NCBI GenBank assembly: GCA_965223705.1
Contig: OZ245015.1
Coordinates: 3,360,001 to 3,424,000, forward strand
Length of the DNA stretch: 64,000 nucleotides
Source of the DNA: Myxococcota bacterium
Lineage (GTDB): Bacteria > Myxococcota_A > UBA9160 > UBA6930
Direction of reading: 5' to 3'
Shown here: positions 1 through 64,000 of the stretch, in pieces
Numbering within the stretch: the stretch's first letter is position 1
Layout: every line of letters begins with the position of its first letter
Notes under the pieces: model-generated
Database searches by the model: none
Seen by the model: the letters and a program-made list of their open reading frames with translations, nothing else
What the model was told of the DNA's origin: nothing
Position numbers and translations under genes: made by a program

Positions 1-2
1 GA

Positions 3-32
3 TTGTCAAGATAATATCTATACAAATAGACA
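3..32. promoter_or_regulatory. AT-rich promoter/operator upstream of carH, possibly a CarH direct-repeat operator (cut by the window edge)
   Basis: TTGTCAAGATAATATCTATACAAATAGACA. TnnACA-like hexamers lie 11 bp apart (plus strand AAGATA/TATACA, minus strand TAGATA/TTGACA). ATCTATAC recurs at 992-999, upstream of the next gene. Confidence 0.35.
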
Positions 33-86
33 GGGCCGCGGCAAACCGAGAAAGCGACAGGTCGACGCCGGCCAACAGTTCTTAGA

Positions 87-986
87 ATGGATGGGATGGA
101 GTCTTCTGACGTCGTAGCTACGACCCACTCGCTCGGAGAGGTGGTCCGCGCCACCGGGCTTTCGGCAGAGCTGTTGCGCGCGTGGGAGCGCCGCTACGGG
201 GCCATTGAACCGATGCGCAGTCCGGGCGGCACCCGGCGCTACCGAGATTCGGACGTCGCGCGGCTCCGCCTGTTGAAATCCGCGGTGGACGCAGGCCGCC
301 GCATCAGTGAGGTGGCCGGTCTAAGCGACGACGAGCTGATCCGCGGGGTCGCCGAGCAGCGCGGAGGACTGCCGGGACAACTCGGACCAGCGTTCGAAGC
401 GATCCGGGACGTCGACGCCGCCGCGCTTCGACGCATCGCCGAGGCGGAGCTCGCTCGTCTCGGCGCCCCTGTATTCGTTCAAGAATTCGCTCTCCCTTTG
501 CTGCAGCGCGTGGGCGACGGCTGGGCGGCGCAACAGTGCTCGATCGCCGGCGAACACCTGGCGAGTTCGCTCCTCCGCAGCATGCTCGGCACCGCCCTCC
601 TTACGCCGAACGCCGACGCGAATGCGCCACACGTCGTGTTTGCTACGCCAGAAGGCGAACATCACGAGCTCGGAACGCTCTCCGCCGCGGTCGTCGGCGT
701 GTCGCTGGGCTTGCGAGCGACCTACCTGGGTGCGGACCTTCCCGCCGCGGATTTGGCGCGAACCGTTTCGGACACGCGCGCGCAGGCGTTGGCGATGGGG
801 ATCGCCCATCAGCGAGCCGAGCGAACGCAGCGCTTCCTCGCTGAGCTCGACGAGCGGCTCGCCCCCGGAGTCGAGATCTGGATCGGCGGGCCCCGCTGTC
901 GCGACCTCGCGGGCGGGCGGACCCACGCGATTCCAAGTTTCGAGGCGCTCGAGCATCGCGTGGGTTCGTTGCGGGTAGGGCCTTAG
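87..986 (+). CDS. carH: MerR-family adenosylcobalamin-dependent photoreceptor/repressor (CarH/LitR)
   Basis: N-terminal MerR HTH with RAWERRYG, W-x9-EH motif (WAAQQCSIAGEH), and B12-binding ExHxxG (EHHELG) followed by YLGADLP. Confidence 0.85.
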   Translation: MDGMESSDVVATTHSLGEVVRATGLSAELLRAWERRYGAIEPMRSPGGTRRYRDSDVARLRLLKSAVDAGRRISEVAGLSDDELIRGVAEQRGGLPGQLGPAFEAIRDVDAAALRRIAEAELARLGAPVFVQEFALPLLQRVGDGWAAQQCSIAGEHLASSLLRSMLGTALLTPNADANAPHVVFATPEGEHHELGTLSAAVVGVSLGLRATYLGADLPAADLARTVSDTRAQALAMGIAHQRAERTQRFLAELDERLAPGVEIWIGGPRCRDLAGGRTHAIPSFEALEHRVGSLRVGP

Positions 987-1041
987 AAATGATCTATACG
1001 ATGGAGCATGGTCCCACGATGACCCCAAGTGCGCGGTCCGA

Positions 1042-1911
1042 ATGACCCGGGCCGATTCGCAAGCCCTGATCGCAATTCCGGCAGTTCTAGCGGTCGGGGC
1101 GGTGGTCTGCTGGTTCGGCGCGGCGGGCGGGAAGCAGGTCGGCGCCTTCCCCGTGTTCGCCATCGGCGGCGTCCTCGCGTTCGGCATCAACGCGGCCGCT
1201 TTCATTCCCGCCTATCGGAGCCAAACGGAACACTACTACGACCTGGCAGGAAGTCTCACGTACATCGCGGTCACGGGTACCGGGCTTTTTCTCGGCGCCC
1301 TCGACGCCCGTGCGGTCTTGCTCGCCGTTCTCGTCGCGATCTGGGCGGCACGCCTCGGATCGTTCCTTTTCGTCCGAATTCGAAGTGTCGGAAAGGACGG
1401 GCGTTTCGACGAGATCAAGCCGAGCGCTTCTCGCTTCCTGTTGGCCTGGCTTCTCCAGGGACTCTGGGTCTTGCTGACGCTCGCTTGTGCACTGGCTGCC
1501 ATGACGTCCAAGGCCCCTGCGCCTCTCGGTTCGCTTGCCTTACTGGGAACTCTGGTGTGGCTCGCGGGTTTTGCGATCGAAGTCACCGCCGATTACCAGA
1601 AGAGCCGCTTCCGTCGAAACCCGGCGAACCGAGGGCGTTTCATCGACACGGGGCTGTGGGCTTGGTCGCGACACCCGAACTATTTCGGCGAGATTGTGCT
1701 GTGGACCGGAATCGCGCTGATCGCGCTTCCGGCACTACAGGGGTTTCAGCACTTGACGCTGATCTCTCCGCTGTTCGTCTACCTCCTCCTCACGAGAGTG
1801 AGCGGCGTCCCACTACTCGAATCGCGCGCGTTGGAACGGTGGGGGGACTGCGACGAGTACCGCGCGTACCAGGAGCGCACTCCCGTTCTCTTCCCGCGCC
1901 CTCCGCGGTGA
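1042..1911 (+). CDS. DUF1295 / steroid 5-alpha-reductase-like membrane protein
   Basis: Multiple TM segments with GKDGRF, ADYQK, GLWAWSRHPNYFGE and SGVPLLE motifs. Confidence 0.85.
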   Translation: MTRADSQALIAIPAVLAVGAVVCWFGAAGGKQVGAFPVFAIGGVLAFGINAAAFIPAYRSQTEHYYDLAGSLTYIAVTGTGLFLGALDARAVLLAVLVAIWAARLGSFLFVRIRSVGKDGRFDEIKPSASRFLLAWLLQGLWVLLTLACALAAMTSKAPAPLGSLALLGTLVWLAGFAIEVTADYQKSRFRRNPANRGRFIDTGLWAWSRHPNYFGEIVLWTGIALIALPALQGFQHLTLISPLFVYLLLTRVSGVPLLESRALERWGDCDEYRAYQERTPVLFPRPPR

Positions 1912-1919
1912 CGCGAAGC

Positions 1920-2717
1920 TCACGCCACTTCGGCGATGGCTCCGTCTGCGATGAAGCCCGCAATGAGTTTGCTCAGTTCGTCGGGACGATCGAGATCCGC
2001 CGCGTGTCCGGCCTCGGGAAGCGTCGTCAAGATCGAGCCCTCGATGGCCTCTCGCCAGGCGTCTCCGTAGGGCGACGGAACAACCACGTCTTCACTCGCG
2101 CTCACGACGAGGGTTGCGGCCTTGACGCGCGGCAGTCTTCGGCGAACTCCCGTGTCGGGTATCGGCCACAAGAACTTGGCAGCGGAACGCAAGCTCAAGA
2201 GTTCTTCGACATGCGCATCCATCCGATCCCGTCCCTTCAATAAATGCTTCTCCCGGCCGTCCGCTTCTGCGAACAGCGGCCGCGAAGGCCAGCCCGGATG
2301 TTGCGCAAAGGGATCTTCGCCCCCGACATCGTCGAGCCATAAACCGAGAGGGTTGGTCAGAACGAGCTTTCCCACCCGGCTCGGCGCGATCGCCGCGAGT
2401 TCCGCTGCCATCCATCCCCCGATCCCGATTCCCACGACGTGGGCGGAATCGAGGCCAAAGGCGTCGAGAAGATCGATGTGGTGGAGCGTCAGATCCAAAG
2501 GACCCTCGTCAAAGTCGGAAAGCTGATCTTTGGCGGGGCCCCAACCGGGTGCACATGGAGCGAGGACTTCGAAATGCTCGGCGAGGCGAGCGAGGATGGG
2601 TTCGCAGCCCGTCAGACCGAGCAACCCGTGAAGGTAGAGCAGCGGTTCGCCGGCGCCGGCTCGATGGAAGAAAACCTCGCGGGCCGCGGGTCCGACCTGG
2701 GTTGTTTCGAGCCTCAT
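1920..2717 (-). CDS. Alpha/beta-hydrolase fold protein coupled to the LLM gene
   Basis: LHG...PGWG motif and GHAA. The nucleophile elbow reads GIGIGG, without the canonical Ser. The ATG overlaps the upstream stop (ATGA). Confidence 0.75.
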   Translation of the reverse strand: MRLETTQVGPAAREVFFHRAGAGEPLLYLHGLLGLTGCEPILARLAEHFEVLAPCAPGWGPAKDQLSDFDEGPLDLTLHHIDLLDAFGLDSAHVVGIGIGGWMAAELAAIAPSRVGKLVLTNPLGLWLDDVGGEDPFAQHPGWPSRPLFAEADGREKHLLKGRDRMDAHVEELLSLRSAAKFLWPIPDTGVRRRLPRVKAATLVVSASEDVVVPSPYGDAWREAIEGSILTTLPEAGHAADLDRPDELSKLIAGFIADGAIAEVA

Positions 2718-3985
2718 CGCTGTGCCCCCGTAGAACCGAATGCGTTCGGCCCGGGAGCGACGGCCCGTGGCACGGCCCGATCCTCTGCGGGCATCGGATT
2801 CGGGCTCCATCGGTCCTCGTAGTCGCTCCAAAGCCCCTTCATTTGCGGAACGATCTTCTCGGCGAACATTCGAGTGGAGTACTGGCAAAGATCATTCGGC
2901 ATGTCACCGAAGTGCAGTAGGCACACCAAATGGCCGATCTGTAGGGACGTCGCGAGCTTGTGGATCTGTTCTGCCACGTTTTCCGGGCTACCGGCGATGA
3001 TGTAGCCCCGCTCGATCATTTCCTCCCAAGACAAGGCCGCCGCCTGGTTCAGCGCCGACGATTGGCCGGCCATCTGTGATGCGAGACCTGCGCGTATGGT
3101 CGGCTCGGTGCGATAGCCCGGCGCATCTGCGAACCCGGGATGGACGTGGAGACATCGCGAGAAGAAATAGCGCGCGTGACTCTCGTAGAGGCGTTTCGCT
3201 TCGGCGTCGCTGTCGGCGATGCAGATTTGTTGGGCGAACGTGGCTTGGTACGGGTTGAAGTCCTTTCCGAGCGCTTCCATGCGATCCCAGAAGCCCTGCA
3301 TCAGTTGGGCGCCTCGCACGTAGCCCGAGAACGACAAGTAGCTGTAGTTGTAATCATTCTCGGCGCAGAAATCCCAGGTCTCGAGCGATCCTCCGCCGGG
3401 AATCCAAATCGGTGGCGGTGTCTGGATGGGTCGCGGCCACAGGTTGACGTAGCGGAGCTTGTAGTACTTGCCGTTCCAAGCGAAGACGTCGGGGTCTTTC
3501 CAGGCTTTGCGGACGAGATCGTGCGCTTCGTGGTATTTCTCGCGCAGGGTCGCCGGATTGACACCACACGCGTAGTTGTCATCCATCGAGCTTCCAACGG
3601 GGAATCCGGCGATCAGCCGGCCGCCTGACATGCAATCGATCATCGCCATTTCTTCGGCGACCCGTGTCGGGGGATCGTAGAGCGCGAGCGACTGGCCCAG
3701 GAGGAGAATCGCCGCCCGGTGGGTACGCCGCGCGAGGGTCGCCGCCATCAACTGGGGAGAGGGCATCAACCCGTAGGCGTTCTGGTGGTGCTCGTTGATG
3801 CCGAGCCCGTCGTAGCCCACTTCTTCCGCCAACTCGAGCAGATCGAGGTAGTCGTTGTAGACCTTGTTCGCCTTCACCGGGTCGAACAATCGGGAATCGA
3901 CGTCGACCCAGACGCTGCGGTGCGCCTCCGTAAAGTCGTCGGGCAAGTACGGCCACGGCATGAGGTTGAACCAATGAAATTTCAT
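2714..3985 (-). CDS. LLM-class flavin-dependent oxidoreductase (luciferase-like monooxygenase)
   Basis: GYDGLGINEHHQ, RVAEEMAMIDCMSGGRL and PRPIQTPPPIW. Start taken at MKFHWF. Confidence 0.9.
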   Translation of the reverse strand: MKFHWFNLMPWPYLPDDFTEAHRSVWVDVDSRLFDPVKANKVYNDYLDLLELAEEVGYDGLGINEHHQNAYGLMPSPQLMAATLARRTHRAAILLLGQSLALYDPPTRVAEEMAMIDCMSGGRLIAGFPVGSSMDDNYACGVNPATLREKYHEAHDLVRKAWKDPDVFAWNGKYYKLRYVNLWPRPIQTPPPIWIPGGGSLETWDFCAENDYNYSYLSFSGYVRGAQLMQGFWDRMEALGKDFNPYQATFAQQICIADSDAEAKRLYESHARYFFSRCLHVHPGFADAPGYRTEPTIRAGLASQMAGQSSALNQAAALSWEEMIERGYIIAGSPENVAEQIHKLATSLQIGHLVCLLHFGDMPNDLCQYSTRMFAEKIVPQMKGLWSDYEDRWSPNPMPAEDRAVPRAVAPGPNAFGSTGAQR

Positions 3986-4060
3986 CTGACGACTCCGTAG
4001 TTTTCGGGGTGACGCACGCCCGGTCCGACCGGCACTATCGCCGCAAACGTGATCGGCACC

Positions 4061-4109
4061 TATGACGCCGCTCATATCCCCGCCCGAAGCCTATGACCCA
4101 CGTCATAGG
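4061..4109. promoter_or_regulatory. Tandem palindromic operator pair TATGAC-N4-GTCATA
   Basis: Perfect CCTATGAC-CCAC-GTCATAGG at 4090-4109 and an imperfect TATGAC-GCCG-CTCATA at 4061-4076. The sites are 31 bp apart in the divergent intergenic region. Confidence 0.6.
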
Positions 4110-4170
4110 GGGCTCGAACGACGACGACTACCCTAGCAGCGACGTAGGCCACCACAATTGGAGGACTCCC

Positions 4171-5031
4171 ATGGCGATGGTCGTCGAACACTTCTTTCAC
4201 GAACCCACCTGGACGCTCTCCTACCTCGTGTACGACTCGATCGAACGCGTCGGGGTCGTGATCGACTCGGTTCGCGACTTCGATTGGAAGAGCGGACGAA
4301 CGGCCTTCGACGCCTGCGAACGAATCGCAGCGAAGATCGACGCCGAGCGACTCGAGATCCCCTTCGTCCTCGATACCCATGCCCACGCCGATCACCTGAG
4401 TGGGTTGCCGTTCTTCAAAGAGCGCTATGGCGCGCGGACCTGCATCGGCCGCGGGGTCACAGGAGTTCAGCGGACCTTTCGCGAGCTTTTCAACTTGGGG
4501 GATGACTTTGCGGTCGATGGCGGCCAGTTCGATCGCCTTTTGGACGATGGCGATGAACTGCCGTTCGGTTCGCTGCAGATCCGGGTCCTCGCGACCCCGG
4601 GACACACACCGGCTTGTGTCACGTATCAGATCGGCGACGCGCTCTTCGTAGGAGACACGTTGTTTGCGCCCGACTCGGGTACGGCCCGCTGCGACTTCCC
4701 CGCCGGCTCCGCCGAGACACTGTTCGATTCGATCACACGGCTTTACGAGCTTCCCCCAAAGACACGCGTCTTTTTATGTCACGACTACCAACCAGAAGGG
4801 CGCGTTCTCCAAGTGGAGAGCTCGATCGGCGAGCAGCGCCGCTCAAACGTCGCGCTGAATGGCGAGACGACCCGAGAACAGTTCACTGCGGCTCGGAAGA
4901 AACGCGATGCCAGCCTCGAGGTTCCGAACCTCATCCTACCCTCGATTCAGGTCAATATCCGGGCTGGAGAACTTCCCCCACCCGACGACAACGGGGTCTC
5001 GTACCTCCGCTTCCCGCTAAACTCGTTGTGA
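4171..5031 (+). CDS. MBL-fold persulfide dioxygenase-like protein (Blh/ETHE1 family)
   Basis: THAHADHLS, TPGHTPAC, GTARCDFP, CHDY and SIQVNIRAG motifs. GGAGGA RBS before ATG 4171. Confidence 0.85.
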   Translation: MAMVVEHFFHEPTWTLSYLVYDSIERVGVVIDSVRDFDWKSGRTAFDACERIAAKIDAERLEIPFVLDTHAHADHLSGLPFFKERYGARTCIGRGVTGVQRTFRELFNLGDDFAVDGGQFDRLLDDGDELPFGSLQIRVLATPGHTPACVTYQIGDALFVGDTLFAPDSGTARCDFPAGSAETLFDSITRLYELPPKTRVFLCHDYQPEGRVLQVESSIGEQRRSNVALNGETTREQFTAARKKRDASLEVPNLILPSIQVNIRAGELPPPDDNGVSYLRFPLNSL

Positions 5032-5061
5032 GGGGTGAGTTAGCGAAAAGGAACTCGCAAA

Positions 5062-5565
5062 ATGGATGCGGACCACAAGAAACAGGCCTTGCGCATGATT
5101 CCCTATGGGCTGTACGTCCTGACGGGCGCCTCTGCCGATGGTCAGGTCGCCGCCGCGACGGTGAACTGGGTAACGCAGGCGTCGTTTGAACCGCCGCTTG
5201 TCGCCGTCGGCGTGAAGACCGATTCGGGAGCCCATTCGATCATCAAGGAGTCGAAGAGCTTTGCCCTGAACGTCATCAGCAAAGGCCAAGAATCGATGGC
5301 TTTCTCGTTCTTCAAGCCCGCGGAGCGCGAAGGTGACACGATCGCCGGGGAACCCTTCTCCGCAGGGGCGACCGGCGCGCCCATTCTTTCGAATGCCCGC
5401 GCTTTCCTCGAGTGCCGATTGTCTGAAACCGTCGAAATTGGCGATCACTCTCTCTTCGTGGGAGAAGTCGTCGATGCCGGGCTGTCGAAGCCCATCGACG
5501 GACGCCCCGACGACGTAACCCTGGCGCTTCGCGATCTAGGCGAAAAGACCTTCTACGGCGGGTAG
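5062..5565 (+). CDS. Flavin reductase family protein
   Basis: IPYGLYVLT, WVTQASFEPPLV and GDHSLFVGEV. Confidence 0.9.
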   Translation: MDADHKKQALRMIPYGLYVLTGASADGQVAAATVNWVTQASFEPPLVAVGVKTDSGAHSIIKESKSFALNVISKGQESMAFSFFKPAEREGDTIAGEPFSAGATGAPILSNARAFLECRLSETVEIGDHSLFVGEVVDAGLSKPIDGRPDDVTLALRDLGEKTFYGG

Positions 5566-5573
5566 CCGGGCGA

Positions 5574-5668
5574 CACAGTCTTGTGAGACCGCGCGTCCGG
5601 CGTAAGCCACGCGCGCGATGTCTCACCGCTGTGGCGTGAAGTCCCGGTTCCGCCCGCTCCCGGACTTC
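5574..5668. other. Intergenic structured element: long interrupted hairpin with GNRA tetraloop plus a second hairpin
   Basis: Pairs CACAG/CTGTG, GTGAGAC/GTCTCAC, CGCGCGT/ACGCGCG and GGC-GTAA-GCC span 5574-5633. GAAGTCC/GGACTTC spans 5638-5668. Confidence 0.45.
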
Positions 5669-5705
5669 TGGAGCCTCCTCGCGCCGAAAAGAAACCTTCA
5701 ATGCC

Positions 5706-5721
5706 CGGCACACATTTTGCT
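5706..5721 (+). promoter_or_regulatory. Sigma-54 (-24/-12) promoter
   Basis: CGGCAC-ACATT-TTGCT matches the YTGGCAC-N5-TTGC consensus, about 40 nt upstream of GGAGG-GTG. Confidence 0.65.
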
Positions 5722-5759
5722 GCCTTTTCGAGCAACGTACGTCGTCATTGGAGGAGCGC

Positions 5760-6722
5760 GTGTCTGCGGGTTCGATCGTATTTGTTTCGTTCTTGATGGT
5801 TCTCCACGGGGCAGCCGCTGCTGCCGCCGATGATTGCCCGACTTGGTTTCCCGATCTCCGTTGCGAACGCGAAGCTCGTTGGGAGGGATTCCGCAAACCG
5901 ATTGTTGCCCCGTATCTGTTTGAGGATCCTTTCGTTACGACAGGGGCATCGCTCTACTACATCCACCACGACTTTCCGGATCGGTCGGCTTTGGGCGGGG
6001 GCGAAGCTCACGTCGCAGCCCTCCAACTGCGCTTGGCGCTTACGGAAAGGCTGGGCTTCGTCGCCACCAAGGATGGATACGTATGGCTCCGCCCCGAACT
6101 CCCGCTACTGGACGACGAAGAGGGCTGGATGAACCTCGGTGCCGGGCTCAAATACATCCTCTGGGAAGATCGAGAGCGCCCGCTGATGTTCTCGGGCATC
6201 GCCCGTGTCGAGATCGATTCCGGAAGCTCCGACGTGCTGCAGGGTCAGGGCAGCGGCGTCGGCCTCTTTTCGGTTTCGAGCGCATGGGGCCCGGGCTCCT
6301 TTAGCGTGATGGGAGATCTCGGGCTGCAGCTCGCCTTTTCCGGCAAACAGAGCAGCTCGGTCTTCTACCACCTCTACGCGGGCTACGCGCTCGCGAAGAA
6401 GATCACGCCTTTCGTGCAGGTTTCGGGTCTTCGCTGGTTCAACGACGGAGACGGATCGCTACCGGTCGACCTGAATATCGGGGTCACCCTCCCCATCGAA
6501 ACCGTCACGTCCGTGCTCGGCGTCGAGCGCTTCGAGGGAGCCGATGTCCTCAACCTCGGCTCGAACGGAGTGGACAATCTCGATCTCATCACGGTGGCGG
6601 GCGGTGTGCACTTCGCCCTGACCGATCGGTTGACGCTCAGCCTCGCGTACGAGCGACCGGTGACCGAGCCAAAGGGGATCTTCAAGCAGCGCTTTACGAG
6701 CAACCTCACCGTCGAGTTCTGA
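5760..6722 (+). CDS. Secreted protein, probable outer-membrane beta-barrel of unknown function
   Basis: Signal peptide ending AAAAAA, alternating amphipathic strands, and terminal Phe (LTVEF). GGAGGAG RBS before GTG 5760. Confidence 0.65.
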   Translation: MSAGSIVFVSFLMVLHGAAAAAADDCPTWFPDLRCEREARWEGFRKPIVAPYLFEDPFVTTGASLYYIHHDFPDRSALGGGEAHVAALQLRLALTERLGFVATKDGYVWLRPELPLLDDEEGWMNLGAGLKYILWEDRERPLMFSGIARVEIDSGSSDVLQGQGSGVGLFSVSSAWGPGSFSVMGDLGLQLAFSGKQSSSVFYHLYAGYALAKKITPFVQVSGLRWFNDGDGSLPVDLNIGVTLPIETVTSVLGVERFEGADVLNLGSNGVDNLDLITVAGGVHFALTDRLTLSLAYERPVTEPKGIFKQRFTSNLTVEF

Positions 6723-6749
6723 CCGCGAGCGCTTGGCGCCGGAACTTTC

Positions 6750-7910
6750 CTAACGAAGCGCGCGGAATGACTCGCGAATGTCCGCAACGAGCGCTTCGGG
6801 CTCTTCCATCGGTGCGAAATGCCCGCCCGACGGCATGGGCGTCCAGCGCTTTAGATTGTAGTACGACTCCGCCCATCGTTTCGGCAGGAGCACGACTTCG
6901 CCGGGGAAGACGGCAACGGAAGTCGGAGCTTTGACGACGGGGGTCTCGGTGTGGCTCGGTTGCCAGGGGTTGTGCACGCATTCGTAGTAGTAGCGCGCGG
7001 AGGTTCCATAGGTTTGGGTCACCCAGTAGAGGGTCATCGTGGTGCACAGGTGATCCCGTGTGAAGCGGCTGTAGACGTCACCCCCCGAGTCGCTCCACGC
7101 GCGGCGCTTTTCGAGGATCCAAGAGCAGAGGCCGGCGGGCGAGTCGTTCAAGGCGTGCGCCAAGGTCTGGGGGCGCGTCATCTGGATCGCGGAGTAGCCG
7201 CTACCGTCGACGAAGAAGCTCTGATTTCTCTCGATGAGATGCTTCTCGTCGTCGCCGTATAGACTCTCGTCCGGCAATTCCCCCAGGAAAAGGTCGAGGG
7301 GCGCCACCAGGTTCAGGTGGATTCCGATCAAGTGCTCGGCGTATTTGTGACCGAGCTGGGTGGTCACCAGCGCCCCCCAATCTCCACCCTGGGCGGCGTA
7401 ACGCTCATACCCGAGCTCGTCCCGCATCAGTTGGTCCCAGAGATCGGCGGTCCGCCAGAAGTTGATCCCCGTGCTCTCGAGTGGGCTCGAGAAGCCGTAA
7501 CCCGGAAGAGAGGGAACGATGACGTCGAACGCGTCGGCGGGATCTCCGCCAAAGGCCGCTGGATCGCTCAGAGGCCGGATCACTTGATGGAAGTCCCAGA
7601 ACGTCCACGGCCAGCCGTGGCTCAGAATCAGCGGGATGGGCGCCGGCCCCCGCCCCGGTTCGCGGATGTAGTGGATCGGTATGCCTTCGACGCGGGTACG
7701 GAAGTGCTGATACTCATTCATCGCCTGTTCTTGCCGACGCCAGTCGAAATCCCGAGCCCAATAGTCGCAAAGCTCGCGCAGTGCCGTATCGGGTGTCCCG
7801 TAGACCCAATCGCTGTTCGCAAAGTCGGGTGCCAGCCGCGCGCGGTCGAGACGAGCACGCAGGTCAGCGAGCTCTTCCTCCGCGATGTCGATGACAAATC
7901 GTTCGGACAC
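6750..7910 (-). CDS. Epoxide hydrolase (microsomal-type, EHN N-terminus)
   Basis: FDWRRQE, HGWP, SLPGYGFS, QGGDWG and GGHFAPME. Confidence 0.92.
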   Translation of the reverse strand: MSERFVIDIAEEELADLRARLDRARLAPDFANSDWVYGTPDTALRELCDYWARDFDWRRQEQAMNEYQHFRTRVEGIPIHYIREPGRGPAPIPLILSHGWPWTFWDFHQVIRPLSDPAAFGGDPADAFDVIVPSLPGYGFSSPLESTGINFWRTADLWDQLMRDELGYERYAAQGGDWGALVTTQLGHKYAEHLIGIHLNLVAPLDLFLGELPDESLYGDDEKHLIERNQSFFVDGSGYSAIQMTRPQTLAHALNDSPAGLCSWILEKRRAWSDSGGDVYSRFTRDHLCTTMTLYWVTQTYGTSARYYYECVHNPWQPSHTETPVVKAPTSVAVFPGEVVLLPKRWAESYYNLKRWTPMPSGGHFAPMEEPEALVADIRESFRALR

Positions 7911-7920
7911 TTCCGGAACC

Positions 7921-9126
7921 TCAGCCGTCGGTCATAGCCGCGAGCACGAGCGTCGCCATCACCCCGATCCGCTCGAAGTGGTAGCTGTCTTCCATGAGCC
8001 CAGTGGAGAGGAAGGCCAAGGTGAGCTCCCGCTCCGGATCTACCGTAAAGCCCGTCGACCCGGCGCCGAAACCGCCGTACGTGCGGGGCGAGTTCATCAC
8101 GCTGAAGAGTCCGGGAATGTTCCCCTCCCCTCGCATGAAGAACCCGACTCCGATATTGGCGGGATAGAACAACCAGTTCCGCGTGCCGGTCCACATGTCG
8201 AAGAGGATGTTTCGACCGTCGCCCGAGTGATTGTGCGTGCAGAAGTCGATCATTCCGGGGGACAGAATCCGGTGTCCGTCGATTTCTCCGCCGCGGCGCA
8301 AGGCTTCCGCGAAGCGATGGACGTCGCGAACGGTCGTGATGCAGCCGCCGCCCGGAATTTCGCAGCCCGGCGTGGCGAGCAGCTCGCCGATCCCCTCCAC
8401 AGCTTCCGGCGGCAGCAGAGCGGGGATGTCCTTGTAAGCGACCTTCACCGGGCAAAGCCGCGACATCAGGTCTTCGCGCGCGCCGAGGCTGGTATCGGCC
8501 ATGCCGAGGGGTCGGAAGAGATCTTCGGCGATCATCTGGCCGTAGCTGCGGCCTCTTCCGTCGACGCGCAAACAGAGCGCCGCGATGATCGAATGACCGA
8601 GAAGAATGGAGTAGTTGACCCGCTCCCCGGGCTGAGACTCGAGCGGAAGTCCGCAGGCGTACTCCACCAAACTCTCGATGTTGGTCAAGACGTCGGGTGT
8701 CACCGGGGGGATCGCGGACATCACACCACTGGTGTGGGTGAGCAGGTGATAGAGATTCACCTTCTCCTTGCCCAAGGTCGCGAACTCGGGAATGAGCTCG
8801 GCAACCGGGGCGTGGAGCTTGAGCAGTCCGCGCTCCACGAGCGACAAAGCCAGAACGTTCGTGAATTGCTTCGCCACGGACATCGTCGCGAATACGGAAT
8901 CCGCTTCGAGCGGTCGCCCCGCGGCGCGATCGGCAAAGCCTTCTGTCAAGTTCAGGACGACTTCGCCCCGGCGGGCGACCATCATGTTCACGCCGTGGCA
9001 GCGGCCTTTTTCGATGTCCTCGCGGACCCGATCGCCAACGCGATCGAGGCGCGCGGGGTCGAAGCCGAGACGTCGAATCGTGTCTTCTGAAACTGCGTTT
9101 CCGGTTGCCGCGAGCGTGGCTGCCAT
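7921..9126 (-). CDS. Serine hydrolase, beta-lactamase/esterase family
   Basis: SxxK (SVAK), LLTHTSG and PGERVNYS. GGAGGAG RBS before MAATL. Confidence 0.88.
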   Translation of the reverse strand: MAATLAATGNAVSEDTIRRLGFDPARLDRVGDRVREDIEKGRCHGVNMMVARRGEVVLNLTEGFADRAAGRPLEADSVFATMSVAKQFTNVLALSLVERGLLKLHAPVAELIPEFATLGKEKVNLYHLLTHTSGVMSAIPPVTPDVLTNIESLVEYACGLPLESQPGERVNYSILLGHSIIAALCLRVDGRGRSYGQMIAEDLFRPLGMADTSLGAREDLMSRLCPVKVAYKDIPALLPPEAVEGIGELLATPGCEIPGGGCITTVRDVHRFAEALRRGGEIDGHRILSPGMIDFCTHNHSGDGRNILFDMWTGTRNWLFYPANIGVGFFMRGEGNIPGLFSVMNSPRTYGGFGAGSTGFTVDPERELTLAFLSTGLMEDSYHFERIGVMATLVLAAMTDG

Positions 9127-9201
9127 GCTGTTCTCCTCCTGGGGAAAAAATATAATACTCTTGATCACAAATTCGCAGTCACGATCCGAGGAGGTCGCAG
9201 T

Positions 9202-9537
9202 ATGTCCGGCGTTGGAACCGAAAAGGTCTTCGAAAACGACAAAGTCATCGTCTGGAATTTCGAACTCGGCCCGGGTGCCGAGACGCCCCTGCACACCCAC
9301 GAGCACAGCTACATGTGGTACGCGATCTCTGGCGCACCCCTCCAAGTTTTTGACGAGAACGGCAAGGATCTGGGGACGCTCGATGTCCCCACCGGTGCCA
9401 CCTTCTCGCTAAAGCTCGACAACGGTGAACTCGAGGTTCTGTCCGAGCCCGGCAAGGGCACGCGGGTCCCGGCGCGCCACAAAGCGCGCAACGCGGGCAC
9501 GACGACGTACCGAGAGGTCTTGGTCGAGTACAAGTAG
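9202..9537 (+). CDS. Cupin-domain protein
   Basis: FENDKVIVWNFELGPGAETPLHTHEH...H...N...EVLVEYK, with GAGGAGG RBS. Confidence 0.8.
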   Translation: MSGVGTEKVFENDKVIVWNFELGPGAETPLHTHEHSYMWYAISGAPLQVFDENGKDLGTLDVPTGATFSLKLDNGELEVLSEPGKGTRVPARHKARNAGTTTYREVLVEYK

Positions 9538-9546
9538 GTGGCGCCT

Positions 9547-9830
9547 GTGACGGAGCCCACCATCGAGTACTTCTACTCCGCGCACTCGGCGTTTGCCTAC
9601 CTGGGTTCGGCTCGCTTTCTCTCCCTGGTGAAGAGCCATGGGAGACGTGTCGCTCACCGCCTGATCGACCTCGACCGTGTGGTCGAAACCGTCGGCGCCG
9701 GACCGTTCCGGGCTCGCTCCGCAGCACATGTCGCGTATTTCTTTGGCCGCGAAATAGAGCGTTGGAGTTGTTCTACGCGCAGGATTGCCTGGAGATGATG
9801 GAGCGTGCGCTCGATCGGCCCTATCGCTAG
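9547..9830 (+). pseudogene. Internally deleted HCCA isomerase / DsbA (kappa-GST) gene
   Basis: The N-terminus (IEYFYSAHSAFAYLG...REIERWS) joins out of frame at GGAGT (9764-9768) to the family C-terminus ELFYAQDCLEMMERALDRPYR* (9765-9830). The middle of the gene is missing. Confidence 0.75.
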
Positions 9831-9845
9831 GACGCCGAGTCCCTC

Positions 9846-11258
9846 GTGAAAAACGTCGCCTCCGCAGAACCCGATCCGCTTCTCCTCCCAATTCTCGTCG
9901 GTGCCATTGCGATCGGCGTAGCGCTGCGCGCCTATGGCGTTGGCACCTGGGAGCTCCGGGGAGACGAACTCTTCACGCTGAGCTACGCCCAGACCGATCC
10001 GGGGAAGCGGGGATTCTTCTCCTTCTACTACTACGTGGTGGCGGGACTCCTTCCGCTCTTTCAAAACGAGATCCTCGCTGTCCGCCTTCCCGCCGCGGTT
10101 GCAGGTGTTTTCGGCCTTGGGGCGTTTTTCGTGTTCGCGCGTGAGGCGGTCGGTCATCGTTCGGCGATTCTGGGGACCTTGGTCCTTTCGTTCAGTCACC
10201 ATCATGTAGAGCTCTCACAGTTCGCCCGGTACTACTCCGCGGTTTTCATGTTTGCGGCACTCAACGGGTGGCTGTTTCTCGTCTTCGTACGCACGGGCTC
10301 CGTTGCGTCCTTCGTGGGAAGTGCCCTCGCCGGAATCGCTGCGACCGCGAACCACCCAGCGGCCGCGTTGGTTTTCGTCGCGACCGGGGGATACGCGTTG
10401 TTGGGTTTGATCTTCCGCGATCTCCTACCGCATGCGAGTGCGAGGAAAATCGTGTGGGTTGCCGGCGTCGTCGCGGTCCTGGGCGTCTACGTGATCTTTC
10501 CGAGCGACATCGTTTCGGCGTGGGTCGTCGACCGGCGATGGGACAACCAACCCTGGGCCATGATCCCCCTGCTGGCTTTCAACCACTACACCGTTCCTGT
10601 GTTCGTTGCAGCGGGCTTCGGCCTGTGGACGCTCCTCACCGGAGATGTTCCCAAGGTGGGTCTGCTCGCGACCCTCGCTGTGGCGAGTGGGTTGGCCGTG
10701 TTGGCAATCGCCAACCTCTTTATCAACTTCTCGTTGCTTTATCTCACCTCGATCATGCCGTGGTTCTTTCTCAGCCTGGCCTCAGTTTCAGGACACATCT
10801 ACGAGCGAGTCCGAGCCGAAAGCGTTTGCGTCGCGCTCGCAATGCCAGCTGTCTTGATCGCCGCCCAGCTTCCTTCGCTCGCCTCGCACTTTCTGGAACG
10901 GCGCAACATTTCTCCGCAAGAGGCCTTCGCACTCGTCGCAGATCAAGCAGCTCCGGGTGATGTCGTCGACGGTATGTTCCCCCAGTCGGTCGACCTCAGT
11001 CATGTCGTCAAAGCCCCTTATTTGGCGGAGCCATACGACCGAACCTTCGACTGGAAGACCCACCTCGACGCATACCTGGAACAAGACCGGACTGTCTGGT
11101 TCGTCCACGAGCTTCCGCGAACCGGATACGCGCCCGCATTCGAGGATTGGCTCGTCCGGCACGCCGAGCGCGTGTACTACCGGCGCGCGCACCGCATCGA
11201 TCGGCGTGCCGTCTCCATGGTCGTCTGGAAGCGAAGCCCTGTGCCGAAGATCCGGTGA
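9846..11258 (+). CDS. GT-C fold membrane glycosyltransferase (GT39/PMT_2-like)
   Basis: DE motif after TM1 (LRGDELFT), RLPA, SQFARYYS, about 11 TM segments and a soluble C-terminal tail. Confidence 0.75.
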   Translation: MKNVASAEPDPLLLPILVGAIAIGVALRAYGVGTWELRGDELFTLSYAQTDPGKRGFFSFYYYVVAGLLPLFQNEILAVRLPAAVAGVFGLGAFFVFAREAVGHRSAILGTLVLSFSHHHVELSQFARYYSAVFMFAALNGWLFLVFVRTGSVASFVGSALAGIAATANHPAAALVFVATGGYALLGLIFRDLLPHASARKIVWVAGVVAVLGVYVIFPSDIVSAWVVDRRWDNQPWAMIPLLAFNHYTVPVFVAAGFGLWTLLTGDVPKVGLLATLAVASGLAVLAIANLFINFSLLYLTSIMPWFFLSLASVSGHIYERVRAESVCVALAMPAVLIAAQLPSLASHFLERRNISPQEAFALVADQAAPGDVVDGMFPQSVDLSHVVKAPYLAEPYDRTFDWKTHLDAYLEQDRTVWFVHELPRTGYAPAFEDWLVRHAERVYYRRAHRIDRRAVSMVVWKRSPVPKIR

Positions 11259-11323
11259 GAGTTGCGATTCCCGGTGAGCTCGCGTTCAATGGCGCGAGCA
11301 CGCGGCCATGAGGAACGCTCTCC

Positions 11324-12991
11324 ATGCGCAGAACAAGCCGTCCGGGTTCCCCGAGCGACGCTGCACCCGAAGGTTTTCCGCCGGGCCATTTCTATTCTCC
11401 GATTCCGTCGCTCGGAGAGCTTCGTCAACGGGAGGACCGCCTTTTCGGACCACCTCCGCCTGCGCTGGCTGGGATTGATCTCAGGAGACAGGCTCAACTC
11501 GACCTCCTGTCCGAACTCGCGCCGTTCTGCGAGGAGCAACCCTTTCGGGAAGGATCTTCGGCCCGGCGCTTTCGTGCGAGCAACCCGAATTTCGGTTTGG
11601 GCGAGGCCGTGCTCCTGCAGGCGGTGATTCGCCGTCTTCGCTCGCGACGCGTAGTTGAAGTGGGAGCGGGCTACACCACCTGTGCTCTTCTCGACACCAA
11701 CGAACTCTATTTCAATGGCTCTCTCGAACACACCGTCGTAGAGCCGTACCCGGAGTTGCTGGGTCGTCTGCTGCGCCCGGAAGATCAGACGAGTATCGAA
11801 CTGCTGCGAACACCGGTACAAGACGTGGATATGGCGGTGTTCGACGCGTTGGAAGCCAACGACGTGCTGTTCGTTGACTCCTCACATGTCTCGAAGGTCG
11901 GGAGCGATGTCAACCATCTCGTTTTCGAGATCCTTCCCCGACTGTCGGAAGGTGTGTGGATCCACTTCCACGATATCGCGTACCCGTTCGAGTACCCGAG
12001 AGAGTGGGTCCACGAAGGACGCGCTTGGACGGAGACCTATCTCCTTCGGGCGTTCCTTTCCTACAACAAGGCTTTCGCGATTCGTCTCTTTGCTTCCTAT
12101 CTAGCCCACATCGAGTTCGACCGATTCTCGGCGGAGCTACCCCAGGTCGCGAGGCAACCTGGAACGAGTCTCTGGCTCGAGCGCGTTGGGGAGCAACCCT
12201 CCGCGGATTCGACCGAACTCCACCTGGCCTACGAACCCGACCTGGTCCCACCGATTTCCTTGACGCGTTCCGAAGGCATCGAGGTAGCGGAAGATTGGTT
12301 TCGATGGGCAGAAGAATGGAGTGTGTTGTTGCGGGTCTACGCCGGACTCGGACGCACCAGCGACGTCCTTGAAATCGGTTGCGGCCTCGGTCGCGTAGCG
12401 TTTGCACTGCGGTATGTGCTCGATCGAGGGTCGTACTGTGGCTTCGAAATAGGCGAAGAGAAGGTTCGGTTTCTGAAGCGCCACTTCGAGCCGGCGCACC
12501 CGAATTTCCGCTTCGAATGGGCCGATGTCTTCAACGGTTTCTACAACCCGCAGGGAACCGTTGCTGCGGATTCGTACCGTTTTCCTTACGAAGGCGACCG
12601 GTTCGACGTCGTGTACGCCGCCTCGGTCTTCACGCACATGGTTCCCGCGGCTGTGGCACGGTATATCGGTGAAACGCAACGCGTACTCCGCGCAGGCGGG
12701 CACGCTCTCTTCAGTTTTTTCCTGCTGGACCACTACGATCCGAGCCGTCGGCGACCGGTGGGCTTCGATCATGAGCGGTTCCAGTTTCCGGAAACGCCCG
12801 AGTCCCAAGGTTTCGCGACCGTCGTTCCCGACACGCCCGATCAGATGACGGCCTACTGGCTCTCGACGGTGCGGGACTTCGCAACGGAAGCCGGGTTGGA
12901 GCTCGTTCGCGAACCCATCCCGGGCCTCTGGTCGGGGGCCACGTCGCGCTGGATCGGTGCGCAGGATCTCGTATTACTGAGGAAGCCGTGA
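11324..12991 (+). CDS. Tandem double class I SAM-dependent methyltransferase
   Basis: Domain 1: VEVGAGYTT, LFVDSSH, IHFHDI. Domain 2: VLEIGCGLGR, FDVVYAASVFTH. Confidence 0.8.
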   Translation: MRRTSRPGSPSDAAPEGFPPGHFYSPIPSLGELRQREDRLFGPPPPALAGIDLRRQAQLDLLSELAPFCEEQPFREGSSARRFRASNPNFGLGEAVLLQAVIRRLRSRRVVEVGAGYTTCALLDTNELYFNGSLEHTVVEPYPELLGRLLRPEDQTSIELLRTPVQDVDMAVFDALEANDVLFVDSSHVSKVGSDVNHLVFEILPRLSEGVWIHFHDIAYPFEYPREWVHEGRAWTETYLLRAFLSYNKAFAIRLFASYLAHIEFDRFSAELPQVARQPGTSLWLERVGEQPSADSTELHLAYEPDLVPPISLTRSEGIEVAEDWFRWAEEWSVLLRVYAGLGRTSDVLEIGCGLGRVAFALRYVLDRGSYCGFEIGEEKVRFLKRHFEPAHPNFRFEWADVFNGFYNPQGTVAADSYRFPYEGDRFDVVYAASVFTHMVPAAVARYIGETQRVLRAGGHALFSFFLLDHYDPSRRRPVGFDHERFQFPETPESQGFATVVPDTPDQMTAYWLSTVRDFATEAGLELVREPIPGLWSGATSRWIGAQDLVLLRKP

Positions 12992-14191
12992 TTCGTCTGA
13001 AGTTTCTTCGAGGCGATGCCGGTCGGCCATGCGACGCGAGCGCCGGTAGGCGATCGGCGCGGACAGCATGCCGCGCAGCTCTCTAGACGCGAGTCTCAAT
13101 GTCTCGCGGTCGCGATACCGCACCCCTCGCCAAATGCGGCGAAGAAGCCAGCCGCCAATCCAATCCCGCAACGCGAAGCGAGCGACGTTCCGTCGCTCGC
13201 CCGGGGAACGACGCGACACGGTCATTAGGTAGGACGCAAACGAGCGACCGTTGTCGTAGATCTGTCGGTTCAGGGAAGACAGATCCCGTCGATGCACATG
13301 GCGAACGAAGGCCATCGGCTCGTAGCGGAGCATGCGCCCTGAGGAGACAACTCGCTCGAGAAATTCGATATCACCGGCGCCGCGAGTGGGTGTACCCGCG
13401 TCTAGTGCAACATCAAAATCCCCGACTGCCTCGAACACGCTGCGGCGGAAGGCCATGTTTGTCCCAACACCCCAACTGCTCGCCCAGTACCGCTCGGACG
13501 CTGAAAGCTCCTCGCGCCGTATGGAGAACGGTCGGAACCCTTTGCCCATCCCCCCGTAGCGTTCGAAGTCGAGCTGCGCCTGCGTCTCGAGCTCGGCGGG
13601 AAGTACCAGACCGGTCACCACACTCACCTCTGGATCGCTGAATCCTCGAGCGATGCCCAGGAGCCAACCTCTCGACGCGATCGCATCGTCGTCGACGAAA
13701 GCGACGATCGGATTCTTGCTCGCTCGGATGCCACAGTTGCGCGCCCAGTCGAGCCCTTGACGCGTTTCGCGTATATGGGGCAATCCCGCAGCGGCGATCG
13801 TCTGAGCGACCGCTGGTTCTTTCGATCCGTTGTCGACGACGACGACCTCGTAGTCCGGATAGTCCAGCCCGGCGAGGGCATCGAGACACCGTTTCAGCGA
13901 GAGAGGCCGATCGCGCGTACAGACGACAACGCTGATCCCGGGCTTGTCGGAGATCGCCGGTTCGAGTGTGCCAGCGGTACTCCGTTCGAGCAGCTCCCAA
14001 CCGAGGTAGTCCGCTGCTGATTGGCGGAGAGCTCGGGGGGAGATCTGTCGGTTGGGTGGTGCTTCGAGGCTCACGTTGCCCAGCGGAAGCGGGCCCCAAG
14101 TAAAGGTGGCGAGCAGCTGGTCATACCGCCAGTCGATGAAGAGCCGCTCGAGCGGGCGAGACAGGTCGATCGTGGCGACGCGGGTCAGCAA
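12974..14191 (-). CDS. Glycosyltransferase family 2
   Basis: SVVVCTRDRP, VVVDNGS, AFVDDD and GTNMAFRR. The TTG start overlaps the upstream stop; exact start uncertain. Confidence 0.88.
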   Translation of the reverse strand: MLTRVATIDLSRPLERLFIDWRYDQLLATFTWGPLPLGNVSLEAPPNRQISPRALRQSAADYLGWELLERSTAGTLEPAISDKPGISVVVCTRDRPLSLKRCLDALAGLDYPDYEVVVVDNGSKEPAVAQTIAAAGLPHIRETRQGLDWARNCGIRASKNPIVAFVDDDAIASRGWLLGIARGFSDPEVSVVTGLVLPAELETQAQLDFERYGGMGKGFRPFSIRREELSASERYWASSWGVGTNMAFRRSVFEAVGDFDVALDAGTPTRGAGDIEFLERVVSSGRMLRYEPMAFVRHVHRRDLSSLNRQIYDNGRSFASYLMTVSRRSPGERRNVARFALRDWIGGWLLRRIWRGVRYRDRETLRLASRELRGMLSAPIAYRRSRRMADRHRLEETSDESRLPQ

Positions 14192-15426
14192 CGGTCGACC
14201 TCGGGGCGCTGACCCTTTGCCCAAGCGAGGGCAAGCCCTGGAACAAATCGGTTGCGCGCGGCGTCACGCAGAGCGCCCCGCAAGTGGGCCTCGCCGATCG
14301 GCTCAACGCCGGGCTCCGGCCCGAGCACCAAGCATTCTACGTCGTCCACGCGAATGCGGAGCCCATTCCGGGTGCCACTCGAAAGGAGCGGACCGAGCAG
14401 GTCCGGAGGCGGCAGGTCCAAGAGGTCGATCTCCACGACATCGCATCCAAGGGGGCGCGGCAGCGGTCCATCCTGAACCCATGAGGCGAATCCCCTGCCG
14501 CCAAGTGCCTCGGACACGCCGCTCCAGTAGTGATATTCGCGAAGCCAGGCGATGGCCTCACGCCAGCGGCTTCGAAGACGGAGGGACTCACAACAAAACG
14601 ACCAGCGGAGCCACGCCGACTTGAGCGCCCTTCCCAGTTTCGCGTCCGACATCGCGAGGCGTCGCGCGGAACGGACGAACCTCGGTCCGTGCGCGTCGAT
14701 GCTTCCAAAAAAGTGTCCACGGAACTCTGGGTACTCCTCCGCGAGCTGCACCTCGGCATGCCCTTCCGCGCGCAGTCTGCCCAGCCATTCGGGCAAATCG
14801 ACCGACTCGTGATGCCATGCCAGCGCGTTTGGTTCGTGCCGGATCTTCGTCCCCCGCCCGATCAACCGAAGTCCGAGTTCGTAGTCTTCGATCCTCCGGT
14901 AGCGGGCGTCGAACCCCCCGACATCGAAAAATACATCGCGTTTGATCGCGAGGTTTCCGCTAAAGACGTCCCGGTAGTTGAAGCGGTGTCCGGGCCGACG
15001 CATCTCTCGGTAACGGTCCTCCCACCACATCCGAGCATCGAGCTGCCACCAACTGGGGTTTTCGGGAAGGACGGCGCTCGAGTACCCGACGACCACCGAG
15101 CTGCTCCGCAATGCGTCACGGTGCGCCGCAAGCCATTCGGGAGAAGGCTCGACATCGTCGTCGAGGAACACGAGGTGTTCACCGAGGGCGTGCTCGGCGC
15201 CGACATTCCGGCTGCGCGCAGCACTCCTCGCGTCGTGAGAGGTCAACCTCAACGGAAACGAAACGTCGTCGAGCGCCGAGACCCAGTCAGCGGTGCCGTC
15301 CGTGCAGGTATCAGCCACCACCACGACTTCGAACTCGGAGGGATGGAGCGTCTGTTTTGCGAGGGCGTCAAGAGTTCTGCGCAGCGACTCCGATCGATTG
15401 TGAGTCGGTATCACGACGCTCAACAT
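14185..15426 (-). CDS. Glycosyltransferase family 2
   Basis: LSVVIPTHNR, VFLDDD, SGNLAI and EDYELGLR. Confidence 0.9.
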   Translation of the reverse strand: MLSVVIPTHNRSESLRRTLDALAKQTLHPSEFEVVVVADTCTDGTADWVSALDDVSFPLRLTSHDARSAARSRNVGAEHALGEHLVFLDDDVEPSPEWLAAHRDALRSSSVVVGYSSAVLPENPSWWQLDARMWWEDRYREMRRPGHRFNYRDVFSGNLAIKRDVFFDVGGFDARYRRIEDYELGLRLIGRGTKIRHEPNALAWHHESVDLPEWLGRLRAEGHAEVQLAEEYPEFRGHFFGSIDAHGPRFVRSARRLAMSDAKLGRALKSAWLRWSFCCESLRLRSRWREAIAWLREYHYWSGVSEALGGRGFASWVQDGPLPRPLGCDVVEIDLLDLPPPDLLGPLLSSGTRNGLRIRVDDVECLVLGPEPGVEPIGEAHLRGALRDAARNRFVPGLALAWAKGQRPEVDRC

Positions 15427-16625
15427 GGGGGAGCCTCGCCGCCGGAACTCCTCTTTCCGATTGCGGTCTGGCGTTTCAGATGGCGCCGGGATCGCAGATA
15501 GAGAAGCGGCCCGGCGAAGGCACCGAACAACTCCGCCGCGGCGACGCGAAGCGGTGGGCTCCCCGGGTGTCCGATCACCGAGCGAAGAAAGGCCCGCCCG
15601 GGCCCCGACCACAAGTACGCGAGACCGATCTTGAGGACGCCAAAATCTCGCTCTTCGAGTAGGGCGCGCGTCCACCACGCAAACACGCCCGAGCCATAGG
15701 CCGCCGAAACGTCGGATAGCGCCTGCTCGTCGCTGCGGTGGCGGTGCCAAACGAGCGCCCGCGGCTCGTACACGATCCGAAGGCCGCGCGCCAAAACGCG
15801 GTAGAAAAATTCGTGATCTTCACCGCAGCGGGTGAGTGTCCCCGGGCCGAGCGCTTCGTCGAAGACTCCGATCTCGTCGAGCGCCGAGCGTCGTATCACC
15901 ATGTTGACCGAGGCCCCCGCGAGACCTGCTGCGAGAGGTGTCAGCTGGTGGCGATCGAACTCTCGCCGCTCGTAGCCGCGACAAAATCCGTGGGCCTTCT
16001 CGAACCAGACCTGGGCGGGGGTCTCGAGCTCGAGGGGCATGGTGGCACCGGTCACGACCGCGACGAGCGGATCGGCGAAGCACCGCGAAACTCGTGTGAG
16101 CCACCTCGAATCGGGAACCGCGTCGTCGTCCGTGAACGCGACGAGCTCGGTCCGAGTCTCCCGAATCCCGCGATTGCGAGCCGCCGCCGCCCCTGGGCGC
16201 AGCTCCCGTACGTACCGAACCCCCGGCGTGCGATCCACGAGGGCCCGGGTCCGCTCGTCGCTCGGCGCATTGTCGACGACGAGGATGTCGGAGACCGGCG
16301 GGTCCATCGCCAGTAGGCCGTCAAGGCATCTCGCCAAGTCTTCGGGCCGGTCGCGGGTGCATACGACGACGGACAGATCGGTGGGTCCTCCGGACTGGAA
16401 TTCGGCTTCTTCGATCTTGCTCAGCCATGCGGGCCAGGCGCAGCGCCGGGCGGCCTGATCGAGGGATTCCGCGTCCAGTCGGCCGTCTCGCACGGGCAAC
16501 CAAGCTTGGCCGACCACCGCTTCGTCTTGGCGAAACACGACGAAAGCTTCCGGATACGGATCGAGGTCGTGGAGCTCCGTCGGAAGGGAGGCGAGTTGAA
16601 CCTCGCGAACAGCGGCTACAGACAA
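15420..16625 (-). CDS. Glycosyltransferase family 2
   Basis: SVVVCTRDRP, VVDNAPS, AFTDDD and GEDHEFF. Confidence 0.9.
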   Translation of the reverse strand: MSVAAVREVQLASLPTELHDLDPYPEAFVVFRQDEAVVGQAWLPVRDGRLDAESLDQAARRCAWPAWLSKIEEAEFQSGGPTDLSVVVCTRDRPEDLARCLDGLLAMDPPVSDILVVDNAPSDERTRALVDRTPGVRYVRELRPGAAAARNRGIRETRTELVAFTDDDAVPDSRWLTRVSRCFADPLVAVVTGATMPLELETPAQVWFEKAHGFCRGYERREFDRHQLTPLAAGLAGASVNMVIRRSALDEIGVFDEALGPGTLTRCGEDHEFFYRVLARGLRIVYEPRALVWHRHRSDEQALSDVSAAYGSGVFAWWTRALLEERDFGVLKIGLAYLWSGPGRAFLRSVIGHPGSPPLRVAAAELFGAFAGPLLYLRSRRHLKRQTAIGKRSSGGEAPPC

Positions 16626-16718
16626 CGCGAGAACTCCGCAGGTGACCGTCTATGACAACACAGTCAAGGCCGCCAGACAACACCCGGGTCGCGGTGCAGA
16701 AGGCGGTACTGTAGGGCG

Positions 16719-18704
16719 ATGTCCGACGGAAGCCGGGTCGCCGTCCGTGATGTAGACGTGCGACGCGTGGAAAGTCTTGAGGGGCTCGCCGCATATGGGG
16801 CGGTCGAGGTGCTTTTCCGCGACCAGGGCGTTCCTGTGGGCCGAGCCCGGCTCCTAGCTCCGAGTGCGAGGCTCCGTGCCGAGGCGATCCGGAAGGCGTG
16901 TCCACCCTTCCCGAAGGGCGACCGAACAGCCCGAACCCCCGGGATCATCCCGACACTCAGCGTCGCCGTCTGCACTCGCGATCGGCCTCGAGAGCTCGCT
17001 GCCGCGCTAACGACTCTCGCCCGCCAGGAGACCCCGCCGCTCGAAATCCTCGTCGTCGAGAACGGCGAGGCCGGCGAGACGCGCGCGGTAGTGCAGCGCT
17101 GTCTTCCCTCCGCGCGCTTCTTGCATGAGCCCGAAGCCGGTTTGGACTTTGCGCGCAATCGCGCCCTGATGGCCGCGGGCGGTGACCTGATCGCCTTTCT
17201 CGACGACGACGCCGAGGCGGATCCGCAATGGGCCGGCCGCATTGTCGAGGCGTTCGCGAACGATGCGGAAATCGGGGCCTTGACCGGCCTCACGATGCCC
17301 CTCGAGCTCGAGACGACGGCCCAGTGTTTGTTCGAGGCCAACGGTGGATACGGACGCGGGTTCGAAGTCCGACGCGTTCGGAGGCACGAGGGCATGTGGC
17401 ATGAGCTACTGCGTCCACTTCCCGCCCGAGTGCTCAACAGTGGGAATGGTTGCAACATGGCGTTTCGCGTGTCCGTCCTGCGCGCCGTTTCCGGGTTTGA
17501 TCCGGCGCTTGACGCCGGGCCTCCACTGCCCGGAGGCGGAGACCTCGACGCGCTTCTGCGAGTTTGCCAAGCCGGGCACGACATCCTCTACGAACCGCGT
17601 GCTCTGGTGCGACATCGACACCGCCGAACACTCGATGCCATGGACAAGCAGCTCGCGGGCCACCACCGCGCCGGAGTCGCCTACTTGGTCAAGAGCGTGG
17701 CGGGCGCTTCCGGAATCGCGCGACTCGGCGGCGTACTCTTCCTGATCTGGCGTCTTGTCAAGAATCCACTTCGGTTGTTGCGCTCCTGTGTGGGTCTCGA
17801 TCCCCTTCCGCCGCGCACACTCGCGGCTATGTCGAAGGCAGCCGTCGCAGGGCTGGGTAGCTACTCGTTGTCAAAAGCTCGCCAACGGCGGCACGTCCGG
17901 CGCCATGGCGGTCGTCCGCCGAACGCCCGCTCACAGGCCATCGACACGTGGCTCCACCGCGAGCTTGTCTGGCGACTCACCCAAAGGGATCTCAAAGCAA
18001 AGTATCAGGGTTCGTGGTTGGGCTTTCTTTGGACGTTGATCAACCCCCTGGTCACGATCGGCGTGATGGTTGTCGTCTTCTCACAGATCGTGCGGATTCC
18101 CGTGGACCGCTACTGGGCCTTTTTGTTGAGCGGCTATTTCGTGTGGTCATTCTTCGCGCAGACGCTCACCGGTGGCGTCCAAAGCGCCGCAGGAAACGCC
18201 TATCTGACCCGCAGTGCGTGGTTTCCGCAGGAATCGCTGGTGCTCGCCGCCGGAATCGCGCGCTTCCTCGAGTTCGCCATCGAGATGACCATCGTGGCGG
18301 TCGTGTTGGCAATCTTTCATCACGGCGCCATTCCCGCCTCCTACCTGGCTCTGCCCATCATCGTCCCCGCTCTGTTCATCGTTGTCATCGGCGTCGCTTT
18401 TCCGATCGCCGCACTCGCCGTCTACTACGTCGATACCGTCCACGCCTTGCCCTTGGCGATCGCAGCTCTTTTCTACGCGACGCCCGTTTTCTACCCGTTG
18501 AGCATCGTTCCCGAGCCGCTGCGCGCGTTCTTCGCACTGAATCCCATGGCGTTCCTGATCGATCTGTTTCACGACACCCTCTACAAGGGCGTGCTTCCGA
18601 GCTCGGCCGAGCTGGGGCTGACCGTCCTCGGCGGCATTGCTATCGCGGGGACCGGCTACTGGCTCTTCAACCGTCACAAGCGCAACTTTGCGGAGTTGTT
18701 GTGA
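16719..18704 (+). CDS. wzm: GT2 glycosyltransferase fused to an ABC-2 polysaccharide export permease (Wzm)
   Basis: One ORF carries GT2 motifs (VCTRDRP, FLDDD, GCNMAFR) and, from about 17930, Wzm motifs (RDLKAKYQGSWLGFLWTLINP, FYATPVFYP, LNPM, FAELL). Confidence 0.85.
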   Translation: MSDGSRVAVRDVDVRRVESLEGLAAYGAVEVLFRDQGVPVGRARLLAPSARLRAEAIRKACPPFPKGDRTARTPGIIPTLSVAVCTRDRPRELAAALTTLARQETPPLEILVVENGEAGETRAVVQRCLPSARFLHEPEAGLDFARNRALMAAGGDLIAFLDDDAEADPQWAGRIVEAFANDAEIGALTGLTMPLELETTAQCLFEANGGYGRGFEVRRVRRHEGMWHELLRPLPARVLNSGNGCNMAFRVSVLRAVSGFDPALDAGPPLPGGGDLDALLRVCQAGHDILYEPRALVRHRHRRTLDAMDKQLAGHHRAGVAYLVKSVAGASGIARLGGVLFLIWRLVKNPLRLLRSCVGLDPLPPRTLAAMSKAAVAGLGSYSLSKARQRRHVRRHGGRPPNARSQAIDTWLHRELVWRLTQRDLKAKYQGSWLGFLWTLINPLVTIGVMVVVFSQIVRIPVDRYWAFLLSGYFVWSFFAQTLTGGVQSAAGNAYLTRSAWFPQESLVLAAGIARFLEFAIEMTIVAVVLAIFHHGAIPASYLALPIIVPALFIVVIGVAFPIAALAVYYVDTVHALPLAIAALFYATPVFYPLSIVPEPLRAFFALNPMAFLIDLFHDTLYKGVLPSSAELGLTVLGGIAIAGTGYWLFNRHKRNFAELL

Positions 18705-19495
18705 TCGACCGCCAGCCGCGCCAGACTTTGGAGCTCGCCGACGACGTTGCTGTCGGGCTATGCAACGTGACGAAGCGATTCGTTCACTACGAAGGTACCC
18801 CGCGCACGCTGCGAAACCTTTTCATTCGATCAGCGAAGCGACGAGCCACGACACAGAGCTACTTCTCGGTACGAGACATCTCCATCCGAGTGGCACGCGG
18901 CGAGAGTGTCGGCATCATCGGCGACAACGGAGCGGGAAAAAGCACGCTACTCCGCCTGATCGCGGGGATCTATTGGCCGAGCGAGGGGTCGGTCATGACA
19001 CGTGGACGCTTGGCCCCATTGATCGAACTCGGCGTCGGGTTTCATCCGGAGCTGACAGGTCGTGAGAATGTCTTTCTATACGGATCGATCCTCGGGATTC
19101 CAAGTGACGTTCTCGAAGCGCACTATGACGACATCGTCCGAATGTCGGGCATCGCCGAATTCATGGACAGCCCCGTCAAGCACCACTCTTCCGGGATGAG
19201 GGCGCGACTCGGCTTCGCCGTCGCAACGGCGATCCGCCCAGATATTCTGTTGCTCGACGAGGTTTTCGCCGTCGGGGACGTCGGCTTCCGAGAAATCTCC
19301 GTGGCTCGGCTGCGCGCCTTCCAGGAAGCTGGAACGACGACGCTGCTCGCAAGTCACGACCTCGGCATTGTGCGCGAATTCGCAACGCGGGTCATCTGGC
19401 TCGAGAATGGCGCGATCGCGGCCGCGGGAGAGGTCGAAGAGGTGACCCGGGCCTATCAGCACGCGAAGTTTCCGACTGGAGAACCCGCCGGGTGA
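18701..19495 (+). CDS. wzt: ABC polysaccharide exporter ATP-binding subunit, lacking a C-terminal carbohydrate-binding domain
   Basis: GDNGAGKST, GFHPELTGREN, SSGMRARLGF, LLDE and SHD. The GTG start overlaps the wzm stop. Confidence 0.92.
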   Translation: MIDRQPRQTLELADDVAVGLCNVTKRFVHYEGTPRTLRNLFIRSAKRRATTQSYFSVRDISIRVARGESVGIIGDNGAGKSTLLRLIAGIYWPSEGSVMTRGRLAPLIELGVGFHPELTGRENVFLYGSILGIPSDVLEAHYDDIVRMSGIAEFMDSPVKHHSSGMRARLGFAVATAIRPDILLLDEVFAVGDVGFREISVARLRAFQEAGTTTLLASHDLGIVREFATRVIWLENGAIAAAGEVEEVTRAYQHAKFPTGEPAG

Positions 19496-20586
19496 ACTCC
19501 CAGTCGGCGATACCTGAGAAGCCGGACCTCAGTGTGGTCATTCCTACCAGGAACCGCCCGCAAGCGCTCGCGTTGACGCTCAAAGCCCTGTCACGCGTCG
19601 ACTTTCCGCCGCCCGAACGATTCGAGGTCGTGATCGTCGATGACGGTTCCGCAGAGCCCGTCGGACGGAGCGAATTAGAACGGACCGCCCCGAAGCGAAC
19701 CCGGGTCGTGCGCCATGAGAGGCCGTTGGGTGCAGCGGCCGCGCGCGAGCACGGCTGGCGCGTCGCCACGGGAGAATGGGTGCTCTTTCTCGACGACGAT
19801 GTTCGCCCTGCCCCCGAGCTGCTCGTCCGCCATCGGGAAGCTCAGCAGCGGAGCGGTGCGGAGGTCATTTTGGGAAGCTGCCCGTTTGAGGCGCGGGATG
19901 CCGAACCACCCCATGTGCGCCTCACCCGACTTTGGTGGGACTCACACCTCAAGAGACTGGCGACGGACGAGCCGAGCTGGTTCGGTCAGCTGACAACAGG
20001 AAATGTCTCGATCCGTCGCGACGTCCTCGTGCGTTGCGGTGGATTCGATGTGACGTTTCCCGCTCGGGAGGACTACGAGTTGGGACAGCGCTTGCTCGAT
20101 GCCGGCGCCGCCTTCCACTACGAAGCGGCTGCGCGGGCCGTCCAGACCTGTTGCGAGAGCATCCATGAATGGCTCGAAGGATTTCGGGCGTGTGGTCGGG
20201 CTGACGTCGCTTTCGCGTGGAAGCATCCGACTAAGGTCGCTGTCCTCATGCGGCGCGCGGGACTGGCCCCGGTGCCGCGATGGTTTGGCGGCCGCGCGCT
20301 GGCTCTCGCTACTCGGTTCCTCACTCGATCCCGCGCCCGCTACGACTTCCGTTGGATGTTATCCTCACGCTTGGTTCTCGCGGATCGCTATTGGGGCGGT
20401 ATCCGCGAAGCTTCAGCGGACCCGAGAATCCCGGGCCTCCTAGAACGCGCACAACGTTCCGGATCAAGCGCGGAGTGGCTCGCGTGGCGATCCGCTTCAG
20501 ACATGCCCGGACTCGGTCAAGGCCCGGGAGCGGGATCCGCGGCGCGGAGCCCTTCCCACGGGCACTCGGTGCACTCGTATCGGTAA
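19492..20586 (+). CDS. Glycosyltransferase family 2
   Basis: SVVIPTRNR, VDDGS, FLDDD, TGNVS and EDYELG. Confidence 0.88.
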   Translation: MNSQSAIPEKPDLSVVIPTRNRPQALALTLKALSRVDFPPPERFEVVIVDDGSAEPVGRSELERTAPKRTRVVRHERPLGAAAAREHGWRVATGEWVLFLDDDVRPAPELLVRHREAQQRSGAEVILGSCPFEARDAEPPHVRLTRLWWDSHLKRLATDEPSWFGQLTTGNVSIRRDVLVRCGGFDVTFPAREDYELGQRLLDAGAAFHYEAAARAVQTCCESIHEWLEGFRACGRADVAFAWKHPTKVAVLMRRAGLAPVPRWFGGRALALATRFLTRSRARYDFRWMLSSRLVLADRYWGGIREASADPRIPGLLERAQRSGSSAEWLAWRSASDMPGLGQGPGAGSAARSPSHGHSVHSYR

Positions 20587-21599
20587 AACCGCAGACCAAC
20601 GCGCTCGAGGCTTCGGTCTCTGGCCGTGCGAGGGATTCGTTCGATCCGGTGGCTGCCGCACCGCGGACAGCCGCCGTGCCGGCTCAGCGATGGATGATTC
20701 AGGACCCAGTGCTTGGCCGGGACGCACAGGACGAGGAGAAGAGCGCCCAGGAAGACCGCAGTTAAGATTCCGGCGCCACCCTCGTATGCGAGCCAGGCCA
20801 ACGCGCTCGGAAATCCGTAGATCACTTCAGCGACGCCGGTTTGCGCGTTCAGTCGAAAAACCATGGGCTCATTTTCCCGAACGGTCGTGACCTCGAAACC
20901 TTCGATGTCGACAGTTCTTCCATTCGCTCCGACGCTGTGCCAGGTCCCGGTTCCGACGATCCGGACCTCAAACGTGGCTGGGCTCGCCACACGCGTGTAG
21001 AACTGAAACTTCGACGCGCCGAACGGTGTCAGCGCCGTGCGTCCTTCGTCGTGTCTCCAGCCCTGGAAACCACCCGTCGCCGTGTAGGCATCGTGTCCGT
21101 CCTCGGCAACCAACAAGATCCGGCTCGCTTGACCGCTCGCAGTCCGTTGCTGAACCAGCTTGAAGCGGACGACCTGGCCCGGTTCTTTAACCACGGCCCA
21201 GGACGCCTGCGGTGGGATCTGAATGCGCCAATCGCCGCACGCGACAGCCACCCAGAGGTAGTGGCCGGCCGCGTCAAATCGAAATTCCGCCGAATAGATC
21301 CCGTCGCCCGCCTCTTCGTCAGCGTCGAGACCTCGATCGTTCATCGGGTGACTGGCGCTATCCCACGCTTGGAAATCCCCCGCCAGGCACCACCCAGTAT
21401 CGGGTACCGTGATGTCGCGCAGGACGTGGGTCGGCGTGCCCCGTTCGGCGAGCTGCGTTGCGAGGAGCACATAGGGATTGGCCAACGACGCCAAAGCGAG
21501 GACAACGGCGATCGTCGCAAGGATTGGCCACAGCCGCGCTCCTTCCTTCTGGGGCTTCGGCTGGTGCCCGTCCGCTGATGCCTCCGCCGTCTCGGACAA
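20517..21599 (-). CDS. Membrane protein with two CBM-like beta domains and a C-terminal Zn ribbon
   Basis: N-terminal TM, repeats AGDFQAW/TGGFQGW, DRGLDADEEAGDGIYS motif, a second TM, and CPRC...CTEC. GGGAGA RBS before TTG 21599. Confidence 0.65.
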   Translation of the reverse strand: MSETAEASADGHQPKPQKEGARLWPILATIAVVLALASLANPYVLLATQLAERGTPTHVLRDITVPDTGWCLAGDFQAWDSASHPMNDRGLDADEEAGDGIYSAEFRFDAAGHYLWVAVACGDWRIQIPPQASWAVVKEPGQVVRFKLVQQRTASGQASRILLVAEDGHDAYTATGGFQGWRHDEGRTALTPFGASKFQFYTRVASPATFEVRIVGTGTWHSVGANGRTVDIEGFEVTTVRENEPMVFRLNAQTGVAEVIYGFPSALAWLAYEGGAGILTAVFLGALLLVLCVPAKHWVLNHPSLSRHGGCPRCGSHRIERIPRTARDRSLERVGLRFYRYECTECPWEGLRAADPAPGP

Positions 21600-21716
21600 C
21601 CGCGTTCTCCCTAGCGCCGAGCCGAATCGATTCGATGCCGGGTAGTTCGGGACAATGAAACCGCCGATCGCAACTTCTTGCCAGACGGCCCCGAATACAA
21701 GGACGTGGGTGACGCG

Positions 21717-22757
21717 ATGACCGAAAAGCTCAGCGTGTGCGTCATCAATCGAAACGGTGGCGATGCGCTTGTCAACACATTGGCGTCCATCATGGAACAG
21801 GGGGACATCGTTGCCGAGGTTCTTCTCGTGGACAACGCATCGGACGACGGTAGCCCCGAAAAGGCCCTCGCGTGCCACCCTTCCGTCAAGCTCGTCCGGC
21901 GGGAAGACAATTGCGGTCCCGGTGCAGCCCGAAACGCGGGATTCCGGGCGGCACAATACGAGCGAATCCTATTTGTCGACGGCGACGTCCGCCTGCAGCC
22001 AGGTTGCGCCGCGCAGCTGCGACACGCTCTCGCGCACTCGGAACGCATCGTCGCGGCGATGCCCCGTGTTCGGTTCGAGGATACGGGGGAAGTTCAGTGC
22101 GATGGAGCAGATTCTCACTATCTGGGTTTCATGTTGGTCCAGCACCAGAGGGGAAATGAGATGCGGCGCATCGGATCTATCGTGTCGGCCTGTATGCTGC
22201 TCGATCGCTCTCGCTGGGGGCGGTCGGATCCGTTTGATGAAGACTTCTTCATCTACTACGAAGATCACGATTTCGGCCTTCGAGCGCGCGCTGCCGGATG
22301 GGAGCTTGTGGGCGTACCAGCCGCAGTGTGCTCTCACGGAGGGGGCACGCCCGGGTTGTCGTATCGCCCTGGACGCTCGTATCCGACCGGGCGTGTCTAC
22401 TTCCACATCCGTAACCGTTGGCAACTCATCCTCAAGAACTACGAGTTCGGATCCCTGTGTCTCTTGGCGCCCTGCCTGCTCTTCTACGAAGCTCTCCAAC
22501 TCGCGGGCGTCGTAAGCAAGGGTTGGTTCAAAGAATGGACACGCGCCGCGGAGTGGGTGCTCTCCAACCGGCGGACACTTCTCGCGAAGCGCCGCGCCGC
22601 AAGCGCAGCGCGGACCGTCTCCGATCGCGAGCTTTGGGTCGGCGGAGAGTTGCCATTCCATCCGGGACTACTGACCCGCCGCGGGGAGCGGGCCGCGTTG
22701 CGCTTCGTCAACGCTGTCCTCGCAGCCTATTGGCGCCTTTGCTCGAGAATCCTCTAG
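21717..22757 (+). CDS. Glycosyltransferase family 2 (rhamnosyltransferase/WbbL-like)
   Basis: VDNASDDGS, ARNAG, FVDGD, FDEDFFIYYEDHD and RNRW. Confidence 0.88.
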   Translation: MTEKLSVCVINRNGGDALVNTLASIMEQGDIVAEVLLVDNASDDGSPEKALACHPSVKLVRREDNCGPGAARNAGFRAAQYERILFVDGDVRLQPGCAAQLRHALAHSERIVAAMPRVRFEDTGEVQCDGADSHYLGFMLVQHQRGNEMRRIGSIVSACMLLDRSRWGRSDPFDEDFFIYYEDHDFGLRARAAGWELVGVPAAVCSHGGGTPGLSYRPGRSYPTGRVYFHIRNRWQLILKNYEFGSLCLLAPCLLFYEALQLAGVVSKGWFKEWTRAAEWVLSNRRTLLAKRRAASAARTVSDRELWVGGELPFHPGLLTRRGERAALRFVNAVLAAYWRLCSRIL

Positions 22758-22799
22758 ATGCACTAACATGGCCGGCGGACCCCGTGCTCTGGATCTTCG

Positions 22800-23999
22800 A
22801 TGTCAGTCCGCCGCGTTCTCATGGTCGCTGCCTGTCCGTTCCCCGCGAACCGCGGAACCCCGATTCGGAGCTTTCGATTGGCCGAGGCCATCTCCAAGGC
22901 CGGAATCGAAGTCGAGGTCGTCACTTATCACTTGGGACGAGCGCAGCCCGAACCGAGCTTTTCGGTTTACCGGACCCCGCGCGTGGCGACGTATGTGCGC
23001 TATCGGCCGGGACCCTCCCTGCAGAAACTGGTGGTGATGGACCCGTTGCTGATGCGGAAGATCCGCTCGCGTATCCGGCGCAACCCTCCCGACGTGATTC
23101 ATGCCCATCACTGCGAGGGTTTGCTAACCGCGTTGTTCGCAAGTCCCGATTCCGAGTGCCCCGTGATCTACGATGCGCACACGATTCTGGGCGCGGAGCT
23201 CCCCCACTACCTTCCGCGCTGGATGAAAGCCCCGGGGCGCTGGCTCGGCGATACGTTCGACCGCTATCTCGCGAGGCTTTCCGAGTTCGCCATTGTCGGC
23301 ACCCAGGGGATGAAAGACGAACTCCTCGAGCGGAATTTTGGCCCGGAGAAGTGCATTCGAGTGATCCCCAACGGCGTAGATTTCGATGCGTTTACCCCCA
23401 TCGACCCTACTCGATTGGGAACCGACGAAGGCAATACCATCGTATTCGCGGGAAATTTGGCTCCCTACCAAGGTCTGCAGCTGCTTGCGGAGGCCTTCAA
23501 GGTCGTTCGCTCCTACCGCCCGGACGCGCGACTTCAGGTCGTTACCGAAGATCGAACGCGCCCAGTGGGTTGGCCAGCAGAGATCGAGCTGATCAACGCT
23601 TCGTTTCGCGAACTGCCCGCCTACCTGCACCGGGCCGACATCGCCGTCAATCCGCGGTCGGATTCCGCCGGAATGCCGCAAAAGCTGTTGAACTACATGG
23701 CAGCCGGGCTTCCCGTCGTCTCCTTCGCACGAGGGGCCGAAGTGATCGAGCACGGGAGCACGGGCTTTATTGTTTCAGAACCAACACCGGACGCACTGGC
23801 TCGCGGTTTGATCGAGATGCTGAACAACAGGGCACTCGCGCGCCGGTTGGGCGCCAATGCGCAAAGAAAAGTCCAGCGAGAATTCAGCTGGGCGCGTGCG
23901 GCGGAGGATTGCCTGTCTGCGTACGCTGACTTTAGGGAGACCAAGGCGAGAGAGCGCTCGCGAGGAGAAAGCGTTCTCGGACGAAAGGAACTGCGATGA
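22800..23999 (+). CDS. Glycosyltransferase family 4
   Basis: VIHAH, IYDAH, IPNGVD, FAGNL and PQKLLNYMAAGLPVV. Confidence 0.92.
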   Translation: MSVRRVLMVAACPFPANRGTPIRSFRLAEAISKAGIEVEVVTYHLGRAQPEPSFSVYRTPRVATYVRYRPGPSLQKLVVMDPLLMRKIRSRIRRNPPDVIHAHHCEGLLTALFASPDSECPVIYDAHTILGAELPHYLPRWMKAPGRWLGDTFDRYLARLSEFAIVGTQGMKDELLERNFGPEKCIRVIPNGVDFDAFTPIDPTRLGTDEGNTIVFAGNLAPYQGLQLLAEAFKVVRSYRPDARLQVVTEDRTRPVGWPAEIELINASFRELPAYLHRADIAVNPRSDSAGMPQKLLNYMAAGLPVVSFARGAEVIEHGSTGFIVSEPTPDALARGLIEMLNNRALARRLGANAQRKVQREFSWARAAEDCLSAYADFRETKARERSRGESVLGRKELR

Positions 24000-24466
24000 C
24001 GCAGGAGACCATGCTTCGGTGGCTCGTTGACATCGAACAGATCAAGCAGCTCAAGCACCGCTATTGTGCGTACTGCGACGAACAATACGACCCCGAAGGC
24101 ATCGCCGGCCTCTTCGCCGAAGACGGCGTGTGGGAAGGCGGGCCTTTCGGCCGCGCGGAGGGCCGCGACGGGATCCGCCAGTTCTTCGGTGACGTGTCGA
24201 AACAAGTCGAGTTCGCGAATCACTACGTGACCAATCCGATCATCGACATCGACGGTGATTCGGCGACTGGACGTTGGGACTTGTGGCAGCCGATGGTGAT
24301 GACCGAAGGTCCCGCCGCTCTCTGGCTGGTCGCGAAGTACCGAGAACAATACGTGCGATCCGGAGATCAGTGGTTGTTCCGACTCCTTGAGCTCGACGTC
24401 AAGGCGCTGTCGCCCTACGAAGAAGGTTTCGCGAAGCAGCGCCTGATCGAAACGGAGGCATCGTGA
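23996..24466 (+). CDS. SnoaL_4/NTF2-like protein (LinA/BaiE/scytalone dehydratase fold)
   Basis: DIEQIKQLKHRYC...D28, LFAEDGVW, GRDGI, H76-YVTNPII and ATGRW. Confidence 0.82.
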   Translation: MTQETMLRWLVDIEQIKQLKHRYCAYCDEQYDPEGIAGLFAEDGVWEGGPFGRAEGRDGIRQFFGDVSKQVEFANHYVTNPIIDIDGDSATGRWDLWQPMVMTEGPAALWLVAKYREQYVRSGDQWLFRLLELDVKALSPYEEGFAKQRLIETEAS

Positions 24467-24882
24467 CGAAGCAGCAAGCGATCGACACCGTCAACCAGTT
24501 TATGAAGCTCCTCCTCACGGATTTTCCGAAGTGCTTGAAGATGCTCTCCGACGACTTCGTGTGGGAGAACTTCTTGCCTTCACATGTTCCGTTCGGCGGA
24601 CGCTACGAAGGCGCTTCCGGCCTTCAGAAGTACCTCGAACAACTGTCAGCGACTTGGGTGATCGGAGAGCTCGTGTTTCTCGATTTCATCTTCGATTCCG
24701 AAACGAGCATCTTGGCAGCGACCGGTGTCGAGAAAAACGGCAAAGCTCTGTCGACCGGACGCACTTGTGACATGCCGTTCGTCTGGGAGTTTCGGTTTTC
24801 CGAGGATGGCAAGATCACCTACCTCCGCGAATACAACGACACCGCTTCGATCGGCGGCACGTTCGACGCGGCCGGTGCTTGA
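24463..24882 (+). CDS. SnoaL-like/NTF2 family protein
   Basis: LSDDFVW, VPFGGRYEG, TGR and GKITYLREYNDT. Confidence 0.8.
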   Translation: MTKQQAIDTVNQFMKLLLTDFPKCLKMLSDDFVWENFLPSHVPFGGRYEGASGLQKYLEQLSATWVIGELVFLDFIFDSETSILAATGVEKNGKALSTGRTCDMPFVWEFRFSEDGKITYLREYNDTASIGGTFDAAGA

Positions 24883-24894
24883 GCGGAGGAGCCC

Positions 24895-25455
24895 ATGACG
24901 CAACTCACTCGAATCCCTCGGTCCGAGCTCACCCCGGAACTGGTTGCGCTTCACGACCAGTTGACGAAGGAAGGCGTTGATGCGCGGTTTGTCGAAGCGG
25001 GCGCGAACGCTCCCGAACTCCTCGATTGGTACTTCAACAGCTTCTACGGAAAGGTCTTCTACGATGGCCGTGTCGACGCTCGAACGAAGGAGCTGTTGCG
25101 CCTCAAGCTGTCGAAGACCCACGGCTGCTTTCTCTGAAACCGCGTGAACACTGCCTCGGCGAGGCAGCACGGAGTGACGCAGGCTCAGATCGATGCTCTC
25201 CCCGACGACGTCGAGAACGAGGCATTCTCGGAGAGAGAACGGGCGGTCCTACGAGCGGCCGAACAGATGGTCCTCACCAACCTCCACGGCATGCTCGAGG
25301 ACGGACATTACCAGGCGCTGAAGAAGCACTTCTCCGACGGCGAGATCTTCGAGCTGGGCATGGTGATGGCCGTTCTCTGCGGTTTTGCCAAGTTCTTGTT
25401 CTGCTTCGACTTGGCTGATCGCGAGGACACCTGCCCGATCCACCCAGGCGCGTAG
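24895..25455 (+). CDS. AhpD/carboxymuconolactone decarboxylase-like predicted selenoprotein (CxxU; TGA 25135-25137 read as Sec)
   Basis: ORFs 24895-25137 and 25144-25455 share one frame. Reading through gives KELLRLKLSKTHGCFL-U-NRVN...FSERERAVL...LKKHFSDGEIFEL, one 186-aa CMD domain. A SECIS-like hairpin follows the TGA. Confidence 0.82.
25144..25170 (+). promoter_or_regulatory. Bacterial SECIS-like stem-loop
   Basis: GTG-aaca-CTGCCTC-GGC-GAGGCAG-CAC forms a perfect 7-bp stem with a G-initial loop 20 nt after the UGA. Confidence 0.7.
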
Positions 25456-25461
25456 TTCGGG

Positions 25462-26364
25462 CTACGCGGACGCGGCCTTCGACAACCACTCCCGGATGGC
25501 TTCTCCGATTTCGTGAGGACAGTCCTCCTGGAGAAAATGGATGCCGGGGAGCGTGATCTCCTGCTGGTTGGGCCAGGCCCGACAGATCTCCCGCGGCCGA
25601 CCGACCAGGATCGCGCCGGGTTCCGCATTGATGAACAGTTTCGGGAACGCCGCGGTATTCATGAAGTCGGCGTTTGCCGCGACGGCTTCCACCACGTCCG
25701 TCGGCTGCCCCGCTAGCGGGATCTGGCGCGGCCAAGTCAGCGTCGGCCGCCGGGATTCTCCGGCTTCGGTATACGGGGCGCGGTAGACGTTCATCTCCTC
25801 GTCGCTGAGCTTGCGCTGGATCGCGGCGGGTAGAACTTGTTCGATGAACACGTTTTGCTCGAGGACCATGGCCTCTCCGGCATTCGAACGAAAGCCTTCG
25901 AAGAGCCCCACGAACTCCGGCGGAAAATCGGACCACTCGAGAGGGGTCACGATGGCCTCCATGTACGCAATGGCTCGAACGCGATCGGGGTGTTGTCGTG
26001 CCCACTCAAAGCCGAGGGCCGAGCCCCAATCGTGAATGACCAGCGTCACCGGACCTTCCGGTACCAGCGCATCGATGAAGCCGTTCAGGTAGTGACGATG
26101 CTGCGCGTACGTATAGGAGAACACGGAGGGCTCGGGGAGCTTTTCAGAGTCACCCATTCCGACAAGATCCGGGGCGATGCAACGGGCCCGATCCGCCAGG
26201 TGGGGCATGATGTTTCGCCACAGGTAGGACGAGGTCGGGTTGCCGTGTAGAAACAGGATCGGTTCTCCGGAACCGATCTCGACGTAGGCCATCTCCAGTC
26301 CGTGGACGTCGACCTTTTGTTTCTTCGCGGGGTGGTTCGTTTCGATCGATCGGGCATCGGACAT
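25462..26364 (-). CDS. dhaA: Haloalkane dehalogenase (HLD-II, DhaA/LinB type)
   Basis: LHGNPTSSYLWRNIMP, IHDWGS, YMEA, TLTWPRQIP and GIHFLQED. Confidence 0.92.
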   Translation of the reverse strand: MSDARSIETNHPAKKQKVDVHGLEMAYVEIGSGEPILFLHGNPTSSYLWRNIMPHLADRARCIAPDLVGMGDSEKLPEPSVFSYTYAQHRHYLNGFIDALVPEGPVTLVIHDWGSALGFEWARQHPDRVRAIAYMEAIVTPLEWSDFPPEFVGLFEGFRSNAGEAMVLEQNVFIEQVLPAAIQRKLSDEEMNVYRAPYTEAGESRRPTLTWPRQIPLAGQPTDVVEAVAANADFMNTAAFPKLFINAEPGAILVGRPREICRAWPNQQEITLPGIHFLQEDCPHEIGEAIREWLSKAASA

Positions 26365-26439
26365 CGGGTTCCTCACTTCGCGAAACCAGGGTTGTGCGTT
26401 CGCCGTATACTCTAGGTTACCGGGCCCGAGGAGAACCAC

Positions 26440-27246
26440 ATGAGTGAGAAACTGCGTTTCTTGCACCATCCCGCCTCACAACCGTGCCGAGCGGCGCGCC
26501 AGTTCCTAATCGAAAACGACATCGCTCATGTCGATGAGATCATCGATATCACGACGAACATCAACGAGACCCAAGAATTCAGAGATCGCTACAACCCGAC
26601 GGGGCAAGTGCCTATTCTTGTCGACGGCGACTTCGTGGTGTGGGAGAACGTCGCGATCGGGCGGTACTTGGATGAAAAATTCGAGTGCGAAAGCCACTGG
26701 TTCGGTTCCAGCCTGGAAGAGCGGGCGAAGATCAACCAATTCGTTCAGTGGTACGCGTACACACTGCGACTCGGCGGGGGGGCGTTCCACTGGACGATCT
26801 TTGCTCCGATGATCTATGGGCCGGACAAAGATTTCACCGCGGAACGGAGGAAGGGATATCACGTCCTCTACGAGTCTCTGGAGGTGCTAGAGAACTACTG
26901 GCTGAAGAGCAGCGACTACTTGTGCGGCGAAGAAGTGAGTTACGCGGATCTAGCCGCTTACCACGAGCTGGTGTCGCACGACGCGGGGAACATCATTCCC
27001 GAGAACGTCTGGAAAAAGCATGGCCGCATCACCGCGTGGTTCGAGCGCATGTCGGCGCGGCCGGCGAGCAAGGCGGTGAGTGCGTGGCAGTACGAGACGA
27101 TCCGCAAAGTGCTCGCCGGAGAGATCTCCGTGGAATTCAATCGGCGCACCGCCGTACTGAAAGGAACGGAGGCTTTTGGGGGGCACAACAACGGCATCCC
27201 TCATCTCGGCGAAGAGCGGGACTACCTCGCCGAGGTGGAAGCCTAG
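26440..27246 (+). CDS. dcmA: Dichloromethane dehalogenase-like theta-class glutathione S-transferase
   Basis: KLRFLHHPASQPCRA, YNPTGQVPILVDG, WYAYTLRLGGGAFHWTIFAPMIYG, LVSHDAG, VSAWQYE and RTAVLKGTE...GHNNGI match the remembered DcmA sequence. The catalytic Ser is retained. Confidence 0.85.
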   Translation: MSEKLRFLHHPASQPCRAARQFLIENDIAHVDEIIDITTNINETQEFRDRYNPTGQVPILVDGDFVVWENVAIGRYLDEKFECESHWFGSSLEERAKINQFVQWYAYTLRLGGGAFHWTIFAPMIYGPDKDFTAERRKGYHVLYESLEVLENYWLKSSDYLCGEEVSYADLAAYHELVSHDAGNIIPENVWKKHGRITAWFERMSARPASKAVSAWQYETIRKVLAGEISVEFNRRTAVLKGTEAFGGHNNGIPHLGEERDYLAEVEA

Positions 27247-27283
27247 TTTCATCCGGTTAGTCGCCGGGGTGGAGGCCTGGTTT

Positions 27284-28204
27284 TCAGCCGGCAAAGCGCG
27301 GCTCTGGCACGCCTCGTACGCCCAACCCGTAGATCGCAAAGACCGATCCGGCTTGAAACTGCGGCTTCACTTGCTTCGCGAACCGATCGTGCACGGCCGG
27401 GTGCTTGACGCGTGCCATCGAAGTCACGAACAAGATGTCGAGGTCAGGGCCGCCGAAGATCACACTGGTCACGTTGCGCACGGGCATGCCGATGATGCGG
27501 TCGACCTCACCGTCGGGCGTGTACCGAACCAGCTCTCCGCCGATCACCATCGCGTTCCAGATGCAGCCGTCGGAATCGACGGTTGAACCGTCGTACAAAC
27601 CCGCCATCTCCTTGCTCGAGGCGAAGACCCGACGGTTCGAGACCTCGCCGGTCTCGATCGCATAGTCGTAAGCCCACATCTCCTCGCGGAACGTGTCCGC
27701 GAAGTAGAACGTTTTGTCGTCTGGGCTCCAGCAAGGACCATTCGAGCAAATGATCCCGTTGTCGACCCGGGTCGTCGTGAGATCCGGATCCAGGCGCCAC
27801 AACCCACAGAGGTCGAGCTCCTCCTTGTCGTCCATGCCACCCGCGAAGAAGCGGCCACGTCGATCGACCTTTCCGTCGTTGAGTCGGGTTCGCGGCTCGT
27901 CGGCTTCGATTTTCGTGATTAGCTCGGGTTCACTTCCCGAGTCGAAATCGAAGAAATAGAAACCGTCGTTCATCGCGAGGACAGCGCCGCCCGACTCGCG
28001 TAACACCATGGCCCCCACGTCTTGAGTCGTCCGCCAAGAATCGATCTTTCCGGTCGAGAGTTCGAGGCGCCAGAGCGACGGATTTCCGACGCGGGGTCCC
28101 GTCCCGTCGACCCAGTAGAGTCGGTTCTCGCGGTCGTCCCAAATCGGGCTCTCCCCGAGGTGGTTCTGACACGGGACGAGGGTTTCGATGCGGACGGTCA
28201 CCAC
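27284..28204 (-). CDS. SMP-30/gluconolactonase/LRE family protein
   Basis: LGESPIWD, RLNDGKVD, SNGPCWSPD, DGSTVD and FGGPDL. Confidence 0.92.
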   Translation of the reverse strand: MVTVRIETLVPCQNHLGESPIWDDRENRLYWVDGTGPRVGNPSLWRLELSTGKIDSWRTTQDVGAMVLRESGGAVLAMNDGFYFFDFDSGSEPELITKIEADEPRTRLNDGKVDRRGRFFAGGMDDKEELDLCGLWRLDPDLTTTRVDNGIICSNGPCWSPDDKTFYFADTFREEMWAYDYAIETGEVSNRRVFASSKEMAGLYDGSTVDSDGCIWNAMVIGGELVRYTPDGEVDRIIGMPVRNVTSVIFGGPDLDILFVTSMARVKHPAVHDRFAKQVKPQFQAGSVFAIYGLGVRGVPEPRFAG

Positions 28205-28304
28205 CGACCTCCTCTCTCGGGCTTTTGAGAGCCCGTCCTATACTAGCGGTCGGCACGACGCGACCCACGACCGCGTATACTGTGCCCCCTAAAGGGAGGA
28301 ACCC

Positions 28305-28934
28305 ATGAAACTTCACGATTGTCAGATGGCACCGAACCCCCGCCGCGCCCGGATCTTCCTCGCAGAAAAGGGGATCGATTGCGAGATGGTTGAGCACAGC
28401 ATTCTCGGCGGTGAAACGAACGCCGGCGACTACCTAAAGATCAACCCATGGGGCACCGTACCGGCCCTCGAGCTCGACGACGGCACCGTCATCCGCGAAG
28501 CACCGGCGATCATGCGCTACCTCGAATCCCAACACCCGGAGCCCAATCTGATGGGCAGCGATCCGCGCGAGGCCGCGGAGATCGAAGCTTGGGAGCGATT
28601 CTCCGAGCAGAACGGTATCGGTGCGATCGGCGAGTTCTTTCGCAACCAGACCGATGCGCTCAAGGGGCGCGGGATGCCCGGCCCGACGAGCCTGGAACTG
28701 ATTCCCGGCCTGGTGGAGCGTGGCAAGAAGCGCGCGGGCTGGTTCTATACCGAGCTCGACAAGCGCCTCGGCGAATCGGAATACCTGGGCGCGGGTCGCT
28801 ACACCGCGGCGGATATCACCGCTCAGTGCGCAGTCGACTTCGGCAACGCCGTGGGCATGGGGATACCCGACGCCTGCAAGAACGTCGCGCGCTGGCACGC
28901 GGCGGTGAGTTCGCGACCGAGCGCCGCGAGCTAA
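28305..28934 (+). CDS. Glutathione S-transferase (GTT2-like)
   Basis: APNPRRARIFLAEKGI, INPWGTVPALELDDG and TAADIT. Confidence 0.9.
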   Translation: MKLHDCQMAPNPRRARIFLAEKGIDCEMVEHSILGGETNAGDYLKINPWGTVPALELDDGTVIREAPAIMRYLESQHPEPNLMGSDPREAAEIEAWERFSEQNGIGAIGEFFRNQTDALKGRGMPGPTSLELIPGLVERGKKRAGWFYTELDKRLGESEYLGAGRYTAADITAQCAVDFGNAVGMGIPDACKNVARWHAAVSSRPSAAS

Positions 28935-28939
28935 GCCGC

Positions 28940-31357
28940 CTACGGCTTCCCTCTGCCCGAGAGCTCCCTCGCGGCATCGACGTCGATGCTGCGAAGATGC
29001 AGGTCTCGCTGTGGGAACGGAATCTCGATATCGGCTTCCGTGAGGGCGCGGTTGATCTCCGTGTTGATCCGTGACTGTACGACGTACCAGTCGTCGTAGT
29101 CCGCGATCCAAACGCGAAGTTCGAAATCGAGCGAGCTATCCCCGTGCCCGCGAAACAGCGCCACCGGCGACGGGTAGCTGAGCGATTTTTCTTCGCGTTC
29201 GGCAACGCCCCGGAGAAGCTCGAGGACGCGGTCGGGCTCTGTTCCGTACTTCACGCCAATGGGGATGTCGACCCGACGCGTTTTGTCGGAAAGCGTCCAG
29301 TTCGTCACTTGCTGCGAAATGAGATCCGCATTGGGAACAATGATCTCGGAGCCCTGATACGTTCGAAGGGTGCTCGATCGGATTCCGATACGACGGATGA
29401 CGCCCAGTTGATTCCCCAGGTCGATCGTGTCTCCGACTTGGATCGGACGTTCAAAGAGCAGAATGATTCCGCTCACGAAGTTGTTGACGACATTCTGCAA
29501 GCCGAAACCGATTCCCACGCCGAACGCTCCAGCCAACAAAGCAAACCGGCTCAGGTCGATGCCGGCAGCCGCCACGGCGAGAAGAAAGCCCAGGAACAAG
29601 ATCACGTACTGTGCCGTGGCGCTAACCGCGTGGGGTATCCCCCGTCCGGTCCGTATTCTCGGGAAGACGTCTTCCATCAAGAGGAAGCGCACGACCCGGG
29701 AGAAGACGATGGATGCGGCGATCGTGATCGCGAAAGCCGCCACGTCTCCGAGCGACACCGCGGCCTCACCCCAAGTGACGGATGTCGTCAACGCCGTTCT
29801 GGCCGCGGCGACCACGGGATCTCGGACAGCGAACGACCCCAGGCTCAGGTAGGCCCACAGCAGCGCGCCCGCGATCGAGATCCCTCTGAGGATCCAACCC
29901 ACGGCGACGCCGCGACGGGCGCGCAGGAATTGGAGTTTTTGTGCGCGCGCAGTCCGCGTACCCACATCGACTGCGGTCCACAGAATCTGCACGCCGGCGT
30001 ACACAGCGATCGCGGTATAAACCGTCGCAAGCATGCCCTCTCCGAGCACTTTGCTGAGTGAGAAGTAGCCCAAAACGTTCGCGAGAAACGAGACGGAGAA
30101 GACGACGAGAGCGACGCGGACGGCGGTACCGAGCCAACGCGGGACCGAATTGGCGTCGGGCACCTTCGCCAAACGAGCGGGTCGCAGCAGTAGAATGCAC
30201 AAACACGAAGCCGCCACACACTCGATCGCGAAAATCACGCGGCTCTCGAGCGCGGCACCCTGAAACGCGGCGCGAAGGCGGTCGACGACATAGAACGCGG
30301 CGACGGCGTACAAGACCGGGCGGAATTCGGTGTGCGTGAGACGCGGAAGCAGCACCACGAGCGGCAGTAGCAGAAGCAGACCCACACCATCAAAGAACGC
30401 ACTGGGAGCGAGTGGGAAAATCCAATACGTCAATAGCAGTGCCGCGACGAGTGCGAGCGCCAACGGGTGCTCGAGCGCTTCCGCGGACCGCTCGATTTTC
30501 CCGCCAGCCGCCCGACGCGCCGCAACACTCCGCTTGAGATTACGCGCAGCGAGCCACGCGACCACGAAGAAAAGGGCGACCAAACCGACGTGGCGAGGCC
30601 TCTCCCCGACGAACCCGCGGATCGCGACCCAATTCGTTTTGAGTGCGGTCGCGATGTTCGCGGTCGGTTTCGCGTCGCTGTCGGAAAGCGCCGACCAGAT
30701 CGGCGCACTGTCGGGTTCAAATAGGCGATCGCGAATCGTGGCTCGCGATTCATCGATTGACTCCAAGACCTCAGAAGCGAGAAGTTCCTGCTGGGCAACC
30801 CGGTTCTGCAAACCCAAGACTTCGCCGCGACGCCTCGAGACGACTTCGCGGACGTCCTTGATCTCCTCCTCGGAGCGCGTGATCGCCGCGATGACTTCGT
30901 CGGGCGCGCCCCTTTCGTTTGCGGACGTCAAGCTCGCGGACCAGACCTGGTCGAGCGACCGGAGCTTCTCGACTTCCCGTCCCAGTCGCGCGACCCTCCG
31001 AGTGAGCGTGGTGCGCCACGCTTCGAGTTCGCTGGCCTGCCGCCTCCAATCGCGTTCCAGAGAGTTGAGCTTTGCGAGCGCCGGCCGATGTTTCAGCAAC
31101 GTTTGGGTCTCCACCCGTCGTCGCTCCAGCTCGGAAATAGCCCCCGCGAGAAGATCTTTGACAGCTTCGATCGATACGTCGGGCTCTGCCAAGGCCCGCG
31201 ACCGTCTCAGTAGGCTCGCCGTTTCCTCCGCACGCTCGGCGACTTCCGCAACGGGTATGGGCTGAGGGAGAGAGGGGCCGTCCTCGGCAGGGGCGTCCTC
31301 GCCCAGCGCCGGCAGCGAAAGCAAGAACCAAACAACGGCAAAGAAGGCTTGGCGCAT
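28940..31357 (-). CDS. Large MscS/MscK-family mechanosensitive channel
   Basis: Signal peptide, coiled coil, multiple TMs, GIGFGLQNVVNNFVSG, ERPIQVGD, NWTLSD and IPFPQRDLH. Confidence 0.92.
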   Translation of the reverse strand: MRQAFFAVVWFLLSLPALGEDAPAEDGPSLPQPIPVAEVAERAEETASLLRRSRALAEPDVSIEAVKDLLAGAISELERRRVETQTLLKHRPALAKLNSLERDWRRQASELEAWRTTLTRRVARLGREVEKLRSLDQVWSASLTSANERGAPDEVIAAITRSEEEIKDVREVVSRRRGEVLGLQNRVAQQELLASEVLESIDESRATIRDRLFEPDSAPIWSALSDSDAKPTANIATALKTNWVAIRGFVGERPRHVGLVALFFVVAWLAARNLKRSVAARRAAGGKIERSAEALEHPLALALVAALLLTYWIFPLAPSAFFDGVGLLLLLPLVVLLPRLTHTEFRPVLYAVAAFYVVDRLRAAFQGAALESRVIFAIECVAASCLCILLLRPARLAKVPDANSVPRWLGTAVRVALVVFSVSFLANVLGYFSLSKVLGEGMLATVYTAIAVYAGVQILWTAVDVGTRTARAQKLQFLRARRGVAVGWILRGISIAGALLWAYLSLGSFAVRDPVVAAARTALTTSVTWGEAAVSLGDVAAFAITIAASIVFSRVVRFLLMEDVFPRIRTGRGIPHAVSATAQYVILFLGFLLAVAAAGIDLSRFALLAGAFGVGIGFGLQNVVNNFVSGIILLFERPIQVGDTIDLGNQLGVIRRIGIRSSTLRTYQGSEIIVPNADLISQQVTNWTLSDKTRRVDIPIGVKYGTEPDRVLELLRGVAEREEKSLSYPSPVALFRGHGDSSLDFELRVWIADYDDWYVVQSRINTEINRALTEADIEIPFPQRDLHLRSIDVDAARELSGRGKP

Positions 31358-31432
31358 TTCCCTGTGATCCTAGCCGAGCCGGAACTGGCGGGGGCGGCTA
31401 CGGTCTGCGCGGCGTGCTTCGGGAGAAACTCG

Positions 31433-31816
31433 ATGTCGAAAGTCCATACGCCTAGGAAGATTGCGGCGACTCTCACCGACCTCTGGTCCCCGCAAATTCT
31501 CGCCGAGGTCGATGACGCCTACATCAAGGTCGCCAAAGTCGAAGGCACCCTCGCCTGGCACAGCCACGACGATGAAGACGAGCTCTTCTACGTGCTCAAA
31601 GGGTGCCTCAGGATCGAACTCGAGCACGAAACGGTAGAGCTCGACGAAGGCGACCTCTTCGTGGTCCCGAAAGGCACCCCGCACAACCCGATCGCAGAAT
31701 CCGAATGTCACATCCTGCTGATCGAGCGGAAGACAACCCTTCACACCGGAGGTGTCGTGACAGACAAAACGCGATCGATCGAGGAGCAACTCCGAGGCCG
31801 CCCCCGAGCTCGCTAG
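31433..31816 (+). CDS. Cupin-domain protein
   Basis: WSPQI, WHSHDDEDELFYVLKG and FVVPKGTPHNP. Confidence 0.88.
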   Translation: MSKVHTPRKIAATLTDLWSPQILAEVDDAYIKVAKVEGTLAWHSHDDEDELFYVLKGCLRIELEHETVELDEGDLFVVPKGTPHNPIAESECHILLIERKTTLHTGGVVTDKTRSIEEQLRGRPRAR

Positions 31817-32478
31817 ATATCGATCTCCCGTGCCCGAACGATGAATCGCTGTGGGGCGCTGCCGACCCAGTAAAACGGGTAACACGTAACGAGGGTCAAC
31901 GTAGGCGTGGCCGTGGGATCGAGGACGTGAACGGCTTCCGGTTCGACAACACGGATGAGATCGACGGCAAAGGTCCGCGTCCGCCCGGGTGTCTCGATCG
32001 TAAAGTGGTCTCCCATGCGCACGTGGCGGAGTGCTCGAAAAAAACCATCCCGGTGGCCGGCGATCCCGATGTTGCCCACCGCCGCGGTAAGGGGTGCCGT
32101 TCCCTCGATCCGACCCACGCCTCGATTGAGGGACCACTCCCCGGTCCCTTCGAGGATGAGTGCGTCAATTCGCCCGTCGGCACTCCGTAGAATTCCGCCT
32201 CTGGGCGCCGCGTCGCTGTGGACGAGGGAACGGCGAAAATGACGGATGCGACTCGAAGACCATTCGGTCGTGTCGGCCGCGTAAGCCTTGGCGTCTACGC
32301 GGTCGTCTGACGCGACATCGAGGGGCTTCGCCCAAGCGGTTTGCGACGAGCGAGAGGCCGCTTCGAATCTGGATTTTTCGACAAAACCGACGAGACGAGG
32401 CAGGGCGTAGACAACGATCGCAACCACGGCCGCGGCGCCCGCCGCGATCCACGCGACGCGTTCGACCCGTGAACACAT
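31813..32478 (-). CDS. Sortase (class D-like)
   Basis: N-terminal TM, AGHRDGFF, LTLVTCYPF and a catalytic Arg (APQR). GGAGGT RBS. Confidence 0.9.
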   Translation of the reverse strand: MCSRVERVAWIAAGAAAVVAIVVYALPRLVGFVEKSRFEAASRSSQTAWAKPLDVASDDRVDAKAYAADTTEWSSSRIRHFRRSLVHSDAAPRGGILRSADGRIDALILEGTGEWSLNRGVGRIEGTAPLTAAVGNIGIAGHRDGFFRALRHVRMGDHFTIETPGRTRTFAVDLIRVVEPEAVHVLDPTATPTLTLVTCYPFYWVGSAPQRFIVRAREIDI

Positions 32479-32512
32479 ACCTCCGACATCGAACCGCATA
32501 GGAGAATGGGAT

Positions 32513-32528
32513 TGCAGTTCCCGTGCCC
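32513..32528 (-). promoter_or_regulatory. Sigma-54-like promoter facing the sortase
   Basis: Minus strand GGGCAC-GGGAA-CTGCA (GG-N10-GC), about 35 nt upstream of the start codon. Confidence 0.5.
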
Positions 32529-32536
32529 AGTCGGTA

Positions 32537-32552
32537 CGGCACACAACTTGCG
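32537..32552 (+). promoter_or_regulatory. Sigma-54-like promoter facing mscS
   Basis: CGGCAC-ACAAC-TTGCG (GG-N10-GC). Confidence 0.55.
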
Positions 32553-32674
32553 TTCCCGAGAGTCGAGAACTGCGATGGCCTCGTTTCTCGGGATGCGCAT
32601 CTCGACGAACTCGTGGAAAACGAGCGGGCCGGAGACGAGAATTTGCTCACTCCGAATGGAATCGCAGAGTAGCC

Positions 32675-33616
32675 GTGGATCAGCTCGACCCAAACAAGCG
32701 TCCGGAGGTCCCGGATCCGGAACCCCTGACCTTCGAGGCGGCCATCGGCCGAATCCTCGAACGGTTCCAAGAATGGGGGCAAGCGTTCATCGAGCTGCTC
32801 CCGAACATCGTTGTTGCCGTGAGTGTCGTGGTGACGTTCGCGCTGATTGGACGTTTCGCCAGCTATCTCGTCCGCAGGGGACTGACGCGTGTCGCGCACA
32901 ACGAACAGCTCGCTGCGCTGACGTCCGCCGCAACTCGCCTGACGTTCCTGGCGGTAGGTGTGTTGATCGGATTGGGCTTGCTCAATCTCGACAAAGCGCT
33001 CACTTCGCTCTTGGCCGGGGTCGGCATCGTCGGGCTCGCTCTGGGCTTCGCTTTCCAAGACATTGCAGCGAATTTCATGTCGGGCTCGATCATGGCCGTT
33101 CGTCAGCCTTTCGAGCTCGGCGACCTCGTCGAAACCCATGGATACCTGGGCACGGTCGAGCGGGTCAGCTTGCGGGCAACCGTGCTCCGCCTGTTCTCAG
33201 GGCAGGAAGTGATCCTTCCGAACAAGGACGTTCTTCAGAATCCGATTACGAACTACTCCCGCACGGGCGAGCGTCGGGTCGACATCGACCTGGGAGTCGC
33301 CTACGACTCCGATCTCGAGCGGGTTCGAGAAGTCGCGGTTTCGGCGATTGAGGGGATCGACTACCGGGACGTCGAGCGAGCACCCGAGTTTTACTACACC
33401 GAGTTCGGAGACAGCGCGGTCGGCCTCTCGGTACGCTTTTGGCTCGATCTAGCTTCCGACCATTCCAATTTTCTCGAAGCACGGTCCCGGGGGATCGAAG
33501 CCGTTCGTCGCGCGTTCGCGGATGCGGAGCTTGAAATACCGTTCCCGATTCGCACGGTCGAGCTCGGTCCGTCCACCGTGCCCGCCATCGAGGCGCTGTC
33601 CCACGGAAACGAGTGA
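32675..33616 (+). CDS. mscS: Small-conductance mechanosensitive channel
   Basis: GLALGFAFQDIAANFMSG, PFELGD, PNK...ITNYS and IPFP. Confidence 0.9.
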   Translation: MDQLDPNKRPEVPDPEPLTFEAAIGRILERFQEWGQAFIELLPNIVVAVSVVVTFALIGRFASYLVRRGLTRVAHNEQLAALTSAATRLTFLAVGVLIGLGLLNLDKALTSLLAGVGIVGLALGFAFQDIAANFMSGSIMAVRQPFELGDLVETHGYLGTVERVSLRATVLRLFSGQEVILPNKDVLQNPITNYSRTGERRVDIDLGVAYDSDLERVREVAVSAIEGIDYRDVERAPEFYYTEFGDSAVGLSVRFWLDLASDHSNFLEARSRGIEAVRRAFADAELEIPFPIRTVELGPSTVPAIEALSHGNE

Positions 33617-33651
33617 TTGGAAACGCGCTCGAGAGAAAGACGTAGAGGCGA

Positions 33652-34056
33652 CTACCTCGACACGGAAAGGTTTGCGGTGCAGCGGACCTCCACGAGCAGC
33701 TCCGGAAAAGCCAAACCCGAGACTTGGAGCAGTGTGCTTGTCACAACGGGGTCACCTCCATAAGCTTCGCGCCGGACTTCCGTTGCGCAGGCGAGCGCCG
33801 CTTCCATGTCGGTGACGAACGTCATCTCGTCTACGACGTTGTCGAAGGCCGCCCCGTATTCCGCGAGCAGCCTTCCGACATTCGCGTAGGCCTGGCGCAT
33901 CTGGGCCGCCATGTCGCCGATACCGACGATCTCGCCGGCCTCATCGTGTGCGATCTGACCCGACAGGTGGAGCGTTTCGCCGACCCGGTTGGCCTGTACG
34001 TAGGGGTAGTCTTCCCAAGGTACGCCGAAGACTCGGGTGTCCTTTTCCAACTTCAT
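33652..34056 (-). CDS. RidA/YjgF family protein
   Basis: YVQANRVGETLHLSGQ, QMRQAYAN and LAFPELLVEV. Confidence 0.88.
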   Translation of the reverse strand: MKLEKDTRVFGVPWEDYPYVQANRVGETLHLSGQIAHDEAGEIVGIGDMAAQMRQAYANVGRLLAEYGAAFDNVVDEMTFVTDMEAALACATEVRREAYGGDPVVTSTLLQVSGLAFPELLVEVRCTANLSVSR

Positions 34057-34721
34057 GTCAACGACGCGAGTGCGGATTGGATATTGCTGACCCAGTCCTC
34101 GACGCTCGGTCGAGCCGACACCTTGTCGTGCCAACGCCGAATCGCCGGGTAGCCGTCCAGGCCCGGAAACTCGCCGAGGATTCCTAGATCGACAGCGCAG
34201 AGCGCCGTGATATCGGCGACCGTAAAGTTGTCGCAGGCGACAAACTCACTCTTTTCGAGCTGGTCCTCCAGCAAATCGTGGAAAGCTCGCATGCCGTTCT
34301 TCCCTCGCTCGACGAGATCGGGAATCTGCGCATCAATCCCTCGGCCGGGGTGCCCCCGGCCCGCGAACACCGGAACCTGGTTGCGGATGAAATCGCGGGC
34401 GGAGAGCATTCCGTCCTGATCGGCGCGGCGTTCCCAGCTTTCGACCAGGGCTTTTTCGACCGTCGTTCTCCCCATCAGCGGCGGATCCGGCTGCACTTCC
34501 TCGAAGTAGCGCCAGATGGCGGCGGCTTCGTCGATCCGCGTCCCGTCGTCGAGTTCGAGAACCGGAACGACCCCGCGCGGATTGATCGCCAGGAAATCGG
34601 GTTTGAGGTTCTCGCCGACAAGGATGTTGATCTCGACTTTCGGGACCTCGATCCCTTTCTCGTCGAGGAGAATCCGGACGCGACGCGGGTTCGGCGCGAT
34701 CAAGCAATCGTAGAGCTTCAT
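34053..34721 (-). CDS. Glutathione S-transferase (GTT2-like)
   Basis: APNPRRVRI, INPRGVVPVLELDDG and TVADIT. Paralog of 28305-28934. Confidence 0.9.
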   Translation of the reverse strand: MKLYDCLIAPNPRRVRILLDEKGIEVPKVEINILVGENLKPDFLAINPRGVVPVLELDDGTRIDEAAAIWRYFEEVQPDPPLMGRTTVEKALVESWERRADQDGMLSARDFIRNQVPVFAGRGHPGRGIDAQIPDLVERGKNGMRAFHDLLEDQLEKSEFVACDNFTVADITALCAVDLGILGEFPGLDGYPAIRRWHDKVSARPSVEDWVSNIQSALASLT

Positions 34722-34728
34722 GGTCTTT

Positions 34729-34842
34729 TCAACTTTCTCTCGGGTAGGCCACGACTGCCGGATCGAAGCATTGGAGCATCTGCTCCACATCCATCGTGGC
34801 GTGAACTTTCTCGGCAAATGCGACGGTTTCTTCGGGTGTCAT
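34729..34842 (-). pseudogene. 37-aa ORF, probable truncated SnoaL-like gene stub
   Basis: GGGAGG RBS followed by MTPEETVAFAEKVHATMDVEQMLQCFDPAVVAYPRES*, filling the gap inside the operon. Confidence 0.45.
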
Positions 34843-34875
34843 GAAACCTCCCTGTCCCGCAAGCCTACCAGACAG

Positions 34876-35865
34876 CTACCGGCGATCGATGTCCCGCGTA
34901 TGCGGGGAGTCCGGCATCGAGCTCGGCCAATCGATCACAGCGCTTCGAATCGACGGGCGCTCGTAGAGGCGCGAGGCGTAGTCTTGAACCCGCGGACGAT
35001 CGGCCCACAGGGATGCGTGGCCCAACCACTCGACGCGGTAGAGACTCACACCCCAGAGACAATCCGCTAGGGTGAACTCACTGCCGACAACCCAAGGGCC
35101 CTGCGACTGCTCGAGTTCGGCGTCGAGCGCGGCGACGATCGTCTCGAACTCCTTGATAATTCCTTCCATCACGGCCGGGTCTTTTTGGATCCTCTTGCCC
35201 GCCATCTCTTTCGCGATCTTCGCGCGGTAGGCACGGACCAACTCGGGATCGTCCCGGTTCTCCTCGATGTGCGTCTCCAAGACAAGCCGCTTGCGGTCAT
35301 AGACGCCGTCCATCGCCTGAATCCAGAAGGACGGCCTCGGATCGTTAGCGTGGAAACCGTAGAGAATCCCCGGGTGTGGGATGCGGTCGTTGATCTCGAT
35401 CTGCCGACGAACGGCGGCGGCGCGATGGGCTTCTTCGGGTATCAGACGCGGCTTCGGAAGCGCCGCTTCGAGATGCTCGAGGATCTGCGCAGAATCGACG
35501 ACCGCACATTCTTGCTCTCGATCGACGAGGAGGGGCACCACGCACGCATCGAAGCCCTCGGTGGTGACTGAAGTTCGCATCGTGTGCGCTTCTGCCAGCC
35601 TGGAGGCCTGCTCGCCCGCTGCGAAGAGGCGAAGCCGAACGTAGCCGGGGCGGTAGTTCTCGGTCGGCTCGAGTTCGTGGGCGAGATAACCGACACCCTT
35701 TTCCGCGAGAGCCGTCCGAACTTTTTGCGAACAGATGGAGAAACCGAAGTGGTAGAGCTCGAACCGGGGTGACTCGTCCAGACAATCGCCGATGGTCGAG
35801 CTGCGACTCGGGTCGCGGAGCTCTGCGCGAGCGGCCGCCGTGAGCGCTTCGAACGTCTGGGTCAT
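34876..35865 (-). CDS. GST resembling tetrachlorohydroquinone reductive dehalogenase PcpC, with an insertion
   Basis: LYHFGFSICSQKVR, ENYRPGYVRL, VVPLLVD, DS and FTLADC. Confidence 0.7.
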   Translation of the reverse strand: MTQTFEALTAAARAELRDPSRSSTIGDCLDESPRFELYHFGFSICSQKVRTALAEKGVGYLAHELEPTENYRPGYVRLRLFAAGEQASRLAEAHTMRTSVTTEGFDACVVPLLVDREQECAVVDSAQILEHLEAALPKPRLIPEEAHRAAAVRRQIEINDRIPHPGILYGFHANDPRPSFWIQAMDGVYDRKRLVLETHIEENRDDPELVRAYRAKIAKEMAGKRIQKDPAVMEGIIKEFETIVAALDAELEQSQGPWVVGSEFTLADCLWGVSLYRVEWLGHASLWADRPRVQDYASRLYERPSIRSAVIDWPSSMPDSPHTRDIDRR

Positions 35866-36344
35866 GGATTCGGCAGCGGGAAGACGAGCTGCGCGGTGAT
35901 TCCGTCGAGCGACTTCTCGCCCTCCCCCGCGATCTCGAGCTCCGCAAAGCGGTAGAGGGATTCCTCGTGAACCACCATGGAATTCGCGAGTTCGCGGTAG
36001 CGAGCCGGAGCCTCGGCGGCGATGGCTCGGTACCGCTCGACGTAGGGAGCCAGACCGTCTCGGAGTGCCTCCATGGCCGCCAGCCACGTCTTCCCCTCGA
36101 AGACATCCCCCAGTTCGTGCCCGGTAGCGCGCGCCGACTCGGTTTCTGCGAGATCGAGACCGAGCTCTGCCATGGGAGGCCGAAGGCGCGCTTTGGTCTC
36201 CGTTTCGAGTTGGAGCATCACACCGATCTTGAAGCGGTGCGTTGGGTCATCGAACTGAGCGAGCATCCGGTTGAAAGCCACCTCGCCGATGACTTCCCCC
36301 TGATAGATTTCGATGAGCCCCTGAGAAAAATTGTCGGATGACAC
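35862..36344 (-). CDS. Conserved hypothetical helical (ferritin-like?) protein
   Basis: YQGEVIGE, QLETET and HEE pattern. Translationally coupled to the downstream GST. Confidence 0.6.
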   Translation of the reverse strand: MSSDNFSQGLIEIYQGEVIGEVAFNRMLAQFDDPTHRFKIGVMLQLETETKARLRPPMAELGLDLAETESARATGHELGDVFEGKTWLAAMEALRDGLAPYVERYRAIAAEAPARYRELANSMVVHEESLYRFAELEIAGEGEKSLDGITAQLVFPLPNP

Positions 36345-36358
36345 GTTTGAGACTCCGG

Positions 36359-37510
36359 TCAGAGGAGGTGTTCTCGTTGCTGAATTCCGCGGTTTCGTCG
36401 GCTGGCGAGCTTTCGCCACTGCACGATGTTGGCGTCGGGCTCGAACAAACGTTCTTGCAACCACGCCTCGTCGTTGTAATAGAACTCTTGCTGAGCCTCT
36501 CTCGCCCAGATGTCGTCGTCGTTGAAGCCCGCTAGCGCGAGTTCGCGCCATTTTTCGTCGAACTCGCGGAAGAATGCGTCCGCTTCTTCTGCGTTGGCCA
36601 CGCGACGACCGAGGGTCGCTAGGTAGAAATGGTGATCCTCGTCGATGGGGACGTACCATTCGTACTGGACGAGCGAGGGATCGGGCCACGGGTTGACACG
36701 AAGGGCTCCGGGCAACCAGAGTGAGATGTCCATCGCGACTCGGGTCTGCCCCATGTGCCCGCAGCGGACGACTTCGCCGTCGAGGGTGCCTTCGAAGACC
36801 GGCTCCGAGTGTTCGCCGATCAGGTCGTAGACGCCCGCAGGACCCTCCTCTTCGTCGACGACACGAAACGCCTCCTTGCCGGTCGGGCTAAACCCGAGCG
36901 GGAGAGCGATGTCGTTGCCTTTGACGAGAACCGAATCTTTGTGAATGAAGACGTGGGTGCTGTCGAAGCCGTTTTCACAGCCAATGCGCCAGTTCGAAGC
37001 CACTTCTCGGCGCACCCCGCGAACGACCAGTTCCTCATCGAGAAATCCCGGCGGCACGTCACTCGAGAGCGGCGGTGGAGCGATGTCTCCCATAAACAGA
37101 AACACGAGCCCTTTGGCCTCCTGCGCCGGAAACGTGGGGATGCGCCTCCTACCGATCTGATTGCTGTTGGGCGAGGTCAGGATCGCGACGAGTTCTCCGG
37201 TCTCCATGCTGTAGGTAAATGCGTGATACCAGCAGGTAACCGTTCCCTTCTTGAAACACTCCGGCTTGCGCGAGAAGGGAACGCCGCGATGTGAGCAGCG
37301 ATCGCGAATCGCGTAGACGTGACCATCGACCCGGGTCATCAACACGCGATCGCCGAGGATGCGATGCGCGACGAACTCGCCCTCGCGAACCTCGTCGGAG
37401 AAGAGTGTCGGGTACCAATGATTGCGGAATCCGAGCTTCGCTTCGATGTACTCGGGGAATGCGGCGCACTTTCGCACGACGTCCGGATCGACCAAGGGCT
37501 CTCGTGTCAC
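36359..37510 (-). CDS. carAa: Carbazole 1,9a-dioxygenase-like Rieske oxygenase (homotrimeric type)
   Basis: AKLGFRNHWYP, CSHRG...CWYH, ENGFD..H.FIHKDS, LPLGF, GVYDLIGEH, DISLWLPG, FNDDDIWAREA and WRKLAS. Confidence 0.85.
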   Translation of the reverse strand: MTREPLVDPDVVRKCAAFPEYIEAKLGFRNHWYPTLFSDEVREGEFVAHRILGDRVLMTRVDGHVYAIRDRCSHRGVPFSRKPECFKKGTVTCWYHAFTYSMETGELVAILTSPNSNQIGRRRIPTFPAQEAKGLVFLFMGDIAPPPLSSDVPPGFLDEELVVRGVRREVASNWRIGCENGFDSTHVFIHKDSVLVKGNDIALPLGFSPTGKEAFRVVDEEEGPAGVYDLIGEHSEPVFEGTLDGEVVRCGHMGQTRVAMDISLWLPGALRVNPWPDPSLVQYEWYVPIDEDHHFYLATLGRRVANAEEADAFFREFDEKWRELALAGFNDDDIWAREAQQEFYYNDEAWLQERLFEPDANIVQWRKLASRRNRGIQQREHLL

Positions 37511-37535
37511 AACCAACGCCTCCAAGGTTCGCGGG

Positions 37536-38360
37536 CTAGGAGATACCTCGCAGCTCACACCAGAGTTTCACGAGTCGCGTGAACTCCTCGTGCTGCTCGA
37601 TCATCGCCCAGTGACCGCAATGAGGAATGACGTGGAGCCAGGAATGCTCGAGGAGCTCGTGGAAGCGCCAAGCGAGTTCCTTCGGTACGACTTGATCATC
37701 GCTCCCGTTCACGAGCAAGGTGGGAGTCTTCACTTCGGCAATCGCGTCTTCGGGATAGAAGAGACCGCCCTGCTCGCCGATCCATTTCATCGTGGCGCCG
37801 TAGGCCGCCATAGCACCTGGCTGCTGAGTAAGTTCGTATCGGTAACGAACCAAGGTTTCGTCGATTTCGAAGCCGTCGGCCGTCAGCGTCTCGATAATCG
37901 TTCTCATATTCTCGAGAGTCGGCTGATAGCTCAAGATGGTGCGGATCGCGGGGGAGAGTTCGGAGTTGAGCCCGGCGCTTCCCATCAAGACCAAAGCGCG
38001 GAGACGCCCGGGTGCGTCCATCGCGACTCCCAGTGCCGTGCAGCCGCCCATCGAGTTGCCCACCAGAACCGGGGCCTCGAGAGAGAGCGCATCGAGGAAA
38101 CCCAGCAGATGCCGGTTGCGAGCGCTCTGATTGTATTCGAACGACGCCGGATCGGGTTTGTCGGTGTCACCGAAGCCGAGCATGTCGACGGCCAGCACCC
38201 GGTAGCGTTCTGCGAAGCTCGGAATGCAGGCGGACCAGTTGCCGCGGGCGTCCGCCCCTGCACCGCCGCCGTGGATCAACACGAGCGGTGTGCCGTTCCC
38301 CGCTTCTAGATAGTGGGTTTTTACTCCGTCGACTGCGATGTGCTGAGACTTTGCCGTCAC
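37536..38360 (-). CDS. carC: Meta-cleavage product hydrolase, CarC-like
   Basis: IHGGGAGA...GNW, GNSMGG, MGSAGL, TMKWIGEQGGLFY and IPHCGHWAMIE. Confidence 0.82.
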   Translation of the reverse strand: MTAKSQHIAVDGVKTHYLEAGNGTPLVLIHGGGAGADARGNWSACIPSFAERYRVLAVDMLGFGDTDKPDPASFEYNQSARNRHLLGFLDALSLEAPVLVGNSMGGCTALGVAMDAPGRLRALVLMGSAGLNSELSPAIRTILSYQPTLENMRTIIETLTADGFEIDETLVRYRYELTQQPGAMAAYGATMKWIGEQGGLFYPEDAIAEVKTPTLLVNGSDDQVVPKELAWRFHELLEHSWLHVIPHCGHWAMIEQHEEFTRLVKLWCELRGIS

Positions 38361-38436
38361 GGGCCCTCTCCTCTGACCGTATCGAACGGCGCGATTGTAC
38401 GCCGAGCGGGGAGCCGCTCGGCGGTATGCGTGCCCT

Positions 38437-38480
38437 ATATTTGTAATTGACAATAATTGACTTCAAGCAAATACTCTATC
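38437..38480. promoter_or_regulatory. Divergent promoter/MarR operator region
   Basis: AT-rich. TTGACA at 38447 is followed 17 nt later by AATACT, which would place the TSS near the marR ATG (leaderless). Two TTG-N7/8-CAA dyads are present, and a GC hairpin lies at 38401-38422. Confidence 0.5.
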
Positions 38481-38481
38481 C

Positions 38482-38958
38482 ATGGCGCAAGATCCGTTGG
38501 TCGGCCTCGACTCACGGTTGGGCTTCTGGCTTCGCGAGGTCTCCAATCTCCTCCACGGGCGGTTTGCCGACGCACTCGCCGCGCGCGACGTGACACCGCC
38601 GCTCTGGGCAATCCTGATCACGCTGAAACGCGGCGAAGCCGACGCTCCCGCGGCTTTGGCGCGGCGTCTCGACGCCGACCCTGCGGCGATGACTCGACGG
38701 CTCGACCAACTCGAAGCCAAGGGTTTGATCCGCCGACGCCGAAGCACCGAGGATCGTCGATGTGTCGGTATTCAACTCACCGAGCAAGGTGAGGCACTCG
38801 TTCCCGAGTTGGCGGACATCTCATCGCGGCTCACGGACGACGCGCTGGACGGGGTCTCCGAGGGAGAGCGGACGCGGCTGCTTCGCGCACTGCGACGCAT
38901 GCACCAGAATCTGAAGGACCTGAAAGGCGACGCCGGCGCGGAACAGGCGTCGGCGTAG
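38482..38958 (+). CDS. MarR family transcriptional regulator
   Basis: LDQLEAKGLIRR...DRR...LTEQG. Confidence 0.92.
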   Translation: MAQDPLVGLDSRLGFWLREVSNLLHGRFADALAARDVTPPLWAILITLKRGEADAPAALARRLDADPAAMTRRLDQLEAKGLIRRRRSTEDRRCVGIQLTEQGEALVPELADISSRLTDDALDGVSEGERTRLLRALRRMHQNLKDLKGDAGAEQASA

Positions 38959-38988
38959 GAAACGATCGAAAACGAAAGGGGATGAGAG

Positions 38989-39891
38989 ATGAGCACAGCA
39001 ATCACGGGTCTCGGCTATCTCGGCATCCAGTCGCCGCGCGCTGAGGCGTGGCGAGACTACGGTCCGAAAGCGCTCGGCATGCAGTGCGCCGAGGGAGCCG
39101 AGGGCGATGTCGTACGCCTGCGCGTCGACGATCGTGCGCACCGCCTGGCGATCCACCCGGGTGAGCCCGAGGGCATCGCCTATAGCGGCTGGGAGCTTCC
39201 CAACGCGGAGTCGTTCGCGCTCGCTGCGGAGCAGGTCGAGAAAGCCGGGGTTGCAATCGCTGCAGCGACACCTTCAGAGCTCGCGACGCGCCGCGTGCGC
39301 GCCATGGTGCACTTCCGCGACCCCGACGGTTTTCGACACGAGCTCTTCTACGGACAAGAGGGAAAGGCTCGCTCTTTCCATCCCGGGCGACCGCACTCCG
39401 GTTTTGTCACCGGAGAGCGTGGCCTGGGTCACCTCGCCCTGGGCGTTCGGGATCTCGAAGCAGCCCGGCGGTTCTATCTCGACGTGCTGGGCTTCTCTGT
39501 GAGCGACGAGATGGATGCGCACTTTCGCATCCTGTTCTTCCATACAAATCCGCGTCACCACAGTGTGGCCGTGGTCGAAGTCCCCAACCCGGGCCTTTTC
39601 CACCTGATGCTGCAAGTCGAATCGCTAGACGATGTAGGCTTTGCCCTCGATGGGTGCGAAGCGTTGGAAATTCCGATTCGCCGCACACTCGGCCGCCACC
39701 CCAATGACCGCACCGTGTCGTGCTATCTCGGAACTCCGTCGGGTTTTGATATCGAATACGGCTGGGGATCGATCGATGTCGTACCGGGCGAGCACGTCAC
39801 CACGGTAGAAAAAACGGCGTCGATGTGGGGACACAAGCAGCTGACATCCTCTTCCTGCCTCCCGCCTCTCGAACCGACCCACGACCGCTAG
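38989..39891 (+). CDS. Type I extradiol ring-cleavage dioxygenase (BphC/HsaC-like)
   Basis: ITGLGYLG, LRVDD, GLGH, NPRHHS, HLML, LGRHPND and TPSGFDIEYG. Confidence 0.92.
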   Translation: MSTAITGLGYLGIQSPRAEAWRDYGPKALGMQCAEGAEGDVVRLRVDDRAHRLAIHPGEPEGIAYSGWELPNAESFALAAEQVEKAGVAIAAATPSELATRRVRAMVHFRDPDGFRHELFYGQEGKARSFHPGRPHSGFVTGERGLGHLALGVRDLEAARRFYLDVLGFSVSDEMDAHFRILFFHTNPRHHSVAVVEVPNPGLFHLMLQVESLDDVGFALDGCEALEIPIRRTLGRHPNDRTVSCYLGTPSGFDIEYGWGSIDVVPGEHVTTVEKTASMWGHKQLTSSSCLPPLEPTHDR

Positions 39892-39899
39892 GAGCCCTC

Positions 39900-40760
39900 A
39901 TGGCGAACACCATCTGGCAAGACCTCGAAAACGTCCGCTTTACCCAGCGCTTCATCGACGCCAAAGGGGTCCGCACCCGCGTCCTCGAAACCGGCGAACG
40001 CGGCATGCCGGTACTCTTCTTGCTCCCTGGGCAAACGGGGCACCTCGAGGCGTACGTCCGGAACGTGGGCCCGCTCGGCCAGCACTTCCATACCTTTGCC
40101 ATCGATCCGATCGGCTGCGGTTTCAGTGACAAGCCGAAAACGCCGTACCTCATCGCCGACTACGTCGAGCACCTGATCAACGTGATGGATGTCGAGGGCA
40201 TCGAGAAGGCCCATTTCTCCGGCGAATCGAACGGCGGATGGACGGCGCTCCGTCTTGCGACCAGCCACCCCGATCGCGCCGACAAGCTCGTCCTCAATAC
40301 CTGCGGCGGCTACAACTGGGACGAGAACCTTTTTAAGCGCATCCGCGAGCTTACGATCCCCGCCGTCATGAATGGAAACCGCGACGAGGTGCGCGCAAGG
40401 CTTGAGTGGCTCATGGAGGACAAGTCCAAGGTCACCGAAGAACTAGTGGACGTTCGCATGCGGATCTACGCGATGCCTGAGTTTCGCGAGAACGTGGAAC
40501 GCATGCTCGATGTTCAGGTCCCCGAGATTCGCAAAAACATCCGCATCACCGATGAGGAGCTTCGCAACACGCGTCACGAATCACTCGTCCTATGGACGGT
40601 CCACGATCCCACGGCGCCGACCACGGTCGCCGACAAGATGGCCGATCTTCTCCCGAACTCGAAGAAAGTGATTCTCGAAGGCGCCGGCCACTGGCCGCAG
40701 TGGGAAATCGTCGACGACTTTAATCGGGTCCACATCGATTTCCTGCAAGGTCGACTCTAG
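39900..40760 (+). CDS. Alpha/beta hydrolase, probable second meta-cleavage product hydrolase
   Basis: GHLEAYVRN, GESNGG, RLEWLM, WTVHDP and GHWPQWE. Confidence 0.8.
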   Translation: MANTIWQDLENVRFTQRFIDAKGVRTRVLETGERGMPVLFLLPGQTGHLEAYVRNVGPLGQHFHTFAIDPIGCGFSDKPKTPYLIADYVEHLINVMDVEGIEKAHFSGESNGGWTALRLATSHPDRADKLVLNTCGGYNWDENLFKRIRELTIPAVMNGNRDEVRARLEWLMEDKSKVTEELVDVRMRIYAMPEFRENVERMLDVQVPEIRKNIRITDEELRNTRHESLVLWTVHDPTAPTTVADKMADLLPNSKKVILEGAGHWPQWEIVDDFNRVHIDFLQGRL

Positions 40761-40828
40761 GACTTGCGACCCCGGGTCGCGCACAGATTTGGAGCTCGTG
40801 CGATCCAGTTTTCCCCGATGGAACGAGA

Positions 40829-42478
40829 CTAGGCCGGTTCGAGAACGTAACTCCCGGGGGCCTTGTCGAGGACTGGATGTCTCGAACTTCCGAGCTCCGC
40901 CGGCGCGGGGACGGTCTCGCCAGAGCGGGCGAGGATCCAGTCGGCCCACAGCTCCCACCAGGTACCTGTGCAACGCTCGGCGGCTCGCAACCAGGCATCG
41001 GGGTCGTCCCCGGGCTCGGGCCCGGCGTAATAGTGCGCCTTCGGGTTACCCGGCGGGTTGACCACGCTCGCGACATGTCCCGCGTGGCTGAGCACAAACT
41101 CACCACGACCGTTCAAGAGCTGGGTCGTGCGATAGGCGCCGCGCCAAGGAGTAATGTGGTCGTTGATCCCCGCGCTGACAAAGTGATCGACCTCGATGCT
41201 GCGCAGGTCGATCGGTTTCCCCAGTACTGAAAAAGCTCCCGCCGCGAGCAGGTTGTCGTTGAAGACGTCGACGAAGTCGTTGTGGAGACCGGCGGGCAGG
41301 TTCGTGCTGTCCGAGTTCCAATAGAGAATGTCGAAGGCGGGTGGCGTCTTGCCCATCAAGTAGTTGTTGACCCAGTAGTTCCACACCAACTCGTTGGGCC
41401 GGAGCCACGAGAACACCTGAGCGAGATTCTCTCCCGGTAGAATGCCGCGACGCTCGGAGATCGACTTCGCCAGAGGACCCGCCGTCGGATGGGCGAACAT
41501 CCCCATCATCGTGGGTTCTTCCCAATCGATCTGTGTCACGGTAAACGAGGCTGCGGCGACCCGGCGGTCGCCCTTCGTCGCCTGATAGGCGAGCATCGCC
41601 GCCGTCGTGATCCCGCCGGCGCAGACCCCGAGCGTCAGGAGGTCGTCGCTCCCCGTGATTTCGCACACCACATCGATCGCCTCCAGAAGCGCTTCGATGT
41701 AGGTGTCGAGTGTCCAAGCAGCGTGCTCGGGCCCTGGATTGCGCCAGCTTACGGTGAAGAACGCGATGCCGCGACTCACCGCGTACTCCGTGAGACTGCG
41801 TCCCGGCGCGAGATCCAGGAAGTAGTACTTGTTGATTTGAGGGGGCACGAGCAGTGTGGGCCGGGCACCCACGGTGGGCGTCGCAGGTTGGTACTGAATC
41901 AACTCCACGAGTTCGGAGCGGAACACAACGGCACCGGGAGTCACCGCGAGGTCTTTGCCTACCTCGAAGCGACTGCGGTCGACCTGCCCCGGCATCCCGC
42001 CGTTTCGAAGCAGGTCATCCGCCCAGTTGCGGAAGCCGCGGAGAGCGCTCAAGCCTCCGCTGTCGATCATCTCCTTGATCGCCGAGGGATTGGTGAGGAG
42101 CTGGTTGGTCGGAGCGGCGGCTGCCGCGAGTAGCTCGGCCGCGAACTTCGCGCGTTCGATATCGCGCCAGTCGTCCCCGCTGTCATCGATCGAGCCCGCC
42201 AGCGCATCGGCCCAAGCGAGGTAGCTCTGGGCGAGTCGGCGGGCCATCGGGTTGCTCGACCAGGCGGGGTCCTGAAAGCGCCAGTCGCGTGGATCGGGCG
42301 CCCGCTCGCTGTCGCCAAAGGTGATGTCCCAAAGCTCGCGCTGGAGCTCGAGGGTTTGGCGAACGAGCCGGGTGGGATCGATCAGACGGGCCGCTGCCGC
42401 CAGGGTCTCGGCGGCGTCCATCGGGTAGACCGGCGCGAACGGCGGATCGTTGACGGGACGACGCGGTCGCTTTGTCAT
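40829..42478 (-). CDS. phaC: Polyhydroxyalkanoate synthase
   Basis: APTN..LTNP, TPGAVV, PPQINKYYFLDL, GVCAGG, WNYWVNNY, DHI and GH. Confidence 0.92.
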   Translation of the reverse strand: MTKRPRRPVNDPPFAPVYPMDAAETLAAAARLIDPTRLVRQTLELQRELWDITFGDSERAPDPRDWRFQDPAWSSNPMARRLAQSYLAWADALAGSIDDSGDDWRDIERAKFAAELLAAAAAPTNQLLTNPSAIKEMIDSGGLSALRGFRNWADDLLRNGGMPGQVDRSRFEVGKDLAVTPGAVVFRSELVELIQYQPATPTVGARPTLLVPPQINKYYFLDLAPGRSLTEYAVSRGIAFFTVSWRNPGPEHAAWTLDTYIEALLEAIDVVCEITGSDDLLTLGVCAGGITTAAMLAYQATKGDRRVAAASFTVTQIDWEEPTMMGMFAHPTAGPLAKSISERRGILPGENLAQVFSWLRPNELVWNYWVNNYLMGKTPPAFDILYWNSDSTNLPAGLHNDFVDVFNDNLLAAGAFSVLGKPIDLRSIEVDHFVSAGINDHITPWRGAYRTTQLLNGRGEFVLSHAGHVASVVNPPGNPKAHYYAGPEPGDDPDAWLRAAERCTGTWWELWADWILARSGETVPAPAELGSSRHPVLDKAPGSYVLEPA

Positions 42479-42559
42479 AGGTGTCCTCCGGGCGCACGGC
42501 CCAGGGTCATGATAGGCGACGAGCGGTCGCACCCTCGCGGTCGACTTTGGGGAGAAACG

Positions 42560-42589
42560 GGGCCCCGGCGGCAGGGGTCGCCGGGGCCC
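42560..42589 (-). terminator. Probable intrinsic terminator after the hsp20 pair
   Basis: 11-bp stem GGGCCCCGGCG/CGCCGGGGCCC followed by CGTTTCT on the minus strand. Confidence 0.5.
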
Positions 42590-42604
42590 GCGAAAGGCGC
42601 CGAT

Positions 42605-43003
42605 CTAGCCGGCCAGGACCGGAATGGATCGAGGTTGGCTCTCGGCACTCTTGGGCAATCTGAGTTCCAAAACCCCGTTGGTTATTTTTGCGGCGACGAG
42701 CTGCTCGTTGATCTGATCCGAAATTCGAAACTTCCGGCGATAGGAGCCGAACTCGAACTCCGTGTGCAAGGGCTTCCAACCGCTCTGAGGCCCGGAAGCG
42801 AGATCCGCCTGCAATTTGAGCTCGCCCCCATCGAGACGTACCGAGATGGATTTCTCATCGGCACCGGGAATATCGGCATAGACGAAATAGCATTCAGGAC
42901 TTTCGACGATGTCGATATCGGGCCTGAAGACGGGGCCGGGTCGGGTCTGCTCTTCGTCGACCTCGCGCTTCCCGCGTACCTGCAGCGTCTGTGCATCGGT
43001 CAT
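42605..43003 (-). CDS. Hsp20/alpha-crystallin small heat-shock protein
   Basis: PDIDI, ADIPG, YRRKF, NGVLELRLPK and IPV. Confidence 0.92.
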   Translation of the reverse strand: MTDAQTLQVRGKREVDEEQTRPGPVFRPDIDIVESPECYFVYADIPGADEKSISVRLDGGELKLQADLASGPQSGWKPLHTEFEFGSYRRKFRISDQINEQLVAAKITNGVLELRLPKSAESQPRSIPVLAG

Positions 43004-43015
43004 GTTGTCGTCCCC

Positions 43016-43471
43016 CTAGCTACCCTGCACGGCGATCTGCCGTGCTCGGTGCTCATTGGCTTTCGGAAGCTTGATCATGAGCACGCCGTTGCGATGGGCC
43101 GCTTCGACTTTGTCTCCATCGATGGTCGAAGGAAGCTCGAACGAGCGTTGAAACTGCCCCGCTTGTCGCTCCAGCCGATGGACGGCGGTGTTGTCACCCA
43201 CGGCGTGGTCGATCTTGCGCTCCCCTCGGAGCGTCACCTTGGACGCTTCGAGTTTGACTTCGATGTCTTCCGCGGAAATTCCGGGTAGCTCACAAGCCAG
43301 CACGAAGCCTTCCTCGTTTTCGTAGAGATTCACGGGCGGGTAGGCGCCTCGTTGCGCGGTCGCAGTATCGCGCCCGAGTCGATCGAAGAGTGTGTTCATC
43401 TCCCGACGAAGCAGTGAAAAATCTCGCCACGGGTCCGAGGCCCAGGGGCGATACACGGTGTACTGAGCCAT
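43016..43471 (-). CDS. Hsp20/alpha-crystallin small heat-shock protein
   Basis: YPPVNLYE, ELPG, ERQAGQFQRSF and NGVL. Confidence 0.92.
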   Translation of the reverse strand: MAQYTVYRPWASDPWRDFSLLRREMNTLFDRLGRDTATAQRGAYPPVNLYENEEGFVLACELPGISAEDIEVKLEASKVTLRGERKIDHAVGDNTAVHRLERQAGQFQRSFELPSTIDGDKVEAAHRNGVLMIKLPKANEHRARQIAVQGS

Positions 43472-43569
43472 TCCTTTCTCCCTATTCGGTTGGGCCAGCG
43501 GATGGAAACCCTACCCATCCGCTCTGTTGCGAGGCTGTGAACAGCCGATCCGCTGTCAAGATCCACTAG

Positions 43570-43994
43570 CTAGAAATTTCGAATCGAGGTCTCGACGCGG
43601 CCGCAAGCTCGACCTCGAACTCCGAGGAATTCCAATTCGTGGATGAGTCCCGTCTCCGAATCGAACGTCGCGCGCAGCTTTCCGCAGGCTGAAGGAATCT
43701 CGTGGACCAGGTGAACTTCTTCGCTGCGATCGGCCCATTCGAGCTGCGCCTTGCTCCAGTCCGTCTGCTTGAGAACGGACTTGAGATTTTCATCAGGTAG
43801 TTGCTGCCGCGAAGATCGAAAGGCTCAAGGACGCTCAGCGAGTAGGCCCCGGCATAGTCGCCCTGCGAAAGCTCTGAGAACTGGACCGTGAGCGGCCCGA
43901 CGCTCGAACCCGCGGCCGATGGTCCTCGGATCGTGAACCGCGCGTGTTCGAGCCGGTCGAGCGCGAGCGCCCTCGCGACGTCCCCTCTCTCTAC
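43570..43994 (-). pseudogene. Possible degraded gene remnant
   Basis: Start-less, protein-like frames: ...YSLSVLEPFDLRGSNYL, then after a frame change DENLKSVLKQTDW...LRATFDSETGLIHELEF...*. Confidence 0.25.
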
Positions 43995-44113
43995 GGACCT
44001 CTTGCCAGAAGACTGGTTACAGCCGTTCGCCTGTCAAGCCCCCCGCACCCATCGCGTCGCGTCCACCCGATCCGCCATTGACACCCCCGATGTGGAGCCC
44101 GACCCTGGCGTGA

Positions 44114-47100
44114 GTGGTGTGCCCTCGCTGCAGGACGGAGTTCCTAGCCGCCAAGAAATTCTGCCACCAATGCGGTTCGCCGGCGGCGAATCGATGCCAC
44201 GCATGTGGAGAGCCTCTCGAGGCGCACTACCGCTTCTGCCCGGAGTGCGGCACCGCGGCTGAAGCGGCCGAGCGCGCCAAACCTTCCGGCGACCCTTTGT
44301 CGCGCCATGTCCCTGAGGAGTTGGCGGCGAAGATCCGGCGCGCTGGCGCTGTCTCTGGAGAGCGCAAGCGCGCGACCGTCCTGTTCTGCGATCTGGTCGG
44401 CTCGACTGCGATCGCCGAGCACCTCGATCCCGAATCCTACCGTGACCTGTTGGATGCGTATCTCGAAGTGAGCTTCGAAGCGGTCTACCGCTATGAAGGT
44501 ATCGTCAACCAGATGGCGGGCGACGGGTTCATGGCACTGTTCGGTGCTCCAATCGCCCACGAAGACGCACCGGAACGATCCGTCCGCGCCGCATTGGACA
44601 TCCTCAACGCGGTGCAAGAACTGAGCAACCAACGCGAGCGGCAAGGCGGCTCCGAACTGCGGGTTCGAATCGGGATCCACACGGGAACGGTGGTCGTTGG
44701 AACAATCGGGAATGACCTAAAGACCGACTACACCGCCATCGGCGACACCACCAACCTCGCGGCGCGGCTCCAAGCGCTGGCCAACCCCGGCGCGGTCTTG
44801 GTGAGCGAAGACACCCATGCTCTCATCCGAGACCACTTCGTGACGGACTCGATCGGCGCACACGAGGTCAAGGGCAAAGCAGAGCCCGTGATTGCCTACG
44901 AGGTTCTCGAAACCATAGAGAGCACCCCGATGGCCATCGCGGAAGCCCGCGGTATGACCCCTCTGGTCGGTCGCGATCCCGAGCTCGCGCAGATCGCGGC
45001 GTGTTTCCGACGTCTCGAGGATCGTATGGCGCAACTCGTCACGATCGTCGGCGAAGCGGGTACGGGGCGGTCGCGTCTCGTCCACGAAGCGAAACGCCAA
45101 TTGTGTCGCGAAGGCGCCCACATCCTCGAAGGCCGGTGCGCCTCCCTCACGCGAGGGGTGCCTTTCGCGCCTTGGGCAGAGATCGTTCGCGGGCTGCTGG
45201 GTGCGCCCGACGGCGATTCGGCGGCGTCTCTCCTCGCGTCGAAATTGCGGAGGCTGGGAAGTGATCGACCCGAGGAACTCTCTGGGCTCGTCGCTTCGAT
45301 GCCGGGGGTCTCGACTCGCGCGGAGCCCGCGCTTGCGATCGGCCGCGATGCACTCTTCCCGGCGATCGCTGAGCTCGTGGCCCTCGTCGCTCGCGACGGC
45401 CCGACGCTGCTCCTCATCGAGGATCTTCACTGGGCAGACAGGGCCTCGGTCGAACTCTTGGAGATGGTCGTCGCGTCGTGTCTCAATGAACGCGTGATGT
45501 TTGTTGTGACCCACCGTCCGGACTTTCAGCTCGAGGCGCCCGCTTCCGTCGCTTTCACGCGCCTTCGCATGCGACTTCTCGCGGATGAGGAAGCCCGAGA
45601 GATCGTGCGCAGCCAAGCGGGTGGGCCCCTTCCTCCCGTGCTCGAAGAGCGCATCCTCCGACGCGGAGAAGGCAACCCGTTCTACCTCGAAGAATTGACT
45701 CGTGCGCTGGTGCAAGAAGGATCGCTCGTTCGGGGAGAAGGCGGCGTCCGGGTCACGCGCCCAATCGACTCGATCCGCATCCCGGACACCGTGCAGGAGC
45801 TCTTGGGCGCACGGCTCGACCGTCTCGAACCCGAAGCCAAGCGGGTCGCTCAGGTCGCCTCGGTGTTCGGTCGTCAGTTCAAGCGTTCCCACCTGGAGAC
45901 TGTCCTCTCGAACGGAGGTAGTGACTCCGCTCATCCGATCGAAGGGCCGTTGGAAGCGCTCGAACGCAGCGGGGTCCTTCACCGTGAGGGCCTATCGAGC
46001 GACGAGTTCCGCTTCGGTGAGAGCCTCACCCAAGAGGTGGCGTACGAAGGGTTGCTGCTGCGCGAGCGCGAGTCTCTTCACGAACGCGTGGGACGGATGC
46101 TCGAGGAAGCGGACGGAGGAGGCGACCTCGCTCTCGTCGGTTACCACTTCGCTCGTAGTTCGCGACAAGATCTCGGGCTCGCGAACCTCCTGGAGGCCGC
46201 CGATCGAGCCGCGGCGCTGCCCTCTTACGGTGACGCGATCCGGCTCTACCGAGACGCGCTCGACCTCGCCGAGGGCATGACCGACGACGGCCGAGACGAC
46301 GAAACCGACCGAGGCGCGTTGCGCGCGATTCAGGGCATCCTGAACTCAGCGACGATCTACGGAGACGTCCACTTCGAAGAGAACGAGCGGGCACTTGAAC
46401 GGGGCCTGGTGCTGGCCGAAAAACTCTCGGATGCCGAGGCCGTGGCCTCGCTCCTCGTCGCGCAAGGCACGATGATCATCAACTACAACCGTGCCCGGTT
46501 CTCCGAGGGAATCGCCTGGATCGAGAAAGGCATCGAAGCGGCGAAGCGCGCGGGACTCGATCGATCCGTCGCTCAACTTTCACGCTCGCTCTCGTGGGCC
46601 TACTTGAAGGACGGACGTTTCGAAGAGGCACGCACGTGTATCGCAGGGGCGCTCGAGGAACTCGAGCGCCTCGGAGAACGAGAGCGAGTCAGCGATACCT
46701 ACCTGGGTGCGCGGTTCTTTCAGAACCGCGTCCTCTTCGAGAGCGATGCGTTCGAAGAAGCGCTTGCAAGCGCGCTCGAGACCTACGAACTCGGTACAAA
46801 ACACCACAACCGAACGATCGAGAGCAGCGCCGCGGCGCAGCTCGCTTCGTTGTACTTCCGCCGGGGTGAACACGAGGAAGCCGAGCGCATCGCGGAGCGC
46901 GGCCTCGAGACCGCGAAGCAAATCGACAACATGTGGGCCATGCTGTCCTGCGCCGCTGTTTTGCAGGGAATCCGACACGAACGAGATCCTTCGAGCGTCG
47001 CGTTTTCCGAGCTCGAAGCCATCGAGCGCGGTACGCGCTCGACCGGTGACGCGAGCATGAGCATCGATCTCATCGCCGAGGTGTTGATCCGAATCGGAGA

Positions 47101-47434
47101 AGTCGATCGTGCGCGACGCATCGTCGAAACCGGCGCGGAGCGAGCCGGAGGCCGACTCAACGAATCTCGCAACGAGCTGTGCCTCGGTTTCGTCGCGCTG
47201 AACTCGGGCAAGGACCGGTACCCCGAGGCGAAACGGCACTTCCTGAGAAGCCGAGAGCTCGCCGAGACCATCGGTTCGCGATCGATCGCGGGTCGGGCCC
47301 TCCTCGGTCTCGCGATGCTCACCCGAGCCAAGGGGGACGACGGGTATCGATCCTACGCACAGTCCGCCCTGGCGATCTTTCGGGCGTTGGGCCTCCGCCG
47401 CTACGCGGTTCGGGCCGAATCGCTGCTTACGTAG
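44114..47434 (+). CDS. Class III adenylate/guanylate cyclase with double zinc ribbon, AAA/NTPase and TPR domains
   Basis: CxxC x4, [57 protein letters not shown] and a helical C-terminus. Confidence 0.92.
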
Positions 47435-48485
47435 GAGCTCCGAGTTCGGTTGTCAGGCCGCGCTCCGAAGGAAACTTGTCGCGCGTGCGGTTGGCGAGAG
47501 CGACGAGCGAGAGCATCACGGGAACCTCGACGAGCACGCCGACAATCGTCGCCAAGGCGGCACCGCTCCCCAGGCCAAACAGGCTGATCGCGACGGCCAC
47601 CGCGAGCTCGAAAAAATTCGAAGTTCCGATAAGAGCGGCGGGAGCCGCCACGGAAAAAGGCACACGCCAGAACCACGCCCAGGCGTAGGCGATGAAGAAG
47701 ACGCCATAGCTCTGAATCGTCAGGGGCACCGCGATGAGCAGGATCACGGCCGGCTGCTCGAGAATCCGCTCCCCTTGGAACCCGAACAACAAGACCACGG
47801 TGGCCAGCAACCCGACAACGGACCAAGGTTTGAGCTTTGCGCCGAGTCGCTCCAATCGCGAAGTGTCGCCGTCAGCCCCGATCCATTGCTCCCTCGTCAG
47901 CATTCCCGCGGCGAGCGGCACCACGACATAGAGGAGAACCGAGAAGAGCAAGGTCGACCACGGCACCAGCACTTCTGCGATGCCGAGGAGCATCGCCACA
48001 ATGGGTGCAAACGCGAAAACCATGATGACGTCGTTGATCGACACTTGAACCAGCGTGTAGGTCGCGTCGCCTTTGACCAGCTGACTCCAGACGAAGACCA
48101 TCGCGGTACAGGGCGCTGCACCGAGCAGGATCATCCCGGCGATGTATTCGCGCGCATCGCTCGGTTCGACCCATGCGCGAAAGAAGACCTCGAAAAAGAC
48201 GATGCCGAGGCCAGCCATCGTGAGGGGCTTGACGAGCCAGTTCACGACGAGCGTAATCACCAAACCCTTCGGACGGTCACCGACGTGACGGAGCGACGCG
48301 AAGTCGACCTTCATCATCATCGGGTAGATCATGATCCAGATCAGAACCGCGACGATCAGGTTGACCCCCGCGACTTCCAGCTTCGCGAGGACGCTGAACC
48401 TGTCGGGAAAGAGAGCGCCCAACGCCGTACCGCCCGCGATCGAAAGCGCGATCCACACGCTGAGGTATCGCTCGAAGACCCCCAT
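47427..48485 (-). CDS. acr3: ACR3 family arsenite efflux transporter
   Basis: [40 protein letters not shown] and [10 protein letters not shown]. Confidence 0.95.
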
Positions 48486-48817
48486 CAGCTGCGTAGGCCC
48501 TTCCCAGTGGGCTGGCCGCAGTCCGCGCCCCCTTCTCCCTCGCAACAGTTCTCAGTCAAGAAATCGACGAGTGAGCCCATGACCTCGAAGCTCGGGCTGT
48601 AGATCAGCGACCTTCCGTCGCGGCGGCACCGGACAACCCCCGAGTTCTTCAGCTCTTTGAGATGGAACGACAGCGTGGCTGCCTGGATACCCAGCGTGTC
48701 GGCGACCGCTCCGGCGGCCAGGCCCTTGCGGCCCGCGCGGACCAGGAGTCGGAAGACGTCGAGACGGGTTTCGTGAGCCAATGCGGCGAGGGCCGCGAGC
48801 GCGTCTTGCTTTTCCAT
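48485..48817 (-). CDS. arsR: ArsR/SmtB regulator with C-terminal CC motif
   Basis: [23 protein letters not shown] and FLTENCC...C. Confidence 0.92.
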
Positions 48818-48885
48818 AATTTTAATATAGTCCAATTATCGTATCGATGAACGCGTTTCCGTATTTTTCCGTGTATCCTATTTAT

Positions 48886-48897
48886 GTGATTTTTCAC
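48886..48897. promoter_or_regulatory. Dyad GTGA-N4-TCAC in the AT-rich leader of iacA, candidate IacR operator
   Basis: GTGATTTTTCAC, about 30 nt upstream of iacA. Confidence 0.4.
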
Positions 48898-48925
48898 TGA
48901 TTAACGCGTACAAGGGAGGTAAGCC

Positions 48926-50092
48926 GTGGCGCTTGCGACGCCGATTCACCTCGCCTCTTCCTCCAGTCCATTCGATGAGCGGCGTTTCGAGACGCTGCTC
49001 CGAACGATCGAAGAGCGGCGCGACGACTTCCATCGCGCGCGACACGTCAGCCAGGACATCATCGAAGAGCTTCGGACGTTGGGCCTTTATCGCGCGTTCG
49101 TACCGGAACAGTTCGGCGGTTCCGGCATGGCCCCGACGGACTTCTTGCAGCTGATCGAACGCATCGCGTGTGCCGACGGTTCCGCGGGTTGGGTCGCGAG
49201 CTTCGCTTTCGCGTCGAAGTATCTCGCATCGCTGCCCGCCGAAACCCTCCGCGAGCTTTACGCGGAAGGGCCGGACGTCGTCTTTGCAGGTTGTGTCTTT
49301 CCTCCCCAGCCGGCGCGACGCGTCGAGGGCGGGTTCGTGGTGCGCGGGCGGTGGCCCTTCGCGAGCGGTTGCAACGGTGCGTCGATCCTCGGCGTCGGCA
49401 TTCTCTCAGACTCCGAGAATGACGGAGGCCTGCCCAGGATGGCGGTCATGCCCGCCGAGAAAGCCGAGATCGACGAAACGTGGAATGCGGTGGGCATGCG
49501 TGGAACAGGCAGCCACGATCTGATCGTCGAGGACGTGTTCGTTCCCGACGCCTGGACGTTCGTCCGTGGCTCGCCGCCGACTCTCGACACCGCCGCGTAC
49601 CGTTATCCGACGCTCGCGATGGCCTCGCAGGTCCTCGCCGTGTGCGGCTTGGGCGTTGCGCGAGCCGCTCTAGAGTACGTGATAGGCGATGCGGCAAGCG
49701 CGCCTTCGATCACCGGTGCCCCATCGATCGCAGATCGTCCACACGCGCACCTGAGAATCGGGGAAATGGAGGCATCGCTCCGTTCGGCCCGCGCGTGGTT
49801 CTACGAAGTCACCGATAGTGCCTGGGCCGCACTTCTGGACGGAGGTTCAGCGTCGCAGGAGCAGACGGTCGACCTACGGCTCGCTTCGACCCACGCGGCC
49901 CGAGTCGGCGCCCAGGTCGCGCGCGGTTGTTACGAGGTGTGCGGAACGATCGGAATCTACGAACACAGTCCGTTGTCGCGTTACGTCGCCGACGCGTCCG
50001 TCGTCGCGCAGCACGCGTTTATCGCCGAGGGGTCGTTTCTGTCCGCGGGGAAGATCCTCGCGGGCCACGCACCTGCGCCGGGATTTCCATAA
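48926..50092 (+). CDS. iacA: Indole-3-acetate monooxygenase (acyl-CoA dehydrogenase fold)
   Basis: GLYRAFVP..FGG, ADGSAGWVASF, VFAGCVFPPQ, GRWPFASG, GTGSHD and VAQHAF. First gene of an iac-like operon. Confidence 0.85.
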   Translation: MALATPIHLASSSSPFDERRFETLLRTIEERRDDFHRARHVSQDIIEELRTLGLYRAFVPEQFGGSGMAPTDFLQLIERIACADGSAGWVASFAFASKYLASLPAETLRELYAEGPDVVFAGCVFPPQPARRVEGGFVVRGRWPFASGCNGASILGVGILSDSENDGGLPRMAVMPAEKAEIDETWNAVGMRGTGSHDLIVEDVFVPDAWTFVRGSPPTLDTAAYRYPTLAMASQVLAVCGLGVARAALEYVIGDAASAPSITGAPSIADRPHAHLRIGEMEASLRSARAWFYEVTDSAWAALLDGGSASQEQTVDLRLASTHAARVGAQVARGCYEVCGTIGIYEHSPLSRYVADASVVAQHAFIAEGSFLSAGKILAGHAPAPGFP

Positions 50093-50109
50093 CCATCCGG
50101 GAGGCCAAC

Positions 50110-50469
50110 GTGGCCGAGACCATTCGCACTCTTTTTTGCATCACCGTCGGTCAGAACTTCTTCGACCTGCCGGCCGACGAGACGGGCGCGGTATGGCAGG
50201 CCGTGGGTGACATGATGGGCGGCCTCGCAGCACTCCCCGGAGTTGAGATCATCGGCACGCTCGACGATGACGAGACGATGGTCGGTCGCTCTGTCGCGGG
50301 ATTTCCCACGGCCTACGTTCTCGCCGACGTGCCCGACCGCGAGACCGTGAGCGCCGCGTGCAACCTGTTTCGCACGACTCCGGTCGGCGAAAGCGAGCAT
50401 CGGCTATGGAAGTACTTGTCCGTGGAGGCTCGAATGGGCCGGCCGCTCGTTCCTCCGCCTCCCCGATGA
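50110..50469 (+). CDS. iacB: IacB protein
   Basis: LFCITVGQNFFD, GTLDDDETMVG, LADVPD, AACNLFRTT and LWKY..VEARMGR. Confidence 0.85.
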   Translation: MAETIRTLFCITVGQNFFDLPADETGAVWQAVGDMMGGLAALPGVEIIGTLDDDETMVGRSVAGFPTAYVLADVPDRETVSAACNLFRTTPVGESEHRLWKYLSVEARMGRPLVPPPPR

Positions 50470-51008
50470 GCGGGGCCCGCGATGATCGGGAGCTGCGCGA
50501 GCGCGTCGCGGCGCTCGAAGGAGAGAGCCAGTGCCGACGCACGCTCTCTCGCTACATGGAGCTCTGCGACAGCCTGGACGCCACAACCGATATGGTTGAG
50601 CTCGGTGAGCTCTTTTGCGAAGACGCGGTCTGGGAAGGGCGCGGCGGGAAATACGGCGATGCGTTCGGGGGTCATCGGGGGCGCCGCACCATCGTCGCGT
50701 TCCTCAACAGCTATCGAGAGCCAGAGGCCCACTTTGAGAGCAACGCCCATTTCTTGACGAGCGAGCAGATCGAGGTTCGCGGCCCGCGCGCTCACGGTAG
50801 CTGGGTGATGCTGCAAACACCGACGTTCCGGGACGGGTCTTCTTTTCTTCTCGCCGCACGACTGCGCGTAGCTTTTCGCCGAGATTCCGACGCGTGGCGC
50901 ATCGAACGCTTCTCGACGACGAACTTGTTTTCGCGCCCGATCGAGGGCGGCTGGGAACTCGAGGCCGCGCTGCCGGTACCGATGCGTACGTCGAAAGGGA
51001 ACGAATGA
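50466..51008 (+). CDS. iacI: SnoaL-like IacI protein
   Basis: YMELCD, LFCEDAVWEG.G, NAHFLTSEQI, WVMLQ and NLFSRP. Lies between iacB and iacC. Confidence 0.75.
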   Translation: MSGARDDRELRERVAALEGESQCRRTLSRYMELCDSLDATTDMVELGELFCEDAVWEGRGGKYGDAFGGHRGRRTIVAFLNSYREPEAHFESNAHFLTSEQIEVRGPRAHGSWVMLQTPTFRDGSSFLLAARLRVAFRRDSDAWRIERFSTTNLFSRPIEGGWELEAALPVPMRTSKGNE

Positions 51009-52246
51009 CCGATACGAGAGACCTCTTCCGAGACGATCGCGCTCATACTTCTCTGTACACGGACCCCGAAATCTTCGAGTCGGAGATGGAACGGATCTTC
51101 TATCGCACGTGGGTATGGGTCGCGCACGAATCGGAGATCCCGAATCCCGGCGACTATCTGACGACCCACGTCGGGCTGCAGCCCGTGATCGTGAGTCGCG
51201 ACCGCAGCGGCGAACTCCACGTGCTCGTGAATCGTTGCCGGCACCGCTCCGCCGCCTTGTGCGAAGCTCGGCTGGGAAGTGCGAAGAACTTTCCCTGCCC
51301 GTACCACGGTTGGGTGTACAGCTTGGACGGCGCACTGCGAGGCGTGCCCTATCCCGAAAGCTACGGGCCCGACTTCAAAAAAGAGGACTATCCGCTCCTT
51401 TCACTTCGCGTGGAGACCTACGCGGGCCTCATTTTCGCGACGTTCACCCACGACGGAGAGTCGCTCCGGGACTTTCTCGGGGACGCAGCCGGCTGGCTCG
51501 ATCTCTTCATGAAGCAAGGCGCCGGGTTCCCGATCAAGGTTGCGGGCGAGCACCGCTTCCGCTTTCCAGGCAACTGGAAGATCCAGCTTGAGAACACCAC
51601 AGACGCCTATCACTTTCCCGTCGTCCATCGATCGTTTCTCGATTCTCTCGACGAGCAGACGGAAGATCTGTTTTCGTTTCTCCGCGGAGACGGCTACGTC
51701 CGGAGCCTCGGAAACGGTCACAGTGTGATGGTGATGATCCCGGAACTCGTCGACCTCGAAGCGAACCTCGATGCGCCGATTCCCGATCGCTTCGATTCTC
51801 TCGCCAACGCGCTCCGTCGCGAACACGGGGAAGACGACGTCCGAAGGATTGTGCGCGCGGTCGGAGGAACGGGGTTCAACCTGAACTTGTTCCCGAACTT
51901 GGCGTGCTCCCTCTCGTTCTTTCGGGTGCTGCGTCCGATCTCCGTGTGCGAAACCGAGATTCGACACGTGGCACTCGGGATGGACGGTGGGCCGGAAGCT
52001 GCGAACCAAACCAGGCTTCGGCTTCACGAACACTTCCAAGGACCGATGGGGTTCGGAACAACGGATGACGCCGAGGTGTGGGACCGCGTCCAACGAGGCG
52101 CCCAGGGCGGGCCCGATCTCTGGATCCTTCTGAACCGCGGGCGAGACGTCGCCGAGGCGGGTCGACGCGGTGCGCAAGGCGACGTCAGCGCGGAAACGGG
52201 TATGCGCGCGGCGTACCGGATGTGGCAGCGGATGATGGTTTCGTGA
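51005..52246 (+). CDS. iacC: Rieske ring-hydroxylating oxygenase alpha subunit
   Basis: NRCRHR...CPYHGW, GNWKIQLENTTDAYHF and HEHFQGPMGFGTTDD. Confidence 0.85.
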   Translation: MTDTRDLFRDDRAHTSLYTDPEIFESEMERIFYRTWVWVAHESEIPNPGDYLTTHVGLQPVIVSRDRSGELHVLVNRCRHRSAALCEARLGSAKNFPCPYHGWVYSLDGALRGVPYPESYGPDFKKEDYPLLSLRVETYAGLIFATFTHDGESLRDFLGDAAGWLDLFMKQGAGFPIKVAGEHRFRFPGNWKIQLENTTDAYHFPVVHRSFLDSLDEQTEDLFSFLRGDGYVRSLGNGHSVMVMIPELVDLEANLDAPIPDRFDSLANALRREHGEDDVRRIVRAVGGTGFNLNLFPNLACSLSFFRVLRPISVCETEIRHVALGMDGGPEAANQTRLRLHEHFQGPMGFGTTDDAEVWDRVQRGAQGGPDLWILLNRGRDVAEAGRRGAQGDVSAETGMRAAYRMWQRMMVS

Positions 52247-52722
52247 GCCGCGCGATTGCACTGGAGGAAGCCGCGGCTTTCGTGTGGCGCGAGGCAGATC
52301 TTCTGGACCGCCGGGCTTACGAAGAGTGGCTCGAGTTGTGGGCTCCCGAAGGCCTTTACATCGTTCCGACCGACACCGAAGCAAAAGATCACGCAAACTC
52401 CCTCAACTACATCTACGACGACGCAGACATGCGGCGCATGCGTGTTGCGCGATTGCAGTCCCCGCATTCTGCTGCGGCGAGCTCTGCTGCGACGACCGTA
52501 CGTACGGTCTCGCGCTTCGTTGCGACGAGCGGAGGGGGCGAAACCCTGTCGGTCCGCGCGTCACAGCTTCTCGCAGAGTACAGTGGCGGGCATCATGCGC
52601 TTCGGCCGGCGAACCTCGAGCTCGAATTTCGCCGCGACGGTGATCGACTCCTCTACACCCGGAAAATCGTCAAGTTGCTCGGCGGCGAAGACGGCCTGAC
52701 CGGGATCGCTTACCTCCTCTGA
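52243..52722 (+). CDS. iacD: Ring-hydroxylating oxygenase beta subunit
   Basis: WREADLLD, WLELW, LNYIYDD..MRRMRV and TVRTVSRF. Confidence 0.85.
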   Translation: MSRAIALEEAAAFVWREADLLDRRAYEEWLELWAPEGLYIVPTDTEAKDHANSLNYIYDDADMRRMRVARLQSPHSAAASSAATTVRTVSRFVATSGGGETLSVRASQLLAEYSGGHHALRPANLELEFRRDGDRLLYTRKIVKLLGGEDGLTGIAYLL

Positions 52723-53465
52723 TGAGTGCCTCCGTCTGCATCGTCACGGGCGCCGGACGCGGCCTCGGGCGGGTGATTGCCAGGCACCTGCATCGCCAAG
52801 GCCACCGGGTCATCGTCACGGATATCGATGCGGTCCGTGCGGAAGCGCTCGCCGCGGAACTCGACCGAAGCGGCGCGACGGCGCTCGGATTGCGCCTCGA
52901 CGTTCGCGAGAAACATGACTTCGAAGACGCGCTCGAACGTGCGAGCGAGGTCTTCGGGGAGGTCTCTGCGCTGATCAACAACGCTGCGGTGACCCACGCG
53001 ACGCCGCTTTTTGACATTTCCCCGGACGAGTTCGAGGAAGTTCTCCGCGTCAATCTGCGAGGCGTGTTTCTCGGGTGCCAGGTCTTCGGAGCTCAGTTCG
53101 CGAAAGCGGGCTTTGGTCGCATCGTCAACCTCGCCTCGCTCGCGGGACAAGCCGGAGGCACGGCGACCGGCGCCCACTACGCCGCTTCCAAAGGTGGGAT
53201 CCTCACGCTGACAAAGATCTTCGCGCGAGAACTCGCCTCTTCGGGCGTCACCGTGAACGCGATCGCGCCCGGTCCTCTCGACGTTCCTCTCGTGCACGAG
53301 CTGCTTTCCTCCGACACGGTCGAAGCGCTGAAGCGAGCCATTCCGGTGGGTCACCTCGGCGACCCCGAGTTCATCGCACAAGTCGTCGCGTTGCTCGTAT
53401 CGAGCGAAGCCCGTTCCGTCACCGGAGCGACCTGGGATGCGAACGGAGGCCTCTACTTGCGATGA
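52722..53465 (+). CDS. iacE: Short-chain dehydrogenase/reductase
   Basis: TGAGRGLG, INNAA, SLAGQAGGTATGAHYAASK and WDANGG. Confidence 0.85.
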   Translation: MSASVCIVTGAGRGLGRVIARHLHRQGHRVIVTDIDAVRAEALAAELDRSGATALGLRLDVREKHDFEDALERASEVFGEVSALINNAAVTHATPLFDISPDEFEEVLRVNLRGVFLGCQVFGAQFAKAGFGRIVNLASLAGQAGGTATGAHYAASKGGILTLTKIFARELASSGVTVNAIAPGPLDVPLVHELLSSDTVEALKRAIPVGHLGDPEFIAQVVALLVSSEARSVTGATWDANGGLYLR

Positions 53466-53956
53466 GGTTCCGCGAGCCGACCGATGCGGCCTTCGACCTC
53501 CGAAACTGGCCGTTTTACTGGATCACGCGGACGAGCGACCGCTATTTGAGCGTACTCGAAGGCAACTTGAAGGAGAGCGGACTCGATATACCGAGTTGGC
53601 GCGTCCTTGGACAACTTCACGGAACGCTTTCGAAGAGCGTCGGTGAACTGGCCGACGAGGCGATTATCAAGCGATCGACGATGGCACGCATGATTCACCG
53701 AATGGAAGATGAAGGCCTCGTCGAAACCCGCGTGCGTCCGTCGGACCAGCGCGTGACGGAGGTCCGACTGACCGCGTTCGGAAAAAGGCAGCGTATCGTC
53801 GCTCAGCGACAGGCCTTCCGCGCGTTCGCGCGGGCCTTTCGAGGCGTGAGCGAGGGCGAGATCCATCGACTGAACGACACCCTCCGCAAGGTGTTCGCAA
53901 ACTTCGAATCGGAAGACGTCAAAGACCGACCGCAAACCCGTTCGAAAGAGGAATGA
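53462..53956 (+). CDS. iacR: MarR regulator of the iac operon
   Basis: PFYWI, GLDIPSWRVL and DQRVTEVRLT. Overlaps the iacE stop. Confidence 0.7.
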   Translation: MRFREPTDAAFDLRNWPFYWITRTSDRYLSVLEGNLKESGLDIPSWRVLGQLHGTLSKSVGELADEAIIKRSTMARMIHRMEDEGLVETRVRPSDQRVTEVRLTAFGKRQRIVAQRQAFRAFARAFRGVSEGEIHRLNDTLRKVFANFESEDVKDRPQTRSKEE

Positions 53957-53957
53957 A

Positions 53958-54971
53958 ATGCTGCACACGCCGTTTTGCCAGACGCTCGGCATCGACCATC
54001 CGGTGATGTGTGCCCCACTGGGAGGAGGCAACGCCGGGCCCGAACTCGCGGCCGCCGTATCCAATGCGGGCGGACTCGGCTTCCTCGGTCTGGGTGGCCT
54101 ACCCGCCCCTGTGATTCGGGAGCTCATTCGGGATACCCGCGGCCGCACCTCGAAGCCGTTCGGCGCCGGGCTTCTTTTGCCGCTCCTTCAAGGGGGCGAG
54201 ATCGAAGCGTGCATTGAGGAAGGTGTCTCGGCGCTTCTCCTCTTTTGGGGCGACGCGGCGCCGTATGTCGACGACGCGAAGCGTTCGGGCATCCCGGTGT
54301 TTTCGCAAGTGGGCTCCGCAAAGGAAGCGCGTGAAGCCGTTTCCGCAGGCGTTGATGTCGTTGTGGCGCAGGGGTTTGAAGCCGGTGGACACGTACGCGG
54401 CACGACGTCTCTTTCGACGCTGGTCCCGGCCGTCGTCGAAGCCGTTGGCGACGTGCCGGTTGTGGCGGCCGGTGGCATCGCAGACGGGCGCGGGCTGGTC
54501 GCGGCTCTCGCTCTCGGGGCACAGGCGGTCTCTCTGGGAACCCGCTTCCTTGCGAGCGAGGAGTCACGGGCCTCCGCCGACTACAAGGAGCGGATTCTAG
54601 ATGCGCGTTCGGAAGACACCGTACACACCCTTCTTTTTGACATCGGCTGGCCCGATGCCGCGCATCGCGTGCTTCGCAACAAGGCTATCGAAGAGTGGGA
54701 AGCGGCGGGGCGACCGCCCGTGGGCCAGCGCCCTGGCGAAGGCTCGAGCATCGGCAAGATGCCGGTGGGAGGCGCGCTGACCGAGATCCCTCGCTACGCC
54801 GTATTCAATCCGATGGCGGGTTTCGAGGGCGACATCGAGTACGCGGCACTCTACGCCGGAGAGTCCACTAACCTGATCACGGAGCTCAAGCCCGCTGCGT
54901 CCATCGTCGAAGATCTCGTCGCCGAAGCGAAGACCGTGCTCCGGGAGCTGACACGGAGAGAACGCCGATGA
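53958..54971 (+). CDS. Nitronate monooxygenase / FabK-like flavoprotein
   Basis: AVSNAGGLG, QGFEAGGH, AAGGIADGRG and GTRF. Confidence 0.88.
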   Translation: MLHTPFCQTLGIDHPVMCAPLGGGNAGPELAAAVSNAGGLGFLGLGGLPAPVIRELIRDTRGRTSKPFGAGLLLPLLQGGEIEACIEEGVSALLLFWGDAAPYVDDAKRSGIPVFSQVGSAKEAREAVSAGVDVVVAQGFEAGGHVRGTTSLSTLVPAVVEAVGDVPVVAAGGIADGRGLVAALALGAQAVSLGTRFLASEESRASADYKERILDARSEDTVHTLLFDIGWPDAAHRVLRNKAIEEWEAAGRPPVGQRPGEGSSIGKMPVGGALTEIPRYAVFNPMAGFEGDIEYAALYAGESTNLITELKPAASIVEDLVAEAKTVLRELTRRERR

Positions 54972-56122
54972 ACGAAGTCCGAGAGCTCTTGCTCGGAAGA
55001 GTCGACGCCATGCGCGAGACGCTCGCCGCGCAAATCGACGACGAAGAACAGAGCGCCCGCCTGTCGAAGACCAGCTCCGATGCCCTTTACGACGCGGGTA
55101 TCCTGCGGATGAAACTTCCAGAGGAACTCGGAGGCTTCGAGGCCGACTTGCCGACGCAGCTCGAAGTGCTCGAGTCCATCGCACGCATCAACCCCGCCGC
55201 CGCCTGGTGTGCCATGGCGGGAGCTACGAGCATCGCCCTGCCGGGGGCGTTTCTTCCCTTCGCGGGAATCGAGCGGATGTTCGCAAACGGCGTCATTCCT
55301 CGAGCTGCAGTCGTGATCATGCCCACCGGACAGGCGGAAAGAACGAGAGAAGGTTATCGCCTTTCGGGGCGGTGGGCTTTTGCGAGCGGTATCCATCACG
55401 CCGAATGGATCTGCGCGCAAGCTCCGGTGCTGGGCAATGGAACAGAACCGGTGCTCCACATGTTCGTCATTCCCGCCTCCGAGGTCGAAATTCACGACAA
55501 CTGGCAGGTGCTGGGCCTGCGGGGCACCGGAAGCTGTGACATCTCTGTCGAGGATCTTTGGGTTCCGGAATCGTGCGCGTGGGCGGTCGAGACGCAACCG
55601 CCACGACGCGGGGGCCCGCTCTACCGCCTGGGAATTCCCGCTTTTGTAGCGTACGAACACGCGGGTTTCGCGACGGGTGTTGCGCGGCGCGCCCTCGATC
55701 TCCTGATCGAAACGGCCCGCTCGAAGAAACGGGGCTACGGACCGGCGCCGAAGTCTCTCTCGGACCGCGAGGTTCTTCAGCGTTTCATCGGTCGCAGCGA
55801 CCTTCAACTTCGCGCCGCGCGCGCCATCGCGCTCGAACGAAACCGAGAAGCGATGGCGGTGATCGAGCGCGGCGACGCGATCGGCCCGCAGCTCGCGCTA
55901 CAGCTTCGCGGTGTCGCGTGCTACTGCACGGAGGTCGCTGCCGAGATCACGACCGAGGCATTTCGGCTGTCGGGCGCGTCGTCGATCTTCGAGTCCAACG
56001 CGATGCAGCGCTGCATGCGCGACCTCCAGGTCGCCGCACAACACTTGATGGTCAGTGAGCGTAGCTACGAGCTGTTGGGCCAAACGGTTCTGGGGTTCCG
56101 CGACGTCGATCCGATGGGATAG
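54968..56122 (+). CDS. Flavin-dependent monooxygenase, acyl-CoA dehydrogenase fold
   Basis: PEELGG, SGRWAFASG, WQVLGLRGTGS and QRCMRDLQVAAQH. Confidence 0.85.
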   Translation: MNEVRELLLGRVDAMRETLAAQIDDEEQSARLSKTSSDALYDAGILRMKLPEELGGFEADLPTQLEVLESIARINPAAAWCAMAGATSIALPGAFLPFAGIERMFANGVIPRAAVVIMPTGQAERTREGYRLSGRWAFASGIHHAEWICAQAPVLGNGTEPVLHMFVIPASEVEIHDNWQVLGLRGTGSCDISVEDLWVPESCAWAVETQPPRRGGPLYRLGIPAFVAYEHAGFATGVARRALDLLIETARSKKRGYGPAPKSLSDREVLQRFIGRSDLQLRAARAIALERNREAMAVIERGDAIGPQLALQLRGVACYCTEVAAEITTEAFRLSGASSIFESNAMQRCMRDLQVAAQHLMVSERSYELLGQTVLGFRDVDPMG

Positions 56123-56141
56123 CGCTCCCGGGCCCGTCGTC

Positions 56142-57860
56142 TCAGTAGCCGATGGCCACGCCGGGATAGAAGATGTCGGTTCCCCCGCGCAGCTCTCCGG
56201 TTTGTTCATCGACGAGGATTCCCAGTGGGATCGCGTAGTTCCATGTTCCGACGAACTCTTTCGTCGTGGTCACGCTGTGGCCCATCTCCCGGAGTGCTTC
56301 GCACGTCGCTTCGGGGATGCGATCGTCTAGGTAGGCGGCCTCCCGCTCGCAGTGAAGGCGCGGCGCACGGACGGCCTCCTGCATGCCCATGCCGTGGTCG
56401 ACGACATTCATCAAGACCTGCGGAACGGCGGTCACGATACGGAGACCGCCCGGGGCGCCGAGGGTCATCAAGGGTTTTCCGTCCCGAAAGACCAGAGTAC
56501 TCGTGGCCGGCCACCACGTGATCTTTCCCGGACCCGGACAGTTCGGCGAGTTTGAATCGGGGTTGAAAGACATCATGTTGTTGTTGAGGAGAATGCCGGT
56601 CCCTGGCACAACGACGCGAGAACCGAACAACGCTCCGAGCGTCTGGATCTGGGAGACCATGTTGCGTTCTTCGTCGACCACCTGGAGATGAGTCGTGTGA
56701 CTGTCGAGTCCGAGACGTTCTGCCGCGGGCGAGGGCATGGGCTCACCGCCGGCTTGTCCTTGATGCACCCAGGGATCACCGGCCGTGTTTGAAAACGAGG
56801 CGCGACGTGGATCGATGCGCTCAGCGATCCACGCGGCGTACTCCTTCGAGAGCAGTCCCTCGTAGGGAACGTCGATCACCGCCGGATCGCCGATATAGGC
56901 GAAGGTATCCGCGTACGCGCGGCCCAACGCCTCGATCAACAGATGAAGCGTCGCGGGTGTCTGGGGGCCCGAGCCAGCGAGATCGAAGTTCTCGAGGATG
57001 TTGAGCATCTGAGCCTGTGTGCGGCTGCCTGTCGGACCGGGCGATCCGAAGACACGCACGTCTCGGTAGCTGTGCGAAAGCGGCGACTCGTAGACTGTGG
57101 CGCGATATTCCGACAGATCCCGCTCATCGATCAAGCCGCCGTGCTCGGCCATATCCGCCGCGATACGCCGCGCGGTCTCACCGGTGTAGAACGCTTCTGC
57201 GCCCTGATCGGCGATCCGTCGAAGTGTCTCTGCGAGCTCTTCCTGCACCAATCGATCGGCCGGAGAAAAAGGGACCGGATTGAAATCGAAGTGACCGGTG
57301 ATGAACGTCTTCACCGTCTCGGGGAATCGAGAGAGCGCTCCCCATTCTTTCGCCACCATCAGGCGGAGGTGCCAATCATACGGGACGCCCTGCTCGGCGT
57401 AGTGGATGGCTGGTTCCATCACCTCGCCCAGAGACAACGTGCCGAACTTCTCGAGAGCCAAGCAGAGTCCCGCCACGGTTCCCGGTACTCCGACCGCGCG
57501 GTGCCCGATTAAGTTCGCGTCTCCTTCGACGCCGGCGTAGTAGCCGCGCGTTTCATCTCCGCTGGCGAGCGGATACATCTTTGGATGTGCACCGAGCGGC
57601 GCCCGGATGTTGTAGTCCACCACGATGGTACGTTCGAGTTTCGACAAGTATGCGACCATGGAACCGCGGCCACCGATTCCGTTCATATAGGGCTCGACCA
57701 CCGCGAGCGTGAAGGCCATCGCCACGGCGGCGTCCACCGCGTTGCCGCCGCGCTGCAAGACGTCGGCGCCGACGTCCGCCGCCAGCGGGTGATTCGCGGC
57801 GACCATGCCCCGCTCGCCCACGGCTTCCGTCTTGTCGAGTTGCCAGTTGCTCCGAGTCAC
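56142..57860 (-). CDS. ggt: Gamma-glutamyltransferase
   Basis: GGNAVDAAVA, GVPG, HTTH (Thr nucleophile), LLNNNM and GAPGG. Confidence 0.92.
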   Translation of the reverse strand: MTRSNWQLDKTEAVGERGMVAANHPLAADVGADVLQRGGNAVDAAVAMAFTLAVVEPYMNGIGGRGSMVAYLSKLERTIVVDYNIRAPLGAHPKMYPLASGDETRGYYAGVEGDANLIGHRAVGVPGTVAGLCLALEKFGTLSLGEVMEPAIHYAEQGVPYDWHLRLMVAKEWGALSRFPETVKTFITGHFDFNPVPFSPADRLVQEELAETLRRIADQGAEAFYTGETARRIAADMAEHGGLIDERDLSEYRATVYESPLSHSYRDVRVFGSPGPTGSRTQAQMLNILENFDLAGSGPQTPATLHLLIEALGRAYADTFAYIGDPAVIDVPYEGLLSKEYAAWIAERIDPRRASFSNTAGDPWVHQGQAGGEPMPSPAAERLGLDSHTTHLQVVDEERNMVSQIQTLGALFGSRVVVPGTGILLNNNMMSFNPDSNSPNCPGPGKITWWPATSTLVFRDGKPLMTLGAPGGLRIVTAVPQVLMNVVDHGMGMQEAVRAPRLHCEREAAYLDDRIPEATCEALREMGHSVTTTKEFVGTWNYAIPLGILVDEQTGELRGGTDIFYPGVAIGY

Positions 57861-57917
57861 GAAAACTCCACCTCGATTGAGCTCAGCGTCTATTGTATGG
57901 AAGGAGGCCTCGACGGC

Positions 57918-58810
57918 ATGACAGAAACTCCTGTTCGCGAAGGCTTTCTCGAACTCCGAAACGGTTATCGGTCTGGTATCGCCGTTTGGGCGAAAGTGGA
58001 GAAACCCCTCTCCTTCTCCTCCACGGCGGCCCTGGGGCAGGCCACGACTACCTCGAACCGCTCTCGGCGCTCGCGGATTCGCGACCGGTCATTTTCTACG
58101 ATCAACTGGGCTGCGGGAGGTCCGACTGCCCGGACAATCCCGATTTGTGGAGAATCGAGCGCTTCGTCGGCGAGATCGACGAAGTGCGCGACCAACTCGG
58201 ACTCGCGAACGTGCACCTGCTCGGCCAGTCGTTTGGCGGGTGGCTCGCCATTGAATACATGCTGTCGCAACCGTCCGGCGTCGAACGACTGATTCTAGCC
58301 AGCACCTCGTCGAGCATTCCTCAGTTCGCGCAAGAGACGCGTCGGCTCCGCAAAGAACTTCCGAGCTCGGTTCAAGCGACCCTCGATCGACACGAAGGGC
58401 GTGGAGAGTTCGATCACCCGGACTATGAACACGCGGTCGAAGCCTTCTACCAGCGCTACGTATGCCGCCTAGAGGTGTGGCCGGATTGCGTCCTGCGAAC
58501 CGTGGCCAATCTCGAGCACAACCCCGTGTACGAGACCATGAACGGTCCGAACGAGTTCACCACCATCGGCAACTTGAAGGATTGGGACCGAACGGATCGC
58601 CTCGACGAGATTCGTGTCCCCACACTCATCACGGTCGGTCGCTACGACGAAGTTACGCCTGCTTGCGCCGAAACCCTCAACCGCGGCATCCCGGGCTCCC
58701 AGATGGTGATCTTCGAAGAGAGCGCGCACCTAGCCCACGTGGAGGAAGCGAAGCGCTACGTCGCGGTCGTCGACGCGTTTCTGAAGACGTCGCCGGTCGC
58801 CTCCGGGTAA
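57918..58810 (+). pseudogene. Proline iminopeptidase-family hydrolase with a -1 frameshift near codon 18 (or a sequencing error)
   Basis: GGAGG-ATG MTETPVREGFLELRNGYR is in one frame. VWYRRLG...HGGPG...YDQLGCG...GQSFGG...GPNEF...SAH is in the -1 frame. The junction is TATCGGTCTGG at about 57970. Confidence 0.7.
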
Positions 58811-58941
58811 CACATGGCCGTTCAGCAGCAACCACCAAGAACGCGCCGACCTCGATCAACCGGAAACCGGCAAGGCGATCAATCCGAGCTGTGAAAACAA
58901 TGTGAACGTATCGCTCAGGCCCGATTGCGCGACGATCTTGA

Positions 58942-59034
58942 CCCGTACGCTTCGAACTCCTCGGACACGTATCCCGGCGACACGCCGAGCGTGAGGCGCC
59001 CGCCGCACAAGTTGTCGAGGGTCGCGATGTCTTC
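58942..59034 (-). pseudogene. Isolated internal fragment of an LLM-class oxidoreductase
   Basis: EDIATLDNLCGGRLTLGVSPGYVSEEFEAYG, with no start and no recognisable rest of gene. Confidence 0.65.
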
Positions 59035-59153
59035 GCGTCACCTCGAAATTCGTCGGTTTTCAGATCGCTTTCGATCCGCCAACCGATATCTTTCATGAAA
59101 TCCGCGCTGCGGAACAGGCAATTTCGACGTGCGCTCGACGCGCTGGAGGCCGG

Positions 59154-60428
59154 ATGGACTCGCGGAAAGATGGCCGGTTGCGGGAGACTCCCGCCGGCGG
59201 GCTTCTGAACCGGCGCGCGTTGTTGCGCGGCGCTTTGGCACTTCCCTTGGCGACGCCCGTTCTCGCCCAGGTCGACGACGCCGCCGCAGACCGCGCGCCC
59301 TGGATGAAGGCGCCGGGCGAACCGATGCGCTCCTACGGCTCTCCCGCTCCCCAGGAGGCGTCCGTCGCGCGCAAGGTCTTCGCTGAGTACGGCTCCCTCA
59401 CGCCGGGCGCGGGGGTCTCGTTTACGCCGCTCGAGTCGCTGCGCGGGACGCTCACTCCGAATGGACTCCACTTCGAGCGGCATCACAGCGGTGTTCCCGC
59501 AGTGGACCCGTCGGGCTACCGCCTCTTTATCCACGGAGCGGTGGGCGCGCCACAGGCCTTCTCCCATGCCGCTCTCGAGCAGCTCCCCCTGGTGAGTCGG
59601 CTGAACTTCCTCGAGTGCTCGGGCAACAGCTTCTGGAACGCAATCGGCGACGTCTCCGGGCGCACGTGCGGAGAACTTCACGGGCTCCTCTCGTCGAGCG
59701 AGTGGACCGGAATCGAGCTGCGGCGGTTGCTCGGTGAGGTCCGACCCAAACCCGAAGCGCGTTGGCTCATCGCCGAAGGCGGGGACGCGGCGCGCATGGT
59801 TCGGAGTATCCCGCTCGACCTCGCTCTGGAGCGGGGGATGCTCGCGCTGTATCAAAACGGCGAGCGGCTTCGTCCCGAGCAGGGCTACCCGGCGCGCCTC
59901 TTTTTCGGTGGCCTCGAAGGCAATGTCAGCGTGAAATGGGTGCGGAGCTTGGTGCTCTCGACGCAACCGGCCCAGGCCCGGGACGAGACCTCGAAATACA
60001 GCGACGAACGGGCGGACGGGAGCATCTCGCAGTTCACTCTCGAAATGGGAGTCAAGTCCCTTCTGATCTCCCCCTGCGTCGGGACGCGCCTACCTCGCCC
60101 GGGCGTCTATGAGCTCGAAGGCATCGCCTGGTCGGGTGCGGGAAAGATCCGCAAGGTCGAGATCTCAGCGGACGGCGGTGCGACGTGGAGCGACGCGGAG
60201 CTCGATCCGCCTCACCTCGCGTTCGCCCCGGTCCGCTTCCGTCTTCCGTGGGTTTGGCGAGGGCAGCGTCAGACACTCGTCAGTCGTGCGACCGACGAGT
60301 CGGGTGCAGTGCAGCCGACACACGCGGAGTGGAAGTCTCGATACGCATCGGCCCACATATACCACTACAACGCCCTGCAATTCTGGCGAGTCGACGAGAC
60401 GGGCGCAGTGCAGGCAGCGCTCTCCTAG
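59154..60428 (+). CDS. soxC: Sulfite/sulfane dehydrogenase molybdoprotein
   Basis: Tat signal NRRALL, TPNGLHFERHH, FLECSGN, QNGERLRPEQGYP, EGNVSVKW, ETSKY and YHYNA. Confidence 0.88.
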   Translation: MDSRKDGRLRETPAGGLLNRRALLRGALALPLATPVLAQVDDAAADRAPWMKAPGEPMRSYGSPAPQEASVARKVFAEYGSLTPGAGVSFTPLESLRGTLTPNGLHFERHHSGVPAVDPSGYRLFIHGAVGAPQAFSHAALEQLPLVSRLNFLECSGNSFWNAIGDVSGRTCGELHGLLSSSEWTGIELRRLLGEVRPKPEARWLIAEGGDAARMVRSIPLDLALERGMLALYQNGERLRPEQGYPARLFFGGLEGNVSVKWVRSLVLSTQPAQARDETSKYSDERADGSISQFTLEMGVKSLLISPCVGTRLPRPGVYELEGIAWSGAGKIRKVEISADGGATWSDAELDPPHLAFAPVRFRLPWVWRGQRQTLVSRATDESGAVQPTHAEWKSRYASAHIYHYNALQFWRVDETGAVQAALS

Positions 60429-60429
60429 T

Positions 60430-60936
60430 ATGGTCCGCCTGCTACCCGGACTTTGTATCGGTTTCGCGCTCTCGTTCGTCGCCTCGGGCGGCCCGGCCGC
60501 CGAACCGAGCGGCTTTCAGCCGCCGGGCTCTCCTCTCACCGACCGCGAGATCGAGAACTTGCAGACGGTCGTATTCCCAGACGGCACGGGTCTGCCTCGC
60601 GGTTCTGGCAACGCAGCCGCCGGAAAGAACCTGTTCGCGCAACGCTGTGCGGCCTGCCACGGGCCCGCGGGACGCGGGGGTCCAGCAGGCGCCCTCGTCG
60701 CCGACCCAAGAAGCGAACTTCGCACGGTGACGACCTATTGGCCCTACGCGACGACTCTATTCGACTACGTGCGTCGCGCGATGCCCTACGACGCACCCGG
60801 ATCGCTCGAAGCTGAAGAGGTCTACGCAGTCGTCGCCTACATCCTCTCGGAGGGAAACGTCATCCCGTCCGACGAACGTCTGGACAAAACCACCCTGCCC
60901 CGCGTCGTGATGCCCGGCCGCCAGCGCTTTCCCTGA
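60430..60936 (+). CDS. soxD: Monoheme cytochrome c, SoxD N-terminal-like
   Basis: Signal peptide, PDGTGLPRGSG, CAACH and YWPYATTLFDYVRRAMP. Confidence 0.82.
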   Translation: MVRLLPGLCIGFALSFVASGGPAAEPSGFQPPGSPLTDREIENLQTVVFPDGTGLPRGSGNAAAGKNLFAQRCAACHGPAGRGGPAGALVADPRSELRTVTTYWPYATTLFDYVRRAMPYDAPGSLEAEEVYAVVAYILSEGNVIPSDERLDKTTLPRVVMPGRQRFP

Positions 60937-60949
60937 CTCGCGATCCGCT

Positions 60950-62191
60950 TCAGGAGCTGATCTCCTCGAGCTCTTTGCCCTTGGTCTCGGACACGACGAC
61001 CAAGATGATCGGTATGCACACAAAAGGTACGAGGGCCACGAACGCTACGGCTTGTCCGACCGACCCGAGAGCGGCAGAGAGCCCCCCTACGATCGCAGGA
61101 GCGAGCGCCATCCCGGTACGGCCGAGCAGGTTGTTGACCACCGCGTTCGCCGTGCCGCGGATGGCCGTCGGGAAGATCTCGCTCGTAATCGTCGCGGCGA
61201 TCGGCCACAACGCGTGCATCGCAAGCACCACGACGTAAGCCACCGTGATTGTTGCCGCCGCCTCCGCGGTAAAGCACACGTAGGCTGCCGTCGCTCCGAC
61301 CGCGAAGTAGAGCGTGGCCGTGAGCCGCCTTCCGGCGAAATCGAGCATCGGGCCTGCCGTGACGTAGCCGATCACGGCGAGCGCGTAGGCCAATGTCAGG
61401 GCGTAGCTAACCGCGGCGGGTTCCCAGGCACGCTCATTGGTCACGTAGTAGGAGAAGAAGAAAAGACAGCACGAGCTCCAAGCATTCAGGGTAAACCAGA
61501 TCGCGGTACCGGCCAGAACGCGTCTCCTGTACGCCGGCCGAAGCAAGACCCCGAGTGTCTTGAAGCTCGCAACGAGCGATTCCTCGGGCCTGTCGTCCTC
61601 GCGAGTAAACCGCTGTGTTTCTTCGAGTCTCCCCCAATAGACCGGAAGCACAAAGAACAGCGCACCGCCGATCAGGTACAGCGTGCGCCACCCGAACTCG
61701 GTGTCGACGAGGTAAGGGAACACCGCCGATCCGAGCACACCGCCCGCGAGACTCGCCGCGAACATCAGCGTCACAGCGGCGCCGCGCCACCGCGCGGGCA
61801 TCTCTTCGGTGAGGATGATCGCCCCCAACCCAATTTCCGTCACCATGAACATCCGGGCGACGAACTGGTACGCAACGAAGTCGTAAAGCCCCGCCGCGAA
61901 AGCGCTCAGGATGGTGAACAGGGTGTAGCCGGCGATCGCCGTGAGAAATACCGCCCGGCGACCATAGCGGTCGGCGAGTCGCACCGGGATGAACGCGACG
62001 ATGGTCCCGACGTTGATGATCCCGACCGCCGCGCCGAGGGTTTGTGAGCTCGCGCCGAACTCGGTCCCGAGATACGGCAGCGCGAGATTGATGATCAGGA
62101 GGTCATAGCCTTCAAACAGGGTTGCGAGGCACACGAAGAAGAGCAGATGCAGCCGGTAGTTCTTCCCGCGCTCCGACGGAGGGCCGAACAC
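60950..62191 (-). CDS. MFS transporter
   Basis: FEGYD, LADRYGRR, EEMPARWRG, EIFPTAIRG and ETKGKELE. Confidence 0.92.
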   Translation of the reverse strand: MFGPPSERGKNYRLHLLFFVCLATLFEGYDLLIINLALPYLGTEFGASSQTLGAAVGIINVGTIVAFIPVRLADRYGRRAVFLTAIAGYTLFTILSAFAAGLYDFVAYQFVARMFMVTEIGLGAIILTEEMPARWRGAAVTLMFAASLAGGVLGSAVFPYLVDTEFGWRTLYLIGGALFFVLPVYWGRLEETQRFTREDDRPEESLVASFKTLGVLLRPAYRRRVLAGTAIWFTLNAWSSCCLFFFSYYVTNERAWEPAAVSYALTLAYALAVIGYVTAGPMLDFAGRRLTATLYFAVGATAAYVCFTAEAAATITVAYVVVLAMHALWPIAATITSEIFPTAIRGTANAVVNNLLGRTGMALAPAIVGGLSAALGSVGQAVAFVALVPFVCIPIILVVVSETKGKELEEISS

Positions 62192-62197
62192 CGGGAT

Positions 62198-63214
62198 CTA
62201 TTGTTTCGGCGCGAAGCGTTCCCACGCGCGCGCCGGTTCCGGTAGGGGTGGCTGCACGCTGGGCGGTGTTGCTGGGTCACCTCCCGTTTCGAACGCGACA
62301 TGATCCTTGAAGTAGAAGACGTGTTGATCGAACTGCCCGACCTCATCCTTGGTGAGTGTGATCGTGTGGCTGTCGAGCAGCGTGTGCGGATGGCGTTTTA
62401 CCCACTCGTCCGCAGCGAGCAACCCGTAGGCGCCTGGGATGTTGACGCCCTCCACGTAGTAGTGGCCAGGGATGACGATGTTGGCCTTCGTCTTCTTCAT
62501 GACCTCGTCCGCCCAATCCTGGCTCAGGATGTGCCCCTCATCGCTGACCGCTAGAATCGCGACGTCGATATCGCCGATCATCTTCCAAACGTGCTCGGGC
62601 GGATTCTGGCGGTTGTCACCCCAGTGCAAGATGCGGAGTCCGCCGGTCTCGACCACGTAAAGACTGTTGTCCCACTGAAGGGTTTCGTTCGGCGGGCACG
62701 GGTCTTCGTCGATCAGAGATTTCACGAGCTTCCGATATTCGATGTCGCTCTGCGTTTCGCAGACGTGTTTTTCGGCGATGCCCGTGATCTTGACGTCCGC
62801 CAGGCGAAACACCCCGGCCATCCGCTCCATCACCATGTCGGCGTGGAGTCGATCAATCGCATCGTGGTCGAAGTGCGCGTGGGTGACGAGGCCGATATCC
62901 GTTCGCTGAACCGGCATGTCGCGCATGTACCAGGGTGGGTACATCCCCGTGATGTCGTTTCGCCAGGGATCGATGAACACCTGAACGCCGCGCGGCGAAG
63001 TGATTTCAAAGGCGATATTGCCGTAGAAAGCGATGGTGACCTTGCCTCGATCTTCGTGCAGTCCGCCGTACACTTGCGCTGCAATGGCGCGATCGTTGTT
63101 GTGCTTCTGGAGCTGTGCGCTTCCGCCGTGGCCACCGTGCGCATGAACTGCGGCTCCGGAGAAGAGGACCAACAACGAGGTGATCGAGGCCCAGCACCGG
63201 AGTTTTCTGCTCAT
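62198..63214 (-). CDS. Secreted MBL-fold metallo-hydrolase
   Basis: Signal peptide, HAHGGHGG, IDPW, THAHFDHD, HWGD and IPGHY. Confidence 0.82.
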   Translation of the reverse strand: MSRKLRCWASITSLLVLFSGAAVHAHGGHGGSAQLQKHNNDRAIAAQVYGGLHEDRGKVTIAFYGNIAFEITSPRGVQVFIDPWRNDITGMYPPWYMRDMPVQRTDIGLVTHAHFDHDAIDRLHADMVMERMAGVFRLADVKITGIAEKHVCETQSDIEYRKLVKSLIDEDPCPPNETLQWDNSLYVVETGGLRILHWGDNRQNPPEHVWKMIGDIDVAILAVSDEGHILSQDWADEVMKKTKANIVIPGHYYVEGVNIPGAYGLLAADEWVKRHPHTLLDSHTITLTKDEVGQFDQHVFYFKDHVAFETGGDPATPPSVQPPLPEPARAWERFAPKQ

Positions 63215-63349
63215 CGTTCCTCCTTCGAGCACAGTCTCGTGCCACAACCGCCATCGGACCACCCGCGAACCCCGTCCGTCAAGTGTTCGCTCATGTACGG
63301 CGGAACGCGTTACGCTTCCTCGCGTCGCCAATCGACGGAGGGCTGACAC

Positions 63350-64000
63350 ATGGCTTCAAATTCGGTGAGCACCGGTCACATTGAGATGCCGGATCACAAC
63401 CCGACAGAGCGCTTCTCGAACCCGGTCCCCAAAGAGGGGGAAGACGGCCTGTTCACCCAAAGTTGGTTCCCGCTTTGTCTCGGGGAGGCGCTGAAGCCGG
63501 GCGATCTGCTCGGCGTTCCGTTTCTCGATGGAAAGGTCATCGTATATCGGGGTTCCGACGGGGTCGCGCGCGTGATGAGTGCATACTGTCCGCACCTGGG
63601 TTCAGACCTCTCGATCGGGCGCGTGGTCGGAGACCACGTGGAATGCGTGTTTCACCGCTGGCACTACGACACGAACGGACGATGCGTGAAGACCGCCATC
63701 GGCGATGATCCCCCGGCGCGAGCGCGCCTCTTCAAGTTCCCATCGCAAGAGCGCTTCGGCATTGTCTGGGCATTCAATGGAAACGAGCCTCTTTTTGACC
63801 TCCCGGATTTCGAGTACCCGGACGGCGATCTGCTCATCCGCTCCTACCGCTTCGAAGAAGCCTTTGAATGCGATCCGTTCGTGTTCGCGGCGAATACGCC
63901 CGACATGCAGCACTTCAAAGTCGTCCACGGCATCCGTTTCGATGACGAGGACCCGCACAAGCAAGTGGATTGGCAGCGCTGGGGATTCCGCTACGGCTTC
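63350..64000 (+). CDS. Rieske oxygenase (KshA/neverland-like), truncated by the window end
   Basis: GGAGGG-ATG, then QSWFPLC, SAYCPHLG...CVFHRWHY and NTPDMQHF..VHG. Absent from the ORF track. Confidence 0.85.
   Translation, partial: MASNSVSTGHIEMPDHNPTERFSNPVPKEGEDGLFTQSWFPLCLGEALKPGDLLGVPFLDGKVIVYRGSDGVARVMSAYCPHLGSDLSIGRVVGDHVECVFHRWHYDTNGRCVKTAIGDDPPARARLFKFPSQERFGIVWAFNGNEPLFDLPDFEYPDGDLLIRSYRFEEAFECDPFVFAANTPDMQHFKVVHGIRFDDEDPHKQVDWQRWGFRYGF

Follow-up and report, generated by a model that had tools for sequence, protein, structure and literature searches.

A gene of the AhpD/CMD fold, split at an in-frame TGA in a Myxococcota genome, is predicted to encode a CxxU selenoprotein

Introduction

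Gene callers divide a short gene in the window (the whole 64,000-nucleotide stretch of Myxococcota DNA analysed here) into two small reading frames at a TGA codon. Are these frames the halves of a broken gene, or do they form a single intact gene whose TGA is read as selenocysteine (Sec, U)? If the latter holds, what would the protein do? Candidates of this kind have been predicted since 2005, when AhpD-like (27 sequences) and CMD-domain (4 sequences) selenoproteins with a CxxU motif were described from the Sargasso Sea (PMC1088965), so the initial annotation of the locus was right to regard AhpD-like selenoproteins as already known. The GOS survey counts 299 + 70 AhpD-like/CMD-like CxxU sequences, among the commonest marine selenoproteins (PMC2398784), and a 2026 review lists AhpD-like/CMD CxxU selenoproteins as well (PMC13188914). 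Literature searches found no biochemical study of any AhpD-like selenoprotein.

Reading frame and CxxU motif

The gene occupies 24895..25455 on the forward strand. It begins with the ATG at 24895, 5 nt beyond a Shine-Dalgarno-like GGAGG (24885..24889, +) that presumably serves translation initiation, and its frame stays open across the TGA up to the TAG at 25453-25455. With TGA translated as U, the product has 186 aa and carries U at residue 81. The CxxU motif, TGC TTT CTC TGA (25126..25137, +), consists of Cys78 (TGC, 25126-25128), two intervening residues and the predicted Sec81 (TGA, 25135-25137). Translation table 11 splits the gene into an 80-aa and a 103-aa ORF, the latter with a possible start at the in-frame GTG 25144. 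Database proteins show the same split: the 87 protein hits comprise 76 with Cys at the column, 7 without CxxC and 4 C-terminal halves of 103-104 aa that start at Val84. The Pfam domain CMD (PF02627) spans the TGA over residues 43-124 and scores 64.3 bits against a cut-off of 23, compared with 21.2 and 32.5 bits for the two halves taken separately. The initial annotation had placed the TGA at the second Cys position of a CxxC motif, with a frame beyond it that completes the domain and a gene split by ORF callers, and in each respect the locus agrees with it. As far as sequence can tell, the apparent broken halves are one intact gene, in line with the frame, the Pfam match, the structural model and the homologous loci.

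Selenocysteine machinery and genetic code

The source genome (G000; 4.56 Mb, 95% complete) contains selA, selB and selD above curated cut-offs, as well as a tRNA-Sec (selC) with anticodon UCA. TGA ends 459 of its 1209 long ORFs and a tRNA-Trp(CCA) is present, so the genetic code is standard. Recoding of TGA to Trp was ruled out by that tRNA, by the common use of TGA as a stop and by a homologue column that holds only Cys or TGA. The selD gene (L010, G000:C1:22501-23403), about 2.3 kb away from selB, is embedded in an open frame of 736 aa that contains no TGA; it is probably a Cys-type fused SelD. At G000:C1:4419161-4419253 (-), ARAGORN additionally reported a tRNA-like element of 93 nt with a four-base reading of the anticodon loop (ttca), which is probably a false call.

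Homologous loci and evolution of the Sec column

The comparison covered 99 homologous loci, of which 19 come from named genomes and 80 are the best of 310 metagenome loci; a twentieth named-genome locus, L070, was excluded because its sequence does not include the column. The codon at the Sec column is TGA in 29 loci and TGC or TGT (Cys) in the other 70, and never Trp or anything else. TGA homologues occur in three named phyla, and the 19 named-genome loci show no other internal stop. Since the TGA recurs in 29 orthologous loci, a sequencing error is implausible; of four sequencing runs compared, only X1 covered the gene, through one contig that matches it exactly, though this run is possibly the source of the assembly. 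A selA gene was detected in 17 of the 19 genomes with named loci and was not found in the other two, whose assemblies measure 2.3 and 2.9 Mb.

The closest orthologues come from a Myxococcota MAG (82% identity), Binatia (68-72%) and Actinomycetota (61-65%), and the same query gave only paralogue-level matches of 24-37% in 60 relatives of the source genome. A tree of 73 rows, 62 of them Cys forms, unites the 11 Sec rows in a single clade (97/92) whose neighbours all have Cys. Under midpoint rooting, this fits one Cys-to-Sec change followed by spread across phyla. A second Sec origin, considered for L131, was rejected: its column codon is TGC and its stop lies at residue 182, in the tail. Natural pairs of Sec and Cys forms, about 55% identical and apparently separated by one Cys-to-Sec switch, together with the odd residues described below, offer a testable chemistry.

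Among the protein hits, P0082-P0088 retain the fold residues, whereas CxxC and the tail Cys have both disappeared; they are probably non-redox derivatives. An ESM Atlas query with the Cys homologue P0003 returned CMD-named clusters only. SnoaL-AhpD fusions or other longer forms were absent among 1535 candidates, which speaks weakly against their existence.

A hairpin specific to the TGA loci

Downstream of the TGA lies a putative bacterial SECIS upper stem-loop (25151..25167, +), CTGCCTC-GGC-GAGGCAG, with a 7-bp stem and the loop GGC at 25158-25160, whose first G (25158) sits 20 nt after the TGA, exactly as first annotated. Criteria for bacterial SECIS elements specify a loop of 3-9 nt, a stem of 4-16 bp, a spacing of 16-37 nt, a G within the first two loop positions and an energy of -7.5 or lower (PMC13188914); here the loop has 3 nt and opens with GG, the stem has 7 bp, the spacing is 20 nt and the energy is -10.0 kcal/mol. 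The folding energy did not differ significantly from that of shuffled sequences (z = 0.35, -0.85 and -0.63) and was therefore left out of the evidence. Downstream of 400 ordinary TGA stops and of 600 Cys codons, G-loop hairpins of -10 kcal/mol or lower turned up in 13 and 20 cases, respectively, so a single hairpin taken alone is at chance level; it is the comparison between loci that makes this one real.

An in-register hairpin, defined by at least 6 of 7 pairs and a G as the first loop base, is present in 29/29 TGA loci and in 0/70 Cys loci. An alignment of 20 sequences, 17 of them distinct, shows 98.3% pairing in the upper stem, with both-side, compensatory changes at three of its seven pairs. 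The covariation score was reached by 0 of 500 shuffles and slid controls pair at 27-51%, figures that are not probabilities, the sequences being mutually related. The lower stem is kept in orthologues and broken in this copy, whose stem uses rare codons (ACT, 3.5% of Thr codons; AGG, 2.2% of Arg codons).

The contrary reading would make the locus a pseudogene, two small genes, a sequencing error or a case of TGA read as Trp. It can appeal to the GTG at 25144, which could open the 103-aa ORF, and to a hairpin that by itself is at chance level. Nevertheless, the same TGA recurs across phyla without other internal stops, every non-TGA homologue has Cys, the covarying hairpin follows the TGA, the Sec machinery is complete and TGA is a common stop in the genome, and the chance of this reading appears negligible. 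The internal TGA almost certainly encodes selenocysteine, a prediction drawn from comparative data. The proposals of the initial annotation, namely to look for the Sec machinery and for Cys or TGA in homologues, thus found their answers, and its selenoprotein reading is borne out.

Other predicted selenoprotein genes in the genome

PF02627 has 19 matches in the genome, nine of which hold one TGA, each within a CxxU motif followed by a G-loop hairpin. Apart from the gene studied here, these are eight further CxxU AhpD/CMD-like genes with SECIS-like hairpins (L151-L158), which belong to several subfamilies; their TGAs lie on G000:C1 at 3205240+, 4259322-, 4166357-, 3328292+, 1293633+, 1586431+, 2352216+ and 2492127-. 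All are split by gene callers, so the annotation fix extends from this CxxU gene to at least eight sister genes of the same genome. These paralogues are 14-30% identical to the present protein, with one scoring above the cut-off of TIGR01926 and two above that of NF041238. Owing to this low identity and the different NCBIfam passes, they are regarded as old, distinct subfamilies, and a recent duplication burst was ruled out on the same grounds. Sec occupies the second motif position in all nine. The tail Cys described below is present in 4/4 of those without the relay His, versus 1/5 of those with it. The multi-copy state is not unique to this genome, as five other genomes also carry CMD matches with one TGA (4/15, 9/18, 7/20, 4/12 and 5/10; these are counts of TGAs, not of motifs).

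Two genome scans, the second with a looser filter because the first had not recovered the present gene, yielded 47 candidate TGAs, 38 of them non-AhpD. Among 21 of these 38 that were tested, a family match across the TGA was missing for six, which were set aside, and was found for 15: a peroxiredoxin, two Bcp, three Prx/ResA-like, one thioredoxin-like, four PrdB-like, a rhodanese, two UGSC and an ArsC. The genome is thus predicted to contain at least 24 selenoprotein genes, including the nine divergent CxxU AhpD/CMD genes. No Sec was found in five matches to the molybdopterin Fe4S4 motif, within that motif region. The richest genomes hold more, with 46-63 selenoprotein genes (PMC13326102).

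Several of these genes deserve separate mention. Two AhpD-like Sec genes adjoin peroxiredoxin-like Sec genes (L151:2137-4055; L158:2754-5068), the partners being a Bcp gene about 0.9 kb upstream in tandem and a divergent WAxxUGC gene; the pairing echoes the Prx/AhpD clustering noted in GOS. The four PrdB-like genes (L164-L167; G000:C1 2803729-, 150121-, 3213240+ and 2137623-) have an in-frame TGA with near-identical SECIS stems 17 nt downstream, and all score below the TIGR04483 cut-off. A rhodanese-like CxU protein is predicted at L168:555-1241 (G000:C1 1887603-), and its frame continues into what we take to resemble an adenylate/guanylate cyclase domain.

Protein fold and conserved residues

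The AlphaFold (AF2) model (pLDDT 95.6) is all helical, and model and fold search agree on a predicted AhpD fold with the two-helix CxxC hairpin. The best folds by Z are Atu0492 (16.4), 2pfx (15.0), Bmp8 (14.9), 3lvy (14.8) and Mtb AhpD (10.0), and Foldseek agrees. Residues 78 and 176 are the only beta-bridge residues in the model (DSSP); to judge by this one bridge, the C-terminal tail with Cys180 probably lies beside the CxxU motif.

The AhpD proton relay consists of Glu118, Cys130, His132 (Tyr in PA0269), Cys133 and His137 (PMC3141380). At these positions the present protein has Glu66, Cys78, Leu80, Sec81 and Asn85. Glu66 (25090..25092, +) corresponds to Glu118 of Mtb AhpD and is Gln in 14 of 99 loci. 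The position equivalent to His132 is Leu, Phe or Tyr in the subfamily. Asn85 (25147..25149, +) stands where AhpD has the relay His137; among the 76 CxxC hits this position is Asn in 70, Asp in 6 and His in none. As the Cys orthologues are also without His, selenium does not explain the loss. Three further residues are invariant in 99/99 loci: His76 (25120..25122, +), two residues before CxxU; Lys166 (25390..25392, +), also kept in 82/82 rows of alignment A2; and Cys180 (25432..25434, +), which supplies a third chalcogen and sits in the Cys-Pro tail at the C-terminus. C78, N82, H76, K166 and C180 are invariant in A2. In a survey of distant representatives, 82 of 150 of which covered the motif, in rows that are not independent and sometimes look truncated, the tail Cys accompanied Asn/Asp at the relay position in 35/54, Arg in 8/17 and His in 0/6, the remaining five rows having other residues there.

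No NCBIfam model is above its cut-off for this protein. The AhpD core model TIGR00778 gives 21.7 (cut-off 27.8) and TIGR01926 gives 44.1 (81.8); among the AhpD-related selenoprotein families, NF053654 gives 50.9 (310), NF041047 19.7 (110) and NF041537 24.4 (510), and NF041238 has no hit. By the relay test, the protein is not a canonical AhpD and is probably a thiol/selenol oxidoreductase of that fold.

These data bear on how ordinary the protein is. It might be the same selenoprotein working as a plain AhpD, that is, a general peroxidase or peroxiredoxin reductase acting through CxxU only, with Cys180 structural or incidental. The fold and the E-x11-CxxC spacing match those of PA0269 and Mtb AhpD, PA0269 shows weak peroxidase activity (PMC3141380), two paralogues adjoin peroxiredoxin-like selenoprotein genes as described above, and L051 has an adjacent AhpC-TSA gene. 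However, the relay His137 equivalent is absent in 76/76 CxxC hits, that of His132 is replaced, TIGR00778 stays below its cut-off, and a peroxiredoxin is not among the recurring neighbours. A plain AhpD is consequently the less likely reading. Alternatively, Cys78, Sec81 and Cys180 might form a three-ligand site that binds or handles a metal or metalloid (As, Hg, Cu). The three chalcogen residues are invariant and appear close together in the model, and there are weak sub-threshold hits to the arsenic-linked AhpD models TIGR04169 and NF041537. Yet these hits are far below cut-off and no ars, mer or cop gene was seen among the recurring or scanned neighbours, which makes a metal site very improbable. 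We prefer a redox cycle in which all three residues would take part.

Gene neighbourhood and a possible catabolic role

The gene closes a head-to-tail run of a glycosyltransferase gene, a SnoaL_4-like gene (23996..24466, +), a SnoaL_2-like gene (24463..24882, +) and the CxxU gene itself, the SnoaL genes being assigned by Pfam. Among the 19 named-genome loci, 13 carry next to the gene an orthologue of the SnoaL_2 protein (70-79% identity). These 13 belong without exception to Binatia, in which the SnoaL_2 gene lies downstream, so the linkage appears to represent about two independent lineages. The orthologue was absent beside the two closest loci (L051, L071) and beside all 80 metagenome loci; in the latter, other SnoaL-fold genes occur at 9/80 and alpha/beta hydrolases at 17/80, counts whose seeds partly come from the same loci, many of them short. 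The SnoaL_4 gene is a local neighbour, found beside 0/99 homologous loci. A scan of 34 + 14 hand-picked ORFs recorded flavin monooxygenases, alpha/beta hydrolases, enoyl-CoA hydratase, amidase, Mo-hydroxylase subunits, TauD, P450 and luciferase-like monooxygenases, and the neighbours differ widely between loci. Such neighbours suggest oxidative catabolism of several kinds rather than a single pathway. The earlier suggestion of a catabolic role based on two SnoaL genes is therefore supported in part, by the SnoaL_2 gene kept in the 13 named loci but not by the SnoaL_4 gene.

Around the run, a glycosyltransferase/ABC-export cluster occupies 16719-23999 of the window. Because its last gene overlaps the SnoaL_4 start (ATGA, 23996-23999), this cluster may share a transcript with the SnoaL-AhpD genes. 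A sigma-70 promoter scan of 23500-26600 returned 0 sites, and no terminator was found there on the + strand. Downstream are a convergent alpha/beta hydrolase gene (25462-26469, -), which we take to resemble haloalkane dehalogenases, and two GST genes (26440-27246 and 28305-28934) with an SMP-30/gluconolactonase gene in between. CMD genes are also described beside ECF41 sigma factors (PMC3426412).

Such surroundings bring a pathway-specific catabolic reductase to mind, for example a reductive dehalogenase like Bmp8, with selenium used by analogy with the thyroid deiodinases. Deiodinases employ selenium for dehalogenation, and Bmp8 carries out reductive debromination. In the fold search, the debrominase belongs to the tied group of best matches (Z 14.9, rmsd 3.7, 172 aligned), and it is also a sequence hit (E 4.9e-7); moreover, catabolic neighbours recur, and the presumed haloalkane-dehalogenase-like hydrolase and two GST genes lie nearby. 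On the other hand, the Bmp8 motif CMYCKSH has a His at +3 for which there is no counterpart here, the PDB complex carries the C82A mutation at the first Cys of the motif, of which the present protein has Sec at the second position, and the Z score is tied with three uncharacterised AhpD-like proteins. A pathway-specific reductase of this type is thus unlikely, and a broader selenol/thiol oxidoreductase remains the preferred reading.

Proposed mechanism

In the scheme that we favour, SelB with Sec-tRNA, bound to the in-frame hairpin, would read UGA81 as selenocysteine, giving an all-helical AhpD/CMD-fold selenol/thiol oxidoreductase, the fold being that predicted by the model and the fold search. 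Sec usually marks the catalytic position and is second in all nine paralogues, and we infer for these reasons that the selenolate of Sec81 is the nucleophile towards a substrate that is oxidised or electrophilic, such as a hydroperoxide or a disulfide. Cys78 would then resolve the adduct to a selenenylsulfide, and the tail Cys180 might take over the oxidation and pass it to an outside reductant, such as a lipoyl protein, thioredoxin or a small thiol. His76 and Lys166 probably stand in for the missing Glu-His-water relay. The likeliest role would be a redox clean-up or a reductive step tied to oxygenase- and hydrolase-rich catabolic clusters. For comparison, the reductant chain of Mtb AhpD is NADH-Lpd-DlaT (PMC12028322; PMC8945050). 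In Sestrin2, Cys125 is essential (PMC11429811); by His spacing it would correspond by analogy to the first motif position, which counts against an attack by Sec81 first. We put the whole proposal, with Sec at UGA81, an oxidoreductase function and the Sec81/Cys78/Cys180 cycle included, at a probability of roughly 0.55.

A bolder idea is that the His-less tail-Cys proteins constitute a mechanistically distinct AhpD branch, in which CxxSec and a C-terminal Cys relay are dedicated to catabolic reduction. We hold this to be speculative and rather improbable. If true, the relay would serve dehalogenation or C-S/S-S cleavage instead of general peroxide removal, and 4-9 different AhpD-fold selenoenzymes would form a substrate-specific toolkit in aerobic-type bacteria, among them Binatia and the present one.

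Comparison with known systems

The best sequence and fold matches are PA0269 and Atu0492 (PDB 2o4d, 2ijc, 2gmy; E 4e-17, Z 16.4; PMC3141380), which share the Glu-x11-CxxC hairpin with this protein. Unlike them, it has Sec in place of the second Cys and Asn in place of the relay His55, together with a longer N-terminus and the C-terminal Cys-Pro tail. Mtb AhpD (1gu9) shares the fold (Z 10.0) and equivalents of Glu118, Cys130 and Cys133, whereas counterparts of His132 and His137 are missing here, the motif lies in the N-terminal half and there is no conserved ahpC neighbour. PcaC, the gamma-carboxymuconolactone decarboxylase, is described as having no CxxC motif (PMC3141380), in contrast to the CxxU found here, and the gamma-CMD 2af7 aligns only at Z 4.7.

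The tetrabromopyrrole debrominase Bmp8 (6ohi) has the same length and fold (Z 14.9) and a CxxC at the matching place. Its catalytic His at +3 is replaced here by Val84 (mostly Gly in homologues), Sec is second, and no bmp-type cluster was seen around the gene. The AhpD of Streptococcus pneumoniae (6e8l) has the same fold (Foldseek TM 0.66) and was reportedly described by Meng in 2020 with a 'three-cysteine active site', which would be a precedent for a third active-site cysteine.

The Sargasso and GOS AhpD-like/CMD CxxU selenoproteins (COG2128, PF02627) are alike in domain, CxxU, in-frame TGA and bacterial SECIS, as well as in their widespread Cys homologues and in being predicted from genomes only; the present protein differs in falling below every NCBIfam cut-off (TIGR01926, NF053654). 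Its HGCxxUN subfamily may already be catalogued in survey supplements or in BSepDB. The protein is a known kind of predicted selenoprotein and not a new system; what is unusual is the combination of Asn or Asp in place of the relay His with an invariant Cys180.

Follow-up and report, generated by a model that had tools for sequence, protein, structure and literature searches.

The dcmA-like gene analysed here encodes a glutathione transferase (GST) that phylogeny places in the DcmA family, inside the clade spanned by the characterised dichloromethane dehalogenases. By the same sequence-based reasoning, the protein and its closest relatives form a third DcmA subfamily, here called clade C, which is sister to the DM4 type. 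The enzyme is predicted, with a probability that we put at about 0.7, to convert a dihalomethane and glutathione (GSH) into formaldehyde and two HX, whereupon the FrmA, FghA and formate dehydrogenase (FDH) of the host would oxidise the formaldehyde. The gene lies within a 64,000-nucleotide stretch of the genome of a Myxococcota bacterium (hereafter 'the window'), and its immediate surroundings comprise the following features.

25462..26364, minus strand: haloalkane dehalogenase gene (dhaA/linB type, 300 amino acids; NF002938, 421.7 bits against a cut-off of 241)
26365..26439: 75-bp intergenic region between the two divergent genes, with a TATACT hexamer at 26406-26411
26428..26433, plus strand: Shine-Dalgarno-like GAGGAG, recognised from the sequence, 6 nt 5ʹ of the dcmA-like ATG
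26440..27246, plus strand: dcmA-like gene, clade C of the DcmA (dichloromethane dehalogenase / theta-like GST) family, 268 amino acids, ATG start
26476..26478, plus strand: codon of S13, the catalytic Ser (DM11 Ser12), in HPASQPCR
26788..26793, plus strand: codons of H117 and W118 (DM11 H116/W117), kept in groups A, B and C, F/Y in outgroup D
27284..28204, minus strand: convergent SMP-30/gluconolactonase gene, which sits where relatives have dcmB

Aligned without gaps along its whole length, the protein is identical to DM11 DcmA (P43387) at 166 of 265 positions (62.6%), and it shares 59.4% identity with DM4 DcmA (P21161) over 271 alignment columns. The two characterised enzymes are 58.8% identical, and the fact that the protein is as near to each of them as they are to one another counts for DcmA function. 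The original prediction, made from the sequence alone, had described DcmA-specific blocks throughout the protein and an intact catalytic Ser, and both are confirmed. The blocks, including the equivalents of H116/W117 and the C-terminal tail, extend over the full length, and S13 aligns with S13 of DM11 DcmA (called Ser12 when the initiator Met is not counted), a residue that shows no variation across the other DcmA-family rows (107/107). In DM11 DcmA, Ser12 and not Tyr6 is reportedly required for activity, according to the title of one study, and we take His8, His116 and Trp117 to be residues with a role in that activity. The protein retains H9, S13, H117 and W118, all common to it and to DM11 DcmA (Methylophilus leisingeri), which falls in the same length class (267 versus 268 amino acids) but has Tyr7 where our protein has Phe. 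Of the 149 residues shared by DM4 and DM11 DcmA, 126 are kept and 23 are changed. Positions 136-137 are mostly R-R in clade C, and this pair, along with the other changes at positions common to DM4 and DM11, may denote an altered pocket.

Database models assign the protein only to GST domains in Pfam, as they do DM4 and DM11 DcmA, and no NCBIfam model exceeds its cut-off for any of the three. The best solved structure by sequence is a theta-class GST T1, at just E=1.2e-21. Theta-class enzymes (GSTT1/GSTT2; 2c3n, 1ljr) share with our protein the Ser-type SQPCR motif and the GST fold, but the match is only E~1e-21 and they lack the DcmA-specific RLGGGAFHW and the C-terminal tail. An AlphaFold model of the monomer (mean pLDDT 86.6, with residues 239-259 unreliable) has the GST-type order of strands and helices, so that a GST fold is predicted from sequence matches and from the secondary structure of the model. 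DcmA is a hexamer.

A protein search yielded 194 matches from 786 candidates. Ranked directly after the query among the matches listed are 25 clusters at 70-85% identity, all of which outscore DM11 DcmA (63%); a cluster look-up identified P0039 as DM11 DcmA and P0121 as DM4 DcmA. When 1.84 billion representatives were searched with a profile, one full-length clade member scored 509 bits, followed mostly by partial family sequences and then by GSTs of generic length at no more than 186 bits. This drop in score indicates that the DcmA family is discrete.

Trees were built from 117 rows, with nine generic GSTs as the outgroup, and more carefully from 60 rows, and the groups A-D were named once the first tree had been seen. 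Group A is the DM4 type, comprising the dcmRABC systems of Methylorubrum extorquens DM4 (P21161), Hyphomicrobium GJ21/MC8b and Ancylobacter. Group B contains DM11 DcmA, Binatia and some Gammaproteobacteria; clade C contains our protein and relatives 70-87% identical to it; and group D is a deeper branch whose members share 45-53% identity with it. In the 60-row tree, support is 100/100 for A+B+C, 100/99 for C and 98/87 for A+C, and a long stem (0.26) leads to clade C. DM11 DcmA therein belongs to a separate, strongly supported clade. Forcing our protein into D, outside A+B+C, is rejected (p-AU 2.7e-8, 39-row subset), in agreement with the earlier claim that it is a DcmA homolog and not a generic GST, and all 22 of the 22 columns that separate A/B/C from D are kept. 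The suggestion of a possibly ancestral lineage fared less well. Because the protein is bracketed by two characterised enzyme types, it is no ancestral branch; the deeper-branching lineage is group D, and clade C is sister to the DM4 type and keeps dcmR and/or dcmB at most of its loci, as described below. The gene is under purifying selection, with dN of 0.09-0.14 against dS of 1.3 to saturated for seven relatives, a contrast that averages the whole path between the gene and each relative. Among the titles and abstracts searched in the literature, we found no description of clade C or its dcmRAB loci, and we found no assay of any clade-C protein.

Scanning GTDB genomes by alignment gave 191 confirmed stretches, and the best 80 loci were analysed. 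Thirty-six of these 80 belong to clade C, and all counts out of 36 refer to this set from the best 80 of 191; several of its loci end at contig edges, making the accessory-gene counts lower bounds. Going by record titles, uncultured Alphaproteobacteria (Rhodospirillales, Hyphomicrobiales, Kiloniellales, Stappiaceae, Sedimentitalea, Tepidamorphus) make up most of the hosts, alongside some Gammaproteobacteria and a single Myxococcota. We infer from record names, some of which carry no hint of habitat, that the clade is largely marine. A dcmR homologue is present at no fewer than 20 of the 36 loci (19 divergent, one downstream) and dcmB (CmcJ/NvfI) at no fewer than 21; at least 27 have one or both, and nine have neither. 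No dcmC was found at any of the 36. Nitrilase genes occur at a minimum of seven of the loci and GFA-domain genes at a minimum of four. Four loci (L031, L040, L042 and L051) place a nitrilase and a CoA-transferase III gene beside dcmA, with a GFA-domain gene in three of the four.

All 12 of the regulators scanned, 11 of them from clade C, combine HTH_17 and MEDS. Clade-C DcmR is 41-46% identical to GJ21 DcmR, and clade-C DcmB is 52-58% identical to GJ21 DcmB; the groups in a DcmB tree mirror the DcmA groups, and dcmR and dcmB are present in A, B and C. The 19 divergent dcmR-dcmA loci have a common TTGACA-centred promoter block, approximately ATATACTTT...TTTGATTGACAA...TGTTAA. When each locus was scored with itself left out, 18 of the 19 reach 10-69 while the background does not exceed -4.8, a contrast somewhat inflated by the anchoring of sites on TTGACA. 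The 17 clade-C loci that lack a divergent dcmR stay at or below -2. With up to one mismatch allowed, the DM4 operator motif turned up in GJ21 and Ancylobacter and at no other locus. The dcmR/dcmB pattern of clade C recurs on metagenome contigs. Among 204 selected neighbour ORFs, the 128 that were scanned include no transposase family at E<=1e-15 (2 of 5 were positive in the GJ21 control), and a short IS-like fragment 5ʹ of locus L048 was spotted by eye only. Clade-C relatives thus resemble group A in their dcmR-dcmA-dcmB order, their TTGACA promoter and a nearby nitrilase. The DM4 and DM11 dcmA promoters are likewise reported to carry TTGACA (PMC9320726).

These neighbourhoods bear on a second reading of the clade, which is that its enzymes derive from DcmA but have changed their preference to a different small electrophile (a methyl or ethyl halide, a halo-nitrile or a small epoxide), leaving dihalomethane turnover weak or incidental. 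DM11 DcmA itself also conjugates monohaloalkanes, which speaks for such a shift, as do the long stem branch, the clade-typical substitutions N70 and R136/R137, the lack of dcmC at all 36 loci and the nitrilase, GFA-domain and CoA-transferase neighbours at four to seven of the 36 (best 80 of 191). Yet all of the A/B/C signature columns are kept, the DcmR-type MEDS sensor and dcmB are retained, the DcmB tree mirrors the DcmA groups, and a nitrilase adjoins the proven dcm genes of DM4 and MC8b as well, according to PMC7760279. We therefore consider a change of substrate unlikely and favour dihalomethane dehalogenation.

The locus in the window departs from the arrangement of its relatives. Neither dcmB nor dcmC is present beside the gene, and in the host genome (4.56 Mb, 95% complete) no match was found to DcmR or MEDS, nor to DcmC. 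The 75-bp gap lacks TTGACA, the DM4 motif and any promoter motif of the clade-C dcmR-dcmA type (score -20.5, within background), and a sigma-70 scan of it gave 0 sites, leaving no clear promoter. The 55 window ORFs scanned (11 + 44) include no transposase, and hence no flanking IS elements were found; a single sub-threshold HTH_Tnp_1 match falls inside a MerR regulator. The gene therefore does stand outside the usual dcmRABC and IS context, as originally proposed. Since most clade-C loci keep dcmR and/or dcmB, the orphan state of this copy, which is without dcmR, dcmB or the promoter, is likely derived; its nearest tree neighbours with known loci (L036 and L286) are orphans too. The gene probably arrived by lateral transfer, already as an orphan, and would run without DcmR control. 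Its codon use is host-like (GC3 0.76 against a host median of 0.78; CAI at the 36th percentile of 1163 genes), which, with the saturated dS, rules out a recent transfer. Carriage on a plasmid was also considered, and 72,556 plasmids gave no match at E<=1e-40. A free-standing DcmB-like CmcJ/NvfI oxidoreductase gene lies 3ʹ of selO, 1 Mb from the dcmA-like gene (C1:2387784-2388728). Its product is 63.7% identical to a clade-C DcmB, but in the tree this protein does not fall within the DcmB branch of clade C, and the gene was rejected as a lost partner; close homologues occur in 2 of 60 relatives, which lack DcmA.

An orphan of this kind might retain its activity on dihalomethanes while being barely expressed, as one of many detoxifying GSTs that carry no real flux. 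The missing regulator and promoter motif point that way, and three further GST genes lie within 9 kb of the gene, with 11 GST-like matches genome-wide. However, the reading frame is intact and preceded by a good ribosome-binding site, codon use matches the host, and dN, averaged along the entire path between the gene and its relatives, remains far below dS. We consider an idle gene quite improbable and retain active dihalomethane dehalogenation as the preferred reading.

The original prediction also drew attention to dhaA in the position of dcmR. The divergent dhaA gene is indeed there, 75 bp away, but the arrangement is not conserved: no dhaA was found near the 36 clade-C genome loci (best 80 of 191) or the 72 metagenome loci screened. 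The dhaA-dcmA junction is crossed by a single Logan contig (25225-32592), so the adjacency is no assembly join, although this contig probably comes from the source sample and adds no independent support. We take the HDW / E / HF motifs of the DhaA-like protein to be intact from general knowledge of alpha/beta-hydrolases, and the host carries a second dhaA-type copy. That the gene is an ancestral, pre-dcmR dcmA co-regulated with dhaA as a dehalogenation pair is very improbable and in its ancestry part largely refuted, for although both genes share one divergent gap, a head-to-head dhaA occurs once in group D (L079, with looser cases at L081 and L057) and a basal clade C is only weakly rejected (p-AU 0.042, 39-row subset), the gene is nested in clade C beside dcmR-bearing loci, dcmR and dcmB span groups A to C, dhaA is absent from the clade-C loci screened, and dhaA homologues occur in 22 of 40 relatives of the host, which makes chance adjacency plausible.

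Whether the host could process the formaldehyde released by dihalomethane dehalogenation was judged from its genome. The earlier statement that C1 genes are absent holds for the 55 window ORFs scanned and fails for the genome, where GshB, FrmA, FghA and FDH have matches above cut-off; the formaldehyde oxidation genes for which a genome search had been advised are thus present. Also encoded are FtfL, a ClC channel and a xoxF-xoxJ-cytochrome c cluster (C1:2323746-2326716, L116). In the PDB, the host XoxF has its three best matches in 4mae and a pair of XoxF entries, with the MxaF entries ranking below them, and the protein is 78-79% identical to Binatia copies. The host therefore has the methanol dehydrogenase and the formaldehyde and formate oxidation genes of an aerobic methylotroph. 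Unlike the host of DM11 DcmA, however, it is no classical methylotroph: Fae, Mch and RuMP synthase have no match in its genome, and its growth on C1 compounds is accordingly unsupported. Luciferase-like monooxygenases are hugely expanded in this genome (dozens of loci), and 12 PQQ dehydrogenases exceed their cut-offs.

No DcmA-level match was found in 60 sampled relatives of the host. Across its order, 2 of 193 genomes (this one included) encode DcmA and 4 of 193 encode XoxF, the two with DcmA being among these four. With the present genome left out, the probability of this overlap by chance is 3/192 = 0.016, a value that rests on one other genome; genome G118 and locus L036 were not taken as independent. 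FrmA is encoded by 32 of the 36 clade-C hosts (best 80 of 191), but also by 31 of 40 relatives that lack DcmA. Its co-occurrence was dropped as evidence, because a gene equally common without DcmA permits the pathway and does not point to it. In the same 36 clade-C hosts, whose genomes are incomplete, methanol dehydrogenase was found in 13 and Mch in three.

The candidate substrates are CH2Cl2, CH2Br2, CH2I2 and mixed forms. In the proposed reaction Ser13 would activate GSH, GS- would displace one halide from CH2X2, and the resulting S-halomethyl-glutathione would hydrolyse to S-hydroxymethyl-glutathione/formaldehyde; these are the intermediate steps that DcmA follows between GSH attack and formaldehyde release. 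FrmA, FghA and formate dehydrogenase of the host could then oxidise formaldehyde to CO2, providing both reducing power and detoxification. Production of formaldehyde and two HX from CH2X2 with GSH is the reaction described for DcmA (PMC5585157). According to PMC12750041, dcmA is the only essential gene and DcmR acts as a repressor, so the orphan copy could work at an unregulated level. When dcmA was transferred alone, recipients are described as growing poorly until chloride export improved (PMC4271186).

Tentatively, and with some doubt, we extend this picture to the clade as a whole. Clade C may be a natural dcm reservoir, in which a dcmR-dcmA-dcmB module serves uncultured, largely marine Alpha- and Gammaproteobacteria that consume biogenic dibromomethane, diiodomethane or natural dichloromethane (DCM); the industrial DM4-type degraders would be a sister offshoot, and orphan copies would pass the activity to XoxF-bearing Myxococcota. 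The account in PMC7760279 presents dcmA as highly conserved and as restricted to methylotrophs that degrade pollutants, and MC8b as free of IS elements and the most divergent dcm system known. Natural dibromomethane has already been suggested in print as the substrate on which DcmA evolved (review PMC8913905), marine CH2Br2 degradation has been described as unresolved (PMC6594743), and marine systems are named as a main natural source of DCM (bioRxiv 2021.08.30.458270). What matters here is clade C as a testable natural reservoir, since dozens of genes, a regulator and a promoter motif make the natural-substrate idea directly accessible to experiment. The earlier expectation that the gene would bear on the natural-substrate question is in this sense borne out, with the gene itself, as a secondary orphan, being less informative than its dcmR-linked relatives. 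If the proposal is true, clade-C carriers would be an unrecognised aerobic sink for short-lived halocarbons relevant to ozone. Because DM4-type dcmA primers failed on the much closer MC8b gene (PMC7760279), they would likely miss clade C, and aerobic dihalomethane sinks would be undercounted.

Several further observations concern the window. Two in-frame ORFs at 24895-25455 (plus strand), read through a TGA, give a 186-residue AhpD/CMD-family protein with a CxxU motif that is likely a selenoprotein; the host carries tRNA-SeC, and a hairpin 3ʹ of the ORFs is no more stable than shuffled sequences. A strain-variable island probably lies 5 kb from the dcmA-like gene. A 99.8% copy of the region 30035-32592 ends a second contig of 17 kb (G000:C2, L360), the remaining 14.4 kb of which resemble C1:3.65-3.68 Mb at 72-84%, and Logan contigs also end at 32592.

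Other observations concern the remaining groups. Group D (L078-L096) is a large sister family with neither dcmR nor dcmB at its 17 genome loci (best 80 of 191), and four of its metagenome loci (L333, L335, L338 and L341) have a DcmR homologue. In group B, dcmA is accompanied at 19 of 25 loci (best 80 of 191) by a gene for an AhpD-related (seleno)protein (NF041238), which in most cases is divergently oriented and often has a luciferase-like monooxygenase gene alongside. A single Binatota genome, from Bin18, is reported to contain dcmA (PMC8262859). Our scan indicates that the gene is far commoner in Binatia, with loci that lack dcmR in the series L052-L066, L069, L075, L077 and L086. The Binatota genes resemble the Myxococcota copy in having no dcmR, an uncultured host and a related XoxF, but they belong to group B, their products are 64-66% identical to our protein, and they lie beside genes for AhpD-type selenoproteins and luciferase-like monooxygenases. 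Three DM11-like gammaproteobacterial loci (L068, L072 and L073) combine dcmB with a divergent dcmC (43-46% identical to GJ21), and at two of them, L072 and L073, a ClC channel gene is present as well, a pairing of dcmA with clcA that occurs in nature.
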